Source: an uncultured Gemmatimonadales bacterium
Lineage (GTDB): Bacteria; Gemmatimonadota; Gemmatimonadetes; Gemmatimonadales; GWC2-71-9
Direction: 5' to 3'
Assembly (NCBI GenBank): GCA_963739455.1
Contig: CAVUAK010000001.1
Coordinates: 480,001 to 544,000 of the forward strand
DNA length: 64,000 nt
Shown here: positions 1 through 64,000 of the stretch, in pieces
Position numbering within the stretch: position 1 is the stretch's first letter
Layout: every line of letters begins with the position of its first letter
The notes under the pieces: model-generated
Told to the model about the DNA's origin: nothing
Database searches by the model: none
What the model saw: the letters and a program-made list of their open reading frames with translations, nothing else
Position numbers and translations under genes: made by a program

Positions 1-2
1 GC

Positions 3-2825
3 GACTTCCGCCAGATCGAGACACTTGCCCTGAGGCTCCTCCGGTTCGACTCACTGAGCGAGGAGGGAATCCGGGCGCGGATGGAGGCGCGGGCCTTTGC
101 CGGCGACCGACTCACGGCGCTTCGCCTGTTCAAGGACTGGAAGGCGGCGCTGGCACGGAGCCTTGGCGCCGCCCCGTCGCCGCTGCTCGAGGGCATGGCA
201 CTCCGGCTGCGGCGCAGGGAGTGGGAACGTCCGGAGGCGCCCGATGTGCCGGCGGTGCGTACCGACCAGTGGCGTGGGCGGCCGTTCGTGGGTCGCGGCC
301 GGGAGTACCGGCAGCTCTATGAGGCGTGGGAGGGAACGCAGCGCGGGGAGCCTCGCCACCGCCTGCTCCTGGGTGACTCAGGCATCGGCAAGAGCACGCT
401 GGTGGAGCGCCTGACAACGGCGGCGGGGCTGGAGGGAGCCACCGTCGCTCGCGTGCAGTGCCACGACGTGGAGCGGGAGATTCCCTACGCCATGGTGACG
501 GGGCTCATCTCGCAGCTGGTGGAGCGGCCGGGATCCTCTGCTGCACCGCCTGATGCGCTGGCAGAACTGGCGCAGACCATTCCGGCGGTTCGCCAGCGGT
601 TCCCGGTGCTGCCGCCACCACTCGAGAGCCAGGGCGACGCCGCGCGCATCCGGTTCACCGAGGCGGCGCATGCGCTCATGGCGGCGGTGGCGGGAGAGCA
701 CCCGGTCATCCTGGTCATCGATGACGGCCATCATGCCGACGATGTGAGCCTTGCAGTGCTGCACCGGGTCGTTCGCCTGGCTGACAAGCAGCAGATCCTG
801 ATGCTCTTCGTCGCGCGCCCTGGTGAGCTGCAGCAGTCGCCGCAGGCCGCTCGCCTTCGCGACAATGGTGCATCACTCGGCATTCATCCACTCGAAATCC
901 AGCCGCTGGAGGAGGACGATGCCCGGACGCTGCTCGACCTGCTCGTGGCGGAACTCCAGCTCACGCCGTCGGCCACTGTCCGTCGCGCGTTGCTCGGCGC
1001 GGCGGCGGGATTCCCGCTCGTGCTTGAACTCCTGGTGCGCGACTGGGCCCGTAGCGGGGCACAGTGCCTGGCACTGAGCCTGGATGCGGTAACGGCAGAT
1101 GCGGGACGGAAGAGCGAGCCGGATGAGGCATACCAGCTCCTGCTCGACCGGTTGGCAAGGACACTGGACCCTGGAACGCGGAACACGCTGCACGTGGCGG
1201 CGGTACTCGGGCCGAGGCTCAATGACTCGGCGTTGTATGCCCTGGCCGACCTGAGGGTCAGCGAGGTGATGACGGGCCTTACGACGCTGGTGCAGTACCG
1301 GATCCTGCGAGATGGTGGGGATCATCTCGAGTTCGCGAATGACCTGGTGCGGGCGCATGCGTACTACGCGGTGCCGGCGCCGATGCGGTTGCTGCTGCAC
1401 GGGTTGATTGCGGACGCATTGTTGGAGAGGGCGGCGAACGGAGACGACTCGCTAGGACTGGAGATCGCCTGGCATTGCATGCGGTGCGGAAGGAAGGAGG
1501 AGGCGACGAAAAACCTTCTCTCGGGTGCGCGCGCGTCCATCAAGCGCGGCGCAGTGCATGAAGCCGAACGAAGACTGGATTCTGGGCTGGTCTCCTTGGC
1601 AGGGGACGCACTTGGTGAGGCGCGCCTTCTCCTTGTGGAGTTGCTGCAAGAGCAGGGACGCTGGAAGGAGTCATCAACCTTACTCGCTTCATTCCCGGAA
1701 GAGCTGGCAACCGCGAGTGGCAAGTGCTTGGCAGGGATCGCGCTGCTCTACTCTGACGAGGCCTCCGAAGCTGACGAAATCTATCTAACAAGAGTCGCTC
1801 AATCGTGCATTGCAGACACCACTCTCGATCCGCAAACGCGGCTTCGGGCACTGCGTCTTGCTGGAGGCCTGGCTCTCACCACCCGGGAACCCTCCCTCCC
1901 AAGCCTCTTCTTGGAGACAGCGCGAGCGTCGGAGCGCACGAACTGGGACGATGACGAGAACTTGGAGTGGGATACGCAGATAGTCTACCTCACACACTAC
2001 ACGCATCGGAGAATTGAACAAAGCGAGATTACGTGTAGACATCTTGAGGCACTTGCCATACGTGCACGCGCGCATACTGTCGGCAATGCACGTTCGTTTA
2101 GGATTCTGGCTGGCTTGGGGTTGTGCCACCGCCGCGCCGGTCGCTACCCGCAGGCCATAGCGTCCTATGAGAACGCCCTTGAAATTCTCGCCCGCCTGGA
2201 GCGCACGCCTTCCCTAACGTTGACGCACGGTTCGCTTGCTTCATGCTATCGCGATTTAGGCGATATCGACGCACAACGAACACATGCTCTGCGCGGAGCG
2301 TCCCGTTCGCCCCCCGCCAATTGGTTTGACATTCAAGCCCTGTTCTGGGCGATCGAGGCCTGTCACCTCTTGGGCGACACGCGTTTAGCACGGGAGCTGG
2401 CGTTCTTTCTCGAATCCGCGCCCCGGTTGCCCATGCGAGCAAGGACGCTGCAAATGCTACTCATGTGTCGCGCTGACTTCGCTTGGCTTGAGGGTCGCAC
2501 AGTTGAAGCGCTGCAGCTCGGTCGGGCGGCGGTAGTTACCGTCACACCTGAGCAGATAGACCGCAGTAACGTCAGTACCATGGCGCGTTGGCTGGCCGTG
2601 TTGAGGGATCACAATGCCTGGGAGGTCGCGCTTGATGACTTTGTTGCCGGGGTCGAGGCGCTGCAGGCGGTGTGTTGGTGGGACGAGGTTGAGCGACTGC
2701 GCGCACTGGTCAAGCTTGGAGCGGAAGAAAAGTACCACCAGCTCGAGCTATCGAAGGCCGTACAATTTGTGCCCGTCAATATCGCAGCATACCTCAAGCG
2801 CTACGGATTGGGAGACCATACCTAA
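3..2825 (+). CDS. SARP/BTAD-domain regulator with STAND (AAA_16-type) ATPase and C-terminal TPR-like region; 5' end lies outside the window
   Basis: The frame is open from base 3 (DFRQIETLALRLLRFDSLSEEGIRARMEARAFAGDRLTAL...LGAAPS, resembling the end of a BTAD domain). Walker A GDSGIGKS, Walker B ILVIDDGHHAD, helical C-terminus. Confidence 0.8.
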   Translation, partial: DFRQIETLALRLLRFDSLSEEGIRARMEARAFAGDRLTALRLFKDWKAALARSLGAAPSPLLEGMALRLRRREWERPEAPDVPAVRTDQWRGRPFVGRGREYRQLYEAWEGTQRGEPRHRLLLGDSGIGKSTLVERLTTAAGLEGATVARVQCHDVEREIPYAMVTGLISQLVERPGSSAAPPDALAELAQTIPAVRQRFPVLPPPLESQGDAARIRFTEAAHALMAAVAGEHPVILVIDDGHHADDVSLAVLHRVVRLADKQQILMLFVARPGELQQSPQAARLRDNGASLGIHPLEIQPLEEDDARTLLDLLVAELQLTPSATVRRALLGAAAGFPLVLELLVRDWARSGAQCLALSLDAVTADAGRKSEPDEAYQLLLDRLARTLDPGTRNTLHVAAVLGPRLNDSALYALADLRVSEVMTGLTTLVQYRILRDGGDHLEFANDLVRAHAYYAVPAPMRLLLHGLIADALLERAANGDDSLGLEIAWHCMRCGRKEEATKNLLSGARASIKRGAVHEAERRLDSGLVSLAGDALGEARLLLVELLQEQGRWKESSTLLASFPEELATASGKCLAGIALLYSDEASEADEIYLTRVAQSCIADTTLDPQTRLRALRLAGGLALTTREPSLPSLFLETARASERTNWDDDENLEWDTQIVYLTHYTHRRIEQSEITCRHLEALAIRARAHTVGNARSFRILAGLGLCHRRAGRYPQAIASYENALEILARLERTPSLTLTHGSLASCYRDLGDIDAQRTHALRGASRSPPANWFDIQALFWAIEACHLLGDTRLARELAFFLESAPRLPMRARTLQMLLMCRADFAWLEGRTVEALQLGRAAVVTVTPEQIDRSNVSTMARWLAVLRDHNAWEVALDDFVAGVEALQAVCWWDEVERLRALVKLGAEEKYHQLELSKAVQFVPVNIAAYLKRYGLGDHT

Positions 2826-2828
2826 CCG

Positions 2829-4220
2829 CTACGCACGCTTCGTTTTCCAGAACGCACCTGACGGTCGCGCGACACGGAGCGAACGCGGAGCAAGCGGCAC
2901 CGTTTCCTCGATAGCGCCTGACGGCCCTGCGATAAGGCGGCGCACCGCCACCGAGGACACTGCGACATCGACGATTGCCGGGTCAAACTGGGTACCACGG
3001 CACTTCTGAAGCTCAGCAATGACGATCTCTAGACTGAGACGCTTTCGATATGGTCGATCCGTCGTCATGGCATCAATGGTGTCCGCAATCAAGATGATTC
3101 GGGACGCCAGCGGAATCCCCGAGCTAGTGATCCCATCGGGATAGCCCTGACCATCCCACCTCTCATGATGATGCCGTACAGCATGTTGAATACTGCCGCG
3201 AAACTTGGAAATAATGCCAACCAATTCGGCGCTCTTTGCCGCGTGGGTCTGCATTAGTGCGGTCTCGTCATCGGAAAGTCGCGACTCCTTACGCAGAAGG
3301 GGGGCAAATTCCTCATGAATCTTCCCCACGTCGTGCAGCAACGCTGCCGTTTCGACCTCCTCGATCTGTTGCGCGGAAAGCTGTAGCTCGAGCGCAATCG
3401 CCCGCGACAGTTCGCGGACCCGGAGAGAATGGCCAGACGTGTACGGATCGCGCGCCTCGATCGCCTTCACCATGACTTGGAGGAGTTCCTGCCCACTTTC
3501 CTGGAGATTCTGGAAGAGGGCATATACATGGCGAAGGGCGACGATAGGCAACACAATCGCGATGAGGCCGACTGGCCCATATCCGATGCTGTCAACGCGG
3601 ACATAGAACCAAGACACAAACATCGAGATCACGCTCGCGCCGAGATCATAACCCAACATCCCACGCGCGTTTAGATGCCAGACCTCACGAAACGGTCGAT
3701 CAGAACCAAGTGACACTGCACCCGCAACGAGTAATTTATTCACGATCACATACACGCTGGCGAGCACGAAGAAGAGAAATAGGTCGCGCTGCACGTCCGC
3801 TGCCGCGGCAGGACCAACCAACAAGAACGACGGCGGAAACGACCCGCCAAGCAAGGTCTGATACACCAGCGCACCCAGCGCCACGGACAGCGCTCGTTGC
3901 GCAGGATTGAAAACCACCCGCTCCAGAGCAAGACCCCTACTCAGCGACGTCGCCAGGGATGCGGCCGCAGCAATTAGACCGCCCCAGAACCCTCCGAAGA
4001 GTGCCCCTGCCGAAAGGTGGACAACGAATGACGTGGAGCCTTGGGCCGAAACCCTGAGTTCGACCGGAGAGCGGTCCAGAAGGAACGACACGCCGATTAG
4101 GCTCGCGAGTGCGAGGACACCCGGAAAAGGCTGGCGAACGTACCAAGCACCGGCCATTGCTGCGGCCGCGCCAAGCACCACCAGAATTACGTAGATGTCT
4201 ACTGCCTTGAATCGGCGCAT
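2829..4220 (-). CDS. HD-GYP c-di-GMP phosphodiesterase with N-terminal multi-TM sensor domain (MASE9-like)
   Basis: EARDPYTSGHS, LLHDVGK and HHHERWDGQGYP motifs; about 250-aa hydrophobic N-terminus. ATG at 4220 with GAGGG upstream is preferred over the TTG at 4250. Confidence 0.9.
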   Translation of the reverse strand: MRRFKAVDIYVILVVLGAAAAMAGAWYVRQPFPGVLALASLIGVSFLLDRSPVELRVSAQGSTSFVVHLSAGALFGGFWGGLIAAAASLATSLSRGLALERVVFNPAQRALSVALGALVYQTLLGGSFPPSFLLVGPAAAADVQRDLFLFFVLASVYVIVNKLLVAGAVSLGSDRPFREVWHLNARGMLGYDLGASVISMFVSWFYVRVDSIGYGPVGLIAIVLPIVALRHVYALFQNLQESGQELLQVMVKAIEARDPYTSGHSLRVRELSRAIALELQLSAQQIEEVETAALLHDVGKIHEEFAPLLRKESRLSDDETALMQTHAAKSAELVGIISKFRGSIQHAVRHHHERWDGQGYPDGITSSGIPLASRIILIADTIDAMTTDRPYRKRLSLEIVIAELQKCRGTQFDPAIVDVAVSSVAVRRLIAGPSGAIEETVPLAPRSLRVARPSGAFWKTKRA

Positions 4221-4262
4221 GATCCCTCGTGAAACAGAACTGGGGGCCAACCAGTCGACACG

Positions 4263-4343
4263 CTATTTCCAGTCGTCGCCTGATGTAAGCAGCGAAAGCA
4301 ACCAGGCCACGATGTTCACTGAATCGGCCTTGCGCGTCGTCAT
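4263..4343 (-). CDS. 26-aa small protein MTTRKADSVNIVAWLLSLLTSGDDWK (putative signalling-peptide precursor)
   Basis: Read by hand; below the ORF-track cutoff. ATG at 4343 and TAG at 4263-4265. Near-perfect SD GGAGGTGA 6 nt upstream. Basic N-terminus, hydrophobic core, polar GDDWK tail; ends 42 nt before the HD-GYP start. Confidence 0.7.
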   Translation of the reverse strand: MTTRKADSVNIVAWLLSLLTSGDDWK

Positions 4344-4365
4344 TGAGCGTCACCTCCCTCCGAGA

Positions 4366-4394
4366 CCACTTCGTGTTGCACCTTCATGAAGTGG
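4366..4394 (-). promoter_or_regulatory. Stem-loop in the 5' leader of the small ORF
   Basis: CCACTTCGTG...CATGAAGTGG inverted repeat (one mismatch) just upstream of the SD. Confidence 0.4.
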
Positions 4395-4400
4395 CGAGCC

Positions 4401-4451
4401 CCGCTATGGCTCTCCGTGACGCTCCGCTTTTTTGACCCGCTAATCTCCGCT
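4401..4451. repeat. Phased CCG(C/T) direct repeats, putative regulator binding sites
   Basis: CCGCT at 4401, 4424, 4437 and 4447, and CCGTG at 4414; alternating 13/10-nt spacing. Confidence 0.35.
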
Positions 4452-4580
4452 ATTTCCTGCTCGCGTAGACCGGGGCCCCCTTAAATCCGTTTGAATTTCC
4501 CTGTCATGCGGCGCCAGGTTGCGGACCCGGCCCCGCCGAACACTTCACATTCCAGACATACAGCCAGAATTCCGGTCGCG

Positions 4581-5342
4581 CTACGAGGGCCGCCTCAGGT
4601 TGGCCCACCGGTTCGTCGCATCCATCACCGCGAACACCGCCGCCCGCTCCGCGCTCTCGCGGATCTCGGCCGTGCCCGTCAGCAGCACCGTCTCGCGGCC
4701 GCTCAACCCCTGCGCCACGATGAACACGAACTCGCGATCGAACTCCTCCACCATCCGGACACCCTCGAGCGCCAGGGAGTGGTCGCCCAGCAGCCGATCC
4801 ACCGACGAGAGCGCGGCCTTTGCCGCCGCCTCGACCCTGCCCTTGATGTTGTCCATCGCCTCTTCCTCGGCGTGCTCCACCTGCCCGTCCATCGAGAGCG
4901 ATACCTGCACCGTCACCCGGTGCGGCCGGCGACCCGCCAGCACCGTGACGTTCTCGAAGAGCATGGCTCGCTGGAGCGAACGGTCACGCACCGCCGTCGA
5001 CTCGAGCGCTTCCAGCGGCTTCACGTCCGCCGTCTGCGCAATGCTGATCTTGCGATGATCGATCTTGAGCCCGAGGTGCGCCAGCAGCGCCGACTCGATG
5101 TTCCGCACCAGCTGCTTCGGCTGGAGCCCGGCCTGGGCCAGCACGTGCACCTCGCTCACCTCACCCAGCGGCGTCGTGACGACCCGCGCGGAGAGAATCC
5201 CCTCGAGACTGGTGAGGAGGTTCTCGGCACGGCGCACACCCCACGGATCCTGCACCTCGGGCGACGGCGTTGGCCGCGGGCCTGGGCTCGAGCCGGCGCC
5301 GGGCGCACCCGACATCGGCTGACGGAACGGAGATCCGGTCAC
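4581..5342 (-). CDS. Conserved hypothetical protein (PKQxVRxIES...IDHRKISIAQ family)
   Basis: 253-aa ORF whose start overlaps the GGDEF gene stop. The C-terminal AAVFAVMDATNR helix is reminiscent of LeuA regulatory-like folds (inference). Confidence 0.75.
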   Translation of the reverse strand: MTGSPFRQPMSGAPGAGSSPGPRPTPSPEVQDPWGVRRAENLLTSLEGILSARVVTTPLGEVSEVHVLAQAGLQPKQLVRNIESALLAHLGLKIDHRKISIAQTADVKPLEALESTAVRDRSLQRAMLFENVTVLAGRRPHRVTVQVSLSMDGQVEHAEEEAMDNIKGRVEAAAKAALSSVDRLLGDHSLALEGVRMVEEFDREFVFIVAQGLSGRETVLLTGTAEIRESAERAAVFAVMDATNRWANLRRPS

Positions 5343-7066
5343 GTGCGTGTCACCTCGTGCTGCCGAGAACGCTGCGCCTCGGCGATGAGATTGCGTCCCG
5401 CCATCTTCGCGCGATAGAGCGCGCGGTCTGCCGCCACCAGCAGGTCACCATCCGCCGGCCGGTGCGGATCGAACTCCGCCACGCCGATGCTCACGGTGAC
5501 CAGTCCTGCCGGGTAGCCCAATCGGCGACCCACACCCTCGATGCCCGCCCGCAGCGCCTCGGCCACTCGCGTGGCCCCCGGAAGGTCGGTTCGCGTCAGG
5601 ATCACCACGAACTCGTCGCCACCGTACCGCGACGCCACGTCCGACGCACGAACCGCTGCCCGGATCTCTGCCGCCACCGCGCGGAGGATGTCGTTCCCCG
5701 CCTCGTGGCCATGCCGGTCGTTCACCTGCTTGAACGAGTCGAGATCGATGAACAGGACCGCGAAGGCTTCGTCACTTCGCTTGCTGCGCTCGATCTCGTA
5801 CTGCAGGCGCTCCTGGAGCACCCGATAGGTCGCGAGCCCCGTCAGCACATCGACCGCTGCCGCCCGCACCGCTTCGTCCGCCCGGCGCTCCTCGTGCGGC
5901 GGGCACTGCTTCAGGCTGGCCCGTCCCGATACCGCCGAGCGCGCGAACTGGAGGCAGGTGCCGTAGCCGCATGCACCGCAATCCCAGGCCTTGCCGTTCG
6001 ACGCCGTCCCGATCGCCGCGAGCACCGCGTTCACTGCGGCGGCATCGGCCGGTGCCGGCCGCGGCTTGATCTCGAACGTGGCGCCGATGCTCATCGTGAG
6101 CGCGCGGTCCACTACCGGACTCCGGCTCCGCGGCGGCTCGGCGCTCGCCACGAGTGCCCGCCGCCAGTAGAGCTCTTCCTTCGGGCCCGAGAGCGGGTGG
6201 TCGAGCGCACCCTCGTTCGAGAGGATGTCCACGAACCCCAGCTCGAGCCGGTCCGTCGTGACCGCGCGGGCGAGCGCCGGCAGCGCATCGAGCCCGCGAA
6301 CGATCTTGAACCGGCTGCTCGCCTGCCGCGCTTCCTCGAGCATCGCGAGGGGCATCCCGCCCGCCGCGCTCAGGTGGCGCCGGCGCTCCTCGGGGATGCG
6401 CTGGAAAAACGTCGGCTGCGTCAGGGCGCTCACACTGCGCATGCGCAGGAGCTGCTCCAGGTCCGAGAACGTCACCGCCGCATCCACCTCAGGACACGAG
6501 GGCGGCGCCACATGCCCCGCGTACACCACCGGCAGCGATGCGCCGTAACGCGCTCGCAGGTAGCGCGTCTCGGCGATCGTCGGCGTTGCTACGGGCGCCA
6601 GGTACGGCACCAACTCGGGATACTGCGTCCGGACCGTCTCCACCACCACCGGATCCGTCGACCGGACCATCGTGCCCCACGGCTCGTCTTCCCAGAGCCG
6701 CAGGTACTCCGTCGCCACCAGTTCGTCGCCGATGACTCCCCGGGTCACCACCCGGAACCCGGCTGCGTAGCAGGCGTTGATCACCTGCTCCGGCGTTGCT
6801 GGATAGAAATGAGCCGCCGACTCGGGGCTCAGGATCAGGGCGGCCGTTCCCTGACCTGCAAGCTCCAGCGCTCTCCCCAGCTCCCCGGACACCTTGACCG
6901 CCTGGTGAGGGCAGGCCGGAACGCATTCTCCGCAGCGGATGCAAGACTCGTCCACTACGCGCAAAAGCGGTGCCTCCCCAACGACTTCGATCGCATCGGA
7001 CGGGCAGATGCGAACGCAAGCGAGGCAAGCGACGCAGAGTTCAGCGTCGATCAGGAAGCTCAGCAA
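5339..7066 (-). CDS. Diguanylate cyclase with 2x[4Fe-4S] ferredoxin domain, degenerate [FeFe]-hydrogenase-like domain and extra Fe-S domain
   Basis: CVACLACVRICP and CIRCGECVPACP; DCGACGYGTC...QCP; RASD I-site and intact GGDEF. Probable TTG start at 7066 (ORF open to 7180). Confidence 0.85.
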   Translation of the reverse strand: MLSFLIDAELCVACLACVRICPSDAIEVVGEAPLLRVVDESCIRCGECVPACPHQAVKVSGELGRALELAGQGTAALILSPESAAHFYPATPEQVINACYAAGFRVVTRGVIGDELVATEYLRLWEDEPWGTMVRSTDPVVVETVRTQYPELVPYLAPVATPTIAETRYLRARYGASLPVVYAGHVAPPSCPEVDAAVTFSDLEQLLRMRSVSALTQPTFFQRIPEERRRHLSAAGGMPLAMLEEARQASSRFKIVRGLDALPALARAVTTDRLELGFVDILSNEGALDHPLSGPKEELYWRRALVASAEPPRSRSPVVDRALTMSIGATFEIKPRPAPADAAAVNAVLAAIGTASNGKAWDCGACGYGTCLQFARSAVSGRASLKQCPPHEERRADEAVRAAAVDVLTGLATYRVLQERLQYEIERSKRSDEAFAVLFIDLDSFKQVNDRHGHEAGNDILRAVAAEIRAAVRASDVASRYGGDEFVVILTRTDLPGATRVAEALRAGIEGVGRRLGYPAGLVTVSIGVAEFDPHRPADGDLLVAADRALYRAKMAGRNLIAEAQRSRQHEVTRT

Positions 7067-7193
7067 GGACTTTCCCGTGTTGGGAGGGAGGGAACTGCGC
7101 TCAGAATATCGGCATGGTGGTTCGCTAGTGTCAAGACTCGGCGGAGTGCAAAATATTGACAGTCGCTCGTTTAGCCGCATTCTGAGAGGCTAC

Positions 7194-8705
7194 TCAGGAG
7201 TCAAGATTATAGGCTCTTATTTTACGATACAGGGTCCGTTCCCCGATGCCCAATTGCTCCGCAGCGCGTCTCCTATTTCCACGGAAATCCTTGAGGGCAG
7301 CGGCGATAGCGGCCTTTTCGACGTCGGCCATGGTCATGCCCGCGCGGTAGACGATCTCGTCCGGCTCCGGCTCGTCGATGGGGGTGACCGAAATCTCGCC
7401 AATCTCAGGTCGTGGTGTCAGTTCGATCATGCGAGCAGGCGCTCGCTCCTGGCCGTCAAGACGCCGACGAAGCTCCTCCACCTGAAGCTTGAGCTCCATC
7501 AGGCTCCGGAGCAGGAACTCGAACTCCTGCCCCCCAACCCCAGCCGAGTGGCTGATTCGAGCCGGGAGGAGGCTTCCAGGCCCTTCCAGCACGTCTCGTG
7601 GGATGTCGCTGGCACGGATCTCGGCCCCGGGGGCCAGGACCACCATCGATTCGATGAGATTCCGGAGCTGCCTGATGTTTCCAGGCCACGGTGCACCGAC
7701 GAGCACATCCATCGCTTCCGGGGTGATTCCCCGGAAATGGCGGTCGTGGGCCTTGGAAAACTCGCGGATGAACCGCCGGACCAGCAGGGGGATGTCGCCC
7801 CGGCGCTCGCGAAGCGGGGGAAGGTAGATGTTGAGGACGTTGAGCCGGTAGAACAGGTCCTCCCGGAACTCGCCCACCGAGACCGCATCGCGGATGTTCC
7901 GGTTGGTCGCTGCCAGCACGCGAACGTCGACCTTGATCGCCTGGCTGCCGCCCACCCGGTAGAAGGTCCGGGTCTCCAGCACCCGCAGCAGCTTCACCTG
8001 GATGGCGGGCGATGTCTCGCCGATCTCGTCGAGGAAGAGCGTGCCGCCGTCCGCCAGTTCGAATCGACCGAGCCGGCGCTCTGCCGCGCCGGTGAACGAG
8101 CCCTTCTCGTGACCGAACAGCTCGCTCTCGAGCAGTGTCTCGGGTAGCGCCCCGCAGTTGACCGCGATGAACGCCTTGCCGCGCCGGGACGAGAGGTCGT
8201 GGAGGGCCTTGGCGACGAGTTCCTTGCCGGTGCCCGACTCGCCCTGGATCAGCACGGTGCTCGACACCGGCGCCATCTGCTCGATGCGCACCAGCACTTC
8301 CTGGATCGGCGCGCTCTCGCCCACGATGCCGGTGCGCTCCTGCAGGCGGCGCCGCTCGATGAGCCGCTGCGCCACCGCCACGACTTCGTCGGGCCGCGCC
8401 GGCTTGGTCATCACGCCGGTGACGCCGAGCTGGGCCGCCTTCTCCGGTCCCTCGGAATCGGTGGACTCCAGCAGTGCCAGCGTCGATACCTCGCGGTCGT
8501 GCGCGTAGGCCACCAGGTGCCGCGCCGGCGGCTCGTAGAGCGCACCGGTGAGGATGATCAGCACCGGATGCTCCCGGCGCACGGCACCCCTCGCATCGTC
8601 GAGGGCCGCAATCGTGTTCGTGGCAAAGCCCGCGGCCTCGAATGCGGCGTTGAGCGGCACCGCCGTGCCGAGGTCGTCGAGCGTGATGAGAACCTTGTCC
8701 GCCAT
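7194..8705 (-). CDS. Sigma54-dependent activator (NtrC family) with atypical receiver domain
   Basis: [40 protein letters not shown] and Fis-type HTH. Start MADKVLI overlaps the mog stop. Confidence 0.9.
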
Positions 8706-9190
8706 CAGTGATCCACTCCACTTCCCTTGAGCAGTGCCACCGCGTGCTCCAGCAGGTCGTCCAGCACCGCGAGCCCATCGCGCACGCCGCCGGTGCTGCC
8801 GGGCAGGTTCACGATCAGCGCCCGCCCGCGCACGCCGGAAACGCCGCGTGACAGCGCGGCGCGATGAAAGCGGGGATAGACCGCGTGACGCAGTCGCCTC
8901 GGCGATGCCGGGCGCTTCCTTGTCGAGGACGGCACGCGTGGCCTCGGGAGTCACGTCGCGCAGCCGTGAGGCCGGTTCCACCGGTGGTCAGGATGACATC
9001 GACGCGCCCACCGTCCGCCCAGCGCACGAGGATGGCGCCGATGGTCGCCGTCTCGTCGGGAACGAGCGCACGCTCGGCGATGGCGTAGCCCTTCTCGGTG
9101 GCCCACGCTGCGATCGCGTCGCCGGAGCCATCAACCCGTTCGCCGCGCGCGCCCTGCATCGCTGATGGTCAGAATTCCGAGACGAATCAC
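8705..9190 (-). CDS. mog: MogA/MoaB family molybdopterin adenylyltransferase (about 3 frameshifts)
   Basis: Pieces across frames: IRLGILTISD, ILTTGGTGLT, RDVTPEAT, IVNLPGS. GTG start at 9190. Confidence 0.85.
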
Positions 9191-9221
9191 TTGCCGCCCT
9201 GCCGCCTTGTCATCCTGCCGC
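9190..9221. repeat. Four tandem degenerate octamers at the gcvT/mog junction
   Basis: CTTGCCGC CCTGCCGC CTTGTCAT CCTGCCGC. Confidence 0.6.
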
Positions 9222-10326
9222 CTTCTTCACCGACCCATTCTTCCAGAACGGCCGCGCCACGACCTCGGCAGGAATGCGCTCGCCGCGGCACTCGATCTCG
9301 AATTGGGTACCGACCTTCGCGGCTTCCGCGGGCAGGAACGTCGTGCCGATGGCCGCGCCGAGCGACGGGCTCTGCGTGCCGCTCCGCACGAGGTCGACCT
9401 GCTTGTCCTGGTACCACACCGGGTAGCCCTGCCGGGCGATGCCGCGCCCGAGCAGCTTGAAGCCGACCATCTTCCGGGTGACGCCGCGCGCCTTCTGCGC
9501 CGTGAGCGCATCGGCGCCAGTGAAGGGCGCGCCCTTGTTGAGCTTCACGATCCAGGCGAGTCCCGCCTCCAGCGGCGTGATGTTGCGGTCGATTTCATGG
9601 CCGTAGAGCGCGTAGCCCACCTCGAGCCGCAGCGAGTCGCGAGCACCGAGCCCGATCGGCAGCGCGCCTGCCTTCAGCAGCGCTTCCCAGATCGCTGGCG
9701 TGTCCTTCCACCGGCAGTAGAGCTCGAAGCCGTCCTCGCCGGTGTAGCCGGTGCGGGAGATGAAGCACTGGCATCCCGCGATCTTGCCGTTGTCGTGGTG
9801 GTAGTAGGCGATCGTCGGCCAATGGCAGGTCGGCGAGCGGCTGGAGCGTCTTCTCTGCGTCGGGGCCCTGGATGGCAATGAGCCCCACGTCGCTCGAGAT
9901 GTCCTTGAGCCGGACGTTGGCACCGCCCTTCAGGTCGACGATGTGTTCCCACGCCGCCGCGACGTTGGCCGCGTTCACGACGATCATGATCTTGTCGTCG
10001 AAGCGGTAGACGGTGCAGTCGTCGATGAACGTGCCCTCGCGCGTCAGGATCCCCGAGTACTGCACCCCGCCCGCCTCGAGCGCCCCGACGTCGTTGCACG
10101 TGATCCGGTTGACGAACGCGTTGCGATCGGGGCCGGTGACCTCGAACTCGCCCATGTGCGAGACGTCGAAGATTCCCACCTTGGTGCGCACCGCCTGGTG
10201 CTCGGCCATGATGCCGGACGGATACTGCACCGGCATTTCCCAGCCGGCGTAGGGCACCATCTTGCCGCCCAGGCGGCGGTGGATGTCGTAGAGGGGAGTG
10301 CGGAGGAGTTCAGTCATTGTGGTCAC
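9210..10326 (-). CDS. gcvT: Glycine cleavage system aminomethyltransferase T (frameshift near 9820)
   Basis: [16 protein letters not shown] and FDVSHMGE in one frame; [12 protein letters not shown] and [11 protein letters not shown] in the next. Confidence 0.95.
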
Positions 10327-11231
10327 GAGCCTCCCATGAGCATCGCCATCAGCGCCTTCTGTGCATGCAGCCGGTTCTCGGCTTCATCCCACACGCGCGA
10401 CTGCGGTCCCTCGAGCACGCTCTCGCTTACCTCTTCGCCACGATGTGCCGGAAGACAGTGCAGGAAGATCGCCGACTTCGCCGCGAGCGACATCAGGCGA
10501 TCGTCCACCAGGAAGCCGGCGAAGGCCTTCTCGCGCTGTTCCTGCTCCGCTTCCTGTCCCATGGACGCCCAGACGTCGGTGTTGATCACGTCGGCGCCGC
10601 GGGCCGCTTCGTCGGGCGAACGCGTCAGCACGATCCGGGTGCGCTTCCCTGCGGCTGCCACGAGGGCGGCATCGGGGTCGTATCCCTCGGGGCACGCCAG
10701 CCGAAGCTCGAAGCCCAGCACCGCCGCCGCCTCGATCCAGCTGTGCGCCATGTTGTTTCCATCACCGATCCAGGCGATGACGCGCTTCGAGACATCGCCC
10801 AGGTTCTCGTGCACGGTGAGCAGGTCGGCGAGGATCTGGCAGGGATGGTTGTAGTCGGTGAGCCCGTTGATGACCGGCACCGTGGCGAAGCGCGCGAGTT
10901 CCTCCACGTCGGCGTGCGCAAAGGTGCGGATCATGATGCCGTCGACATAGCGGGAGAGGACTCGCGCCATGTCGCGGATCGGCTCGCCCCGCCCGAGCTG
11001 GATGTCCCGCGACGAGAGGAACAGCGCGTGACCGCCCAGCTGCGCCGACCCAACCTCGAACGACACCCTTGTCCTGGTAGAGGACTTGGTGAAGATCATC
11101 GCCAGCGACTTGCCCGCGAGCGGTCGCTCGCGATAGGCCCCGGACTTCATCCGGCTCGCGAGGTCGATCAGCCCGAGCAGGTCGTCGCGACCCAGGTCGG
11201 TCACGGCGAGGAAATCGCGCTTCGTCGTCAT
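10323..11231 (-). CDS. argF: Ornithine carbamoyltransferase
   Basis: STRTR, HPCQ, SMG and HCLP motifs. Confidence 0.96.
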   Translation of the reverse strand: MTTKRDFLAVTDLGRDDLLGLIDLASRMKSGAYRERPLAGKSLAMIFTKSSTRTRVSFEVGSAQLGGHALFLSSRDIQLGRGEPIRDMARVLSRYVDGIMIRTFAHADVEELARFATVPVINGLTDYNHPCQILADLLTVHENLGDVSKRVIAWIGDGNNMAHSWIEAAAVLGFELRLACPEGYDPDAALVAAAGKRTRIVLTRSPDEAARGADVINTDVWASMGQEAEQEQREKAFAGFLVDDRLMSLAAKSAIFLHCLPAHRGEEVSESVLEGPQSRVWDEAENRLHAQKALMAMLMGGS

Positions 11232-12715
11232 CAGAGGATGTACCGTCGGAGGTCGTCGTCGCCGAGGATCGCGCCGAGGCGCGCCTTCACCACGTCACCT
11301 GAAATGACGATGCGCTGCCCGCCCAGTTCGGGAAGCTCGAACAGGATGTCTTCCATGACGGTGGCCATGACCGTGTGCAACCGGCGCGCACCGATGTTCT
11401 CGAGGCGCTCGTTGGCTTCGCGGGCCATCCGCGCGAGCTCAGTGATGGCACCATCCTCGAAGACCAGCTCCCTGCCCTCGGCGGCCACGAGTGCCTGGTA
11501 TTGCTTGGTGATCGCGCCCTCCGGCTCGGTGAGGATCCGGATGAAGTCGGCCTCGGTCAGCGGCTTCAGCTCGACGCGAATGGGGAACCGCCCCTGCAGC
11601 TCAGGGATCAGGTCGCTGGGCTTGGACACGTGGAACGCACCCGCCGCGATGAACAGGATGTGATCGGTGCGCACGTAGCCGTAGCGGGTCTGCACCGTCG
11701 AGCCCTCGACGATCGGGAGCAGGTCGCGCTGGACGCCCTCGCGGGACACATCCGGACCCGACGTCGCCCGCTCACCGGCGATCTTGTCGAGTTCGTCGAT
11801 GAACAGGATGCCGTGGTTCTCGACCCGGTCGAGCGCCTCGTTCACCGTGTCGTCCATGTCCACCAGCTTCTTCAACTCCTCATCGATCAGGATGCGCCGG
11901 GCCTCGGGCACCTTGACGGTGCGCCGCTTCTTGCGCTTCGGCATCATCTCCTGCAGCCACTCGGTGAAGTTGAAGTCGGTGCCTTCCATTCCCTGCGGCG
12001 GCTGCATCATCTCCATGCCGGGGAAGTTCTGCGGCACCACCTCGATCTCCACCTCGCGATCGTCGAGCTTTCCGTCGGCGAGCATCTGCTTGAGCTTCTC
12101 GCGCGAGCGCTCGCGACGACCGGCGTCGGGCTCGCTGGATGCCTGGCCACTCGCGCCGACCACAAACACGTGGCTCGCCTTCGGGCGCCCACCCTCCCCG
12201 CCTTCCCCGCCCTTCCCGCCCACCGGTGCAGGGAGCGGCGGCAACAGCAGATCCAGCAGCCGCTCATCGGCCCGCGCCTCGGCCTGGGGATAGACCTCAT
12301 CCTCGCGCTCGGTGCGCACCATGTTGATGGCAGCATCCACCAGGTCGCGCACCATCGACTCGACGTCGCGTCCCACGTAGCCGACTTCGGTGAACTTGGA
12401 CGCCTCGACCTTAAGGAAGGGCGCGCCCGCGAGCCGCGCCAGGCGCCGGGCGACCTCGGTTTTTCCGACGCCGGTCGGGCCGATCATGATGATGTTGTAC
12501 GGGGTGATCTCGTCCCGGATGTTGTCGGGCGCCTGCGCCCGACGCCACCGGTTCCGCACCGCGATCGCCACCGCCTTCTTCGCGGCATCCTGGCCCACGA
12601 TATAGCGATCCAGTTCCACCACGATCTGGCGGGGCGGCAGCTCCTCGAGCCATGGTGGCACCGGCTGGTCGCCGGGCTGGGTCGGGTCGATCGGTATTTC
12701 GGGCTTGCTGGTCAT
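11231..12715 (-). CDS. hslU: ATP-dependent protease ATPase subunit HslU
   Basis: [13 protein letters not shown] pore loop, [19 protein letters not shown]-terminal RYIL. Confidence 0.97.
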
Positions 12716-12738
12716 GGGGACAAGATAGCGGGGCCGCC

Positions 12739-13275
12739 TCAGGCGCCGAGTTCGACGATCGTGATGTTCCGGTTGGTGTAGACGCAGATATCCGACGCGA
12801 TTTCCAGCGACTTCTGGGTCACCTCACGGGCACTGAGCTTCGTCTCGGCCACGAGCGCGCGCGCCGCCGCCAGCGCATAGTTGCCGCCGGACCCGATGGC
12901 GAGCACCCCATCATCGGGCTCGATGAGTTCACCCGAGCCGCTCAGCAGGTAGCTGTGCTCCAGGTCGGCCACACAGAGCAGCGCCTCGAGCCGGCGCAGG
13001 ATCCGGTCGCTGCGCCAGTCCTTGGCCAGTTCCACCGCCGCGCGCGGCAGGTTGCCGGGGTGCCGCTCGAGCTTCTCCTCGAACTTCTCGAACAGCGTCA
13101 ATGCATCGGCCACCGAGCCCGCGAATCCCGCGAGCACGCGGCCACCCTTGAGCGCCCGGACCTTGGTGGCGTTCGACTTCATGATCGAGTCGCCGATGCT
13201 CACCTGGCCATCGCCACCGAGCGCGACGCGGCCGTCGCGGCGAACGCAGACGATTGTGGTTCCGTGGTAGGACAC
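12739..13275 (-). CDS. hslV: ATP-dependent protease peptidase subunit HslV
   Basis: N-terminal nucleophile TTIVCV, GDGQV, GFAG, AIGSGG, DICVYTN. GTG at 13275 follows GAGG. Confidence 0.96.
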
Positions 13276-13288
13276 ATTCACCTCATGG

Positions 13289-13370
13289 GACGTGATGACG
13301 TGATGACGTGATGGGGACGGAATGACGGACGGATCGACCTCACGTCCTCACGTCCTCACGTCCTCACGTC
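13289..13370. repeat. Inverted octamer arrays (GACGTGAT)x3 ... (CTCACGTC)x4 able to form a long hairpin
   Basis: Arrays at 13289-13312 and 13339-13370, between the xerC stop and the hslV RBS. Confidence 0.9.
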
Positions 13371-14294
13371 TCAAGCGCGCGGGTGAGCGCGCTTGTACAC
13401 CTGCTTGAGCCTCTCCACACTCGTATGCGTATACACCTGCGTGGTACTCAGGCTCGCGTGACCCAGCAGCTCCTGCACCGCCCGCAGGTCCGCTCCCGCA
13501 TCGAGCAGGTGCGTGGCGAAAGTGTGTCGCAGGCTGTGAACGCGCAACTCGTCGCCGCCAATGGCATCAAACAGCTGGTGCATGGCGCGTTGCACGCTCC
13601 GCCCCGTGAGCCTCGCTCCGCGCCGGCTGACGAACATCGCGCGGTGGTCGCCCCGCCCCGGCTGCATGACGCCGCCCCGCGCGGTGAGCCACCGGCGGAG
13701 CGCCTGGACCGCCCGCGATCCCACCGGGATGATGCGCTCCTTCCGCCCCTTGCCCCGCACCTTCACCTGGTCGGACAGGAGGTCGACGTCGCCCAGGTTC
13801 AACCCGGCGAGCTCCGACAACCGCATGCCCGTGGAGTAGAAGAGCTCGAGCATCGCGAGGTCCCGGAGTGCCGCGAAGTCGTCGCCGGCCGCACGTGCCT
13901 CCGCTGCCGCGAAGAGGTCATCGGTCCGGCCACGATCGAGGTACGTGGGGAGGCGCTTCTCGATGCGTGGCACCCTGGCCGCTCGAGCCACCCCCGACTC
14001 CAGGCCATGATGCACCTGCCGGAAGCGGAAGAAGCTGCGTACCGCCGAGAGTGCCCGGGCAGCACTGCGCTTCGCGAGGCCGCGCCGCTGCATCTCTCCC
14101 AGGAACCCGCGGATGGCCAGGCGATCAACCGTTTCCCAGGTCCAGGCGCCGCCGCTGTGACGCCCCAGGAACTCGACGAATGAATCGAGGTCGCGCGAGT
14201 AGGCCTTCACCGTATGCGGCGACTGCTGGCGCTCGTCCGCGAGATGACGGAGGAACTCCGTGATGTCGGGGTGAGCTACAGCGCGCTTCGCCAT
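13371..14294 (-). CDS. xerC: Tyrosine recombinase XerC
   Basis: [37 protein letters not shown]; classic topA-trmFO-xerC-hslVU synteny. Confidence 0.92.
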
Positions 14295-15573
14295 GCCGTG
14301 AAATCCTCCACCGCCCGTGCCACGAGCGCCGCCTTCTTCGCGTCCTTCTTCACCTTGCCAGGAAGCGGATCCAGCAGTCCGAAGTTCGCGTTCATCGGCT
14401 GGAAATGCCTCGGGTCCGCCTCTCGAAGGTAGCGATAGAGCCCGCCAAGCATCGTGGTAGGCGGCGGCACGACCAGTGGCAGCCCCCGGAGCCGCCGCGC
14501 GAGGTTGATCCCCGCGAGCAGCCCCGTCCCCAGCGACTCGGTGTATCCCTCCACGCCTGTCAGCTGGCCAGCGAAGAAGAGGCGGTCATCATCCTTCGCG
14601 GTCAGTGCATCCCCCAACCCCGCCGGGCTGTTCAGGTACGAATTGCGATGGATGCTGCCGTATCGCAGGAACTCGGCGTTCTCGAGACCCGGGATCGCGC
14701 GAAAGACCTTCTGCTGTTCCGGTATGCGCAGCCGTGTCTGGAAGCCGACCAGGTTCCACATCTGGCCTGCGCGATCCTCGCGGCGCAGTTGCACCACCGC
14801 GTGCGGTTCACGACCGGTCCGCGGATCAGGAAGACCCACCGGCTTCATCGGCCCAAACCGCGGCGTCTCCCTGCCCCTCCGCGCCATCTCCTCTACCGGG
14901 AGGCACCCCTCGAAGAACGGCACCTTGTCGAACTCGTGCGCGGTGAACTGGTCGCCCGCAATCAAGGCATCGATGAACGCCTCGTAGCCCGGCTGGTCCA
15001 TCGGGGCGTTGAGGTAGTCGTCGCCATCACCCTTGCCATAGCGTGACAAGGCATACAACACGCCGTGATCGAGTGATTCCGAGCTGACGATCGGGGCAAT
15101 GGCATCATAGAACGCGAGCGCCGACGCACCGAGACGCGCCGGCAATGGCTTCCGCCAGCGCCGGCGATGTGAGCGGCCCCGTCGCGACAACACCGGGGCT
15201 CGGAAGCTCCGCAACTTCACCGCGCACCACCGTGATGTTCGGGTGTGCGGTGACCCGTCGCATGGGCCGCGCGCGAGAAGGCCTCGCGATCCACCGCCAG
15301 CGCCGACCCGCCCGGCACCCGTGCCTCGTCGGCACAGGTGAGCATGAGGCTGCCCAGTGCGCGCAATTCGGCCTTGAGCAGTCCGTGCGCGTTCTCGAGC
15401 TCGACTGACTTGAAGGAATTGGAGCAGACCAGCTCGGCAAGCCGGTCGGACTGGTGCGCGGCCGTCTTCACCACCGGTCGCATTTCGTGCAGGGTTACCT
15501 GGACGCCCCGCTCGGCGAGCGCCCAGGCGGCCTCACAGCCCGCCAGGCCGCCCCCGATGACGGAGGCCTTCAC
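14276..15573 (-). CDS. trmFO: tRNA m5U54 folate/FAD-dependent methyltransferase TrmFO (2 frameshifts)
   Basis: [38 protein letters not shown] and [11 protein letters not shown] spread over three frames. Confidence 0.95.
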
Positions 15574-18353
15574 GTCGCTGCGGCCTTCTTCTTTCTGCCG
15601 CGCGCGGGACGCTTGCCCCGGGGCATCGACGCGCGCTTGGCCGCGAGCAGCTCGATGGCCTCGGGAGCGGTGAACGCCGCTGGATCGCTGCCGCGCGGAA
15701 GCGAGGCGCTGATGTCACCGTGCTTCACGTAGGGACCGTACTGGCCCTCATACAGGCCGATCGGTTCCTTGTCATCGGGATGGTTGCCCAGCACGCGGAT
15801 CGGGGTGGCGGTGCGACGGCCACGGCTCTGCTTCGGCTGCGCCAGCAGTTCGAGCGCGCGCGGCAGCAGCACCGTGAGGACGTCGTCCTCGCCCTTGAGG
15901 GAACGGTACTCCTTTCCCTCCTTGCCCTTGTCATAGACGATGTAGGGCCCGAAGCGACCGAGGCCCGCCTGCACCTTGTTGCCATCGGCAGGATGGACGC
16001 CAAGCGTGCGCGGCAGGCTCAGCAGTCCCACAGCCATGTCGAGCGTCGCGTCCTCAGGCTTCACACCCTTGGGCAGCGAGGCCCGCTTCGGCTTCGGGGC
16101 ACCGTCCACCACTTCGCCCAGTTGAAGGTAGGGACCGTACTGGCCGGTGAGAACGAAGATCGGCTCACCCGTTTCAGGATGCCGCCCGAGCTCGTCCGGG
16201 CCGGCGATCTTCTGCCGCAGGATGTTCTCGACCTGCTCGGAGGAGAGATCGGCCGGCGCGGCATCCTTGGGGATCGACGCCTTCACGCTCTCGCCATCGC
16301 GCAGCACCTCCACGTACGGCCCGAACTTTCCGATCTTCACGATCGCATCGAGGCCGCCAAGGTCCACCGTGCGCGCCGCCGTCGGGTCGATCTGCTTTTC
16401 ATGCAGCTGCACCTGCTGCCGGAGCCCCTCGTCGCCGAGGTAGAACTCCCGCAGGTACGGCAGCCACTCGGCATGGCCCTCGGAGATCTCGTCGAGGGTC
16501 TCTTCCATGCGCGCGGTGAACTTCTCGTCCACCAGGTGCGGGAAGTGCTCCTCCAGCAGTGCCGTTACCGCGAAGGCGGTGAACGTCGGCACCAGCGCCT
16601 GGCCCTGCCGCTGGGCGTAGCCGCGCTCGAGGATCGTGCCGATGACGCTGGCATAGGTGCTGGGCCGGCCGACGCCGTCGGCCTCGAGCGCCTTCACCAG
16701 CGTCGCTTCGGTGTAGCGCGCCGGCGGCTGCGTCTCGTGTGACAGCGCCTCGAGCTCGTCGCAGGTGGGCGTGTCGCCCTCCTTGAGCGGCGGCAGGATG
16801 ATCTCCTGGTCCTCGAGTGCCGCCTCGGGATCATCCGATCCCTCGACGTACGCCCGAAGGAAGCCGGGGAAGTCGATGCGCTTGCCCGTGGCGCGGAAGA
16901 TCGCGTCGGCCGCCTCGATCGTGGCCGCAATGCCGGTCTGGCGCGCGTCGGCCATCTGGCTCGCGACGGTGCGCTTCCAGATGAGGTCGTACAGCGCGAG
17001 CTCCCGCCCGTCGAGTCCCGCCTCGCTCGGCAGCTTGAAGAAGGCGCCGGCAGGCCGGATCGCCTCGTGCGCTTCCTGGGCGTTGGCGCTCTTGTTGGAA
17101 TAGCGCCGCGGCTCGGCCGGCAGGTACTCCTTGCCGTAGAGCCCATGCACCGCGTTCCGTGCCGCCGAGATGGCCTGCTCGGAGAGGTGCACCGAGTCGG
17201 TACGCATGTAGGTGATGAAACCGCGCTCGTACAGGCTCTGGGCAGTGCGCATGGTGTCGCGCGCGGAGAGACGGAGCTTCCGGTTGGCTTCCTGCTGCAG
17301 GGTGGACGTTGTGAACGGCGCCCACGGCCGGCGGATGCTGGGCTTTTCCTCGGTGCCGGTGACGGTCCACTTCGACTTGAGGAGGCGGGTGCGGAGGTCG
17401 CCGGCATCCTGCTCGCCGAGGAGTACCACGTCGCGGCCAACAATGAGCTTGCCGGTGGATTCGTCGAAGTCGCGCCCGGTGGCGACCTTCTTCCCGCCCA
17501 CCAGGCTGAGCTCCGCCTTGAACTGCGCCCCGGCATGCCGCAGCTGGGCCACCAGGTCCCAGTAGGTGCCGGCGCGGAAGGCGCGGCGCTCGCGCTCGCG
17601 CACCACGAGCAGGCGCATCGCCACCGACTGCACCCGGCCCGCCGACAGGCCCCACGCGATCTTCTTCCAGAGCAGCGGCGACAGCGTGTAGCCGACGAGG
17701 CGGTCGAGGATGCGCCGCGTTTCCTGTGCCCGCACCAGGCGGTCGTCCACGTCGCGCGTGTGCTCCAGCGCGTCCTGGATCGCCTCCTTCGTGATCTCGT
17801 GGAACACCATGCGCTTCACCGGCACCTTCGGCTGCAGCAGCTCGTGCAGGTGCCAGGAAATGCTCTCTCCCTCGCGGTCTTCGTCGGTCGCGAGGATCAG
17901 CTGGTCGGAATCGGCGAGCGCATCCTTGAGCTCACGAACGATCGCCTTCTTGTCGGACGGCACGATGTACAGCGGCTCGAAATCGTTGTCGACGTTGACG
18001 CCGAGCCGGGACCACTCGAGCGCCTTGTACTTGGCGGGGATTTCCTTCGCATCGCCCGGCAGGTCGCGGACGTGGCCCATCGAGGCCTCCACCCGGTACC
18101 CGGCAGGGAGGAACGCGCGGATGGTGCGCGCCTTGGTGGGCGACTCGACGATCACCAGCGTGCGGCCACCGCCCTTGAAGGGACGTACTGGCGGCTTCGC
18201 CCGCTTCACCGCCGGCTCGCGCTCCGCCACGACCGCCGCAGCGGCCTTGGTGACCTTCGGGACCTTGGTCGCCTTCGCCACCTTGGTCGCCTTGGTCTTC
18301 GTCGCCTTCTTCGCCGGCGCCTTCTTCTTGCCCGGCGGTGTCCGTGTTGCCAT
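15570..18353 (-). CDS. topA: DNA topoisomerase I
   Basis: [31 protein letters not shown]-terminal GxYGPY repeats rather than zinc ribbons. Confidence 0.97.
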
Positions 18354-18362
18354 AAGCCTCAG

Positions 18363-18386
18363 GACGTGGGGACGTGAGGACGTGAG
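18363..18386. repeat. Three tandem octamers GACGTG(G/A)G upstream of topA
   Basis: GACGTGGG GACGTGAG GACGTGAG; same unit as the arrays at 13289-13370. Confidence 0.8.
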
Positions 18387-18407
18387 AGTGCAGTGGGGCG
18401 CATCAGG

Positions 18408-18926
18408 CTACCACCCTGCCTGCTGGCGCGCCAGCACGACGATGTCATCGGCCGTCTGTTGCGCCGTGCGCATGTCGTTCTTCACTTCGACGTCGGCCTG
18501 CTGGTACCAGGGCTCGCGCTCCAGCATCAGCTTGCGCATCGTGTCGACCGGGTCCTCGCCCACCATGAGCGGCCGCGATGCACCACCCTCGATGCGCTTC
18601 ACCGCCGTTGTCACCATGCACTTCAGGTAAATGACGAAGGAGCTGTCGCGCACCGGCGCGAGGTTCCCCTCCTGGGCCGCCCAGCCACCGCCCGGTACGA
18701 TCACCGAAGGCTCGGCGGCCAGCGCGTCATTGACGGCATCCCGCTCGATGGTGCGGAACCGGGTCTCGCCGAGTTCGGCAAAGATACGCGCCACCGGCAT
18801 CTGCATGCGGCGCACAATGACCGCGTCGATGTCCACAAAGGGGCAGCCCAGCTTCTCGGCCACGAGCGCGCCGACGGTGGTCTTGCCCGCGCCCGGCAGC
18901 CCGATGAGCACGATCTGCTGCTTCAT
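18408..18926 (-). CDS. aroK: Shikimate kinase
   Basis: [10 protein letters not shown]-loop, GETRFR, GGG, RPL; ATGA overlap with aroC. Confidence 0.93.
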
Positions 18927-20157
18927 GACGACGCCGCGGAGGCTGGCGTGTCGATCGCCCGCCACCGCGCCCCGAGGGCCTCGGTATATCCCTGCACGTT
19001 GCGCCGCATTTCAGTAAGGGAATCGCCGCCGAACTTCTCGAGCATCGCGTCGGCCAGCACCAGTGCCACCAGCGCCTCGGCGATCACGCCCATGGCTGGC
19101 ACCGCGGTGACATCGGAGCGCTCGCTCTGGGCGTTGGCGCTCGATCCATCAGTAAGGTCCACCGTGGGCAGGGGCGACATCAGCGTGGAGATGGGCTTCA
19201 TGGCCACGCGGATGACCAGCGGCTCGCCGGTAGTCATGCCGCCCTCGAGCCCGCCGGCGTTGTTGGTGCGCCGCCGGAACCCGCCACGGCTATCACCCCC
19301 GTGCGGCGACACGTCGTCGCCGTCGGCATCGATCGGGTCGTGCACCGTCGAACCGGGCCGGCGCGCCGCCTCGAAGCCGAGCCCGATCTCCACACCCTTC
19401 ACCGCCGGGATCGACATGAGCATGCCGGCCAGACGGCCATCGAGCTTCCGGTCCCAGCTTACGTGGCTGCCGAGCCCCAGGACGAGGCCCCGGACGACCA
19501 CCTCGATCTCGCCGCCCAGGGTGTCGCCGGCCTCTCTTGGCCTGGTCGATGTGCGAAATGATCTCACGCTCCACCGCGGGGTCGAGCACTCGTACCTCGC
19601 TCCGGTCGGCCGCCTCGTTGAGCGGCGACGGGCAGCGGATCGGGAACGGCCGCCCGGATACCGCCCAGCGAAACCACGTGGCTTCCGATTTCTACGCCGA
19701 ATTCGTCGAGCAGCCGCCGGGCCAGGGCACCAGCCGCCACCCGCGCCGTGGTCTCACGGGCACTGGCCCGCTCGAGGATATCGCGCGCGTCGAGGCGGTC
19801 GTACTTGAGCACGCCCACCAGGTCGGCGTGCCCGGGCCGCGGTCGCGTTACCCGGCGGCGGCGGATCTCCCCATCGCCATCGGCGGACATCACGTCTTCC
19901 CAGTTGCTCCAGTCGCGATTCGGGATGAGCATCGCCACCGGGCTGCCCAGCGTCTCCCCCGCCCTGACGCCGGCCAGCCACTCGACCCGGTCCTTCTCGA
20001 TCTTCATGCGCGCGCCGCGACCGTATCCCTGCATCCGGCGCGCAAGATCGCGATCGACCCAGTTCGCCGATACGGGCAGTCCCGCGGGAAGCCCCTCGAC
20101 GATCGCGACGAGGGCCTTCCCGTGGGACTCACCTGCTGTCGTGAACCGCAGTCGCAT
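18923..20157 (-). CDS. aroC: Chorismate synthase (frameshifts around 19540-19630)
   Basis: [42 protein letters not shown]. Confidence 0.95.
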
Positions 20158-20188
20158 CCTGGCGCTGACACCCCTTCCTGCAAGCAAA

Positions 20189-20213
20189 CGAGCCCGGCGG
20201 GCAGCCGGGCTCG
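20189..20213 (-). terminator. Probable terminator/stem-loop after pilQ
   Basis: 10-bp perfect stem CGAGCCCGGC/GCCGGGCTCG followed by UUU on the minus strand. Confidence 0.55.
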
Positions 20214-20235
20214 CAGCTAGCTCCTGCCACCTGCG

Positions 20236-22077
20236 TCAGTTCGTGGGCTGGCCGTCGTCGATAATACGCGGCGTGACCAAGATAATCAGGTCCCGACGGT
20301 GCTCTTCGTCGGACGAGTAGGAGAAGAGCTTGCCAACCAGCGGCAGGGAGCTCAGGAGCGGAACACCCGAGCGGCTCTTCTTCACTTCCGTCACCGTCAG
20401 GCCGCCGATGACCGCAGTCTCGCCGTCGTTGACCAGGAGCTGGTTGGTGGCCAGCTGCTTGGTGAACACGTAACCGAGGTCCGTCGCCGCCAGTGGCACC
20501 ACCGCCGACCGCTCCGTACGGAGGGCCATGAGGATCTGGCGGTTGGCCGTGACATGCGGCGTGACAGTAAGCCGGATGCCGGTTTCGCGGAAGGACACCG
20601 TGGCGCGAGGTGCCTGGCCCGCCACGCCGACTGAGCTGTAGTCGACCACACGGAGCGGCACTTCTTCACCGACGAGGATGTCCGCCGGGCGGTTGTCGAG
20701 CGTCGAGATGACCGGCTCAGCCTGCACGTCCGACAGGTCGACCGTCTCGACCGCCTGGAGGAACGTGGTCAGGTTGAAGCCACCCAGCGCCGTCGAGAAG
20801 ACGAGGTCGAGGGCCGAGCCGATGATGTTGCTGTTCGCGTTCGCGATGCCGGCCACCTGGTTGCCGCCGAGGTCGACGATCGTGGTGTTCGGGTTGTATG
20901 GCGCGTCCGTGGTCGGATCGGTGCGCGTCACGACCTTGTTGTAGAACTGCGAGCTCGTGCCCAGGTCGTACTTCAGGCCCAGCTGCTCGATGTCGCTGCG
21001 CTCGACGAAGATGATCTTCGCCTGGATGCTGAGCTGCGGGGTCTTGATGTCGAGACCGCGGGCAAAGTCGGCAATCTGGCCGACGCGGCTGCGGGTGTCG
21101 GTGATGACCAGCGAGTTGGTCGCGGTGTCCGCGACGACGCGGCCCCGGCCCTTGGTCAGGATCGACTCGACGGTCTTGCTGAGCGCGGCGGCCTGGGCGT
21201 AGTTGACGCGCACGACGCTGGTCTCCAGCGGCTCGAGCGAATCGAGTGCGGCGAGCACCTGCGGCGCGTCGACGCGGATGATCCCGCCCGGCATTTCCTG
21301 CGCGGTGAGGCCCTGGGTGGCAAGCACGGCCTGGAAGGCCTGCGGCCACGGCTGGTTCTTGATTTCGGCTGTGACTTCGCCGGTGATCGACTTGCCCAGG
21401 ATGATCGTCCGACCGCTGAAGGCGGCGAAACCGGCCACCACGTCGGCGATGCTTGCACGGTCCCAGGTCACCGTGATGCGCGGCTCAGCGTTGTTCCGCA
21501 TGGCCGCCATCCGGTTCATCGGGATCGAGTTCACTTCCGGCCCGGGCTGCGAGGCGTACTGCGCGTGCGGGGCCTCGTCGGCCGCAGTGTCGATCTCGTT
21601 GTCTGCAACCTGCTGCGTTGCCGCCGCCTTCACGACCCGCGTACCCGCCGGGCCGTTCGAGGACCACCCGGCAAAGTTCGCCGAGCTGCCGAAGGACACG
21701 CGGATCTCGCCACCGTTCTGCTCCACCTTGTAGGGCTTCGCCGATTCGAGGTCGAGCACGATGCGCACGGTGCCCGGCTTGTACTGGGCGTAGCGCACGT
21801 TGGTGATGCCACCGCGGTTGACGCCGTCGTAGAGCTTGATCTGGCTGGTGCTGAGCTGCGCACCGACGAGGTCGAGCACGAGGCGATCCGGGTCAGCCAG
21901 GAAGAAATCGTTGACCTGCACATTGCCGGTGACTTGCAGGACGAAATCGACCCGGCCTGGTGCCGCAACGATACTTACGGCTGTCAGCTCGCCGGCCGGG
22001 GGCGCCGCCGCCCAGGCAGCGGGAGCCGTGCCCATTACGAGGGCAGCAGCCATGAGTGCACGGTACAGGCGCGTCAT
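20236..22077 (-). CDS. pilQ: Type IV pilus secretin with N-terminal AMIN domain
   Basis: Signal peptide; AMIN motif PDRLVLDL; secretin motifs TGIRLTVTP, DGETAVIGG, VPLLSSLPLVGKLF, LIILVTPRII. Confidence 0.93.
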   Translation of the reverse strand: MTRLYRALMAAALVMGTAPAAWAAAPPAGELTAVSIVAAPGRVDFVLQVTGNVQVNDFFLADPDRLVLDLVGAQLSTSQIKLYDGVNRGGITNVRYAQYKPGTVRIVLDLESAKPYKVEQNGGEIRVSFGSSANFAGWSSNGPAGTRVVKAAATQQVADNEIDTAADEAPHAQYASQPGPEVNSIPMNRMAAMRNNAEPRITVTWDRASIADVVAGFAAFSGRTIILGKSITGEVTAEIKNQPWPQAFQAVLATQGLTAQEMPGGIIRVDAPQVLAALDSLEPLETSVVRVNYAQAAALSKTVESILTKGRGRVVADTATNSLVITDTRSRVGQIADFARGLDIKTPQLSIQAKIIFVERSDIEQLGLKYDLGTSSQFYNKVVTRTDPTTDAPYNPNTTIVDLGGNQVAGIANANSNIIGSALDLVFSTALGGFNLTTFLQAVETVDLSDVQAEPVISTLDNRPADILVGEEVPLRVVDYSSVGVAGQAPRATVSFRETGIRLTVTPHVTANRQILMALRTERSAVVPLAATDLGYVFTKQLATNQLLVNDGETAVIGGLTVTEVKKSRSGVPLLSSLPLVGKLFSYSSDEEHRRDLIILVTPRIIDDGQPTN

Positions 22078-22955
22078 TGGGTCAAATCCTCCTGCTTGCG
22101 GAGCGAGAGAGTTTCCTGGCGCTCAAATCCGAAGTCTTCCACGGTGAACACGACGTCCTTCGTTCGAATCTGCGCCACCCGCAGGCGCCCGATCTGGTCC
22201 CCGGTCCGCAGCTTGTGCCGCTTCCCGGATTGCTTCTCACGCAGCACGGCGACGCTGTTGGCCGACGACCGCATGTCCTGGTAGATGCCGACGAGCTGCA
22301 GGTCGATCAGCTCGGGACCGGCGGACTTGGTGTTGATCAGCGAGCCGAAGGGGTCACGCGCACCGCCGCCATAGGCGAACGTCTCGCGCAGGACCTCGAC
22401 TTCCGTCACTTCTCCCTGCGGCAGCGCGGGCGATGAATCCGTCCGGGTGCTGGCCGCCAGCGTCGCCGCGGCGGGCGCCCCATCAGGGGCCGGGATCGCC
22501 TGGCTGGCCCGGCGCACCGAGTCGGCCATCGCGAGCTGCTGCTGCGCTGCGCTCTGTCCGGTCGGCGCTGCCGCCGGGGCCGGGACAGGAACGGCGCGGG
22601 CTGAACTGGCGGCCGAGTCGCCTGCCGCCGCGAGGGCCGCGGCCGAGGTCGACTTCGGTGCGCCGCAGGCCGTCGTGACCTCAGGCGCCACCTGGCCGGT
22701 GGTGAGCTTCGCGAGCTTGCGCTTGCCGGCGGCAGTCTTCTGGAGCACCACCGTCACCGAGTCACTGCAGGTCGTGTAGGCGACCGTCGCGAGCGAATCG
22801 AGTGCGCGCGCCTTGCGGATGCTGTCCGTCCGCGCGCGGAGCTGCGCCATCCGCGCCTCCGCTGCCTTCTCGGCTTCTGCTTCCTTCTTGGAGCCGCCGC
22901 ACGCCGCGAGCATCGCGGCCAGGACGAGAACGGCCCACCGGCGATCAGGTGCCAC
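22074..22955 (-). CDS. PilP-like lipoprotein with long Ala-rich N-terminal extension
   Basis: Lipobox LAAC; RDPF motif then LQLVGI...GDQIG...IR; lies between pilO and pilQ. Confidence 0.7.
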   Translation of the reverse strand: MAPDRRWAVLVLAAMLAACGGSKKEAEAEKAAEARMAQLRARTDSIRKARALDSLATVAYTTCSDSVTVVLQKTAAGKRKLAKLTTGQVAPEVTTACGAPKSTSAAALAAAGDSAASSARAVPVPAPAAAPTGQSAAQQQLAMADSVRRASQAIPAPDGAPAAATLAASTRTDSSPALPQGEVTEVEVLRETFAYGGGARDPFGSLINTKSAGPELIDLQLVGIYQDMRSSANSVAVLREKQSGKRHKLRTGDQIGRLRVAQIRTKDVVFTVEDFGFERQETLSLRKQEDLTQ

Positions 22956-23583
22956 TGGCCTCTCCCTCCGCCGCGCTAGCGGACTTCACATAGGTGCGAA
23001 TCTGGAACTTCGCCTCGAGCATGGCGCCGGATGAATCGCCCAGCACCTTGGCCGAGGCCGGGTTGGCCGGTGCGATCGTCAGGTCCACCGGCACGATGAT
23101 GCGCTGCAGTGATGCGATGTCGCCGAGGAACTCGCCGATCTGGTCGTAGTGCCCCATGACCCGCATGTTGTACTTGTAGGTCGTGAAGGGCGCTGGACCC
23201 CGCTCCTCGGGCAGTGGTGCCACCTCGGCGAGGTTCACGCCGCGGATCTTGGCCCGGGTGCTGATGTCGTCGAGCAGGTTCGGCACCTCATTGCGCTCCG
23301 GCACCAGCCGGCGCAGGAGGGACAGGCTCGAACGGTAGCTCTCCAGCTTGTGCCGCAGGTCCTCGACCGTGCCCCGCGCCAGTTCACGCTTGGCGCTGTC
23401 GGTCTGGGCCTCCAGGTGCTTCACCGTGTCCTGGATGGCAGCGATCTCTTCCTTCTGCTGCTTGAGACCCTTCATGCCGAGGGTGTCCAGCAGCGTCCCG
23501 GTGTAGGCGATGTAGCCCACGAGGCCGGCCAGCAGGATCAGGAAGACGCTGGTGCCCTTTTCTCCTGAAAGCGAGAGTGCCAT
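22945..23583 (-). CDS. pilO: Type IV pilus assembly protein PilO
   Basis: TM, coiled coil, LVP..NEVPNLL and GHYDQIGEFL; operon position. Confidence 0.88.
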   Translation of the reverse strand: MALSLSGEKGTSVFLILLAGLVGYIAYTGTLLDTLGMKGLKQQKEEIAAIQDTVKHLEAQTDSAKRELARGTVEDLRHKLESYRSSLSLLRRLVPERNEVPNLLDDISTRAKIRGVNLAEVAPLPEERGPAPFTTYKYNMRVMGHYDQIGEFLGDIASLQRIIVPVDLTIAPANPASAKVLGDSSGAMLEAKFQIRTYVKSASAAEGEASGT

Positions 23584-23586
23584 CGC

Positions 23587-24282
23587 TTACCTCACCGACT
23601 GACTGAGCGGGACGGTCCGGATGTACGCGGAATCGGCCGTTGCGAAATTGGCGCGGATGGTGAACGCGGTGACTGGGCGTTCATGCTCCACCACCGTGGA
23701 CACCGAGACAGGCACCACATCGGTCACCCACGGCGAGGCTTCAAGCTGCCGCAGGAACTTCGTATACGCCTGGATGTCGACCGTGCGACCCTGGATGCGG
23801 AACGACGGTGGAAGCCGGCGCACGCTGTCGGTCGCTGCGGAATCGGACACCTGCGGCGCCACCGGGGCCTGGGCCACCACCTCGGTCAGCCAGGTGTACG
23901 CCGGCAGTGCCTGGGCCACCTCGTCGAGCACGTGCGGCCACACATACCGGTCCCGATCCACATCGCGGATCACGCCGATCTGCGCCAGCAACGAGTCGCG
24001 GATGAGCTCCTGCTTCTTCTTCTGCTGGATGAACGCCTTGAACCGGCGGTTCTCCGTCTGGGCCTGCTCGAGGCGCGGCTGCCACTCGGCCAGCTCCGAC
24101 GTCTGCTTCTTCCAGACGCCGCCGAGCCACACGGCGACGGCCAGCCACGAGGCAGCCACGCCGACAAGCAGCGGATCCTTGACCTTGGAGGCCAGGGCCT
24201 TGAGGCGCTCTCCCGCGCCGGCGAGGCGGTTCCCGCCTCCCTTGCGCTTGAGGCCCGGCTTGAGATTGATCGCGATCATCAT
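23587..24282 (-). CDS. pilN: Type IV pilus assembly protein PilN
   Basis: N-terminal INL motif, TM, LP..TWLT, LEASPW. Confidence 0.88.
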   Translation of the reverse strand: MMIAINLKPGLKRKGGGNRLAGAGERLKALASKVKDPLLVGVAASWLAVAVWLGGVWKKQTSELAEWQPRLEQAQTENRRFKAFIQQKKKQELIRDSLLAQIGVIRDVDRDRYVWPHVLDEVAQALPAYTWLTEVVAQAPVAPQVSDSAATDSVRRLPPSFRIQGRTVDIQAYTKFLRQLEASPWVTDVVPVSVSTVVEHERPVTAFTIRANFATADSAYIRTVPLSQSVR

Positions 24283-24301
24283 GGTGTCGTGACTCCCGGG
24301 G

Positions 24302-25345
24302 TCAGGCGGCCGAACGGAGCGCGAGGCCGATCGGCAGCATCAGCAGCGGCGCCACCTCGTCGACCACCATCATGTCCAGCACGCCGTCGGCGACACGCAG
24401 CCGCTCGATCGGGTTTGCAAGCTGCACCGGCAGGCGCAGCCGGTCGGCCAGCACGCGGTTGAGGCCGGGAATGCGCGCCCCACCACCCGTGGTGTAGAGC
24501 CGGCTCAGGCCGGTGGACGACCGTGACGCCGACTGGAGGAAGGCCGCGGCACGCTCGATACCCACCGCCAGCTCCTCACCGCGCGTCTCCAGGAACGGCT
24601 CCAGTTCCGCCGTGGTCTCCGAACCCTGCAGCATGCGATCCGCCTCTTCCGCGGAGATGCCGCGCTCGCGCTGCATGTCCTCGCGGAAGCGCCGGGTGCC
24701 GACCTGGATGTCGCGCGTCAGCACCGGCACGCCGTCGTCCAGGATGTTCACGTTGGTCAGCTCGTGGCCGATGTTCACCAGGCCCACCACCCCGCGCATC
24801 GCGTCGGGATAATTGAGCTCGAAGGCATTGTGCAGGGCGAAGGCATCGACATCGATGATGCTGGGCTCGAGGCCCACATCAGCGAGGAGGGAAAGCTTGG
24901 TCTCGATGAGTTCCCGCTTGGCCGCCACCAGGAGCACCGTCATCTGCAGCCCGTCACTGTCCGGATCAAGGATCTGGAAGTCGAGCTCGACGTTCTCCAT
25001 GTCGAACGGCACGTGCTGCTCGGCTTCCCAGCGGATCACCTCGCGGGCCTCGGCAGCCTTCATGCGGTCCATCGTGATCTTCTTGATGATTACGTCGCGG
25101 CCCCCAACGGCCGTCACGACCTGCTTGGGCTTGATGCCCGCGGACGACATCAACCCCTTGATCGCCTCAGCGACGATCCCTGGGTCCATGACCTCGCCCT
25201 CGACGATCGCATCGTCCACCACGGAGGTGAACGCGACCTTCGTCAGCACCGGCTCGCCACCACCATGCTGGATGACGACGAGCTTGATCAGGCCGCTGCC
25301 GATGTCGAGACCGACGGTAGTCCGCTTCCGGCCGAACATTGCCAT
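24302..25345 (-). CDS. pilM: Type IV pilus assembly protein PilM
   Basis: VGLDIGSGLIK, EAEQHVPF, VLLVAAKR, TGGGA, IGLALR. Confidence 0.95.
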   Translation of the reverse strand: MAMFGRKRTTVGLDIGSGLIKLVVIQHGGGEPVLTKVAFTSVVDDAIVEGEVMDPGIVAEAIKGLMSSAGIKPKQVVTAVGGRDVIIKKITMDRMKAAEAREVIRWEAEQHVPFDMENVELDFQILDPDSDGLQMTVLLVAAKRELIETKLSLLADVGLEPSIIDVDAFALHNAFELNYPDAMRGVVGLVNIGHELTNVNILDDGVPVLTRDIQVGTRRFREDMQRERGISAEEADRMLQGSETTAELEPFLETRGEELAVGIERAAAFLQSASRSSTGLSRLYTTGGGARIPGLNRVLADRLRLPVQLANPIERLRVADGVLDMMVVDEVAPLLMLPIGLALRSAA

Positions 25346-25378
25346 AGGTGCCCGGTTGTTGGGGGGTTATGCAAGGTC

Positions 25379-25408
25379 ACGCTAAGTGATCCCTGCGCCA
25401 CTTGTCAA
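25379..25408 (-). promoter_or_regulatory. Putative sigma70 promoter of pilM
   Basis: TTGACA-N18-TAGCGT about 34 nt upstream of the pilM ATG. Confidence 0.45.
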
Positions 25409-25614
25409 CGTTATATGCTACGAGCTCACATGTAACAAGCTCTGCTCTTTCATGCACTTATGCCAGTCGCACCCTAGGATCGTAACCGCCGTCGATCCAC
25501 CCTTCCAGATCCGCCAAAGGAATGCAGCGTACACATTCCATTCAGCCTGGCTCGTTCAGCCGCTCTCGCGAATTCCTGTTCGGCAAAAACGCTCTGTGGG
25601 CAGGTGTCGGAGGA

Positions 25615-25629
25615 GCAACCCATATGCCA
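25615..25629 (-). promoter_or_regulatory. Sigma54 -24/-12 promoter
   Basis: TGGCATATGGGTTGC (GG-N10-GC) on the minus strand, embedded in the inverted repeat GCAACCCAT-N5-ATGGGTTGC. Confidence 0.65.
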
Positions 25630-25820
25630 TGGGTTGCATTGAAGATGCATCTGTCGCAATGACAACAACTTGAGTGCACTTTCAGGGACAGGGAAAAGGG
25701 TGCCCGGCATCACACCTCACTCCCAAATGCATGGCCTTTCTCACCTTGCCAAGCTGCAAAACCGGTGCGCCACTTCCTGCACGACAACGTGACGCTGCAG
25801 GCCGGACGCGCCTCGACCGC

Positions 25821-26293
25821 TCAGCAGTTGGTCACCGGGCGCTCCGGGACGGGGGCGAGTCGCACTCGGCGCATGCCAGATGAGTCGGTCTCCCGCTGCA
25901 CTTGGAAGAGGCCGCAGAGCTGGCGACGCGCCGCCACACCCTCCCCGCCGGCAAATCCCTGGGCCACCACTTCCACCAGGGCTGTGTCGATGCGCGCCAG
26001 CTCGGCGTAGCCAACGGCCCGCCCGGGCAGGCGCACCGGCGGCGGCATTCGGGCAAGCACGACATCGAGGCTCTCCGGCGCCGCCTGCTCCACCCAGTCA
26101 CGGGCGCTCGCGAGTGCCGCCTCGGTCGCCGCAGCGGCACGCGCGCCGGCCAGTGACTCGAGCCCGGCGCGTGCCTCCACCCGGAGGGTCCAGAACAATC
26201 CGGCGATGAGGATCTCGAGGAGGAGCAGGACGAAGAGGGCGAGCAGCATGGCGCTTCCACTTCGGCGAGTGCGCCGCGACCAGGTGCGATCAT
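25821..26293 (-). CDS. PilX-like minor pilin (frameshift near the start)
   Basis: RRSGSAMLLALFVLLLLEIL N-terminus, then ARAAAATEAAL; follows pilV/W-like genes. Confidence 0.6.
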
Positions 26294-27110
26294 GGCACGC
26301 CTCCATTCCGCAGCGCGACCGTAGCACGCAGAGTGTCCGTCGCACGTGCCCCTGCCCGGGAACCCCCGCCTGCGGTACGGAAGCGACCAGCCTCAGCTCC
26401 AGCAGCTGCGCCTCGGCGGGAAGGGCAAGATTGGCGTCGCCGTCGAGCCAACCCAGCGACGAGGCCGCGAACCGCCAGCGGCCCGGCGATGGGCTGGATG
26501 ACGTCACCAGGCCGAAGTGATCGCGCCCCGACCCACCACGAGCCGCCACTCTCGTACAGCCGGATGCGCATCCATTCGAACACTCGCACCGGGAGGTCAC
26601 TCAATGACGCCCGGGCGAGAAGGTCGGGCAGGAGCGCAAGCCGGAGCCCCGGGCTTCCATCGCGGCAATGGCCTCGGGTCGGTGCGGCAAGCAGGGGCGA
26701 GGCAACCCAGGTGACCGTCGCGGGGAACGAGTCGGCAGGGAGCAGGACGAGCAGGCTGTCACGCGCGGGATCGGGAAGTCGCCAGGCGCGATAGTCGGCA
26801 TCGCGCACGACGACGGTGCTGCCCTCGATGCCGCAGGTGTATCCACTGCCCCGCCCGGCGCGGTAGGTGACGCTCTCCGCCGCGAAGCCGCCGATATCGC
26901 GTGCAGGTGCCACATCGCCCACCTCGCGCTCGACCACCGCGGCGACCTCGCGCAGCATGCCCTCCTGCCGGGCCCGCTCGCGGCTGCGATCGGCGGTGCG
27001 CACCGCCTGACAGCGCCGCCGATGTTACGCTGCCGGCCACCACGGCGAGCAGCGACCATGCTGACCAGCAACTCGACGAGGGAGAATCCCCGGTTCGATG
27101 CCGTGTTCAT
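26290..27110 (-). CDS. PilW-like minor pilin (frameshifted)
   Basis: Prepilin motif RGFSLVELLV; continues in ORF 26290..27003 ending VALRN. Confidence 0.7.
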
Positions 27111-27452
27111 GAGCAGCGCACCACCGTGGCGACGGAGTCTGCCGCTGCGGCCAGCTCGGGCGGTCGATCAGCACGGTGACGCGGCGCAGCGACGGGCGAC
27201 ACGTCCGGCGCCCACGTAACCCGGGCACCGCTGAAGGCCCGGCTGCCTGACGTCCGCGGCACATACGCTGTCGCTCCGCGCCACCCGCGCGAGGAGGTCC
27301 CGGCCCCGCACCGCGGCGCGGGTGGCCAGTCGGCCCCGGGCGAGCAGTCGCTCTCCGGAGCTGAGCACGCCGGCGAGGCCGAGCAGCGCCACCTCGAGCA
27401 CGAGCACGGCGACCAGCGTGTCGATGAGGGTGAAACCAGTGCGGGATGTCAT
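27107..27452 (-). CDS. PilV-like minor pilin (frameshifted)
   Basis: MTSRTGFTLIDTLVAVLVL; probable end ATVVRCS* overlapping the next ATG. Confidence 0.65.
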
Positions 27453-27484
27453 GCGTGCTCCGGGAGAGGGAGCACCCACCATGG

Positions 27485-27535
27485 CGAAGGCGCCGGTGCA
27501 GACCGCCATCGTGGCGGCGCGCACCGGCGCCTTCG
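27485..27535. repeat. Long GC-rich hairpin
   Basis: 15-bp perfect outer stem CGAAGGCGCCGGTGC/GCACCGGCGCCTTCG plus inner CCGCCA/TGGCGG; no U-tract. Confidence 0.75.
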
Positions 27536-27555
27536 AATGCAGTCGGTTCCGGCGG

Positions 27556-28920
27556 CTACTCGAGGCGGTAGCGCCGCAGCTTGTAGAAGAGGGTCCGGAG
27601 GCTCACGCCCAGGAGGTGGGCCGCCTCTCGGCGGCTGCCCTTGGAGGCCTCGAGGGCGCGCACGATCGTCGCACGCTCGAGCTGCTCGATCTGCGGCTTG
27701 AGCTCGTACGAGCCGGTGAGCGGCACGTACACCCCGTTCGTCGAGCGCCCGTTGGTCGAGGCCGCCGTCGTGAGCGGGAAGTCTTCCATGTCCAGGCGTC
27801 CGGTCGAGCTGAGCACCGCGGCCCGTTCGATGGCGTTGCGCAGTTCGCGCACGTTGCCGGGCCAGCCATGACTCGCCAGCGCCGCCAGCGCGCGCGGCGT
27901 CAGGCTTACCGCGCGGCCCAGCTTCTCGGCGGCCTGCTGCGCAAAATGTGCGACGAGCGCCGGGACATCCGCGGGGCGCTCCCGGAGCGGCGGCACGTGC
28001 AACCGCACGACGTTGATGCGGTAGTAGAGGTCGTCGCGGAACTGGCCGCTCTCCACCGCGCGCTCCAGGTCCTTGGCCGTTGCGGCAATCACGCGCACGT
28101 CAACTGCGCGGTTGTCGCGGCCACCCAGCCGGCGGATTTCGCCCTCTTCCAGCACGCGCAGCAGCTTGGCTTGCAGGCCGATCGGGAGGTCGCCGATCTC
28201 GTCCAGCATCAGCGTACCGCCATTGGTCGACTCGAATATGCCCGACCGGTCGGAGACGGCACCGGTGAATGCACCACGCACGTGACCGAACAGCTCCGAC
28301 TCGAGGAGGTGCTCGGGAATCGCTGCACAGTTGATCGCAGTGAATGGTCCGGCGCTCCGCGGACTCATGCGGTGGATCGCGCGCGCCATGACTTCCTTGC
28401 CCGTGCCACTCTCGCCCGTCAGCAGGACCGTGGTGTCGTGTGCCGCCACCCGCTCCGCCAGCTCGAGCAGGTTCCGGAGTGCCGGGCTCTCGGCCACGAG
28501 GATGTCGCGGACCGCATCGGCGCCGATGGTGGCGCGGAGCTGCTGCACCTCGAGCCGGAGGCGTTCGCGCTCCTCGGCCTTTCGCAGGGTGAGCGTCACT
28601 TCGTCCGGCCGGAACGGCTTGTGGAGATAGTCGTAGGCGCCCTCGCGCATGGCAGCGATGGCGACGTCCTCCCCACCATAGGCACTCATCATCACCATGA
28701 GGGCCGGGCCCCGCTCCGCGCGGTACCGGCGCAGGAAGGTGAGCCCGTCCATCTTCGGCATGCGGACGTCGCAGAGCACGAGGTCGAACTTCTCGTCCAG
28801 TGCGCGCGCGAGCCCCTCCTCGGGATCGCCTTCCGCAGCGACCTCGTAACCGGACTCCGTCAGGAGCAGGCCGAGTGACTGCCGCAATCCGGCGTCGTCA
28901 TCGACGATGAGCAGGCGCAT
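27556..28920 (-). CDS. Sigma54-dependent response regulator (PilR/AtoC-like)
   Basis: Receiver with DD and [31 protein letters not shown]. Confidence 0.93.
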
Positions 28921-30053
28921 CAGGCCTCCGCCGCCAGCGGCAGGAAAATCTTGAAGACCGCGCCACCCTCACGCGCACGATCCACCCAGACGATGCCGCC
29001 CAGGTCGTGCACGGTACGAGCGACGATGGCGAGCCCGAGTCCCGTGCCGGCTCCCGGTGCCTTGGTCGTAAAGAACGGATCGAACACTCGTTCCCGATCG
29101 GTTGCTGGAACCCCGGGGCCGTCGTCCGCGACATAGAGGAGCACGCCAGGCGTGCCGGGGGCGAGGTCCATCCTCCGGGGACGCGGCAGGCGAACCCCGG
29201 GGATAGCCGGTACCGGCTCCCCCGTCCGCCGCTTGGCGGGTGGGTTGGCCTCGTACCGCCAGAACAGTGTTCCGGCCGTCACATGCCCGTTCGGCGTGGC
29301 ATCTCGCGCATTTAGCAGCAGATTGACGATCACCTGTTCGAGTGCATGTCGGTCTCCCCGCACGACCTGCGGGTTTTCAGCCAGTTCCAACGCAAGCGTC
29401 ACGCCGCGAAGCGCGCCCTGGGCCGATAAGAAGCCGATAGTGGCTCCCAGGACCTCGTTCAGGTCGCTGGAGCCAGTCGGGGGCCCCGGTCGGGAATAGT
29501 CGAGAAGGCCGCGGACGATATGCTCGATCCGCTCGATCTCCTGGACCATCGCATCGGTCACGCCGGCATCGGTTCCCCGCCGGCGGAGGACCTCGACGTA
29601 GGTGTGCAGGGCGCCAAGCGGGTTGCGAATTTCATGGGCCACGCCCGCCGCGAGCTGGCCCACCCCGGCCAGCTTCTCCACGCGCACGATCTGGCTGTTG
29701 ACGTCGAGGAGGCTCGCCGCCATCCGGCGATACCGCTCCGACAGCCCCGCAAACTCCTCGCTCTCGTAGCTCGGCGTCGCGTCCGGCAATGCCCCGCCCT
29801 CGAGTGAGGTGACTTCCGCCGCGAGGGTCTCCAGCGGCTTGAGCAGCGTCCGCCGCACGAGGTAGTGCGCAAACAGGACGAACGCGACCGAACTCCCCAC
29901 CCAGAGCACAATGAGGGCGCCGATCGACTCTTCAGTGCCGAAACGCGCGATGAGCGCCGTCGCGAGCCCCGTAAGGAGGACCGCGCTCGACGCCAGGAAT
30001 CCCAATTGGAACAGCAGCTCGGTGCGGAGCGACTGGGGCCTGCGTTCCGCCAT
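28920..30053 (-). CDS. Sensor histidine kinase (2 TM + HAMP-like region)
   Basis: AHEIRNP H-box, NLLLNARDA, DDGPG, FFTTK, GTGLGL. Confidence 0.92.
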   Translation of the reverse strand: MAERRPQSLRTELLFQLGFLASSAVLLTGLATALIARFGTEESIGALIVLWVGSSVAFVLFAHYLVRRTLLKPLETLAAEVTSLEGGALPDATPSYESEEFAGLSERYRRMAASLLDVNSQIVRVEKLAGVGQLAAGVAHEIRNPLGALHTYVEVLRRRGTDAGVTDAMVQEIERIEHIVRGLLDYSRPGPPTGSSDLNEVLGATIGFLSAQGALRGVTLALELAENPQVVRGDRHALEQVIVNLLLNARDATPNGHVTAGTLFWRYEANPPAKRRTGEPVPAIPGVRLPRPRRMDLAPGTPGVLLYVADDGPGVPATDRERVFDPFFTTKAPGAGTGLGLAIVARTVHDLGGIVWVDRAREGGAVFKIFLPLAAEA

Positions 30054-30117
30054 CGCTACTCGTCTCCCGAAAACCCCATGCAGGCCCCCGCGTTGGTACG
30101 CGGCGACCGTCGCGTAC

Positions 30118-30510
30118 TCAGTTACAGGCGACTACACCCTCGGTGGTGGCCGGCGCCGGCGGCGCGGCCGTGCCCTGGTAGAAGGCGCAGGTCCGCGTCG
30201 TAATGGTCGGGTAGGCCGACGTCGCCGCCCAGCCGGCGTTGTCGCCAGCGGTGATGGTGATGGTGACACCCTGCGAAGGGTTGTAGAGCAGTGCCGCGGC
30301 CGGTACCGGCCCCGAGTAGTACACGTTGTTGTCGCCGTAGTAGCTCTCCTGCGCCGTCGCCAGGTTGCGCAGGTCACCCTTCATCTTGGCCATCGCCGCG
30401 CTGCCCTTCGTCGTCGCGAACTTCGGAATCGCGATCACGGCCAGGATGCCGATGATCACGACCACGATGAGCAACTCGATCAGGGTGAAACCACGGCGAT
30501 GACTCGACAC
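30118..30510 (-). CDS. Type IVa pilin
   Basis: RRG|FTLIELLIVVVIIGILAVIAIPKF; two C-terminal Cys; GAGG SD. Confidence 0.93.
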   Translation of the reverse strand: MSSHRRGFTLIELLIVVVIIGILAVIAIPKFATTKGSAAMAKMKGDLRNLATAQESYYGDNNVYYSGPVPAAALLYNPSQGVTITITAGDNAGWAATSAYPTITTRTCAFYQGTAAPPAPATTEGVVACN

Positions 30511-30586
30511 GATTCCTCATCATGTTGGTGACCTGAGGCACTCGTCACGCCAGGCCGGCCAGTGCGTTCCTCTGACCGGAGTAACA

Positions 30587-30601
30587 GCAACGCTGATGCC
30601 A
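30587..30601 (-). promoter_or_regulatory. Sigma54 promoter of pilin 30118-30510
   Basis: TGGCATCAGCGTTGC. Confidence 0.75.
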
Positions 30602-30828
30602 TACGCAAAACGACCCATAAGTCGTTGTCAGTCAACAGCTTTTCCCAAACTTGCAGCTCGGTTGCGAAAACCCCTGCATAGATCGCTCGTGGAAAGTGCG
30701 AGAGCAATTCCGGAGGGTCCTATGACAAGCGAAGAACGCGTCGTGTGGCCCGGCCCGGGAAAGTTCGTCAACGCTCCAGATCCTCTCGCACAGCGACTCC
30801 GAATCCTTCGCCGCTTGGCGATTCGAAC

Positions 30829-30870
30829 AAAAAAACAACCGGGCGACAGCGTTTCGCTGCCGCCCGGTTG
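30829..30870 (-). terminator. Rho-independent terminator of pilin 30889-31284
   Basis: CAACCGGGCG.CAGCG/CGCTG.CGCCCGGTTG stem followed by U7 on the minus strand. Confidence 0.85.
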
Positions 30871-30888
30871 AATTGTTCTTCGGTCAGA

Positions 30889-31284
30889 TCACGGGCAGCG
30901 AATCACACCATCAAGCGTCGGGGCGGCGCCAGCGCCGACCTGCACCTGGCAGCTGTTCGTGCTACCGGTCGAGATGCTCGTGTTGTTCACGGCCGCGGTC
31001 CAGCCGCTCGCCAGTGCCGTGATGCCCGTCGCGACGTTACCGGACGAGAACGAGAAGTTGTACGGAGCGCCCTGGATCGTTCCAACGCCGTTCGCGTAGG
31101 TCGAATAGTCCGAGAAGTACGCTTCCTGGGCGGTCATCAGGTTCCGCAGGTCGGTCTTGATGGACGCCAACTTCGCCTTGTCCTTCGTGGTGGCGAACTT
31201 CGGAATCGCGATCGCCGCCAGGATGCCGATGATCACAACCACGATCAACAGCTCGATGAGGGTAAAGCCCTTACGATTGAACAT
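30889..31284 (-). CDS. pilA: Type IVa major pilin
   Basis: MFNRKG|FTLIELLIVVVIIGILAAIAIPKF; GGAGG SD; two C-terminal Cys; own promoter and terminator. Confidence 0.92.
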   Translation of the reverse strand: MFNRKGFTLIELLIVVVIIGILAAIAIPKFATTKDKAKLASIKTDLRNLMTAQEAYFSDYSTYANGVGTIQGAPYNFSFSSGNVATGITALASGWTAAVNNTSISTGSTNSCQVQVGAGAAPTLDGVIRCP

Positions 31285-31346
31285 TTCCTGCCTCCCTATA
31301 GTGTTGGCCCTGTGGGCACGGTCTGGCAACGCCGACGAAGATAAGG

Positions 31347-31361
31347 GCAACGCCTATGCCA
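31347..31361 (-). promoter_or_regulatory. Sigma54 promoter of pilA
   Basis: TGGCATAGGCGTTGC. Confidence 0.8.
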
Positions 31362-31576
31362 GTTTGGTTCGAAAAAGCGCATCATGTTACGGCAAAACAA
31401 CTTAGGGCAATACTCAAGAGCCGCTGACCCCAAGGCTCACCTCTGTAAGTCTGGAAAACTGCAAGAGCCAAGTTCTACCCGGCGCCCTGCTAGGCCCAAC
31501 TTCGTACGGACCAACAATTGCACTTGTGTTCGAAAAGCTGGCACGACCTATTCATTCATCGCGCACCCTGAACTCC

Positions 31577-33301
31577 ATGGTCCTGACCTTGTCTGTCCGA
31601 AAGCCGGTGCGCTGGCTGCTCACGACCGCCGTCGCCCTGCTCGCCATCAGTGCCAGCGCAACGAGCCTGCCAAACATCTTCGTACAGGATGACATTGCGG
31701 TCGTCCGGAACAACGACGAGAACCATAGTCTCAGCGCTCCGTGGATGGCCTTTTCCCGTCCGTACTGGCCCAAACCGTTCAGTCCCGACCTCTACCGGCC
31801 CCTCCAGTCACTTGCACTCGCAACACAGTGGGTGGCCGGCGGTGGCAGGCCTGCACTCTTCCGCATTACGAGCATCCTGCTTTATACAACGTCCGCTGTA
31901 GCCTTTTTATGGTTGGCCGGCATGCTGCTGCCGATCGAGGCGGCATGGGTCGCTGCGGCTCTGTTCGCCGTGCATCCGCTTCACGTCGAAGCCGTCGCGG
32001 TCGCCGTGAACCAGGGCGAGATGATCGTGGGCTTGATCGCGACGCTCTGGGTGGGATTCTATGTCCTCGCGCGACGCCGCGGCGCCCTGAGCGCGCGCGC
32101 ATGCGTTGGCTATGTGCTCACATATGTTCTCGCGTGCTTCTTCAAGGAAAACGCTGTCATACTTCCCGGGTTGCTGATCGCGGCTGAGCTCACGCTGGTG
32201 AGTGACCCTCGGCCTGTCCGGGTACGGGTCGATGGCATACGCCCCCTGATCCTCGCACTGATCGCTACGGGGCTTGTCTTCCTCAGCGTGCGATCGATCG
32301 TGCTAAACAATGTCGTGGGCACCTTCACCGCCGAGGCACTGCAGGGCCTGTCGGTGGGTCAGCGCGGCATGACGATGATTGGGATCGTGCCCGAGTGGGT
32401 ACGGCTGCTCGCTTGGCCGGCACACTTGCAGGCCGACTACTCGCCGCAAGAAACGAGCGGAGCTACCAACTGGGGACTGGCACAGACTCTGGGGCTCATA
32501 TTGCTGACAGGGTCGATATGCGGCGCCGTCGCGGCGCGTCGGATCGCACCGGTTGCGACCTTCGGATTGCTCTGGACAGCCATCGCACTCTTTCCAGTGA
32601 GCAACGTCCTGGTGCCAACGGGGGTCGTTCTCGCCGAGCGAACCCTGTATCTCGCCAGCATTGGCTTTCTGCTCACCACAGGGGCGCTCCTAGCCTTGGC
32701 CTTCAACGGCCTATCCCGAGACCGCCCTGCGATTCGCCGAACCGTCCTCGGAGCCCTGACGCTGCTTGTCTTAGCAGGGATGGTCGCAAGCGCAAGGCGC
32801 CAGCGAACGTGGGCAACACCGCATACGCATGCTTTGACGCTCTTGTTAGACGCCCCCCTGAGCTACCGTGCACACCATGGCATCGCAGGATTGCTCTGGG
32901 CAGACCGACAGTATGAGGCCTCCGAGCGGGAGTACCGCCGCGCGCTGGAGCTATACCCTGGCGGGTTTACGGTCGCCCGGGACTTGGCCGATCACCTGCG
33001 GCTCCAGGCCAGGTGTGGCGATGCGATTCCGCTGTACCAGCAAGCGCTTCGCAATGCCCCCGCACTCACTGAAATCCGCTCTTCGTACATCGCGTGCCTG
33101 ATGTATGAGGGTCGATATGAAGTGGCACGCTCGCAGGCCCGGATAGGACTCGCCGTGGACGGTGGCGGAGCCGATTCGCTCAACCTGAGGAACTTCAAGG
33201 CAGCTGCAGAGCGTGCCATCATCGAGAAGCCAGCGCCTGGCACGGTGCGCCTGACTGTACAGCAAAAGGCCCACGATTCCGTCGCACAGGACGGAGAATG
33301 A
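31577..33301 (+). CDS. TMTC-like (DUF1736-type) GT-C glycosyltransferase with C-terminal TPRs
   Basis: FVQDD, LYRPL, LFAVHPLHVEAV, FKEN, WP.HLQADYS, AERTLYL; many TMs; TPR tail. ORF open from 31526. Confidence 0.8.
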   Translation: MVLTLSVRKPVRWLLTTAVALLAISASATSLPNIFVQDDIAVVRNNDENHSLSAPWMAFSRPYWPKPFSPDLYRPLQSLALATQWVAGGGRPALFRITSILLYTTSAVAFLWLAGMLLPIEAAWVAAALFAVHPLHVEAVAVAVNQGEMIVGLIATLWVGFYVLARRRGALSARACVGYVLTYVLACFFKENAVILPGLLIAAELTLVSDPRPVRVRVDGIRPLILALIATGLVFLSVRSIVLNNVVGTFTAEALQGLSVGQRGMTMIGIVPEWVRLLAWPAHLQADYSPQETSGATNWGLAQTLGLILLTGSICGAVAARRIAPVATFGLLWTAIALFPVSNVLVPTGVVLAERTLYLASIGFLLTTGALLALAFNGLSRDRPAIRRTVLGALTLLVLAGMVASARRQRTWATPHTHALTLLLDAPLSYRAHHGIAGLLWADRQYEASEREYRRALELYPGGFTVARDLADHLRLQARCGDAIPLYQQALRNAPALTEIRSSYIACLMYEGRYEVARSQARIGLAVDGGGADSLNLRNFKAAAERAIIEKPAPGTVRLTVQQKAHDSVAQDGE

Positions 33302-34920
33302 CACTACTCGGGGCGATACTTCTTGCGCTGCTGGCGATCGTGGTACTCCGCTGGCGGTCTGCACCTGCGTTTCTCACAGCATCGCGGAACCTGCAGGCGA
33401 TCGTGCCGCTCGCAATCGCCGCTGCCGCCATCGGGATCACATGGAATGCCTGGGGCTCGCTTGACCCGCTCGCCACGGTCAGCGACGAGGCAGCCTATGT
33501 CCTGCAGGCCAAGCTGCTGGCCCAGGGACACATTGCCGGCGATGCGCCTCCCATCGGAGAGTTCTTTGAGCAGGCGCATGTCCTCGTCACGCCTCGGTTG
33601 GCACCCAAGTATCCGATCGGGTTCGGACTGGCGCTGGCGCCTGGCGTCCTCCTTGGGGCGCCGGCGCTCATCCCGCTCCTGCTGACGGGCCTCTCCGGCG
33701 CGCTGGTCTTCCTGCTGTGTCGCAGGATCTGGAGTGGCTCCGTCGCAGTACTTGCTGCCGCCATATGGCTCGCAGGCCCTGGCGGGCGCTTCCGCGCGGG
33801 CTACTTCAGCGAGACGCTCAGCGGTGCGATGTGCCTGCTCGCGTGGTACGCCCTGCTGCGCTGGCGCGCCGAGAGAACAAGTTCGTGGCTCGTAACTGTC
33901 GCGGCCGCCATCGCGATGGCGGCGATCACCCGACCACTGACGGCGTTAGTCTTTGCGTTGCCCATCGCCTTCGTGACAATGCGTGACGTCGTTCGATTGC
34001 GCACTTGGCGGCCAGCAGGTGCGGCGGCCGCGGTGGCATTCCTGGTCCTGGCCGCACTGCCGATACAGGACGCCGCGACCGGTGGACCGTGGTGGCAACT
34101 CACGTACGGCCGGTATACACGCGCATATCTCCCATTCGATCGCATGGGACTCGGTCTCGACAGTACACCGCCTGCGCGGACGCGGCCGCCGGATCTCGAG
34201 CGCCTGGCGCGGGCCTATTCAGCGGTCCACCGCGACTACACCGCCTCGCGCGTAGCGCCAGCCCTGGTTGCACGCTTCGAGGCATATCTCTCCGATCTGG
34301 CGGGAGAATGGGTCCTCTCCGCCTTTGTGCTCCTCATCGCCGGCGTGGTGACTGGACCTGCCGCCCTGCGCTTCGGTGCAGGCACTGTTGTACTCCTGTT
34401 CCTCGCGCATCTGCCCTACGCGCACCCCCCGGAATGGAGCCTCTACTATTCGGAGGCACTACCGGTTGGGGCGGCCGCGATCGCCGCCGGGGTTGCGGTG
34501 ATCGCGTCATGGGTCGCGGCGCGGCTCTCAGTCGACCGGCCGACCGAGCGCACGGCCTTGCTACTCCTGATCGTAAGCGCGGCAGCTATGTGGCCCCTGC
34601 CGGAGCGCATTTCCGCAACACGGCTGACCCTGGAAGTGTCGCGCGAGCCCCTGCTCCGTTTCCAGGCAGCTGCCGTAGGCGTCCAGACGCCGGCGGTGAT
34701 TTTTGTACGGTATGCGCCGGGCCATCGAATGCACCGCAGCATCATTCAGAATCCATCCAACTACGGCATGGCGCCAGTGTGGACGGTATACGACCGCGGC
34801 GACGACAACGTCCGGCTCCTCGCCGTGGCGGGCGGGCGCAATGCATACCTGTATGACGAGCGGTGGGAAAGGGTCATTCGACTTGATTCGACTGCTTCCC
34901 GTAGCACAGACGCGCCGTGA
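33298..34920 (+). CDS. GT-C fold membrane glycosyltransferase (PMT/ArnT-like)
   Basis: SDEAAYVLQA acidic loop, KYPIG, TRPLTA, many TMs, soluble C-terminal domain. Confidence 0.7.
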   Translation: MTLLGAILLALLAIVVLRWRSAPAFLTASRNLQAIVPLAIAAAAIGITWNAWGSLDPLATVSDEAAYVLQAKLLAQGHIAGDAPPIGEFFEQAHVLVTPRLAPKYPIGFGLALAPGVLLGAPALIPLLLTGLSGALVFLLCRRIWSGSVAVLAAAIWLAGPGGRFRAGYFSETLSGAMCLLAWYALLRWRAERTSSWLVTVAAAIAMAAITRPLTALVFALPIAFVTMRDVVRLRTWRPAGAAAAVAFLVLAALPIQDAATGGPWWQLTYGRYTRAYLPFDRMGLGLDSTPPARTRPPDLERLARAYSAVHRDYTASRVAPALVARFEAYLSDLAGEWVLSAFVLLIAGVVTGPAALRFGAGTVVLLFLAHLPYAHPPEWSLYYSEALPVGAAAIAAGVAVIASWVAARLSVDRPTERTALLLLIVSAAAMWPLPERISATRLTLEVSREPLLRFQAAAVGVQTPAVIFVRYAPGHRMHRSIIQNPSNYGMAPVWTVYDRGDDNVRLLAVAGGRNAYLYDERWERVIRLDSTASRSTDAP

Positions 34921-36554
34921 CGTGGCGCGCGTCGACGAGTGTGGGTCCCTGCCTGCCCTGGGCTGCCAGCATATTGGCCGTCGTTGTCGCGGTGACCAGC
35001 CTCCACAACGGCTTTGCCTACGACGATCTGCTGGTAATAGTGGACAACACGCGCGTTACCACCCTTTCTCCACCCTGGGTGTACCTCGGGCAGTCGTACT
35101 GGCCGGGTGGTGGCCTCTACCGTCCGTTGGCGGTCTGGCTTCTCGCAGTCCTGTGGCACCTCGGCGGCGGCTCCGCCTGGCTATTCCACGCCGTGAATAT
35201 CGGCCTCCACGCTTTGGTCACCTGGCTCGTGTACCTGCTTGCCCGCCGCACCCTTCCGCAGGCGTGGGCCGGCTTCGCCGCCATGCTGTTCGCGGTGCAC
35301 CCTGTGCACGTGGAAGCGGTGGCGAATGTTGTCGGCATGTCGGAACTGCTGTGTACCGGGCTAGTTCTCGGCGCGGTCCTCCTAGCCCAGCGCGGCATGA
35401 GGAGCGGATTTACGGCCGGGCTCCGGCTTGGTGTGATTGGACTCGCCACGCTCGCAGCACTCAGCAAGGAACAGGGGTTCGTGACACCGGCTCTATTGCT
35501 GCTCACTGCTGGGCTGCTGGGACCCGGCCCCGGCGCGAGTACCGTCAGGCGGGTTGCCCCCGTAGTGGGCGCACTCATTGTGCTGCTACTGGCCCTCATG
35601 TTGCCGCGCGCCGCAGTGCTTGGCGGGTTCACGGGCCATGACCCGGTAGCGCCACTACAAGGCCTGACACCATGGGCACGCGTACTGGTCTCACTTGGAA
35701 CGGTGCCCGAGTGGGTGCGATTGCTCATCTGGCCCGCGAGGCTCAGCTTCGACTACTCTCCACCGGGCTTCTTGGTCGCCTCCACCATCAGTGCAATTCA
35801 CCTCCTTGCTGGCTTGATCCTGATGGCCTGTTTTGCACTAGCGTGGGCATGTCGCGAGCGCGCCCCCACGGTCACGCTCGGCATTGCTTGGGCAGCTATC
35901 GCACTGCTGCCGATCAGCAACCTGATCCTACCGACCGGCGTGCTGCTTGCGGAGCGAACCCTTTACCTGGCGAGTGTGGGCGCGGTACTGGCGATCGCTG
36001 GCGTGGGTGACCTGGTATGGCGCCAGTGGCCCTCGGGCGCCGTCCGCCTGGTCCTGGTGACGGCAACGGTGGCAGCAGTGCTCGCGTCGGCCGGTTGGAG
36101 TGCCGCGCGTGCCGGGATTTGGCGCGACAACGAGGCCCTGTTCTCTCAAGTCGACGTCGAGGCTACCAACAGCTATCGTGCTCATCGCCTGCGCGCAACG
36201 CACCTGGATCGACAGGGTCGGCTCGAGGAGGCTGAGCGTGAGTACCGGCGATCAATCGCGCTCTGGGGCCACGACCCGAAGGCATTCGAGGACCTCGCGA
36301 TTCTCTTACAGAGGCAGGCTCGTGATGAGGAGGCGGCTGAGGTGTTGCTAGCCGGTCTTGAGGTCGCTCCAACAGCCCCGGTCATGCGGAGCAAGCTCTA
36401 TCATATCGAGGCCAAGCGTCAGGATTGGCAACGCGCTCGCGCGACGGCTGCTCTCGGCGTCTCCCTGGGTGACACTATGTTCGCACAACTCGTGCGCCGC
36501 GCTGACAGCGCGCTCGCTGCATCCGACCTCTCCTCAACTCCCGCTGGACGCTAA
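34917..36554 (+). CDS. Second TMTC-like GT-C glycosyltransferase with TPRs
   Basis: FAYDD, LYRPL, LFAVHPVHVEAV, SKEQG, LSFDYS, AERTLYL, W.DNEALF. Confidence 0.8.
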   Translation: MTWRASTSVGPCLPWAASILAVVVAVTSLHNGFAYDDLLVIVDNTRVTTLSPPWVYLGQSYWPGGGLYRPLAVWLLAVLWHLGGGSAWLFHAVNIGLHALVTWLVYLLARRTLPQAWAGFAAMLFAVHPVHVEAVANVVGMSELLCTGLVLGAVLLAQRGMRSGFTAGLRLGVIGLATLAALSKEQGFVTPALLLLTAGLLGPGPGASTVRRVAPVVGALIVLLLALMLPRAAVLGGFTGHDPVAPLQGLTPWARVLVSLGTVPEWVRLLIWPARLSFDYSPPGFLVASTISAIHLLAGLILMACFALAWACRERAPTVTLGIAWAAIALLPISNLILPTGVLLAERTLYLASVGAVLAIAGVGDLVWRQWPSGAVRLVLVTATVAAVLASAGWSAARAGIWRDNEALFSQVDVEATNSYRAHRLRATHLDRQGRLEEAEREYRRSIALWGHDPKAFEDLAILLQRQARDEEAAEVLLAGLEVAPTAPVMRSKLYHIEAKRQDWQRARATAALGVSLGDTMFAQLVRRADSALAASDLSSTPAGR

Positions 36555-37744
36555 TGCCAACGAGGAATGATGTGGTTCGGGCCCCGGTGCCCATAGAGCT
36601 CACGGTGGTCGTTCCGTGCCTCAACGAAGTGGCAACCGTGGGTCGCTGCGTCGACAAGGCGGTGCGCTCTATGCGGGAGCATGGGATTAGCGGCGAGGTA
36701 ATCGTCGCGGACAACGGTAGCAGCGATGGTTCGCAGGATGCCGCAGAAGCGGCTGGCGGACGCGTAGTCGTCGTGGAGGCCCGCGGCTATGGCAACGCGC
36801 TCGCTGGCGGGATCGCCGCCGCGCGCGGCCGCTTTGTGCTCATGGGTGACGCCGATGACAGCTACGACTTCACCGAGCTCCCACGGTTCGTGGTGCCCCT
36901 GCGAGACGGCGTAGACTTGGTGCAGGGTTGTCGGTTGCCCTCTGGCGGGGGCACCATACGGCCCGGCGCAATGCCATTCCTGCACCGTGTCTGGGGCAAC
37001 CCGATGTTCTCGTGGCTCGCCCGCCGGTGGTTCGGGGTCCCGATCCACGACATCTACTGCGGCATGCGCGCCTTTCGCTCCGGCCTCCCCGGTGATCTCG
37101 ACCTTCGTTGCACCGGCATGGAGTACGCCACGGAGATGATCATCAAGGCAACCCTGTCCGGCGCGCGTATCGGTCAGGTGCCCATTACGCTATGGCCCGA
37201 CGGTCGGGGCGACCAGCGCCCGCACCTTCGCACCTTCCGTGATGGGTGGCGTACGCTTCGCTTCTTCCTGGCACTCAGTCCGCGCTGGCTGTTCCTGGTG
37301 CCAGGTGTCGTGATCATGCTGATCGGTGCAACGGCCGCCGCGGTAGCGCTGCCGGGACTTCGGGTGGGCCGTGTCCACTTCGACGTGCACACTCTTCTCG
37401 TCGGCGGGCTGATGATCGTCTGTGGCTACCAAGCGGTGGTGTTCGCTTTCCTGACCAAGATCTTTGCCATCACTGAGGGGTTGCTGCCCGAAGACCCGCG
37501 CATGAATCAGCTGTATGAGGTCTTCAACCTTGAGCGCGGCATCGTGGCCGGCGTTGCCGCGACGACCGTCGGAGCCGGACTCATTGCGGTTGCAGTCGGC
37601 CAGTGGATCGCGCGCGACCTCGGTGCGCTGGACTATGCCCAGACCATGCGCTGGGTCATTCCGGGCACCATCCTCGTTACCCTCGGAGTCCAGACCGTGC
37701 TGTCGAGTTTTTTCTTCAGTATCCTGGGACTGCGACGCCGATGA
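36554..37744 (+). CDS. GT2 polyprenol-phosphate sugar synthase (Dpm1-like) with C-terminal TMs
   Basis: VVVPCLNE, DNGSSDGS, GYGNA, DADDSY, HLRTFRDGW. Confidence 0.88.
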   Translation: MPTRNDVVRAPVPIELTVVVPCLNEVATVGRCVDKAVRSMREHGISGEVIVADNGSSDGSQDAAEAAGGRVVVVEARGYGNALAGGIAAARGRFVLMGDADDSYDFTELPRFVVPLRDGVDLVQGCRLPSGGGTIRPGAMPFLHRVWGNPMFSWLARRWFGVPIHDIYCGMRAFRSGLPGDLDLRCTGMEYATEMIIKATLSGARIGQVPITLWPDGRGDQRPHLRTFRDGWRTLRFFLALSPRWLFLVPGVVIMLIGATAAAVALPGLRVGRVHFDVHTLLVGGLMIVCGYQAVVFAFLTKIFAITEGLLPEDPRMNQLYEVFNLERGIVAGVAATTVGAGLIAVAVGQWIARDLGALDYAQTMRWVIPGTILVTLGVQTVLSSFFFSILGLRRR

Positions 37745-38361
37745 GCCTGGTCGGCGGTCTGCACACGCGCCTCGTCTTTCCACGGCGCATTCGAAAGCTG
37801 GCGGCCCACATCGCCCCGCTCTTGCCACGCGACGCGTCCATACTGGATGTTGGCTGCGGCGACGGCATGCTCGGACGCACCATACGCCGCGAACGGCCCG
37901 ATTTGGCGCTGACGGGTGTGGACGTACTCGTTCGGCCCAGGACCTATATCCCGGTTCGAGAGTTCGACGGTCTTACCCTGCCTGCGGAGGGCATGTCCGT
38001 TGACGTCATTCTGCTGGTGGACGTACTACACCATGCCGTCGACCCTGTGCGTCTGCTTCTGGAGGCGGCGCGCGTGGCGCGCCAGGCGATCGTCATCAAG
38101 GATCACGTACAGGCGAGCTGGCTGGATCGCCAAACCCTGCGGGTCATGGACTGGACGGGAAATGCAGCACACGGCGTGGCACTGCCGTACAATTACTGGA
38201 CCGCGAAGGAGTGGACTTTGGCGCTGCAACGCATCGGAGCCGCCATTGAGACCTGGAACACGGACCTTGGCCTGTATCCCTGGCCCGCATCTGCAATCTT
38301 CGATCGTTCCCTCCATTTCCTGGCACGAATAGGCGCAGGTCGTGCCGTTCGCCCTACCTGA
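37741..38361 (+). CDS. Class I SAM-dependent methyltransferase
   Basis: ILDVGCGDG, DVLHH; ATGA overlap with the GT2 gene. Confidence 0.88.
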   Translation: MSLVGGLHTRLVFPRRIRKLAAHIAPLLPRDASILDVGCGDGMLGRTIRRERPDLALTGVDVLVRPRTYIPVREFDGLTLPAEGMSVDVILLVDVLHHAVDPVRLLLEAARVARQAIVIKDHVQASWLDRQTLRVMDWTGNAAHGVALPYNYWTAKEWTLALQRIGAAIETWNTDLGLYPWPASAIFDRSLHFLARIGAGRAVRPT

Positions 38362-40390
38362 GGACGCCGCCCTCGGCCTGGTCGCCGGCCAAGGCCATCA
38401 TGGAATCCCGGCTCACCCGCTGAAAGACTGGAACACTCAATAGCGTAGAGGACGCCGGACGCAGCAGGTACACCGGGCGGTCTGGCTCAAGCGCCAGCAA
38501 TAGCGCATTCCGCTCATGGAGATCGCGCACGAAGATGTTCCTTCCGCGCGTGAGCAGCAGAGGTGGGAAGATCGTGAAGCCTTCGCGATCCTCCTCGATG
38601 CGCCGGATGCACTCGGGGGGATACGCCGAGCCCACCTGATGAAGCTCGGTCGTGTCAGGCGAATATGGCGATCTCTCCAGGCGCGCCGAATCAGCCATCA
38701 TTAGCCGCAATTCAGCTCCGATAGCCGGGCCGGTCGGTCGACTGGATGGCATCATTCGCTCGAAGTGCCCGATCGCCTGGTCGAGCCGACAGATATCGGT
38801 CTTTCGATAGAGCTGCTCCGTCTCGCCCTTGGGCACTCCCAAGGCCCATGTTCGGGTAATCACCTGTGCTCCCCAACTTTCGCGCACGAAAACGATTGCT
38901 CCCTCGACCCCCGACGCGGCCGCCGCGCTGTCAGCATCCCATCGAAGCGTGGTGAAGCTGTTCGCGTAACTCCGAGCCCGAAGCGGAATGTTTACCGCAA
39001 CAGCGAGGAGAAGCGCCACAGCGGCACCGTACACTGAAGTCCAGTAGGCGGTACCTGCGCCGAACCTGTCCTCAAGAACAGAGGGCAGGCGCGCTGTCCA
39101 GAGCGCCAGCATGGGGAGCAAGGGATAGAAGAAGCGTGGGCCGAGAAACAACCCGTCATGCCAATAGGCGAAGTACAGAACCACAAGGAGCGCGGCCGAC
39201 GCCAACAAATAGAGGTTTCCCGGGGGCAGCTTCCGCACGAGCGCCAGCGAGAGAAATGCCGGCAGCAGCGACGGCACCGATATCTCAAAGAGAAAAGTTT
39301 GCAAGCGGAGAAAGTACTTATTGATAAGTACGAGGCCATCGAGTGGGGTATGCCGTTCTCCCCACGGTGACCCCTGGAACCCGAGTCCTACGTGGGGTCC
39401 CCACAGCACCTCATAGCCGAATCGGAAGGCCGAGCCAGTGGTCGCGGCCTGGAGCGCAAAGAGCAGCGACAACGGGATCGCCACTCCAATACCCGCCGCC
39501 AGGAGGTCAACGACCCGGGAACGGTCCTTCAGAGCCCTAAGCAGATACCAGCAGGCAGCCGGCAACGCAAACGCAACCGCATCCAGGGGTCGGATGGTCG
39601 CGGCCATGCCGAACCCCAGGCCCCCGGCAAGGGCCACACCGGGTCGACGCGTGGGCGAGAGCAGGGCATTGACAGTGCCAGCCATGCCGAGCAGCAGGAA
39701 CGTCAGATTGGGCACATGATTCATGTGCGAACCGGCCATGAATGCCGTGAACGGCGCAAACGCAAACAGCAGCAGCGCGAGTACACGCACGGAGGCGCGG
39801 GGTTCGCTCACGCGGAGCAGCCACGCCATGAGCAGTACGGAGAGCACAGCGCATACGGGCCCGCTGATCCAAGGAGCATGCACCAGTTCGCCAAGCGCTA
39901 GGATTGCAGGACCACCGGGAGGGAAGTGGCCGTAGGTCTTTGTCCCGTCGTTCACCATGTTCAGTATGGCGGTGAACTCCGGGTACTGCGGCGTCGGTGC
40001 CCATAGGCGACCGGACGCAAAGATCCGCGCCTGGATTACCTCGACGATCTCGTCGATGATGAGTGGCCGACGGTCGAACGTCAGAGTCGAGACGAGTACA
40101 TAGACCAAGAATGACGAAAACGCGATGGTTGCAACAGCAACCCACCGCGGAGTGTCAGGCCCAAGCCGTAGAATTCCGGCTAGACGCGCACGCCATACGA
40201 GACTGTACGGGCGCAGCAGCACTGCCAGCACGGCCCCGGCCCCAATGACAATTGCGCCGCCAAGGAGCCATTCGGAGAGTGCCGCGTCGAACCACGTTAT
40301 CGACCGGCTACCAGGCAACCAGTTTGAGATGGGAAGGAACCCGAAAACAACGATCACTCCTGCCGCCACACGAGCGGGCCACGCCTTCAT
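38354..40390 (-). CDS. GT-C fold membrane glycosyltransferase
   Basis: IDEIVEVIQA loop, HFPPG, IRPLDA, GPRFFY; resembles 33298-34920. Confidence 0.72.
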   Translation of the reverse strand: MKAWPARVAAGVIVVFGFLPISNWLPGSRSITWFDAALSEWLLGGAIVIGAGAVLAVLLRPYSLVWRARLAGILRLGPDTPRWVAVATIAFSSFLVYVLVSTLTFDRRPLIIDEIVEVIQARIFASGRLWAPTPQYPEFTAILNMVNDGTKTYGHFPPGGPAILALGELVHAPWISGPVCAVLSVLLMAWLLRVSEPRASVRVLALLLFAFAPFTAFMAGSHMNHVPNLTFLLLGMAGTVNALLSPTRRPGVALAGGLGFGMAATIRPLDAVAFALPAACWYLLRALKDRSRVVDLLAAGIGVAIPLSLLFALQAATTGSAFRFGYEVLWGPHVGLGFQGSPWGERHTPLDGLVLINKYFLRLQTFLFEISVPSLLPAFLSLALVRKLPPGNLYLLASAALLVVLYFAYWHDGLFLGPRFFYPLLPMLALWTARLPSVLEDRFGAGTAYWTSVYGAAVALLLAVAVNIPLRARSYANSFTTLRWDADSAAAASGVEGAIVFVRESWGAQVITRTWALGVPKGETEQLYRKTDICRLDQAIGHFERMMPSSRPTGPAIGAELRLMMADSARLERSPYSPDTTELHQVGSAYPPECIRRIEEDREGFTIFPPLLLTRGRNIFVRDLHERNALLLALEPDRPVYLLRPASSTLLSVPVFQRVSRDSMMALAGDQAEGGVLR

Positions 40391-41112
40391 TGGGGGAGGC
40401 GGCGCGGCGGTGGAGGAAAAAGGTTGAAGCGGACGATGTGGAAGAAGGCGGCGACGCCATCCTTCCACCCGATCTTCTTGCCTTCCTCGTAGGTGCGGCC
40501 CGGAGTAGGAGATGGGAATCTCCCAGATCCGGGCGCGCGCCTGTGCCAGGCGCGCGGTGACCTCGGGCTCGAACCCGAATCGATCACGTGGTTAGGATGA
40601 GCGACTTCATCACGGGAGCCCGCACCATCTTGTAGCAGGTCTCCATGTCGGTCAGGTTCAGGTTGGTGAACATGTTCGACAGGAGCGTGAGGAGGCGGTT
40701 GCCGACCGAGTGCCAGAAGTAGAGGACCCGGCGCTCGCCACCGGCGAACCGGGAACCGAACACGGCGTCGGCCTTGCCCTCGACGATGGGACCGATGAGG
40801 CGACCGAACTCGTGCGGGTCATACTCGAGGTCGGCATCCTGGACCACGATCACGTCGCCGGTCGCGATCTCGATCCCCTTTCGCAGTGCGGCGCCCTTGC
40901 CCGCGATTGACCGGCTGGTGAAACACGACCTCCACCAGTCCCTCGGCCTTCAACTGATCAAGCAGCTGCGCACTGCCGTCCGTGGAGCAGTCATTGACGC
41001 AGATGATCTCCATCGGCAATGGCACGGCGTGGAGGATGTCGATGATCGTCCGCAGGGTCCTGATTTCGTTGTAGACCGGCACGATGACGGACAGCTTCGG
41101 GAGCTCAGCCAT
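40387..41112 (-). CDS. GT2 polyprenol-phosphate sugar synthase (2 frameshifts)
   Basis: [46 protein letters not shown] across three frames. Confidence 0.88.
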
Positions 41113-41833
41113 CGCGGCGACCTATGGCGATCAGGGACTGGCCGAACGGCAGCGGCAGGAAGCGCTCGCAGGCGCAGCAGCGGCACCATGCTGTCGAAGG
41201 AGCGAAGCTGTGACAGCGGAATGAGCCGGGTTCGCCGCACGCAGGCATTGAACCACCAGCCGAGCGTCCCGACACGATTGAACCAGAAGATCCGCTCGAG
41301 CGTGAGACCAGCGGCCGTGAAACGCCGCAGCCAGCGACGCCCTGGTATAGCGGCGATAGTGACCCAGCTCGACATCCAGCGAGCCGAAGATCGACGGCAA
41401 GGCAGGAACGAGGACCACCACACGCCCAGCGGGTGCCAGCAGCTCGGCCATGCTCCGGAGCGTACCGACGTCGTCCTCGATGTGCTCCACGACATTGAGC
41501 GCGATCGACGGTGTCGAGTCGCAGCGGCCCGAAGCGCCCCGCGGCCGTGACATCAGGCAGCGTCAGGGAATCGACCTGCACCTCGGGACGATCGGCGAAC
41601 CGCGTCCGCAGCTGCTCCTGGTACCAGGCGTCCGTATCGGTCAGCACCAGCAGGTCGCGCCCGCCAGCGAGGATGTGCGCCGACATGTTGCCGATGCCCG
41701 ACCCTACCTCGAGCACCCGTCGGCCCACGTAGGGTGCGATCTGCTCGAATTGCCATGCGTTGTACCGCGGTGCAGCCGACATGATCTCCAGCGTCTCGGC
41801 GCCGGCCACGTCCCCGGGAAGCACTTCGGTCAC
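41105..41833 (-). CDS. Class I SAM-dependent methyltransferase (frameshifted)
   Basis: VLEVGSGIG, NVVEHIEDD, VPA...D.ELGHYRRY; GTG start overlaps the pilR stop. Confidence 0.85.
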   Translation of the reverse strand: MTEVLPGDVAGAETLEIMSAAPRYNAWQFEQIAPYVGRRVLEVGSGIGNMSAHILAGGRDLLVLTDTDAWYQEQLRTRFADRPEVQVDSLTLPDVTAAGRFGPLRLDTVDRAQCRGAHRGRRRYAPEHGRAAGTRWACGGPRSCLAVDLRLAGCRAGSLSPLYQGVAGCGVSRPLVSRSSGSSGSIVSGRSAGGSMPACGEPGSFRCHSFAPSTAWCRCCACERFLPLPFGQSLIAIGRRDG

Positions 41834-43212
41834 GCCTTCGCCTCCGCCACCTGCTCCTCGTACCGGGCCAGCTTCCGGTACAGCGTCGACGGATCGATGC
41901 CGAGCACCTCGGCGGCGCGGGTCTTGTTGCCGCCCTCGGCCTGCAGCACCCACATGATGTAGGCCCGCTCGATCACCTCGAGCGTCGGGTTCTTGTAGGA
42001 GCGCTCGCTCACCAGCGGCTCCTTCCGGCGCCGCGTGATGCGCTCCGGCAGGAACGCCGGCTCGATCAGTGTCGACCGGCAGAGCACGCCGGCATGCTCG
42101 AGCGCGTTCTCCAGTTCGCGCACGTTGCCCGGCCACTCGTACACCATCACGGCGTCGAGCGATTCCTGGCTGAGGGCCTTGACCTCGCCGCCGCTTTCCT
42201 GCGCCAGCACCGCGAGGAACTGCTCGATCAGGAGCAGCAGGTCGTCGCGCCGCTCGCGCAGCGGCGGCAGGTGCAGCGCGATCACGTTGAGGCGGTAGAA
42301 GAGGTCGGACCGGAAGTTGCCCCGGCGCATCTCCTCCTCGAGGTCGCGGTTGGTCGCGGCGATGATGCGCACGTCCACCGGGATCGCCTCGGTGGCGCCG
42401 ACCGGGATCACTTCCCGCTCCTGCAGCACGCGCAGCAGCTTCACCTGCAGCGAGGCCGGCATCTCACCCACTTCGTCGAGGAAGAAGGTGCCGGTGCGCG
42501 CCGCCGCGAAGAGGCCCTGCTTGTCGCGCACCGCGCCGGTGAAGCTGCCCTTCACGTGGCCGAAGAGCTCGCTCTCGAGCAGGCTCTCGGGCAGTGCACC
42601 GCAGTTGATCGACAGGAACGGGCCCTCACTCCGCGCCGACAGCTCGTGGATGTAGTGCGCCACGACTTCCTTGCCGGTGCCGCTCTCGCCCTGGATCAGC
42701 ACCGTGGAATCGGTGGGGGCCACGTGTTCGGCGAGCTTGAGCATCTCGAGGAAGCGCTTCGACTTGCCGATGGGCCGCGACACGCCGCCCCGCTCCCGGC
42801 GGCGGATTTCCTGCCGCAGCTGCTTGTTCTCCACGCGGATCGCGCGGAATTCGCAGGCCCGCCGCAGGATGGCCACCAGTTCGTCGTTGGAGAACGGCTT
42901 CTGGATGTAGTAGAAGGCGCCGCTGTTCACCGCCTGGATGGCGCTCTGCAGTGATGCCTGCGCGGTCATGAGGATGACGGGCGTCATCGCGTCCTGCTCG
43001 CGGGCTGCCGTCAGGATGTCGATGCCGGACACCTGGGGCATCCGCACGTCGGTGAGCACGATGTCGTGCGCCCCGTTCCGGATCTGTTCCAGCCCTGCCT
43101 TGCCGCCCTGGGCGGTCGTGACCTCAAATCCCTCATTGCGGAGCAGGATCCGCAGCGTGTCGAGGATGCCCGACTCGTCGTCGATGACGAGCACGGTTGG
43201 TTTCTGGCTCAT
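41830..43212 (-). CDS. pilR: Sigma54-dependent response regulator, PilR-like
   Basis: Receiver [30 protein letters not shown]; downstream of a PilS-like kinase. Confidence 0.75.
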   Translation of the reverse strand: MSQKPTVLVIDDESGILDTLRILLRNEGFEVTTAQGGKAGLEQIRNGAHDIVLTDVRMPQVSGIDILTAAREQDAMTPVILMTAQASLQSAIQAVNSGAFYYIQKPFSNDELVAILRRACEFRAIRVENKQLRQEIRRRERGGVSRPIGKSKRFLEMLKLAEHVAPTDSTVLIQGESGTGKEVVAHYIHELSARSEGPFLSINCGALPESLLESELFGHVKGSFTGAVRDKQGLFAAARTGTFFLDEVGEMPASLQVKLLRVLQEREVIPVGATEAIPVDVRIIAATNRDLEEEMRRGNFRSDLFYRLNVIALHLPPLRERRDDLLLLIEQFLAVLAQESGGEVKALSQESLDAVMVYEWPGNVRELENALEHAGVLCRSTLIEPAFLPERITRRRKEPLVSERSYKNPTLEVIERAYIMWVLQAEGGNKTRAAEVLGIDPSTLYRKLARYEEQVAEAKA

Positions 43213-44904
43213 GCGACTCCCTCCGCCATGGCGTGGGCGGGAAGCAGGATGGTAAAGGTGGTGCCGGCGCGCAGCCTGGTCTCGACGTACACGAGCCCCC
43301 GATGCGCCTCGACCGCGCGCTGTACGATGGCGAGGCCCAGTCCACTGCCCCCGGGCCGTCCCGACACGAACGGCTGGAACAGGCGTTCCTTGATCTCGTC
43401 CGGGATACCCGGGCCGTCGTCAACGACCTGCAGCCGCGCGGCGTCCTCGAAATCGGCGCCATGCGGAAGTTCATTCGCCGGCAGCATGCCGACCCGCACC
43501 GTGACTCGCACCGGCTGGCCCCGCGCGGCCTGCACGGCGTTGAGCAGGAGGTTGGCGACCACGCGGTGCAGCAGGTCCGCATCGCCCTGGAGGATTGTCT
43601 CCTCTCCCTCCACAATCACCGCGGCTTGCGGCCCGCAGTCGGGGTGGACCTGCACCACCCGGGCGGCATCCTTCGCTACCGCCAGGAGGTCGACAGGTTC
43701 CGACTTTGTGGCACGGACACGGGCAAAGTCGAGGAACTCGCTCAGTAGCCGGGTCAGGCGGTCGCTTTCACGGACGATGAGGCCGGAAAGTACCTGGTCG
43801 TCCTCGCTCGCGTGCCTGCCCCGGGCGAGCTGCTCACACGCGCTGCGAATGGATGCCAGCGGGTTCCTGATCTCGTGCGCGAGCGATGCGGACAATGCCG
43901 CCACCGCCTCGAGCCGCTCTGCGCGGCGATGCAGCTCCTGCAACTGCTTCAGCTCCGAGATGTCGGTGAAGATTGCCGTGACCGACGGCACCTCGCGATC
44001 CTCCGGCTGGAAGGTGGTGGTGGAGAGACCGATCGGGAAACAGGCGCCCATTCGCCCGCACCATCCCCTCCCCGCGACTCACCTTGCGGCCATGCCGGAT
44101 GCCCGCAACGATGGCAGCGCCCAGGTCCTTCGACTGCGTATGAAGCTTGTCGAGGATGGGCCGGCCGAGCAATCGGTCGCCGTTGATGCCAAGGAGCCGC
44201 TCCGCCGTCGGGTTGATGAAGGCCAGGCGCCCCTCGGCGTCCACCGTGATCACGCCCGACCGGATGTTCTGCAGGATCTCGTCGGCCTCGAGCCGGACGC
44301 GCCGGAGTTCGTAGGCCAGCGTGTGCTGCTGCGCATCCGACGCCCGGAGCCTGTGACCCAGCACCGCGACGATGGCGAACACCACGTTGAAGAGCACGAC
44401 CTGCACCCAGAATGCGGCGTCGGGACCGGTCGAGCCGCCCCACAATGCGTCGGACACGTACAGCACCGTGGCGCACACGGTGACCAGGACGCCCAGCTGC
44501 GGCGGGAGCAGCACCGCGTACCCGGCGATGACCAGCACGTATAGCGACGCGAAAATCGCGGGCGCGCTCGCGTAGTGAACCAGGGTGGTGACGAGCCCCA
44601 GGTCTGCCAGCGCCTGGCCCACCAGGAAGAGGCTGCCGATCTCGCCGCCCCGGATCCGGACCCGCCACCAGCCATACGCCGTGGCCACGAGAGTGACCAG
44701 CACGGCAATGCTGAAGATGAACGAGACGTCGGGAGTCCGGGTCCAGACAAGCGCGGCGGCGAGCAGGGTGCCGACCGCCAGCATGGTTCGCGCGGCAAAG
44801 AGCCAGGAGAGCAGCGCGCGCTGCCGGGGCAACGAACTGGTATCCGCGCCGGAAACGGCCGGAGCTGCAGGCATTGGCCGCTCGAGGGTCGGTGCTTCGG
44901 GCAT
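43209..44904 (-). CDS. pilS: PilS-like sensor kinase (about 6 TM, PAS, HK; frameshift near 44045)
   Basis: TM region DLGLVTTLVHY..FASLY; PAS SGVITVD...INPTAE; AHEIRNPLASI; GSGLGL. Confidence 0.75.
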
Positions 44905-44941
44905 CACCCTGAACGATAGCCGCTTCGCTAGATTGCGCGCC

Positions 44942-45334
44942 ATGCTGGATCGACCCAATCCCCTGCTCATGAGCGTGCGCGCACTGCGGAAGCGGTGTCC
45001 TCACTGCGGTGGCCGCAACCTCTACGAAGGATGGTTCAAGGCGCGGCACAACTGCCCGACCTGCGGCTTGCGGCTTGAGCGTGGCGAGGAAGGCTATGTG
45101 GTGGGGAGCTACATGTTCAACCTGGTGGGCGCCGAGCTGGTGTTCATGTCGTGCTTCCTGCTGGCCGTGCTGCTGACGTGGCCCACCCCGCCGTGGGACG
45201 TGCTGCGCTGGACGGGCGGGTTGTTCATGATCACGGCACCCTTGCTCTTCTATCCCTTCGCCAAGCTGCTCTTTCTCGCGTTTGACCTGAGCTTCCGGCC
45301 CGCCCGCCCGGAGGACTTCATCACGGCACCATAG
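44942..45334 (+). CDS. DUF983-like Zn-ribbon membrane protein
   Basis: RCPHCG...CPTCG followed by two TMs. Confidence 0.75.
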   Translation: MLDRPNPLLMSVRALRKRCPHCGGRNLYEGWFKARHNCPTCGLRLERGEEGYVVGSYMFNLVGAELVFMSCFLLAVLLTWPTPPWDVLRWTGGLFMITAPLLFYPFAKLLFLAFDLSFRPARPEDFITAP

Positions 45335-45340
45335 CCGCCG

Positions 45341-47636
45341 CTATGGAATGGCCGTCAGTTCGCGCGGCCAGTCGTAGAGCACCTGGTACAGGTTCCTGTT
45401 CCGCTGCACGATGCGCACGTAGTCCCGCGTCTCGACGAACGGAATTCGCTCGGTCAGCAATTCGGGATCCTCGGCGCCGCCCCGCGTCTTCCAGCGCACC
45501 ACGCGGTGCGCACCGGCGTTGTACGCCGCAAGCACTTCGACGACACTGCCCTGGTTCTCCAGCAGCGCGCGCAGGTGTACCGAGCCAATCTCGAGGTTCG
45601 CGTCCGCCTGGTAGAGCAGCACGGCGTCCCACTCCGGATAGCCGAGGTCCCGCGCGACTCGCTTGCCCACTTCAGGCATCACCTGCATCAATCCTCGCGC
45701 CCCGGCCGCCGAGGTGGCGGCTGGATCGAAGAGGGATTCCTGGCGCGTGAGCGCTGCTACCAGCGAGGCGTCGACCCCGGCGCGCGTCGCTTCCCCCCGG
45801 AGTGCAGCAGGAAATCCCAGCGGGTAGAGGAGCCGGTAGAGTCGCGCGTCGCGCGGGGCACCGGCATTCTGCGCCTTCCGCGCAAGGGAGATTGCCTGGC
45901 TCGGCAGCCCGTGACGGCGCATGAGGTCCGCGCCAGCCATGAGCCGCTCGGACGACGTGCCGGCGGCGCGCGCGACCCGCGCCCGCTCCAGTGCCGCCTC
46001 GTCCTCGAGCATGAGATGGTCGAGGAGCGCGGCGCGCCGTACCAGGCTGTCCAGGTCGGGCACCACCGCAAAGGTGTCGGGCGATGCCGCCGGCGCCCAC
46101 GGCGGTATGCCAAGACGCCGCGCCGCGACATCGGCGTAGTAGGACATCGAGTCGCGCGCGATCACCTCCTGCCAACGCGCAGTGGAACGCGCCGTGTCGC
46201 CCATCCCCGCCCACGCGCGCCCCGCCCAGTAGAGTGCCGGAAGCGCCTCGGGGCTTGTCCGCTGGTGCTGGTCGAAGGCGTCGAACTCCTTCGCGGCCAC
46301 CTCGTACATGCTGTCGGCGTAGGCGATGATGGCCGCGCGGAACGCCGCCGCCCCGGCCTGCCGGCTGCCCGGGTGCTGCCGGACAATCTGGAGAAAGGTG
46401 CTCCGCGCTGCGCGGTCGTCGCGATCATCGGTGGAAAGATCCGCGAGGAGATACAGTGCCTGCGCCGCGCTCGAATCGGAAGGCCATCTCTTCGCGACCA
46501 GGCGAAGTTGCGTGACGCCCTCCGAAGAGCGCCCGTCGCGCACCATCGATCGACCGATGCGATAGCCGGCCGCAGCGGCCAGCGACTTCGGCTGCGTGAC
46601 CCGCCGGTACTGTGCAATCGCCTCCTTGTACCGACCCTGCCGGAAGAGCACGTCGCCCCAGGCGAGACGATCCTCGGTGCTGCCAACCGACGCCCCGAAC
46701 GCCGCCGCATAGGCATCCGAGGCGCGGCCGAGTGGTCCCGAACGCGCCGCACTCCGGGCGAGGACCAGCTGCTGGCTGGCGGTCAGGGGCAGGCGCATGC
46801 TGTCGAGCAGCTGCACCGCACCGCGGGCCGGGGCCGTTCCGCTTCGGTCCGCAATGAAGGTCACCAGTTCCGTGCCGAGTGCCCGTCGCTGGGCGCTGTC
46901 GGCGACGGCGACGCGCAGCCGGAATGCCGACAGCGGGGCACGCAGCGGCTGTGTAGGCGCCGATGGCACCCAGCGTGTCGCCGGACCGCACCCGGGCGAG
47001 TGCCAGGGCGAGCGGCACCTGGCCTCGCACCACCGTGTCGGCGATCGCGGCCGCCAGCATCGCGCGATGCGCGGAATCCGTCGCCGTGCCGACGGCCCGG
47101 AGGTAAAGCCAGTCGCGCACCAGTGGCAGCAGGTCGGCCGCCGCGTGGTACCCGGCGCTGGCGCTGTCGTAGTTCCCGATGCCCTCGAGCGCCTGGCCCA
47201 GCAACACGAGTCGCTCACCCCGCGCGACCGGATCGGCCGCCTGTCGCACTGCCGCGCGGGCCTCCACCGCAGCATTGCTGTCGCGACCAAGGCCCAGCGC
47301 CGCGCGGGCCAGCAGCTCGCGACCTTCGCCACCAAATGCGGTGTCGATCCAGGTGGCGCTGCGCAGCAGCTGGTCCGTCTCACGCCAGCCGTGCCAGCCG
47401 GCGGCCGCTGTGGCGGCGACCAGCTCGACCTCAGGCGTGCGCAGGAGTGAATCGCGCATGACCGGCGCCAGCAGGCGGGTCGCGCGCCACGGACGACCAT
47501 CGGCGATCGCCTCGCGCGCCATGGCCAGCACGGAATCGCGCAGCACCACGCGCGCCGGCGCGGGGCGCATCGGCGGCACCGCCGTCGAGGGCACGAGGGC
47601 AAGGAGCAGGGCAAGCCCTGCCGAAGCGGTCTTCAT
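45341..47636 (-). CDS. slt: Slt70-like lytic transglycosylase with TPR region (frameshift near 46950)
   Basis: RQESLFDP, GARGLMQVMP, AAYNAG, ETRDYV; N-terminal signal peptide in ORF 46425..47636. Confidence 0.88.
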
Positions 47637-47693
47637 GGCTGAAGGCTGTACCGGGATCAGGTCCCGCGCAATCGGGCTTGACCGAGGGTGGAA

Positions 47694-47720
47694 GGATCCG
47701 TCACGGGCCGGCAGGCGTTA
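47694..47720 (+). promoter_or_regulatory. Putative ECF-sigma promoter
   Basis: GGATCC-N16-CGTTA about 50 nt upstream of the DM13 gene. Confidence 0.35.
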
Positions 47721-47769
47721 GCCCTGTACGGGTGCACTCGGCGCCCGGTCACTCCACGGGAGCCACACA

Positions 47770-48339
47770 ATGCACTGTACCAGTAGCCGGGCGATGCTCA
47801 TCGCCTTCACCCTCGCCACGGGGTCGGCAGCACCCTCGATGGCGCAGTCGATGTCGAACGACAAGGCGATGACCAGCGACAAGATGATGGCGACGGCCAT
47901 GAAGGGAAGTTTTTCGGGGGCGATGAACCACTCGGTGAGCGGCTCCTACGCCCTGACCGGCAGTGGCAAGGAACGCAAGCTCGAGTTCGGGAATGACTTC
48001 AGGATGGACAAGGCCGCCGATGTGTATGTTATGCTGGGCAAGGGCATGACGAAGGACCAGGGGTCACTCGAGCTGGGCAAGCTCAAGAAGACGGACGGTG
48101 CACAGAGCTACGACATCCCCGAGTCCGCCAACCTCGCCAGCTACTCCAGCGTGATTCTCTGGAGCAAGAAGGACAAGGCAGTAGTCGGTGAGGCGACGAT
48201 GGGGGGACATGGCGCGATGGGATCGATGGAACACGGCAGCATGGACAAGGGCGCGATGATGGACAAGCCCGCCATGGCGAAGGACACCAGCATGATGAAG
48301 TCGATGGCGAAGGATTCCGGGATGATGAAAAAGCCCTGA
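47770..48339 (+). CDS. Secreted DM13-domain protein with Met-rich (MxKD-like) tails
   Basis: Signal peptide; H.VSG, DVYV.L, LGKLK..GAQSY.IP, Y.SV.LW; 24 Met in 189 aa. Confidence 0.8.
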   Translation: MHCTSSRAMLIAFTLATGSAAPSMAQSMSNDKAMTSDKMMATAMKGSFSGAMNHSVSGSYALTGSGKERKLEFGNDFRMDKAADVYVMLGKGMTKDQGSLELGKLKKTDGAQSYDIPESANLASYSSVILWSKKDKAVVGEATMGGHGAMGSMEHGSMDKGAMMDKPAMAKDTSMMKSMAKDSGMMKKP

Positions 48340-48953
48340 TGGTTGCAGCCAGTGAGTCCCCCGCGCCGAGGGGCCCGCTCACCCTCGAGCGGGCCTCCGC
48401 GCTGCGGGAACGCCTGGTGGCGCGCGACGAGCGGGCGCTCGAGGAACTCATCGTGCTCGCGACGCCGTGGCTCCTGGGCGTCGCGCAGGGCATGCTGAGC
48501 GACGCCGACGAAGCGGAGGACGTCGTGCTTGACGCCTTCCGCATCCTGTGGGATCGCGTGGACACGCTCTCTGGCGACCAGCCCGGCCTCATGCCGTGGC
48601 TGCTCCGCATCGTGCGCAACCGGGCCATTGACCGGCTGCGCGCGCGACGCCGTCATGGCCTCCGCATCGAGCGCGCACAGCGGAGCGGCGTGCTCGGCGA
48701 TGAGTATGACCAGCCCGTCACGCCCAATGAGGCGGCGCATCCCGGCTGGCATGTGCACGAGTCGGTGCACGCGGCACTCCGCGACCTTCCCGAAGACCAG
48801 CGGAACACCGTCCAGCTGGCCTATTTCAGCGGGCTGACGCACTCCGAGATCGCGGCACAACTCGGGATCCCGATGGGCACGGTGAAGACGAGGCTGCGGC
48901 TGGCCTACGGCCGTCTCCGGCAGGCACTCGCTCCGCTCAAGGATTGGGTATGA
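48339..48953 (+). CDS. ECF sigma factor (SigK-like)
   Basis: AEDVVLDAF..LW, WLLRIVRNRAID, LAYFSGLTHSEIA, GTVKTRLR. Confidence 0.92.
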   Translation: MVAASESPAPRGPLTLERASALRERLVARDERALEELIVLATPWLLGVAQGMLSDADEAEDVVLDAFRILWDRVDTLSGDQPGLMPWLLRIVRNRAIDRLRARRRHGLRIERAQRSGVLGDEYDQPVTPNEAAHPGWHVHESVHAALRDLPEDQRNTVQLAYFSGLTHSEIAAQLGIPMGTVKTRLRLAYGRLRQALAPLKDWV

Positions 48954-49681
48954 CGCAACAGCACGCGTGGTTCGTCGAGCATGTAGAGGCGTTCGCGCTG
49001 CGGCACCTCGAGCCCGATGAGGAGCGCAGCTTCCGCGATCACCTCGAGCGCTGCGCCGAGTGCCGGAAGGAGCTTGACCGCGTAGAGCATGAGCTCGCCT
49101 GGCTCCCGATGGGCGTGATGCCGGTGACACTCCGGCCCGGCCTGGTGCGCAAGTTGAGCCGCGGCGTCCTCGGCGAGCGGGAACCAGTGTGGCGGCGTGC
49201 CGTGCCCTGGGCGCTCGCCGCCTCAGTCGCCCTTACGGCCGGCATGATGACGCTCCAGGCGCGTGCCGACGCGCGCGACGCCGGCGCAAGGCTCGCGGCG
49301 GCCTCGGAGGAACTCGATGCCGCGCGTGATACGCTGTCGGTGCTCCGGAACACGCGGAAGGTGATGCACGCTTCCGTGCAGATGGACGGCCAGCAAGGCG
49401 GCATCACCATCCTTGCCGATCCGGTGTCACATCGCTGGAACGTGGTGGTCCACGACCTGCCGAAGCTGCCGCAGGGCGAGCACTACCAGTTCTGGTTCAT
49501 CACCGACGATGGCATGGTCCGGGGCACCGAGTTCGACACGAGCCTGGAGCACCCGGCCGTGATGACGATGGGCATGCCCAAGGAGGGAGGCAACGTGCTC
49601 GGCGCCGCCCTGACGGTGGAACCGGCGGGCGCCAGCAGTGGACCGCCCCAGGGTCAGGTGCTCGCGCACCTCATGCTCTAG
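48950..49681 (+). CDS. Anti-sigma factor, RskA-like with ZAS motif
   Basis: HLERCAEC (HxxxCxxC), single TM, YQFW, ALTVEPAGAS..P.G. Confidence 0.88.
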   Translation: MTQQHAWFVEHVEAFALRHLEPDEERSFRDHLERCAECRKELDRVEHELAWLPMGVMPVTLRPGLVRKLSRGVLGEREPVWRRAVPWALAASVALTAGMMTLQARADARDAGARLAAASEELDAARDTLSVLRNTRKVMHASVQMDGQQGGITILADPVSHRWNVVVHDLPKLPQGEHYQFWFITDDGMVRGTEFDTSLEHPAVMTMGMPKEGGNVLGAALTVEPAGASSGPPQGQVLAHLML

Positions 49682-50560
49682 TCACTCCCCGGTCGGCATC
49701 GAGACGAGCCCCGCCGTCACCGCCAGGATGATTACCGCAATGAAGAGCTCGAGCGCCGCCGCCCGGATGAGTCGACGACTCGACCCTCGCGTACCAAGCG
49801 TCGGCTTCACCACCCGCCAGTTGTAGGCGCCCACGGCCAGCAGCACCACCAGCAGTCCCATCTTGAGCAGCAGGCGCTGGCCGTACGCCGTCTCCCACAG
49901 CGCGCGGAGGCTACCCACCAGGCCCAGCGCCTCGGCTGCGCCGGAGATCACCAGCACCGTGGAACACGCGAGTGCCATCGGGGAGAATTTCTCAACGAGC
50001 CGCGCCAGGCGAACGTGTCGCCGTCCGGAGCGCTCGGGGGGGTCCGAGCGATGCCAGGTGAAGAGCGCCACGCCGAGCGTACCTAGCCACAGGCCGCCGG
50101 CAAATGCATGCGCACCGTGAAGAGCGACGCCGAGCACTGGTCCGCTTGCGCCGTCCATGGCGTGGCCGGTGAGCGGGAGCGTTCCCGCCACCAGCAACGC
50201 CCCGGCCACCGCGATTCCCGGCGGACCCTGTGACATCAACGCGGCAAGAAGGGCGCTTCCGACCTGGCACCACCAGCCCCTTCCCCATGCCGTCGAGAGC
50301 ACGGCCCGCACCGCCTCCATGCTGAGGAACTCGCCGGGGTCGAGAAACGTCTCCGCCTGGGCCAGCAGCCGAAACGCTGCAGCGACCACAAGGGCTACTG
50401 CAGCGCTGAGGGCAATCCGTCGTGCCAGGGCGTCCGCTTCCGGCCAGGCGCCCACCCCGTGGTCCGATGCTTCCAGCCGCATGAAGAGCGTACGCGCGCC
50501 GGCAGCGCCGGTCAGGGCGAAAACCGCGAGGAAGGTGAGCCAGTTGGCCGTGAAGGTCAC
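49682..50560 (-). CDS. copD: CopD family copper transport membrane protein
   Basis: TAWG, LTGHA, H...GGLWLG, FS..A, TAYG..LLLK. Confidence 0.88.
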   Translation of the reverse strand: MTFTANWLTFLAVFALTGAAGARTLFMRLEASDHGVGAWPEADALARRIALSAAVALVVAAAFRLLAQAETFLDPGEFLSMEAVRAVLSTAWGRGWWCQVGSALLAALMSQGPPGIAVAGALLVAGTLPLTGHAMDGASGPVLGVALHGAHAFAGGLWLGTLGVALFTWHRSDPPERSGRRHVRLARLVEKFSPMALACSTVLVISGAAEALGLVGSLRALWETAYGQRLLLKMGLLVVLLAVGAYNWRVVKPTLGTRGSSRRLIRAAALELFIAVIILAVTAGLVSMPTGE

Positions 50561-50943
50561 GACCCTAGAGTAAACCCGAAGCTCCCCCTGATCACGTGAC
50601 CATCGGCTCCGGCCGTCTTCCAGGTGACGGTGTACTTGCCCGGCGCGAGCGGCGCCGTCACGGGCACTGCGATGGACGTCTTGTCGTCGGTGGCACGCAC
50701 CTCGCCCGTCGGGATCAGGGTTGCCGCCGCGTCGGAGAGCTTGATCGAGCTCACGGCGAGCTCGGGTGGCTCCTTGAACCAGAGGCGAACCTGCGCCGGC
50801 GACTTCGTGATTGTGGAGTCGGTGCCCGGCTCCGCCTTCACCAGGCGGTTGTGTCGCGCGACGGGAGCGGCAGCCGTGCCGAAAAGCAGCAGCGTCGGCA
50901 GCAACGTCGCGGCGCTGAAGCGCCTGGCGTGAATCGATCTCAT
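50557..50943 (-). CDS. copC: CopC periplasmic copper-binding protein
   Basis: HNRLVKAEP, GKYTVTW, DGHVIRG; no Met-rich Cu(I) loop. Confidence 0.9.
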   Translation of the reverse strand: MRSIHARRFSAATLLPTLLLFGTAAAPVARHNRLVKAEPGTDSTITKSPAQVRLWFKEPPELAVSSIKLSDAAATLIPTGEVRATDDKTSIAVPVTAPLAPGKYTVTWKTAGADGHVIRGSFGFTLGS

Positions 50944-50989
50944 CCTTCGGCTACCTCCATGGGTGAGTGCTGCGCACAGTCCTTCTTGC

Positions 50990-52144
50990 TCACGGTCCTC
51001 CCGGGCCGCCCGGCGGCCAGGGGTTCGAGAATCGCGGGTCGGTCAGAAACCCCGCATCGGTCAGGCTATGCAGGAAGGCGAGCACGTCTTCCCGCTCGCC
51101 CGGGGTCAGGGTGAAGCCCGAGACCAGGCCGCTCTTGAACGGACTCTGGCTGCCGTTCCCGGCGAACGGCCCCGACTCGATGGTGCGCCCACCCGCCGCA
51201 TAGTGGTCGATGACCTCATCGAGGGTCGCAATGCTTCCGTCGTGCATGTAGGGACCCGTGACCGCGATGTTGCGCAGCGTCGGTGCCTTGAAGCGACCCA
51301 TGTCCTCTGGCTTCAGCGTAAACGTGAAGACTCCCCGGTTGTTGTCGGGGTATGCGCCGGTGCCACCGATGTTGTACAGCCCGTTGTTGAAGAACTCCTG
51401 GTCCCGGAACTCCTTCCCGACGTACTGCACCGAGCCCGAGAGGTTGAAGCTGCTGTGGCAGTGATGGCACTCGAGGCGCTCACTGAAGAAGAGCGCCTCC
51501 CCGCGGACCGCCGACTCGGAAATGGCGCCGCGGTCGCCCGCCAGGTAACGGTCATACGGTGCGTTGCCTGAGATGATCGTGCGCTGGAATGTCGCGAGGG
51601 CCTTGGCGATCGCGTCGATGCTGATCGGATCGCCGGCCTCGGGAAACGCGGCCGGGAACAGCTGCTGGTACGTGCGGTCAGCACGGAACCGTGCGAGCAG
51701 TGCTTCCTCCTCGCCCGACAACCCGAGTTCCACCGGGTTGTCCCCGAACATCGGGATGAGTGCCTGCTGCTCATGGCTTCGCGTCGTCGGGTTGGCCCAG
51801 TTGAGTGAACTGGGATAGGCGACATTCGCAAGGGTCATGCTGTTGCGGGGGTGCGCCTGGCCGGTTGCGCCGACCGCAACGGGGAGCCCATCCGTGAAGG
51901 CACGCGACTGCTGGTGACACGACGCACAAGCGAACTCCTGCGTAATCGACATGCGCTTGTCATAGAACAGGTGCCGCCCCAGGTCCACCTTTGCGTTGGA
52001 CATGGGGTTCGAGTCGGGCACCAGCGGCACCGGAAATCGCGCCGGGAGCCGCCAGGCAAAGCTATCGCCTGACGGCCCGGTGCCGTCACCGCCACCGCAG
52101 CCCGTGAGGGCCGCGGCAGCGAGGATGCCAGTCCAGTACTTCAC
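50990..52144 (-). CDS. mbnH: MbnH-family di-heme enzyme (MauG/CCP superfamily), lipoprotein
   Basis: CASCH and CHHCH heme motifs, LGRHLFYD, FKAPTLRNIA, PYMHDGS; adjacent to MbnP. Confidence 0.88.
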   Translation of the reverse strand: MKYWTGILAAAALTGCGGGDGTGPSGDSFAWRLPARFPVPLVPDSNPMSNAKVDLGRHLFYDKRMSITQEFACASCHQQSRAFTDGLPVAVGATGQAHPRNSMTLANVAYPSSLNWANPTTRSHEQQALIPMFGDNPVELGLSGEEEALLARFRADRTYQQLFPAAFPEAGDPISIDAIAKALATFQRTIISGNAPYDRYLAGDRGAISESAVRGEALFFSERLECHHCHSSFNLSGSVQYVGKEFRDQEFFNNGLYNIGGTGAYPDNNRGVFTFTLKPEDMGRFKAPTLRNIAVTGPYMHDGSIATLDEVIDHYAAGGRTIESGPFAGNGSQSPFKSGLVSGFTLTPGEREDVLAFLHSLTDAGFLTDPRFSNPWPPGGPGGP

Positions 52145-52992
52145 TCAGCCGCCACGCGGAAGAGCTGCTGCGCACCGGCCGGTGCCCCGTTGAACGGGAT
52201 GCCGATGCGCGAGAAGATCGGCGGGCACTCAGGGTCGGTCTGGCTCGACATGCAGCCCGGCTCGTCCCCGTTCTCCTCGTTGACGTTCGACCCGGCGAGG
52301 ACCGCCTTTGGGTCCACGACAATGACCTGGCTCGCCGCGTTGAAGCCCGTGAGCGTTATGGTGGAGCGGTTGGGGAAGTCACACGAGGTGGGCGGTGACG
52401 TGAACGTGGCCCCGTTGCACCCGGTGCTCCCGACGTGAACGAAGAATCCACCCGGCTGCCCGGTAGTGGTCAGGTCCACGCGCAGGAACTTGTACCCGAA
52501 GTTCCAGACCCAGAACATGTCGGTCGAGTTGAGCGGTGCCGAGGCCGTCGCGGCGTCGCCGTGGTTCAGCGCGAACGGAACGCCCAGGGTGAACTTGACC
52601 CCGGTGTACGTGCCCGCGGGCACAGTGCCAGTCACCTTGTAATTGGTCTCGGTCGAGCCGACGCAGTTGCCGGTCCCGTTGTCGAAGTCGAGCAGTGCCA
52701 CATTGTCCAATTGCCATTCACCGTCCTGCGCCAGCGCGACCGGTTCCTCCGCTCCAGATGCCGTAACCAGGCGGACGTCGCTCACGTAGAGCTTGAAGTC
52801 GTTGAACTGGACGTCGGATGCCGTCGTTCCGATATCGGTGTACGTCGTGGTGCATGAGAACGCGGCGTCCCCGACCTGCGGACGGAAGGTGATGGCCACC
52901 GCCTGGTCGCCAGGTTCGTCGCTCGAGCATGCCGCCAGTGCAAAGCTGCCGCCGACCGCCGCAATCATTATTCCCAGAAGATGCTTCTTCAT
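52141..52992 (-). CDS. mbnP: MbnP-family copper-binding lipoprotein
   Basis: Lipobox; LGVPFALNH, MFWVWNFGYKF (WxW), HVGSTGC...C. Confidence 0.88.
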   Translation of the reverse strand: MKKHLLGIMIAAVGGSFALAACSSDEPGDQAVAITFRPQVGDAAFSCTTTYTDIGTTASDVQFNDFKLYVSDVRLVTASGAEEPVALAQDGEWQLDNVALLDFDNGTGNCVGSTETNYKVTGTVPAGTYTGVKFTLGVPFALNHGDAATASAPLNSTDMFWVWNFGYKFLRVDLTTTGQPGGFFVHVGSTGCNGATFTSPPTSCDFPNRSTITLTGFNAASQVIVVDPKAVLAGSNVNEENGDEPGCMSSQTDPECPPIFSRIGIPFNGAPAGAQQLFRVAAE

Positions 52993-53027
52993 CTGTCTCG
53001 ATATCCTTGAATGGGACGTGGATTTCT

Positions 53028-53495
53028 TCAGTGGATCGCGGTGCGCAGCGCCGGCCCACCTTCGGATGCCGTGACGGCGTACGGACCAAAGGAGCGCTCA
53101 TCCGCTTGTGCATCGTGCCCATAGCCGACGGTGGCGCCGGCCGTGGCGCCCGGATCGGCGTTCACCAGCACGTCGTACTGGAACTTCTGGCCCGAGACCG
53201 GCGTGACCGTGGCGAACGAGGACGGATCAAACGTCAGCGACGAGAAATGCTCGGCTTCCAGTTCGCCGTTGATGTTCTCACCATCGGCATCGTAGAAGAC
53301 CACCTCGATACGCGTGGTCGTGCCGCTCGGCAGGGCGTACGGCTCGGGCAGGGCCGTGTTGGTCGCCGCGTTGAACAGCTTTACCGACTCCGGGATGTGG
53401 TGCCCCTCGGCGGGCGCTTCATTGTCGGAGCATGCCGAGAGCGTGAACGCGAACGCGGTGGTAGCCAGCATGAGCTTCAGGATCCGAGCCTTCAT
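53028..53495 (-). CDS. Hypothetical His-containing lipoprotein
   Basis: LSAC lipobox; EGHH, EH and GH motifs; GGAG SD; inside the copper operon. Confidence 0.7.
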   Translation of the reverse strand: MKARILKLMLATTAFAFTLSACSDNEAPAEGHHIPESVKLFNAATNTALPEPYALPSGTTTRIEVVFYDADGENINGELEAEHFSSLTFDPSSFATVTPVSGQKFQYDVLVNADPGATAGATVGYGHDAQADERSFGPYAVTASEGGPALRTAIH

Positions 53496-53529
53496 GGTAT
53501 TGCTCTCCTTGGAGTGAATTTGCCGCTGG

Positions 53530-55584
53530 TCACGGCGTGTCGAAGCTCACCGCCATGCGAAGCACGACGGGAGTCCCGGGGTTGATGAATCCGCTGGAGC
53601 GGATTTCTGGGAACTTGGTGCTGGTGACGTTCTGGATGGCGATATCGAGGACTGGCCCTCCGTGACCGAGTGGCAGCTGGCCGCCGAGGTCGAGCACGGC
53701 AAATGGCTGTGTTTGTACCGCAGGCTCGCCAATCGGCGTGAATGGCCCGCCGATGCGGAGCCGCGCGCCCACCAGGCCCCTGTTCCCGATGCGATACTCA
53801 GCACCCAGCGATCCGGTGTAGTCGGCGACCGCGGGCACGGGATCGCCGGGGCGGGGCGGAATGGTGTGGAACATGATGGTCGGGTCGACCTGGATCGTGC
53901 CGTCCAGAAGCGCGGCGACGGGCGCCGAGACGCTCGGAGCATCCCCTCCCTTGATACGCGCGTTGTTCAAGATGGCGTTCGCGTCGAAGTGCAGCCTGCT
54001 GGTGGCCTGCCAGCCCAACCGGGCGGAGACGCCCTGCCGGTAGCTGGACCCGGTGTCGAGGATGAGGAGCGTGGTCGGATCCTGGATCCGGTCGTTCTGC
54101 ACATCCATCCGGAAGAGCGCCAGGTCGGCAGTGAGTCCGCCGAACACGAACTGCGTGCCAACCTCGATGCCCCACATGCTGAGCGGCGGCAAGGACGGAT
54201 CGGTGACGACGCCTGGTGCGCCGCGAAAGCCGCGCGCCACCGACGCCAGCAGCGCAGCCTTGCTGCTGAGGATGTAGCGAGCCCCAAGCTTGGGGTTCAC
54301 CTGCACCGAAGTCGCGTGCACCATCGGTGCGTTCGCCACCTGGAGGTTCTGGCTGCCGTACTGCAGCACGTCCAGCCGCAGGCCGACGTCGAATGCCACC
54401 TTCGACCAGGCGAACTTCTGCCACCGCCCAAACAGCGACCCGGACAGGTACTGGCCGTTGTTCAGCGTCGTGGTTTCCTCAACCACGCGGTCTTGCGTCT
54501 GGTACAGGTCGTACTTGCTGAGGTCGAGACGGCCTGCCACGCCCGCTGTGAACTCGCCCGCCGAACCGTTCCATCCCATCCGTGCCTGGGTCCCAAAGGC
54601 GACGCGACGATCGAGTTCCTCCTCTTGCTGCTGCACACCATCGTCGGGCACCGTGAGGAACATGTGGGTCCGCACGCCCTGCACCCAGCCTGAGACCTCC
54701 ATGCCGGTACCCGTGCTGCTGACCGTCGTGTAGCGCCCGGTCGCAATGATCCGCTGCGCATCGCCGCCATCGCTGGTGTCGATCGCGGCGGTCAGGTCAC
54801 CCTCGTTGTACTGCTGCACCGAGAGAAATCCCGGTGAACGCCAGTCGGAGCCATACAGCAACAGGCCGCCCTCGAGACGCCCCTTCCCCGCCTGGTGCCA
54901 GCCGCGCAGCGAGCCGCTCCCCAGCCAGTAGCTCGAGTTGTCCCGCCATCCCTGCTCCCGTTCGCCCATCGCGCTGGTGAAGAAGCCCGCCTTGTCGCCC
55001 CGCCTGCCGGTGCGCACCCAGCCAGTCACGTCACCGAAACTGGAGACGCCGACCTGCCCGCTTGTCGCGTTCAGGTCTGTCGGTGACGACACCTCGATTA
55101 CGCCACCGAAGTTGAAGTCGCCATAGAACGGGCTGGCCGGACCATGGATCACCCGCATCGCGCCGACCGATGGCGCGGCGAGCGGACTCCAGTCGCTGTA
55201 TCCCTCCACATGGCCGTGAATCGGCAGGTTGATCGGCACGCCATCGAGAACGAGGAGCGCATCGGACGAGTGATCCGAGGAAAACCCGCGCAGCACGACG
55301 TTCGAGGCAAACCCAGGGCCCTGCCCCTGCTCGTGCACCTCGACGCCCGTGGTGCGGCGCACCAGGTCCCACGTGTTGGTGGCCTGGGTGCTACGCAGCG
55401 TCGCCGGATCGACCGTGATGGTCGACACCGGTGGCGCCGCGTCGCGCTTGGGCCCAGCCGCGACGACCAGCGAATCGAGTGTGTGCACCTTTCCCGAATC
55501 GGAGCGCTCCTGCGCCGACAGGGGTAAGGCACCCGCAACAGCCGCGACCATCGTCGTGACGATGATCTGCCTGCAAGACATCAT
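53530..55584 (-). CDS. TonB-dependent receptor (metal-uptake type)
   Basis: Signal peptide; plug LRGF..DH, DGVPINLPIHGHVEGY; beta-barrel pattern; GGAG SD before the ATG at 55584. Confidence 0.9.
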   Translation of the reverse strand: MMSCRQIIVTTMVAAVAGALPLSAQERSDSGKVHTLDSLVVAAGPKRDAAPPVSTITVDPATLRSTQATNTWDLVRRTTGVEVHEQGQGPGFASNVVLRGFSSDHSSDALLVLDGVPINLPIHGHVEGYSDWSPLAAPSVGAMRVIHGPASPFYGDFNFGGVIEVSSPTDLNATSGQVGVSSFGDVTGWVRTGRRGDKAGFFTSAMGEREQGWRDNSSYWLGSGSLRGWHQAGKGRLEGGLLLYGSDWRSPGFLSVQQYNEGDLTAAIDTSDGGDAQRIIATGRYTTVSSTGTGMEVSGWVQGVRTHMFLTVPDDGVQQQEEELDRRVAFGTQARMGWNGSAGEFTAGVAGRLDLSKYDLYQTQDRVVEETTTLNNGQYLSGSLFGRWQKFAWSKVAFDVGLRLDVLQYGSQNLQVANAPMVHATSVQVNPKLGARYILSSKAALLASVARGFRGAPGVVTDPSLPPLSMWGIEVGTQFVFGGLTADLALFRMDVQNDRIQDPTTLLILDTGSSYRQGVSARLGWQATSRLHFDANAILNNARIKGGDAPSVSAPVAALLDGTIQVDPTIMFHTIPPRPGDPVPAVADYTGSLGAEYRIGNRGLVGARLRIGGPFTPIGEPAVQTQPFAVLDLGGQLPLGHGGPVLDIAIQNVTSTKFPEIRSSGFINPGTPVVLRMAVSFDTP

Positions 55585-55649
55585 GTGACTCCAGGGACAG
55601 CGACGCACGCCCCTCATTCGCAGGCGCGCACAACAACGGGACTAGCGGG

Positions 55650-56042
55650 TCAGGCGGGGAGGCTGCTGGGAGGACCGACGGCGAAGGGGAGAAGGTGCTG
55701 CCTGACCGCCGGGAGGCGATCGGCACTGCGGACAAGTTCGGAACGGGTAATCGCCGGCACCACCCGCGGACCGGTGGCGACCGACGCCGGCACGGCCAGC
55801 ACTGTGCCGCAGGAGTGCCCGACACACTGGCACGTCTTGCTGTGCGACGAGTGCTCCGAGGGTGCCTGCTGGTGCCCGTGGCGCCCGGCGTGGGTGCCAC
55901 CGGACGCCTGTGCCCCGGCGGAAGCCGGGTGGGCGCAGCCATGCATGATCGTCGGCGTCGCCACGTTCAGGGAGAACCCGAACATGGCAGCGGCGGCGAT
56001 ACACTGCCGGGCGACCGATCGCAGGACGGACAGGGGCATCAT
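55650..56042 (-). CDS. DUF2946-like His/Cys-rich leader protein ending LPFAVGPP
   Basis: Hydrophobic N-terminus, His-rich middle, CQCVGHSC, Pro-rich C-terminus; ends 65 nt upstream of the TonB receptor start. Confidence 0.65.
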   Translation of the reverse strand: MMPLSVLRSVARQCIAAAAMFGFSLNVATPTIMHGCAHPASAGAQASGGTHAGRHGHQQAPSEHSSHSKTCQCVGHSCGTVLAVPASVATGPRVVPAITRSELVRSADRLPAVRQHLLPFAVGPPSSLPA

Positions 56043-56219
56043 GACGGGCGTAAATGTGCCCGGCCACCCCCGGTCAGGCAATACGTCATGGTTCGGCACA
56101 GTTTCGGGTTGGGACACCCCCGGGGAGCTGGGGCCGCAACTTTTCTCTGGTGAGCCCGTACGGCCCGCCATTACCTTAGTGCCCGCGCCTTGAACCCCTT
56201 CTGGGAGACCGACTTGAGA

Positions 56220-57935
56220 ATGCGCCTGAAACTGGGGCCGATCGCCCTGGCCGCCTTGGCTGCGTGCAGCAGCGGCCAGAAGACCCCTGCCACCCAGCCG
56301 AGCCCTGGTACCGCCTTCCCCGCGGTGTCGCCGGCCACGCTGAAGAGCGACCTCTACGCCTTCGCCGATGACTCGATGCAGGGCCGGGAAACCGGCACGA
56401 TCGGCAACGTGAAGGGCACCAACTTCATCGCGGCACAGGCGAAGAAGCTCGGCCTCGAGCCGGCCGGCGAGAACGGAACCTGGTTCCAGATCGTGCCGCT
56501 GGTGCGGAAGGGCCTCGATCCCAAGTCGACACTGGCCGCAGGTGGGACAACGCTGGCCGCCAAGGACTGGGTCAGTTTCGGTGCCATTTCCCAGCTTGGC
56601 TTCGCCCCGTCACTCGTCGGTCCCGCGATCGGGTCGGTGTACGCCGGGCGCATTGGCGACACCACCGTCAGCCTGACCGACGCACAGATCGCCGGGAAGC
56701 TGGTCGTGTTCCAGCCGCCCATCGGGAAGAGCGGCCAGCCGGTGTGGCAGTTCTGGCAGGGTCTCGACCGGAAGAAGTACGCGAGCGCCGCAGGCATTGC
56801 AGTCGTGGCGCTCGATATCACTCCGCCACAGGTAGTCGAGTTCCTGTCGAAGACCCAGGAGTCGCTCAAGAGCGAGGGCGAGACGCCGACAGCGACTGGC
56901 CCGTTCGCCATGCTGATCACGCCTGCCGCCGCGGAAGCCATCCTCGGCGCCAGCCCAGCGACCCTCACGGCCGGTGCATCAGGCCGTCCGGTGAACGCGA
57001 ACATCACCATGCTGTCCTCGGCCGTCGATACGCCGGCCCGGAACGTCGTCGCGATCCTCCGGGGCAGTGACCCCAAACTCATGAGCCAGTACGTCGCGAT
57101 CGGCGCGCACAACGATCACATCGGCCTGTCCGATTCGCCGCCGGTCGATCACGACTCGATCTGGGCGTACAACCACATCATGCGGCCGGCCGGTGCCGAG
57201 AGCGACAACCAGAAGCCGACCCCGGAGCAGTGGGTAAAGGTGAAGGCCACGCTCGACAGCCTTCGCAAGGTGAACAAGCCGCGCCTCGACTCCATCAACA
57301 ACGGCGCGGACGATGACGGCTCCGGTTCAGTCTCGGTGCTCGGCATTGCCGGCGCGCTGGTGAAGAGCAAGGTCAAGCCACGCCGGACGATCCTGTTCGT
57401 GTGGCACACTGGCGAGGAGAAGGGTCTCTGGGGCTCGGAGTACTTCACCGACCATCCCACCGTGCCACGCGACTCCATCGTGGCGCAGTTGAACATCGAC
57501 ATGGTCGGGCGCGGCATGGAAACCGACGATGTCCTGGGTGATGGCACCGCCAAGGGTGGCCCGAACTACCTGCAGCTCGTCGGGTCACGCCGCCTCTCCA
57601 CCCAGCTCGGTGACCTGGTGGAAAAGGTCAACGTGGACGGGAAGTACGGTTTCGCCTTCGACTACACCTTCGATGCCAATGGTCACCCGGCGAACATCTA
57701 CTGCCGCAGCGACCATGCGAACTATGCCCGCTACGGCATCCCGGTCGTGTTCTTCACCACCGGCGTGCATCAGGACTACCACCAGTTGACTGACGAACCA
57801 CAGTTCATCAACTACGACAAGATGGCGCGCATCGACACGTTCATCGCCAACGTGGCGCTGCTGGTGGCGAACGATGACCAGCGCCTGGTGGTCGACAAGC
57901 CGAAGCCCGATCCGACGGCGCCCTGCAAGCAGTGA
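56220..57935 (+). CDS. M28 family metallopeptidase lipoprotein
   Basis: GAHNDH, NGADDDGSG, GEEKGLWGS, NIDMVG, RSDH, DYH. Confidence 0.93.
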   Translation: MRLKLGPIALAALAACSSGQKTPATQPSPGTAFPAVSPATLKSDLYAFADDSMQGRETGTIGNVKGTNFIAAQAKKLGLEPAGENGTWFQIVPLVRKGLDPKSTLAAGGTTLAAKDWVSFGAISQLGFAPSLVGPAIGSVYAGRIGDTTVSLTDAQIAGKLVVFQPPIGKSGQPVWQFWQGLDRKKYASAAGIAVVALDITPPQVVEFLSKTQESLKSEGETPTATGPFAMLITPAAAEAILGASPATLTAGASGRPVNANITMLSSAVDTPARNVVAILRGSDPKLMSQYVAIGAHNDHIGLSDSPPVDHDSIWAYNHIMRPAGAESDNQKPTPEQWVKVKATLDSLRKVNKPRLDSINNGADDDGSGSVSVLGIAGALVKSKVKPRRTILFVWHTGEEKGLWGSEYFTDHPTVPRDSIVAQLNIDMVGRGMETDDVLGDGTAKGGPNYLQLVGSRRLSTQLGDLVEKVNVDGKYGFAFDYTFDANGHPANIYCRSDHANYARYGIPVVFFTTGVHQDYHQLTDEPQFINYDKMARIDTFIANVALLVANDDQRLVVDKPKPDPTAPCKQ

Positions 57936-58049
57936 ACAGTCGGCAGTAAGCAGTCGGCAGACAGTTTGCCATCAGCAAGAAGGGGAGGAGCGACTGACGC
58001 GCTCCTCCCCTTCGCCGTTTTCTGTCGACTGCCCGCTGACGACTGCCGA
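57930..58049. terminator. Stem-loop between convergent genes, extended by inverted heptamer arrays
   Basis: 14-bp perfect stem at 57979-58013; CAGnnnn x5 on the left and CTGnnnn x4 on the right. Confidence 0.7.
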
Positions 58050-58058
58050 CGCGCTACT

Positions 58059-59000
58059 TCACCAGCGCGCCACGAAGCCCCGGGTATCGACGTGCACAAA
58101 GGGGCCGTGTGCCCCGGTGCTGCGGTAAATGCCGATGCCGCCGGTCAGTTCAGGATGCTCACTCTCCACCTGGTCAGCGATGCGGGCAAGGTAGCGAGCA
58201 TCGGCGACATTGATCCGGCCATCGCCGTTCAGGTCATCCATGCGACCGTTGCCATCGGCATCCACATAGATGTCGGAAGCATCACCGTACATGTGCCGGC
58301 TGTCCTTCGCGCGGCCGCAGCGGCGGCAGACCCCCTTCGCGTTGTACTGCGGCGTGCGGAAACCGGAGAGCACCTTGATGGTGGACGGCTTGCCCAGGCG
58401 TTCAAGTTCATCCGCGATGAGTTCGAGCTTGTCGAGCAGCGTCGGCTGTACCACGAGGTACTTGGGCCACACCGCGCCCTGGTCCTTCGTCAGGAAGTCG
58501 CGCACCCTGAACCGGGACGATAGCATCACGTCCTGGTTTTCCTCCGTCACCTCGATGAATCCCTCAGGGAGCCCGTACAGCGTCACCGGCTTCCGCTCGC
58601 GCGGCCAGTAGCCAATACGATAGCCCTGGAAAGTGCTGCCGTTCTTGGCTGCAAAGGGGATGAGCGCGATGAGGGCGACGGAATCGCCTGCAGGTGAGAC
58701 CAGGCCTACCTGGTGAATTCCCGCCTGCGCGATGCCGTACTGCTCCATGATCGCCGCGAGTTCCGGGCTTTCACCGATTTTTTCCGGGGTGACCTGGACT
58801 GCCCGCAGCTTGCCGCTGAATCCGAGGAATTGCGGCAGGACAACATTTGCACTGTCCTTCACCGGAATCGAATCGCTGCTGACAACCCGCCGCGGGGCGC
58901 TCATACCGAGGGTGGTCGCAAGTAGCGCAAGCGCAACAACAACCGTTCCGGTTGCCGATGCGAGCCGCTTTGCCTGCCAACCATGCCTCGCCTGCGCCAT
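58059..59000 (-). CDS. Peptidase M15 (YcbK/MepK-like) cell-wall metallopeptidase
   Basis: SGFRTPQYN, SRHMYGDASD, FVHVDTRG. Confidence 0.85.
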   Translation of the reverse strand: MAQARHGWQAKRLASATGTVVVALALLATTLGMSAPRRVVSSDSIPVKDSANVVLPQFLGFSGKLRAVQVTPEKIGESPELAAIMEQYGIAQAGIHQVGLVSPAGDSVALIALIPFAAKNGSTFQGYRIGYWPRERKPVTLYGLPEGFIEVTEENQDVMLSSRFRVRDFLTKDQGAVWPKYLVVQPTLLDKLELIADELERLGKPSTIKVLSGFRTPQYNAKGVCRRCGRAKDSRHMYGDASDIYVDADGNGRMDDLNGDGRINVADARYLARIADQVESEHPELTGGIGIYRSTGAHGPFVHVDTRGFVARW

Positions 59001-59108
59001 GCGATGCCCTTCCGTCCGGTGATAGCCCGTACAATGACAAGATACGGGCCGGATCAGCAGGGAAGATAGGCCTCGCCCGGGATGGGCGGCACCCGCAAGA
59101 GTTGGTGT

Positions 59109-60842
59109 CTACTTCTTTTTCACTGAGGGGTCTACCAGGGGAACCTGCCGCGGCGGGTAGGGATAGCCCTGGCGCAGGGCCAGTTCCATGTTGCGATCGC
59201 GCCCGTAGACATCGGCGACGAAATCGACCCCGCCGTCCTCACGGGGCACCGCCGTCTCGTACACCAGCCGAACCGGCACCCCCTGGCCCAGCGTCACGTC
59301 GACCGGCGTGGGTGAGGCCATCGCCTTTTTCATCCGCTCCGCGGTCCACGCCGAGTCGGCCCGGAGCAGCCACGTGGCGAGCGACGACGCATTCGCCAGG
59401 CGGATGCATCCATGGCTCTCGGCGCGATTGGCCCGCTGGAAGGTGGACTTGGTCGGCGTATCGTGCAGGTACACGCCGTATGGATTGGGGAAGATGAACT
59501 TCACGTTCCCCAGGGCATTCACGTCGCCGGGCCGCTGTCGCACACCGATCGAGTCACCCACCAACGCCAGGTTTTCCGGCGTCGCCGGGACCACGACACC
59601 CTTCCGGACCAGCTCCATCCCCTGACGCGTGAGGTACATCGAGTCGGTCAGGGCCTTGGGTACGATTTCATCCCGGATGATCCGGGGTGGCACCCGCCAC
59701 GTGGGACTGAAAACGATCATGTCGAGCGTGCTCGCGAGCTCCGGCGTCTCATTCCGCCCGCGCCCGCCCACGACCACGTTCATCGCGATCGGCGGTGGGC
59801 CGTCCATGGACGGCTGCACGACCCGCATGCGGAACTCGGGGATGTTGACCCGGATCCAGAGGCTGTCGACGGGTGGCGCCGGGAGCGCCCGCATCCGCTC
59901 CATCGTCATGCTGATCGACCGCACCGGCGTCTCGAACGGAGCATTGATCCGGGCTGCCGTCTTCTTCGCGATGATGCCGTCCGTCGGCAGGTTCTCCCGC
60001 TGCTGCAGCCGCTTTACTCCCCGCGCCAGCGTATTGTCGTAGATCGTATCCGCCTCGGCGGGTGGCGCCGCAAGCGTGTCGGGGATGTCACCCAGGGACA
60101 CGAGGAGCCGGCGCAGCGCCGCCGCGCCAGCATAGGGCTGGCCGGGTGCCAGCCGCGCCGGGAAAGGCGGGAGCATTGTCAGGGTGCTGTCGGCGGCGAG
60201 CTTGCGATAGCGCGCGAGCGCCGCCTGCAGCTGACGATATCCCGGACTTCGGTCCTCGAGCTGGAACAGCACCGTCGCCGGTTCGGGCGACATCCGGACC
60301 GTGGTGATGACCTCCCCCACATCCATCGGGGCGCGGCGGACGGTGAGGATCCCCTTCCCGATGTTCACGGTGTCGTCCACCCAGCGCAGCCGCGCGCGCC
60401 CGTAGCGCATCGCCGAGACATAGCGGATCGCGTCCACTGCGAGCCGCGCATCGAAGGCGGCGAGATCGGCGGCTGCCCAGCCGGTGTCCCCCCGCTCCAG
60501 CACCGCAAGCAGGCTGTCGTGCACCGCCGCGTTGAAATCGGCCGGGTCGAGGCCAAGGTCACCCAGCGCCAGCAGTCGCTGCACCAGCGCGCGCGTCGCG
60601 GCCGTCGGCCGGCTGAGTGAGTCCAGGAAGAGCGGCTGCCAGCCGTTGGCTTCATAGAGCCCCCGCAACGTCGCGCGCGCATCGCTCACGTCCGACCAGC
60701 GCATCGCATCGAACCGCCGTGCCGCCGCACGCTCCCGCAGGCTCACGGAGACGCTCGAGTCGCCCGCCGCCGCGAGCGCGGAGGGAACCTGGGTGCCTGC
60801 GGGGGTGGCGATCAGGAACAGCGCGGCGAGGCCCGGAAGCAC
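59109..60842 (-). CDS. YcbB/LdtD-type L,D-transpeptidase
   Basis: Scaffold and PG-binding domains; VNIPEF, P.W.VP, YLHDTP...SHGCIRL. Confidence 0.9.
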   Translation of the reverse strand: MLPGLAALFLIATPAGTQVPSALAAAGDSSVSVSLRERAAARRFDAMRWSDVSDARATLRGLYEANGWQPLFLDSLSRPTAATRALVQRLLALGDLGLDPADFNAAVHDSLLAVLERGDTGWAAADLAAFDARLAVDAIRYVSAMRYGRARLRWVDDTVNIGKGILTVRRAPMDVGEVITTVRMSPEPATVLFQLEDRSPGYRQLQAALARYRKLAADSTLTMLPPFPARLAPGQPYAGAAALRRLLVSLGDIPDTLAAPPAEADTIYDNTLARGVKRLQQRENLPTDGIIAKKTAARINAPFETPVRSISMTMERMRALPAPPVDSLWIRVNIPEFRMRVVQPSMDGPPPIAMNVVVGGRGRNETPELASTLDMIVFSPTWRVPPRIIRDEIVPKALTDSMYLTRQGMELVRKGVVVPATPENLALVGDSIGVRQRPGDVNALGNVKFIFPNPYGVYLHDTPTKSTFQRANRAESHGCIRLANASSLATWLLRADSAWTAERMKKAMASPTPVDVTLGQGVPVRLVYETAVPREDGGVDFVADVYGRDRNMELALRQGYPYPPRQVPLVDPSVKKK

Positions 60843-60846
60843 CAGG

Positions 60847-62487
60847 TCAGCGAGGATAGGGATAGCCCTTCAGGAGCAGGCGGTTGAGCGTGCGATCATG
60901 GCCATAAATGTCACCGTAGAAGAATACCTCGCCGCTCTCCCGCGCAACCGCGGTCCCGTAGACGATGAGCACCGGGATCGGCCTCGAAAGCGTGACGTTC
61001 TGCGGTGCTGTACCCCGCATCGCCGCATCGATCCGCTCCGCCGTCCAGGCCGGCTGGTCACGCAGCACGAACCGGGCAAGCGCAGCCGGGTCGGACAGGC
61101 GGACACACCCATGGGAATTGTCCCGCCGGGGATTGTCGAAGAGGTTCCTGGCTGGCGTGTCGTGCAGGTAGATGGACTGCGCATTGGGAAGCATGAACTT
61201 GACGCGACCGAGGGAGTTCCACGGCCCTGGTGTCTGGCGGGCCCGCACCGCACCCCCGATGGCGGCGATGTTCTCCGGTGTGGGCGGCACCACCTTGCCA
61301 CCGCGCAGCAGCTCCATGTGGTTCTTCGCCAGCCAGCCGGGGTTGGCCAGTGACTTGGGACGAACGTCCTTCCGCATGATCGACGCCGGCACCTCCCAGT
61401 AAGGGCTGAATACCAGGTAGGTCATGTCCGCCGCGAACACTGGTGTCTCGGTCTTGAAGGCCTGCCCGACCACGACGTTCATGCTGAGGAGGCTGGCCTC
61501 GTCGTCGCTCATGGTGCTGAAGGCGTGCAGGCGGAACGCCGGCACGTTGACGATGATCGGGGGCGCGGTGAACTGGCGGGGCATCCAGCGCCACCGCTCG
61601 AGGGTGAGCTCGATCTGGCGAATACGCTGCCCGAACGAGCGGCCCAGGCGCGCGGCCGTGGAGTCGCCGATGATCCCGTCCACCGCAAAGCCCTGGCGCG
61701 CCTGGAACCGGCGGACACCCTGCACGAGGTCATCGGCATAGAGGCTGTCCGCCCGCACCACCGGTGCCACGGAATCCACGATGTCACCCAGCGCCGTGAG
61801 CAAGCGCCGCAATTGCATCGCGCCGGCATAGGGTTCACCCGGCTTGAGCGGGCGCGGCAGCGGCGGCAGTGGAAGCAACCCGGAGTCGCGGGCAAGTACC
61901 CGATAGTCGGCCAGCGCGCGCTTGAGCAGCAGGTAGTGGCGAAAGTGTGGCTCGATCGCCGTGAGGATGCTGTCCGGCTCCAGGGAGCCGGCCAGTGAGG
62001 CCACGGTGCCGACCACGTCCGGTCGCCCGATCGGTACGTGAAAATCGGCGTGCACAACCTGCGGGTTGATCCGCCCCACGGCCAATGCTGAAACGAATCG
62101 AAGCGCATCCGCGGTCAGCATCGCGTCGAACGCGGCCAGTTCCGTAACCGGCGACGAAGGACCCAGCCTTGAGGCGAGCGAATCGAGCACGGCCGCGTCG
62201 TAGTCGCCGGGGTCGAGTCCGCGCGTCTCGGCCCGGCCCAGCACCGCTATGAGCGCCCGGGCCGCCGGGGTCGGTTCGGCGTCACGTACCCAGAGGGGTC
62301 GAGGGCTCGCGGTCGCATACAGGCTCTCGGCACCGGCGCGCACATCGGTGAGACGCGGCCATCGCATGCCGGGGTTCTGTCCGGCGGCGGCAATGCGACG
62401 CGCCCCCGCCGCGATGGCAGAGTCGGGTGGAGCACGTAAAATCGAATGGGGAGCCGCCAGGAAGGCGGCGAGCAGTAGGGGTAGCAC
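60847..62487 (-). CDS. Second YcbB/LdtD-type L,D-transpeptidase
   Basis: VRRFQARQG..VDGIIG, VNVPAF, YLHDTP...SHGCVRL, DIYGHD. Confidence 0.92.
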   Translation of the reverse strand: MLPLLLAAFLAAPHSILRAPPDSAIAAGARRIAAAGQNPGMRWPRLTDVRAGAESLYATASPRPLWVRDAEPTPAARALIAVLGRAETRGLDPGDYDAAVLDSLASRLGPSSPVTELAAFDAMLTADALRFVSALAVGRINPQVVHADFHVPIGRPDVVGTVASLAGSLEPDSILTAIEPHFRHYLLLKRALADYRVLARDSGLLPLPPLPRPLKPGEPYAGAMQLRRLLTALGDIVDSVAPVVRADSLYADDLVQGVRRFQARQGFAVDGIIGDSTAARLGRSFGQRIRQIELTLERWRWMPRQFTAPPIIVNVPAFRLHAFSTMSDDEASLLSMNVVVGQAFKTETPVFAADMTYLVFSPYWEVPASIMRKDVRPKSLANPGWLAKNHMELLRGGKVVPPTPENIAAIGGAVRARQTPGPWNSLGRVKFMLPNAQSIYLHDTPARNLFDNPRRDNSHGCVRLSDPAALARFVLRDQPAWTAERIDAAMRGTAPQNVTLSRPIPVLIVYGTAVARESGEVFFYGDIYGHDRTLNRLLLKGYPYPR

Positions 62488-63998
62488 TACTTGATAAGCA
62501 CCTTGCCCAGGCCCTCCCTCAAGGCAAACCAGAGCACCTGCGGCAAGGATGCCGTCGGCGCGTACGGCCGGTTGACGCGTCCCACCTTTGGCACCTCACC
62601 GGGCTTGCCCGGGTTGTCACCGCGGATCTTGAAGCTGTTAGCCAGGAACGAGGCCACGGAAAGCCCCGCCTTCTTGAGGAAGTTCCCCTTCTTGTCCTCG
62701 AGCGCCACCTTGAAGTCGCTGTACACTGGCACAACCTGGCCGGTGGAGCGGCCGTTCCGCACGACGACCGAAAAGCGAACCGACTGCATCGCGCCGCTGG
62801 TGACGCGCAGGGGCATCACCTGCTCGGCGTAGGCATTGAACGCCAGCATGCTGATCGGCCCCAGCGAGCCGGAATACTTCATGTCGAACTGCGGCGCCGT
62901 GAGCGGGATCTCGATATCAGTGTCGAGCTTGCCCTGTCCGAGCAGCAGCGCGGATGCCCGCACCACCATGGGCGGTATCGGCGATCCTGCGCGAGCCACG
63001 CTGCGCACGTCGACTATCTCCGCCTGGACCTGCTCCCACGTCATCGATCCAACCTTGGTGCGACCCACGGCATGCTCCGTGTAGGCAATCTTTCCGCCTG
63101 CAATGACGATGGTGTCCAGCGCCAGCGGCCGATCGAGTGCCGCAACCCATTGCTGTGGTGTCATGCGCTTCTTCGGAGGGCCGGCGGGAAGCCGCTTGTC
63201 CGAGAGTACATCGAGGCGGAACCCGTGGAGCCGCGCGTGACGCACCACGATCGCGCCCTCGGCGCTGGCGAGGCGGCGGTAGTCTACCCCCCTGAATCGC
63301 GCGCTGTCGAGGTGGAACCGGATCAGGTCGGACCGCTGCTTCTGCGCCTTGACCCAGTCGGCATCGGACAGCGGCGGCCCCAGCACGACTGCATCCAGCG
63401 CCAGCGTCGAGTCGGTGAGGTTCCCGCGCAGGCGGCCCAGCACGACCGCCTGCTTCTCCCCACCCAGCGTCAGGAGGTCGGCGGTGACCAGCGCCTGCTC
63501 GCTGAACAGCGCCTTTCGCTCCGCGCGGCGAAGACCGGGGTCGATCCGCGTTTCGCGCAACTGGATATTGAGCCGCTTCAGGGTGACGTGTGTCGTGGCT
63601 CCGCCACGCGCCCGACGCGTGTAATCGAGTGACAGGCGCGGCAATTCCGTGCTATGCACCACGATGACAGGCAACAGCGCGGGAAGCTCGATGGTGTCCC
63701 CGGACAGCGGTAAGGCGGCCGGCGCCTTCGCTGCCGCCGGTTGTGCCGAGACCGTGTCACGAACCGTCTCCAGCACTGCTGCGTCAATCGCATCGCACCG
63801 GAAGAGCCGCGCGTTAATACCGCGCGCCACCAGCAATTGCCATGTGTTGATGCCGAGTACCCGGCAGCCGCTGGCACTCGCGGTGATGACCGGCAGGGGA
63901 TCCGCCCGGAAATCGTTGCGAGCGGTGTCCGTGACCAGTTTCATGGAGTCGATGACGATCCGGCCACCAAGCAGGCTGAGCTGGGCACGGCCCACCGA
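62487..63998 (-). CDS. Hypothetical beta-rich envelope protein (AsmA/DUF748-like), 5' end outside the window
   Basis: Long ORF open to the window edge, beta-strand-rich; stop overlaps the LDT start. Confidence 0.55.
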   Translation of the reverse strand, partial: SVGRAQLSLLGGRIVIDSMKLVTDTARNDFRADPLPVITASASGCRVLGINTWQLLVARGINARLFRCDAIDAAVLETVRDTVSAQPAAAKAPAALPLSGDTIELPALLPVIVVHSTELPRLSLDYTRRARGGATTHVTLKRLNIQLRETRIDPGLRRAERKALFSEQALVTADLLTLGGEKQAVVLGRLRGNLTDSTLALDAVVLGPPLSDADWVKAQKQRSDLIRFHLDSARFRGVDYRRLASAEGAIVVRHARLHGFRLDVLSDKRLPAGPPKKRMTPQQWVAALDRPLALDTIVIAGGKIAYTEHAVGRTKVGSMTWEQVQAEIVDVRSVARAGSPIPPMVVRASALLLGQGKLDTDIEIPLTAPQFDMKYSGSLGPISMLAFNAYAEQVMPLRVTSGAMQSVRFSVVVRNGRSTGQVVPVYSDFKVALEDKKGNFLKKAGLSVASFLANSFKIRGDNPGKPGEVPKVGRVNRPYAPTASLPQVLWFALREGLGKVLIK

Positions 63999-64000
63999 GA

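Follow-up and report, generated by a model that had tools for sequence, protein, structure and literature searches.

A micro-peptide gene inside a conserved structured RNA leader is positionally linked to MASE9-HD-GYP genes in Gemmatimonadota and other phyla

The window, the whole stretch of 64,000 nucleotides analyzed in this study, contains a 26-aa micro-peptide gene that lies within a conserved structured RNA element, between a gene encoding a conserved 253-aa protein and a gene encoding a MASE9-HD-GYP protein (Table 1). These parts may form a four-part module, consisting of a candidate regulator gene, a structured leader, the micro-peptide gene, and a gene for a predicted MASE9-HD-GYP phosphodiesterase. 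In our preferred reading, which we hold with restrained confidence, the peptide is probably a cognate partner of MASE9 that acts from the inner membrane side, and its synthesis is metered by the leader. The basis of this reading is conservation, coding selection, RNA covariation, protein folds, charge bias, and co-divergence, all of which were computed; from these we infer physical binding, use of the sensor pocket, and a peptide that is either kept in the cell or passed between cells.

The ORF running from 4343 to 4263, its Shine-Dalgarno (SD) sequence, and the 42-nt gap to the HD-GYP gene, all described in an earlier note on this DNA, were confirmed on the sequence, the gap being measured from the stop of the short ORF (sORF) to the ATG (4220) of the 463-aa MASE9-HD-GYP gene. 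The earlier note had called the gene hidden, which is only partly true, because gene callers had already predicted the 26-aa product, although it is unnamed. The 5' hairpin reported there is likewise present as structure, but only as one arm of a larger conserved structure of 240 nt. The window was assigned to Gemmatimonadota because homologues of the neighbouring gene carry Gemmatimonadales names. The G+C content of the sORF-receptor block was 56-59%, compared with 68-72% upstream. Promoter and terminator scans found none in the leader, with counts at about the shuffle level. Among contigs from RNA runs, which came from relatives only, a 212-nt contig matched 4261-4453 with one mismatch and one gap, and others matched the leader; these were not taken as evidence of transcription because strand information and a DNA control were absent. 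Judged by its sequence, the sORF is a real gene under coding selection, and it is presumably translated.

Table 1. Features of the module and its neighbours in the window.
Feature	Position	Strand	Basis or remark
STAND ATPase/TPR gene	81-2825	+	converges on HD-GYP gene, 3 nt apart
HD-GYP domain, intact motifs, with C-terminal tail	2829..3506	-	
MASE9 membrane sensor, predicted ECF S-component fold with entry and exit helices; fast-diverging	3507..4220	-	
Structured RNA element enclosing leader and sORF; long-range helix P1 closes it	4242..4480	-	covariation, folding
P1 3' arm, just past sORF stop	4242..4256	-	
26-aa micro-peptide gene, Trp-ended tail	4263..4343	-	ORF list, rule scan, alignments
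P3 helix (4424-4416 with 4353-4345), closes junction beside start codon	4345..4424	-	
Shine-Dalgarno GGAGGTGA of sORF	4350..4357 (4357-4350)	-	6 nt 5' of ATG; 3' half in helix P3
P4 hairpin, covarying stem, fourth AGCG box in 7-nt loop	4396..4412	-	
Three AGCG(G/A) boxes	4422..4451 (4451-4445, 4441-4437, 4428-4422)	-	last extends into P3
P1 5' arm	4468..4480	-	
253-aa conserved protein; N-terminal alpha/beta and LeuA/CimA-type regulatory domain; candidate leader-binding regulator	4581..5342	-	
Fe-S/hydrogenase-like GGDEF diguanylate cyclase	5339..7180	-	stop overlaps start of 253-aa gene

The sensor domain was matched in 123 of 301 Gemmatimonadota genomes, a tally that includes unpublished genomes and on which no conclusion rests. 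The Gemmatimonadota sample comprised 90 loci, 30 from the top of the ranking and 60 hand-picked further down, of which 89 kept the receptor match and 88 had upstream DNA. One locus from an unpublished genome (L015, genome G057) is included in the sORF-rule and GGDEF-neighbour counts, and is excluded from all alignments, pN/pS values, peptide residue counts, box counts, and co-divergence analyses. An SD-led hydrophobic sORF was found at the same position in all 88 loci with upstream DNA. A rule requiring an SD, 12-40 aa, and a Trp within the last three residues fired in 83 of them, one of which (L077) was an out-of-frame match, leaving 82 true cases; the remaining six loci carried a positional hydrophobic ORF without the terminal Trp. 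The same rule fired in 31 of 2159 control windows of the own genome (1.4%), the locus itself included. Thus, the positional conservation upstream of receptor homologues that the earlier note had envisaged was borne out, as was its G..W-type tail, the consensus being small-E/G-G-x-x-W with a Trp end in 82/88.

The Gemmatimonadota peptides are 14-35 aa long, and their uncorrected pN/pS was 0.31 in 14 disjoint close pairs (1.1 and 1.5 in shifted frames); a short hydrophobic product under coding selection is also what characterizes small membrane modulators of the MgrB/SafA class. The signal-peptide layout that had been proposed from the window peptide did not hold as a family trait in Gemmatimonadota, where K/R occurred within the first seven residues in only 19 of 86 peptides and D/E was present in 67 of 86. 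A small-residue -3/-1 site three residues before the Trp was found in only 41 of 80. The peptide of L069 has a six-residue Trp-ended tail that is repeated twice.

Beyond Gemmatimonadota, the best 80 of 581 loci, fetched via distant relatives of the upstream protein, were sampled from Bacillota, Actinomycetota, Sumerlaeota, and Armatimonadota. A complete peptide was identified in 68 of these 80 (67 by script and one by eye), seven were truncated at a contig end or N, their peptide start still being visible, and five, in which secA follows the upstream gene, had no leader, peptide, or sensor. The peptides of this sample begin with a basic N-terminus, continue through a hydrophobic core and a GGA-type motif, and end in a variable tail; only 4 of 67 contain D/E, and 37 of 67 carry a Trp at one of their last three positions. 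Their pN/pS was 0.30 in 20 pairs, and shifted frames gave 1.1-2.5 for both sets together. In 25 of the 80 loci (L092-L171), secA lies downstream within the locus; it directly follows the upstream gene in four Moorella-group loci and L150, and in L095 the leader and peptide are present with no intact receptor before secA. Armatimonadota-type peptides with proline-rich tails, up to 39 aa long, were seen in L130, L141, L149, L155, L156, and L170, several of which have a second MASE9 or HD gene.

For an independent sample, MASE9 loci picked by Pfam only were taken from searches of two phyla, and the 60 top-ranked ones were used, less three that were dropped (<150 nt upstream); one of the two search tallies includes unpublished genomes, on which no conclusion rests. 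Of 40 MASE9-HD-GYP genes, 38 were preceded by the peptide (36 detected by script, two by inspection); among 17 MASE9 genes coupled to other outputs, it preceded two. In this set, start sites were estimated and some genes are possibly internal to operons. The two exceptions with other outputs encode histidine kinases, which supports a tie of the peptide to the sensor domain and not to the output domain, in agreement with the sensor link drawn in the earlier note. No such sORF lay directly upstream of the other 15 of 17 and 2 of 40 genes, among which are two further MASE9 kinases that were checked. Therefore, MASE9 can occur with no peptide gene next to it. The two peptide-less MASE9-HD-GYP genes (L225 and L228) directly follow what we take to be an ABC-permease-like gene and a membrane-protein gene. 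The peptide was kept without the AGCG leader in L178, L187, L175, L182, L191, and L199, and in the leaderless, low-GC loci L178 and L187 its gene is tandemly duplicated as identical copies, each with an SD. Since the peptide is retained, and twice duplicated, without the AGCG leader, it is not just a by-product of the leader.

The leader RNA, absent from Rfam, is a part of the locus that the earlier note missed, as is the upstream protein. An AGCG(G/A)AG box within 150 nt of the start was present in 84 of 84 Gemmatimonadota leaders with enough DNA and in 66 of 67 others, compared with 1.9% of random windows. The AGCG boxes are invariant and single-stranded, and their spacing varies. In 38 aligned loci, the five-helix structure had 90.2% paired cells, a score that is favoured because the structure was derived from the same alignment, compared with 84.0% for shuffles and 43-49% for slid partners. 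Double-change pairs (n = 19) were distributed as P1 10/12, P4 5/8, P5 3/7, P3 1/7, and P2 0/5. An alignment-free test detected a strong helix between the 5' part of the leader and the post-stop segment in 67 of 83 and 64 of 67 cognate pairs, and in about 40% of non-cognate and 28-37% of shuffled pairs. The P1 3' arm begins a few bases past the stop in nearly all loci and reaches the receptor start in some, and the sORF's SD and spacer are base-paired within helices P5 and P3. The window's own element adopts the five-helix fold (z -2.3), and the receptor SD (4228-4224) lies outside P1.

Searches of Rfam 15 gave one chance match only for positions 4100-4700, inside the receptor gene, no match for 12 other loci, and just an unrelated cspA leader for eight further loci. 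A search for an AGCG-leader regulon in the own genome returned seven clusters, of which, by eye, only this locus has the architecture. Elsewhere in the own genome, near G000:C3 258689 (+), four more AGCG(G/A) boxes are clustered and followed by complementary repeats. In five genomes with the upstream gene abutting secA, the leader pattern gave two matches, both in apparently coding DNA. In Coriobacteriia loci (L139, L144, L157, L159, and related ones), the P4 3' arm is by eye also complementary to the post-SD spacer, which suggests two mutually exclusive folds in those leaders.

Short repeated purine-rich boxes beside a hidden ribosome site are used for control by TRAP, HutP, and CsrA. The boxes of the present leader share a 5-nt GAG/UAG rhythm with TRAP sites, but their invariant core is AGCG instead of GGA, and the candidate binder has a different fold from TRAP, HutP, and CsrA. 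Searches of the own genome, which is 84% complete, detected no TRAP or CsrA.

The candidate binder, the 253-aa upstream protein, had no Pfam or NCBIfam family match and only unnamed clusters in the ESM Atlas, and its relatives comprised 3527 clusters at 50% identity. Its model (pLDDT 87.5) contained a C-terminal domain that matched LeuA (Foldseek E 3.6e-6) and superposed on the LiCMS regulatory domain (Z 9.7, rmsd 3.1 over 110 residues), indicating on the model that the C-terminal part has the LeuA/CimA regulatory fold. Regulatory domains of the LeuA/CimA kind bind Leu or Ile where their dimer subunits meet. LeuA-type domains without the N-terminal domain were also seen in other reading frames in L247, L248, and L249. 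The N-terminal alpha/beta domain has many invariant basic and polar residues; its tied matches to a CDF C-terminal domain, an acyl-CoA ligase C-domain, and a ring-building motif (Z ~8-9) were not accepted as its identity, and a KH-type RNA-binding role is a guess. In a sample of 18 Actinomycetota genomes, the upstream-family gene was present in 11 of 11 with boxes, in one with a cut leader, and in one of six without boxes, the no-box genomes lacking it being few, mostly small, and perhaps of one lineage. The gene is divergently transcribed in several genomes and would therefore act in trans. It stands alone, without leader, peptide, or sensor, in five of the 80 other-phyla loci, and in L209 it occurs with the peptide where the boxes are absent. 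In L052, L053, L058, L061, L076, and L079, an extra gene of ~700 nt, presumably encoding a helix-turn-helix and a receiver domain, lies between the upstream gene and the leader. We predict that the 253-aa protein binds the leader RNA.

The 463-aa protein is a predicted c-di-GMP phosphodiesterase, with an HD_5 match (E 6.6e-34) and intact HD, HHExxDGxGYP, and downstream D/R motifs. Its match to MASE9 (PF20972) was borderline (E 1e-4, 22.7 bits, below the 24.3 cut-off, and 24.7, above it, in a second search). The sensor model (pLDDT 94) consists of an entry helix, a six-helix core, and an exit helix, giving eight membrane segments. Over residues ~31-210 it gave 14 S-component matches with Z 10.4-14.2 (next match 7.6), the best (Z 14.2) having an rmsd of 2.5 over 153 residues, with identities of 9-16%. 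The six-helix core and the L1/L3/L5 pocket side are common to FolT, RibU, BioY, ThiT, NikM/CbiM, and the MASE9 model. The mean K+R of loops L1, L3, and L5 was 1.3, 3.0, and 2.7, compared with 0.4, 0.3, and 0.75 for the others, and L1 is also acidic (mean D+E 1.3). The conserved residues S62, F65, F104, N105, N161, W181, and D192 fall on the L1/L3/L5 side by sequence position.

In FolT, loops L1 and L3 form a cover over the pocket, and L1, L3, and L5 are all on the outer side (PMC4820897). Unlike FolT and other ECF S-components, which are stand-alone subunits with an outward pocket, MASE9 is fused to an enzyme, and its orientation appears inverted because L1, L3, and L5 are basic here and face outside in FolT (PMC4820897). 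The HD-GYP domain must lie on the cytoplasmic side of the membrane. These model and charge data suggest that MASE9 is an inverted S-component with its pocket opening to the cytoplasm, and they speak against the outward-facing receptor site of the earlier reading. An inward pocket fits the remark on poorly conserved periplasmic segments in the MASE9-HD-GYP preprint (10.1101/2021.11.05.467447), which also predicted eight membrane segments, with the ligand bound inside the membrane.

Tail and sensor diverge together between conserved flanks, resembling a specificity cassette. At the median of 71 loci, the sensor was 32% identical to its counterpart in the window; HD-GYP reached 62% and the upstream protein 59%. 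In close pairs, the sensor had fallen to 42% (HD 86%, upstream 98%; L032/L034) and 46% (HD 90%, upstream 97%; L026/L030), and in L048/L049, with identical tails, sensor identity stays at 94%. With the flanks controlled, tail similarity correlated with sensor identity at a partial rho of 0.28 (65 loci), compared with 0.12 for HD and 0.01 for the upstream protein, and the value for the peptide body was 0.06; the co-variation of tail and receptor foreseen in the earlier note was therefore upheld. No permutation out of 300 reached the observed correlation, in a test that ignores kinship. Because tail and sensor adjoin in the DNA, shared recombination could produce co-divergence, and the tendency of membrane domains to drift quickly anyway counts against a partner role. 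Complex prediction for the cognate pair of L012 (31-aa peptide and sensor, given as alignments) scored 0.02 against a mark of 0.32, with controls not folded, and was given no weight for or against a contact.

Among known systems, T. maritima TM1467 and S. venezuelae HdgA have the same MASE9-HD-GYP architecture (10.1101/2021.11.05.467447; PMC6205966), and the accessible parts of these sources describe no ligand, S-component fold, sORF, leader, or upstream protein; the word 'peptide' is absent from the main text of the preprint (10.1101/2021.11.05.467447). One studied MASE9 member reportedly had no phenotype, and its authors suspected a missing activating signal (PMC6205966). Tiny hydrophobic proteins that tune a membrane sensor by direct contact are likewise known for MgrB, SafA, and UgtL with PhoQ, where MgrB depends on a Trp, the targets are histidine kinases, and the regulons are separate (PMC8534201). 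In the present module, by contrast, the peptide gene keeps a fixed place before its target, an RNA structure surrounds it, and the encoded tail varies together with the sensor. As in Agr (AgrC, PMC8534201), ComCDE, ComQXPA, and RRNPP, a tiny precursor gene stands beside a multi-pass receptor; however, no AgrB/ComQ/ComAB-type processing gene was found among the window neighbours, which are the GGDEF cyclase, the 253-aa protein, HD-GYP, and the STAND/TPR protein. The Gemmatimonadota peptides also lack the thiolactone Cys and double-Gly leader of quorum precursors, and the receptor differs in its S-component fold, c-di-GMP output, and apparently inward pocket. RRNPP pheromones (Phr, NprX, PapR) consist of a Sec signal peptide and a C-terminal mature peptide and act on cytoplasmic TPR receptors, whereas this receptor is a membrane protein, and RRNPP family models gave no match for three Gemmatimonadota peptides and weak, sub-threshold matches for two of three others. 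Small membrane proteins are reportedly placed under c-di-GMP riboswitches in one study. In the literature searched, most subscription journals being outside its scope, no description of the module was found. In its presumed workings the module resembles a cognate peptide-receptor cassette or an MgrB-type modulator, but it belongs to none of these families.

In the mechanism that we propose, the hydrophobic body of the peptide would be embedded in the inner membrane, with the short aromatic tail reaching into the S-component-type pocket open to the cytoplasm and setting c-di-GMP hydrolysis, upward or downward. The leader would pair the ribosome site of the peptide by default, and the amount of peptide would depend on a protein that recognizes the AGCG boxes; the likeliest such protein is the upstream one with the LeuA fold, responding to an amino acid or similar ligand. 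The peptide-ligand idea of the earlier note is thereby kept as regards conservation, selection, sensor link, and co-divergence, and given up as regards the signal-peptide layout and outward site. Signaling might run instead through an exported pheromone, in which a secreted precursor is cut after the small-residue site and a tail of 3-6 residues acts between cells, outside or after re-import; we consider this doubtful. The non-Gemmatimonadota peptides do resemble signal peptides in their basic start, core, GGA-type site, and rare D/E, models of the PhrK family (E 0.009) and of NprX (E 0.07) are matched weakly, far below cut-off, in their N-terminal parts, and the hypervariable tail-sensor block with conserved flanks (L032/L034) recalls the pherotypes of agr/com cassettes, in which a variable ligand-receptor block lies between conserved flanks. 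The pocket loops look cytoplasmic, though, no peptidase, exporter, or modifying enzyme was found among the window neighbours, and the Gemmatimonadota peptides are mostly without a basic start, carry acidic residues, and have an inconsistent -3/-1 site. A classical exported pheromone is less likely because the basic N-terminus is not conserved in Gemmatimonadota.

The position of the P1 3' arm, just past the stop and sometimes reaching the receptor start, would also suit a pure leader ORF, whose translation opens P1 and gates HD-GYP translation while the product has no target, and the lone Trp codon close to the stop might respond to the supply of Trp. We regard this as unlikely, given that the peptide is kept and duplicated without the leader, its hydrophobic helix and tail are under coding selection, the Trp is replaced in 6/88 and missing from the last three residues in 30/67, and the window receptor has its own SD outside P1. 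The RNA could itself be a riboswitch or other protein-free sensor with the upstream protein merely a neighbour, an improbable reading that concerns the RNA alone and is compatible with the peptide model. Invariant single-stranded boxes, a junction that hides the SD, and an upstream gene without the leader in 5/80 loci are in its favor, but short repeated boxes of variable spacing, one of them displayed in a loop, better fit protein recognition, and boxes and upstream protein co-occur. Type I toxin mRNAs combine a hydrophobic product, a hidden SD, and a long-range 5'-3' helix, and the 14-35-aa product, hidden SD, and P1 of this locus agree with that pattern. It is nevertheless very unlikely that the peptide is a toxin-like small membrane peptide whose mRNA is silenced by end-to-end pairing and whose adjacency to the sensor is linkage only: in different phyla it is found as a single copy in a constant place ahead of MASE9 genes, the SD is unprotected in leaderless loci, and no relative of the sensor was found in viral contigs.

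The GGDEF gene occupies the same position in 52 of 74 Gemmatimonadota loci with enough DNA, and this recurrence, with the overlap in the window, indicates that cyclase and phosphodiesterase are probably in one operon. The 3' part of the STAND ATPase/TPR gene has a low G+C content (59-61%), as in the module. MASE9 is an orphan sensor, and the peptide is a good first candidate for its input because the variable tail changes with the sensor domain. The module thus offers a candidate input, a candidate pocket, a membrane side, an RNA outside Rfam, and a large unannotated protein family, and since the loci include cultured hosts (Desulfosporosinus, Caloranaerobacter, and Thermosediminibacter), each link is testable. 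More tentatively, and with the chances rather against it, the family might represent strain-specific signaling across several phyla, in which an inside-out vitamin-transporter fold serves as peptide receptor for c-di-GMP or, rewired, for a kinase, an amino-acid-sensing RNA-binding protein sets the output via an undescribed structured RNA, and the tails would be kin-recognition pherotypes of soil bacteria.
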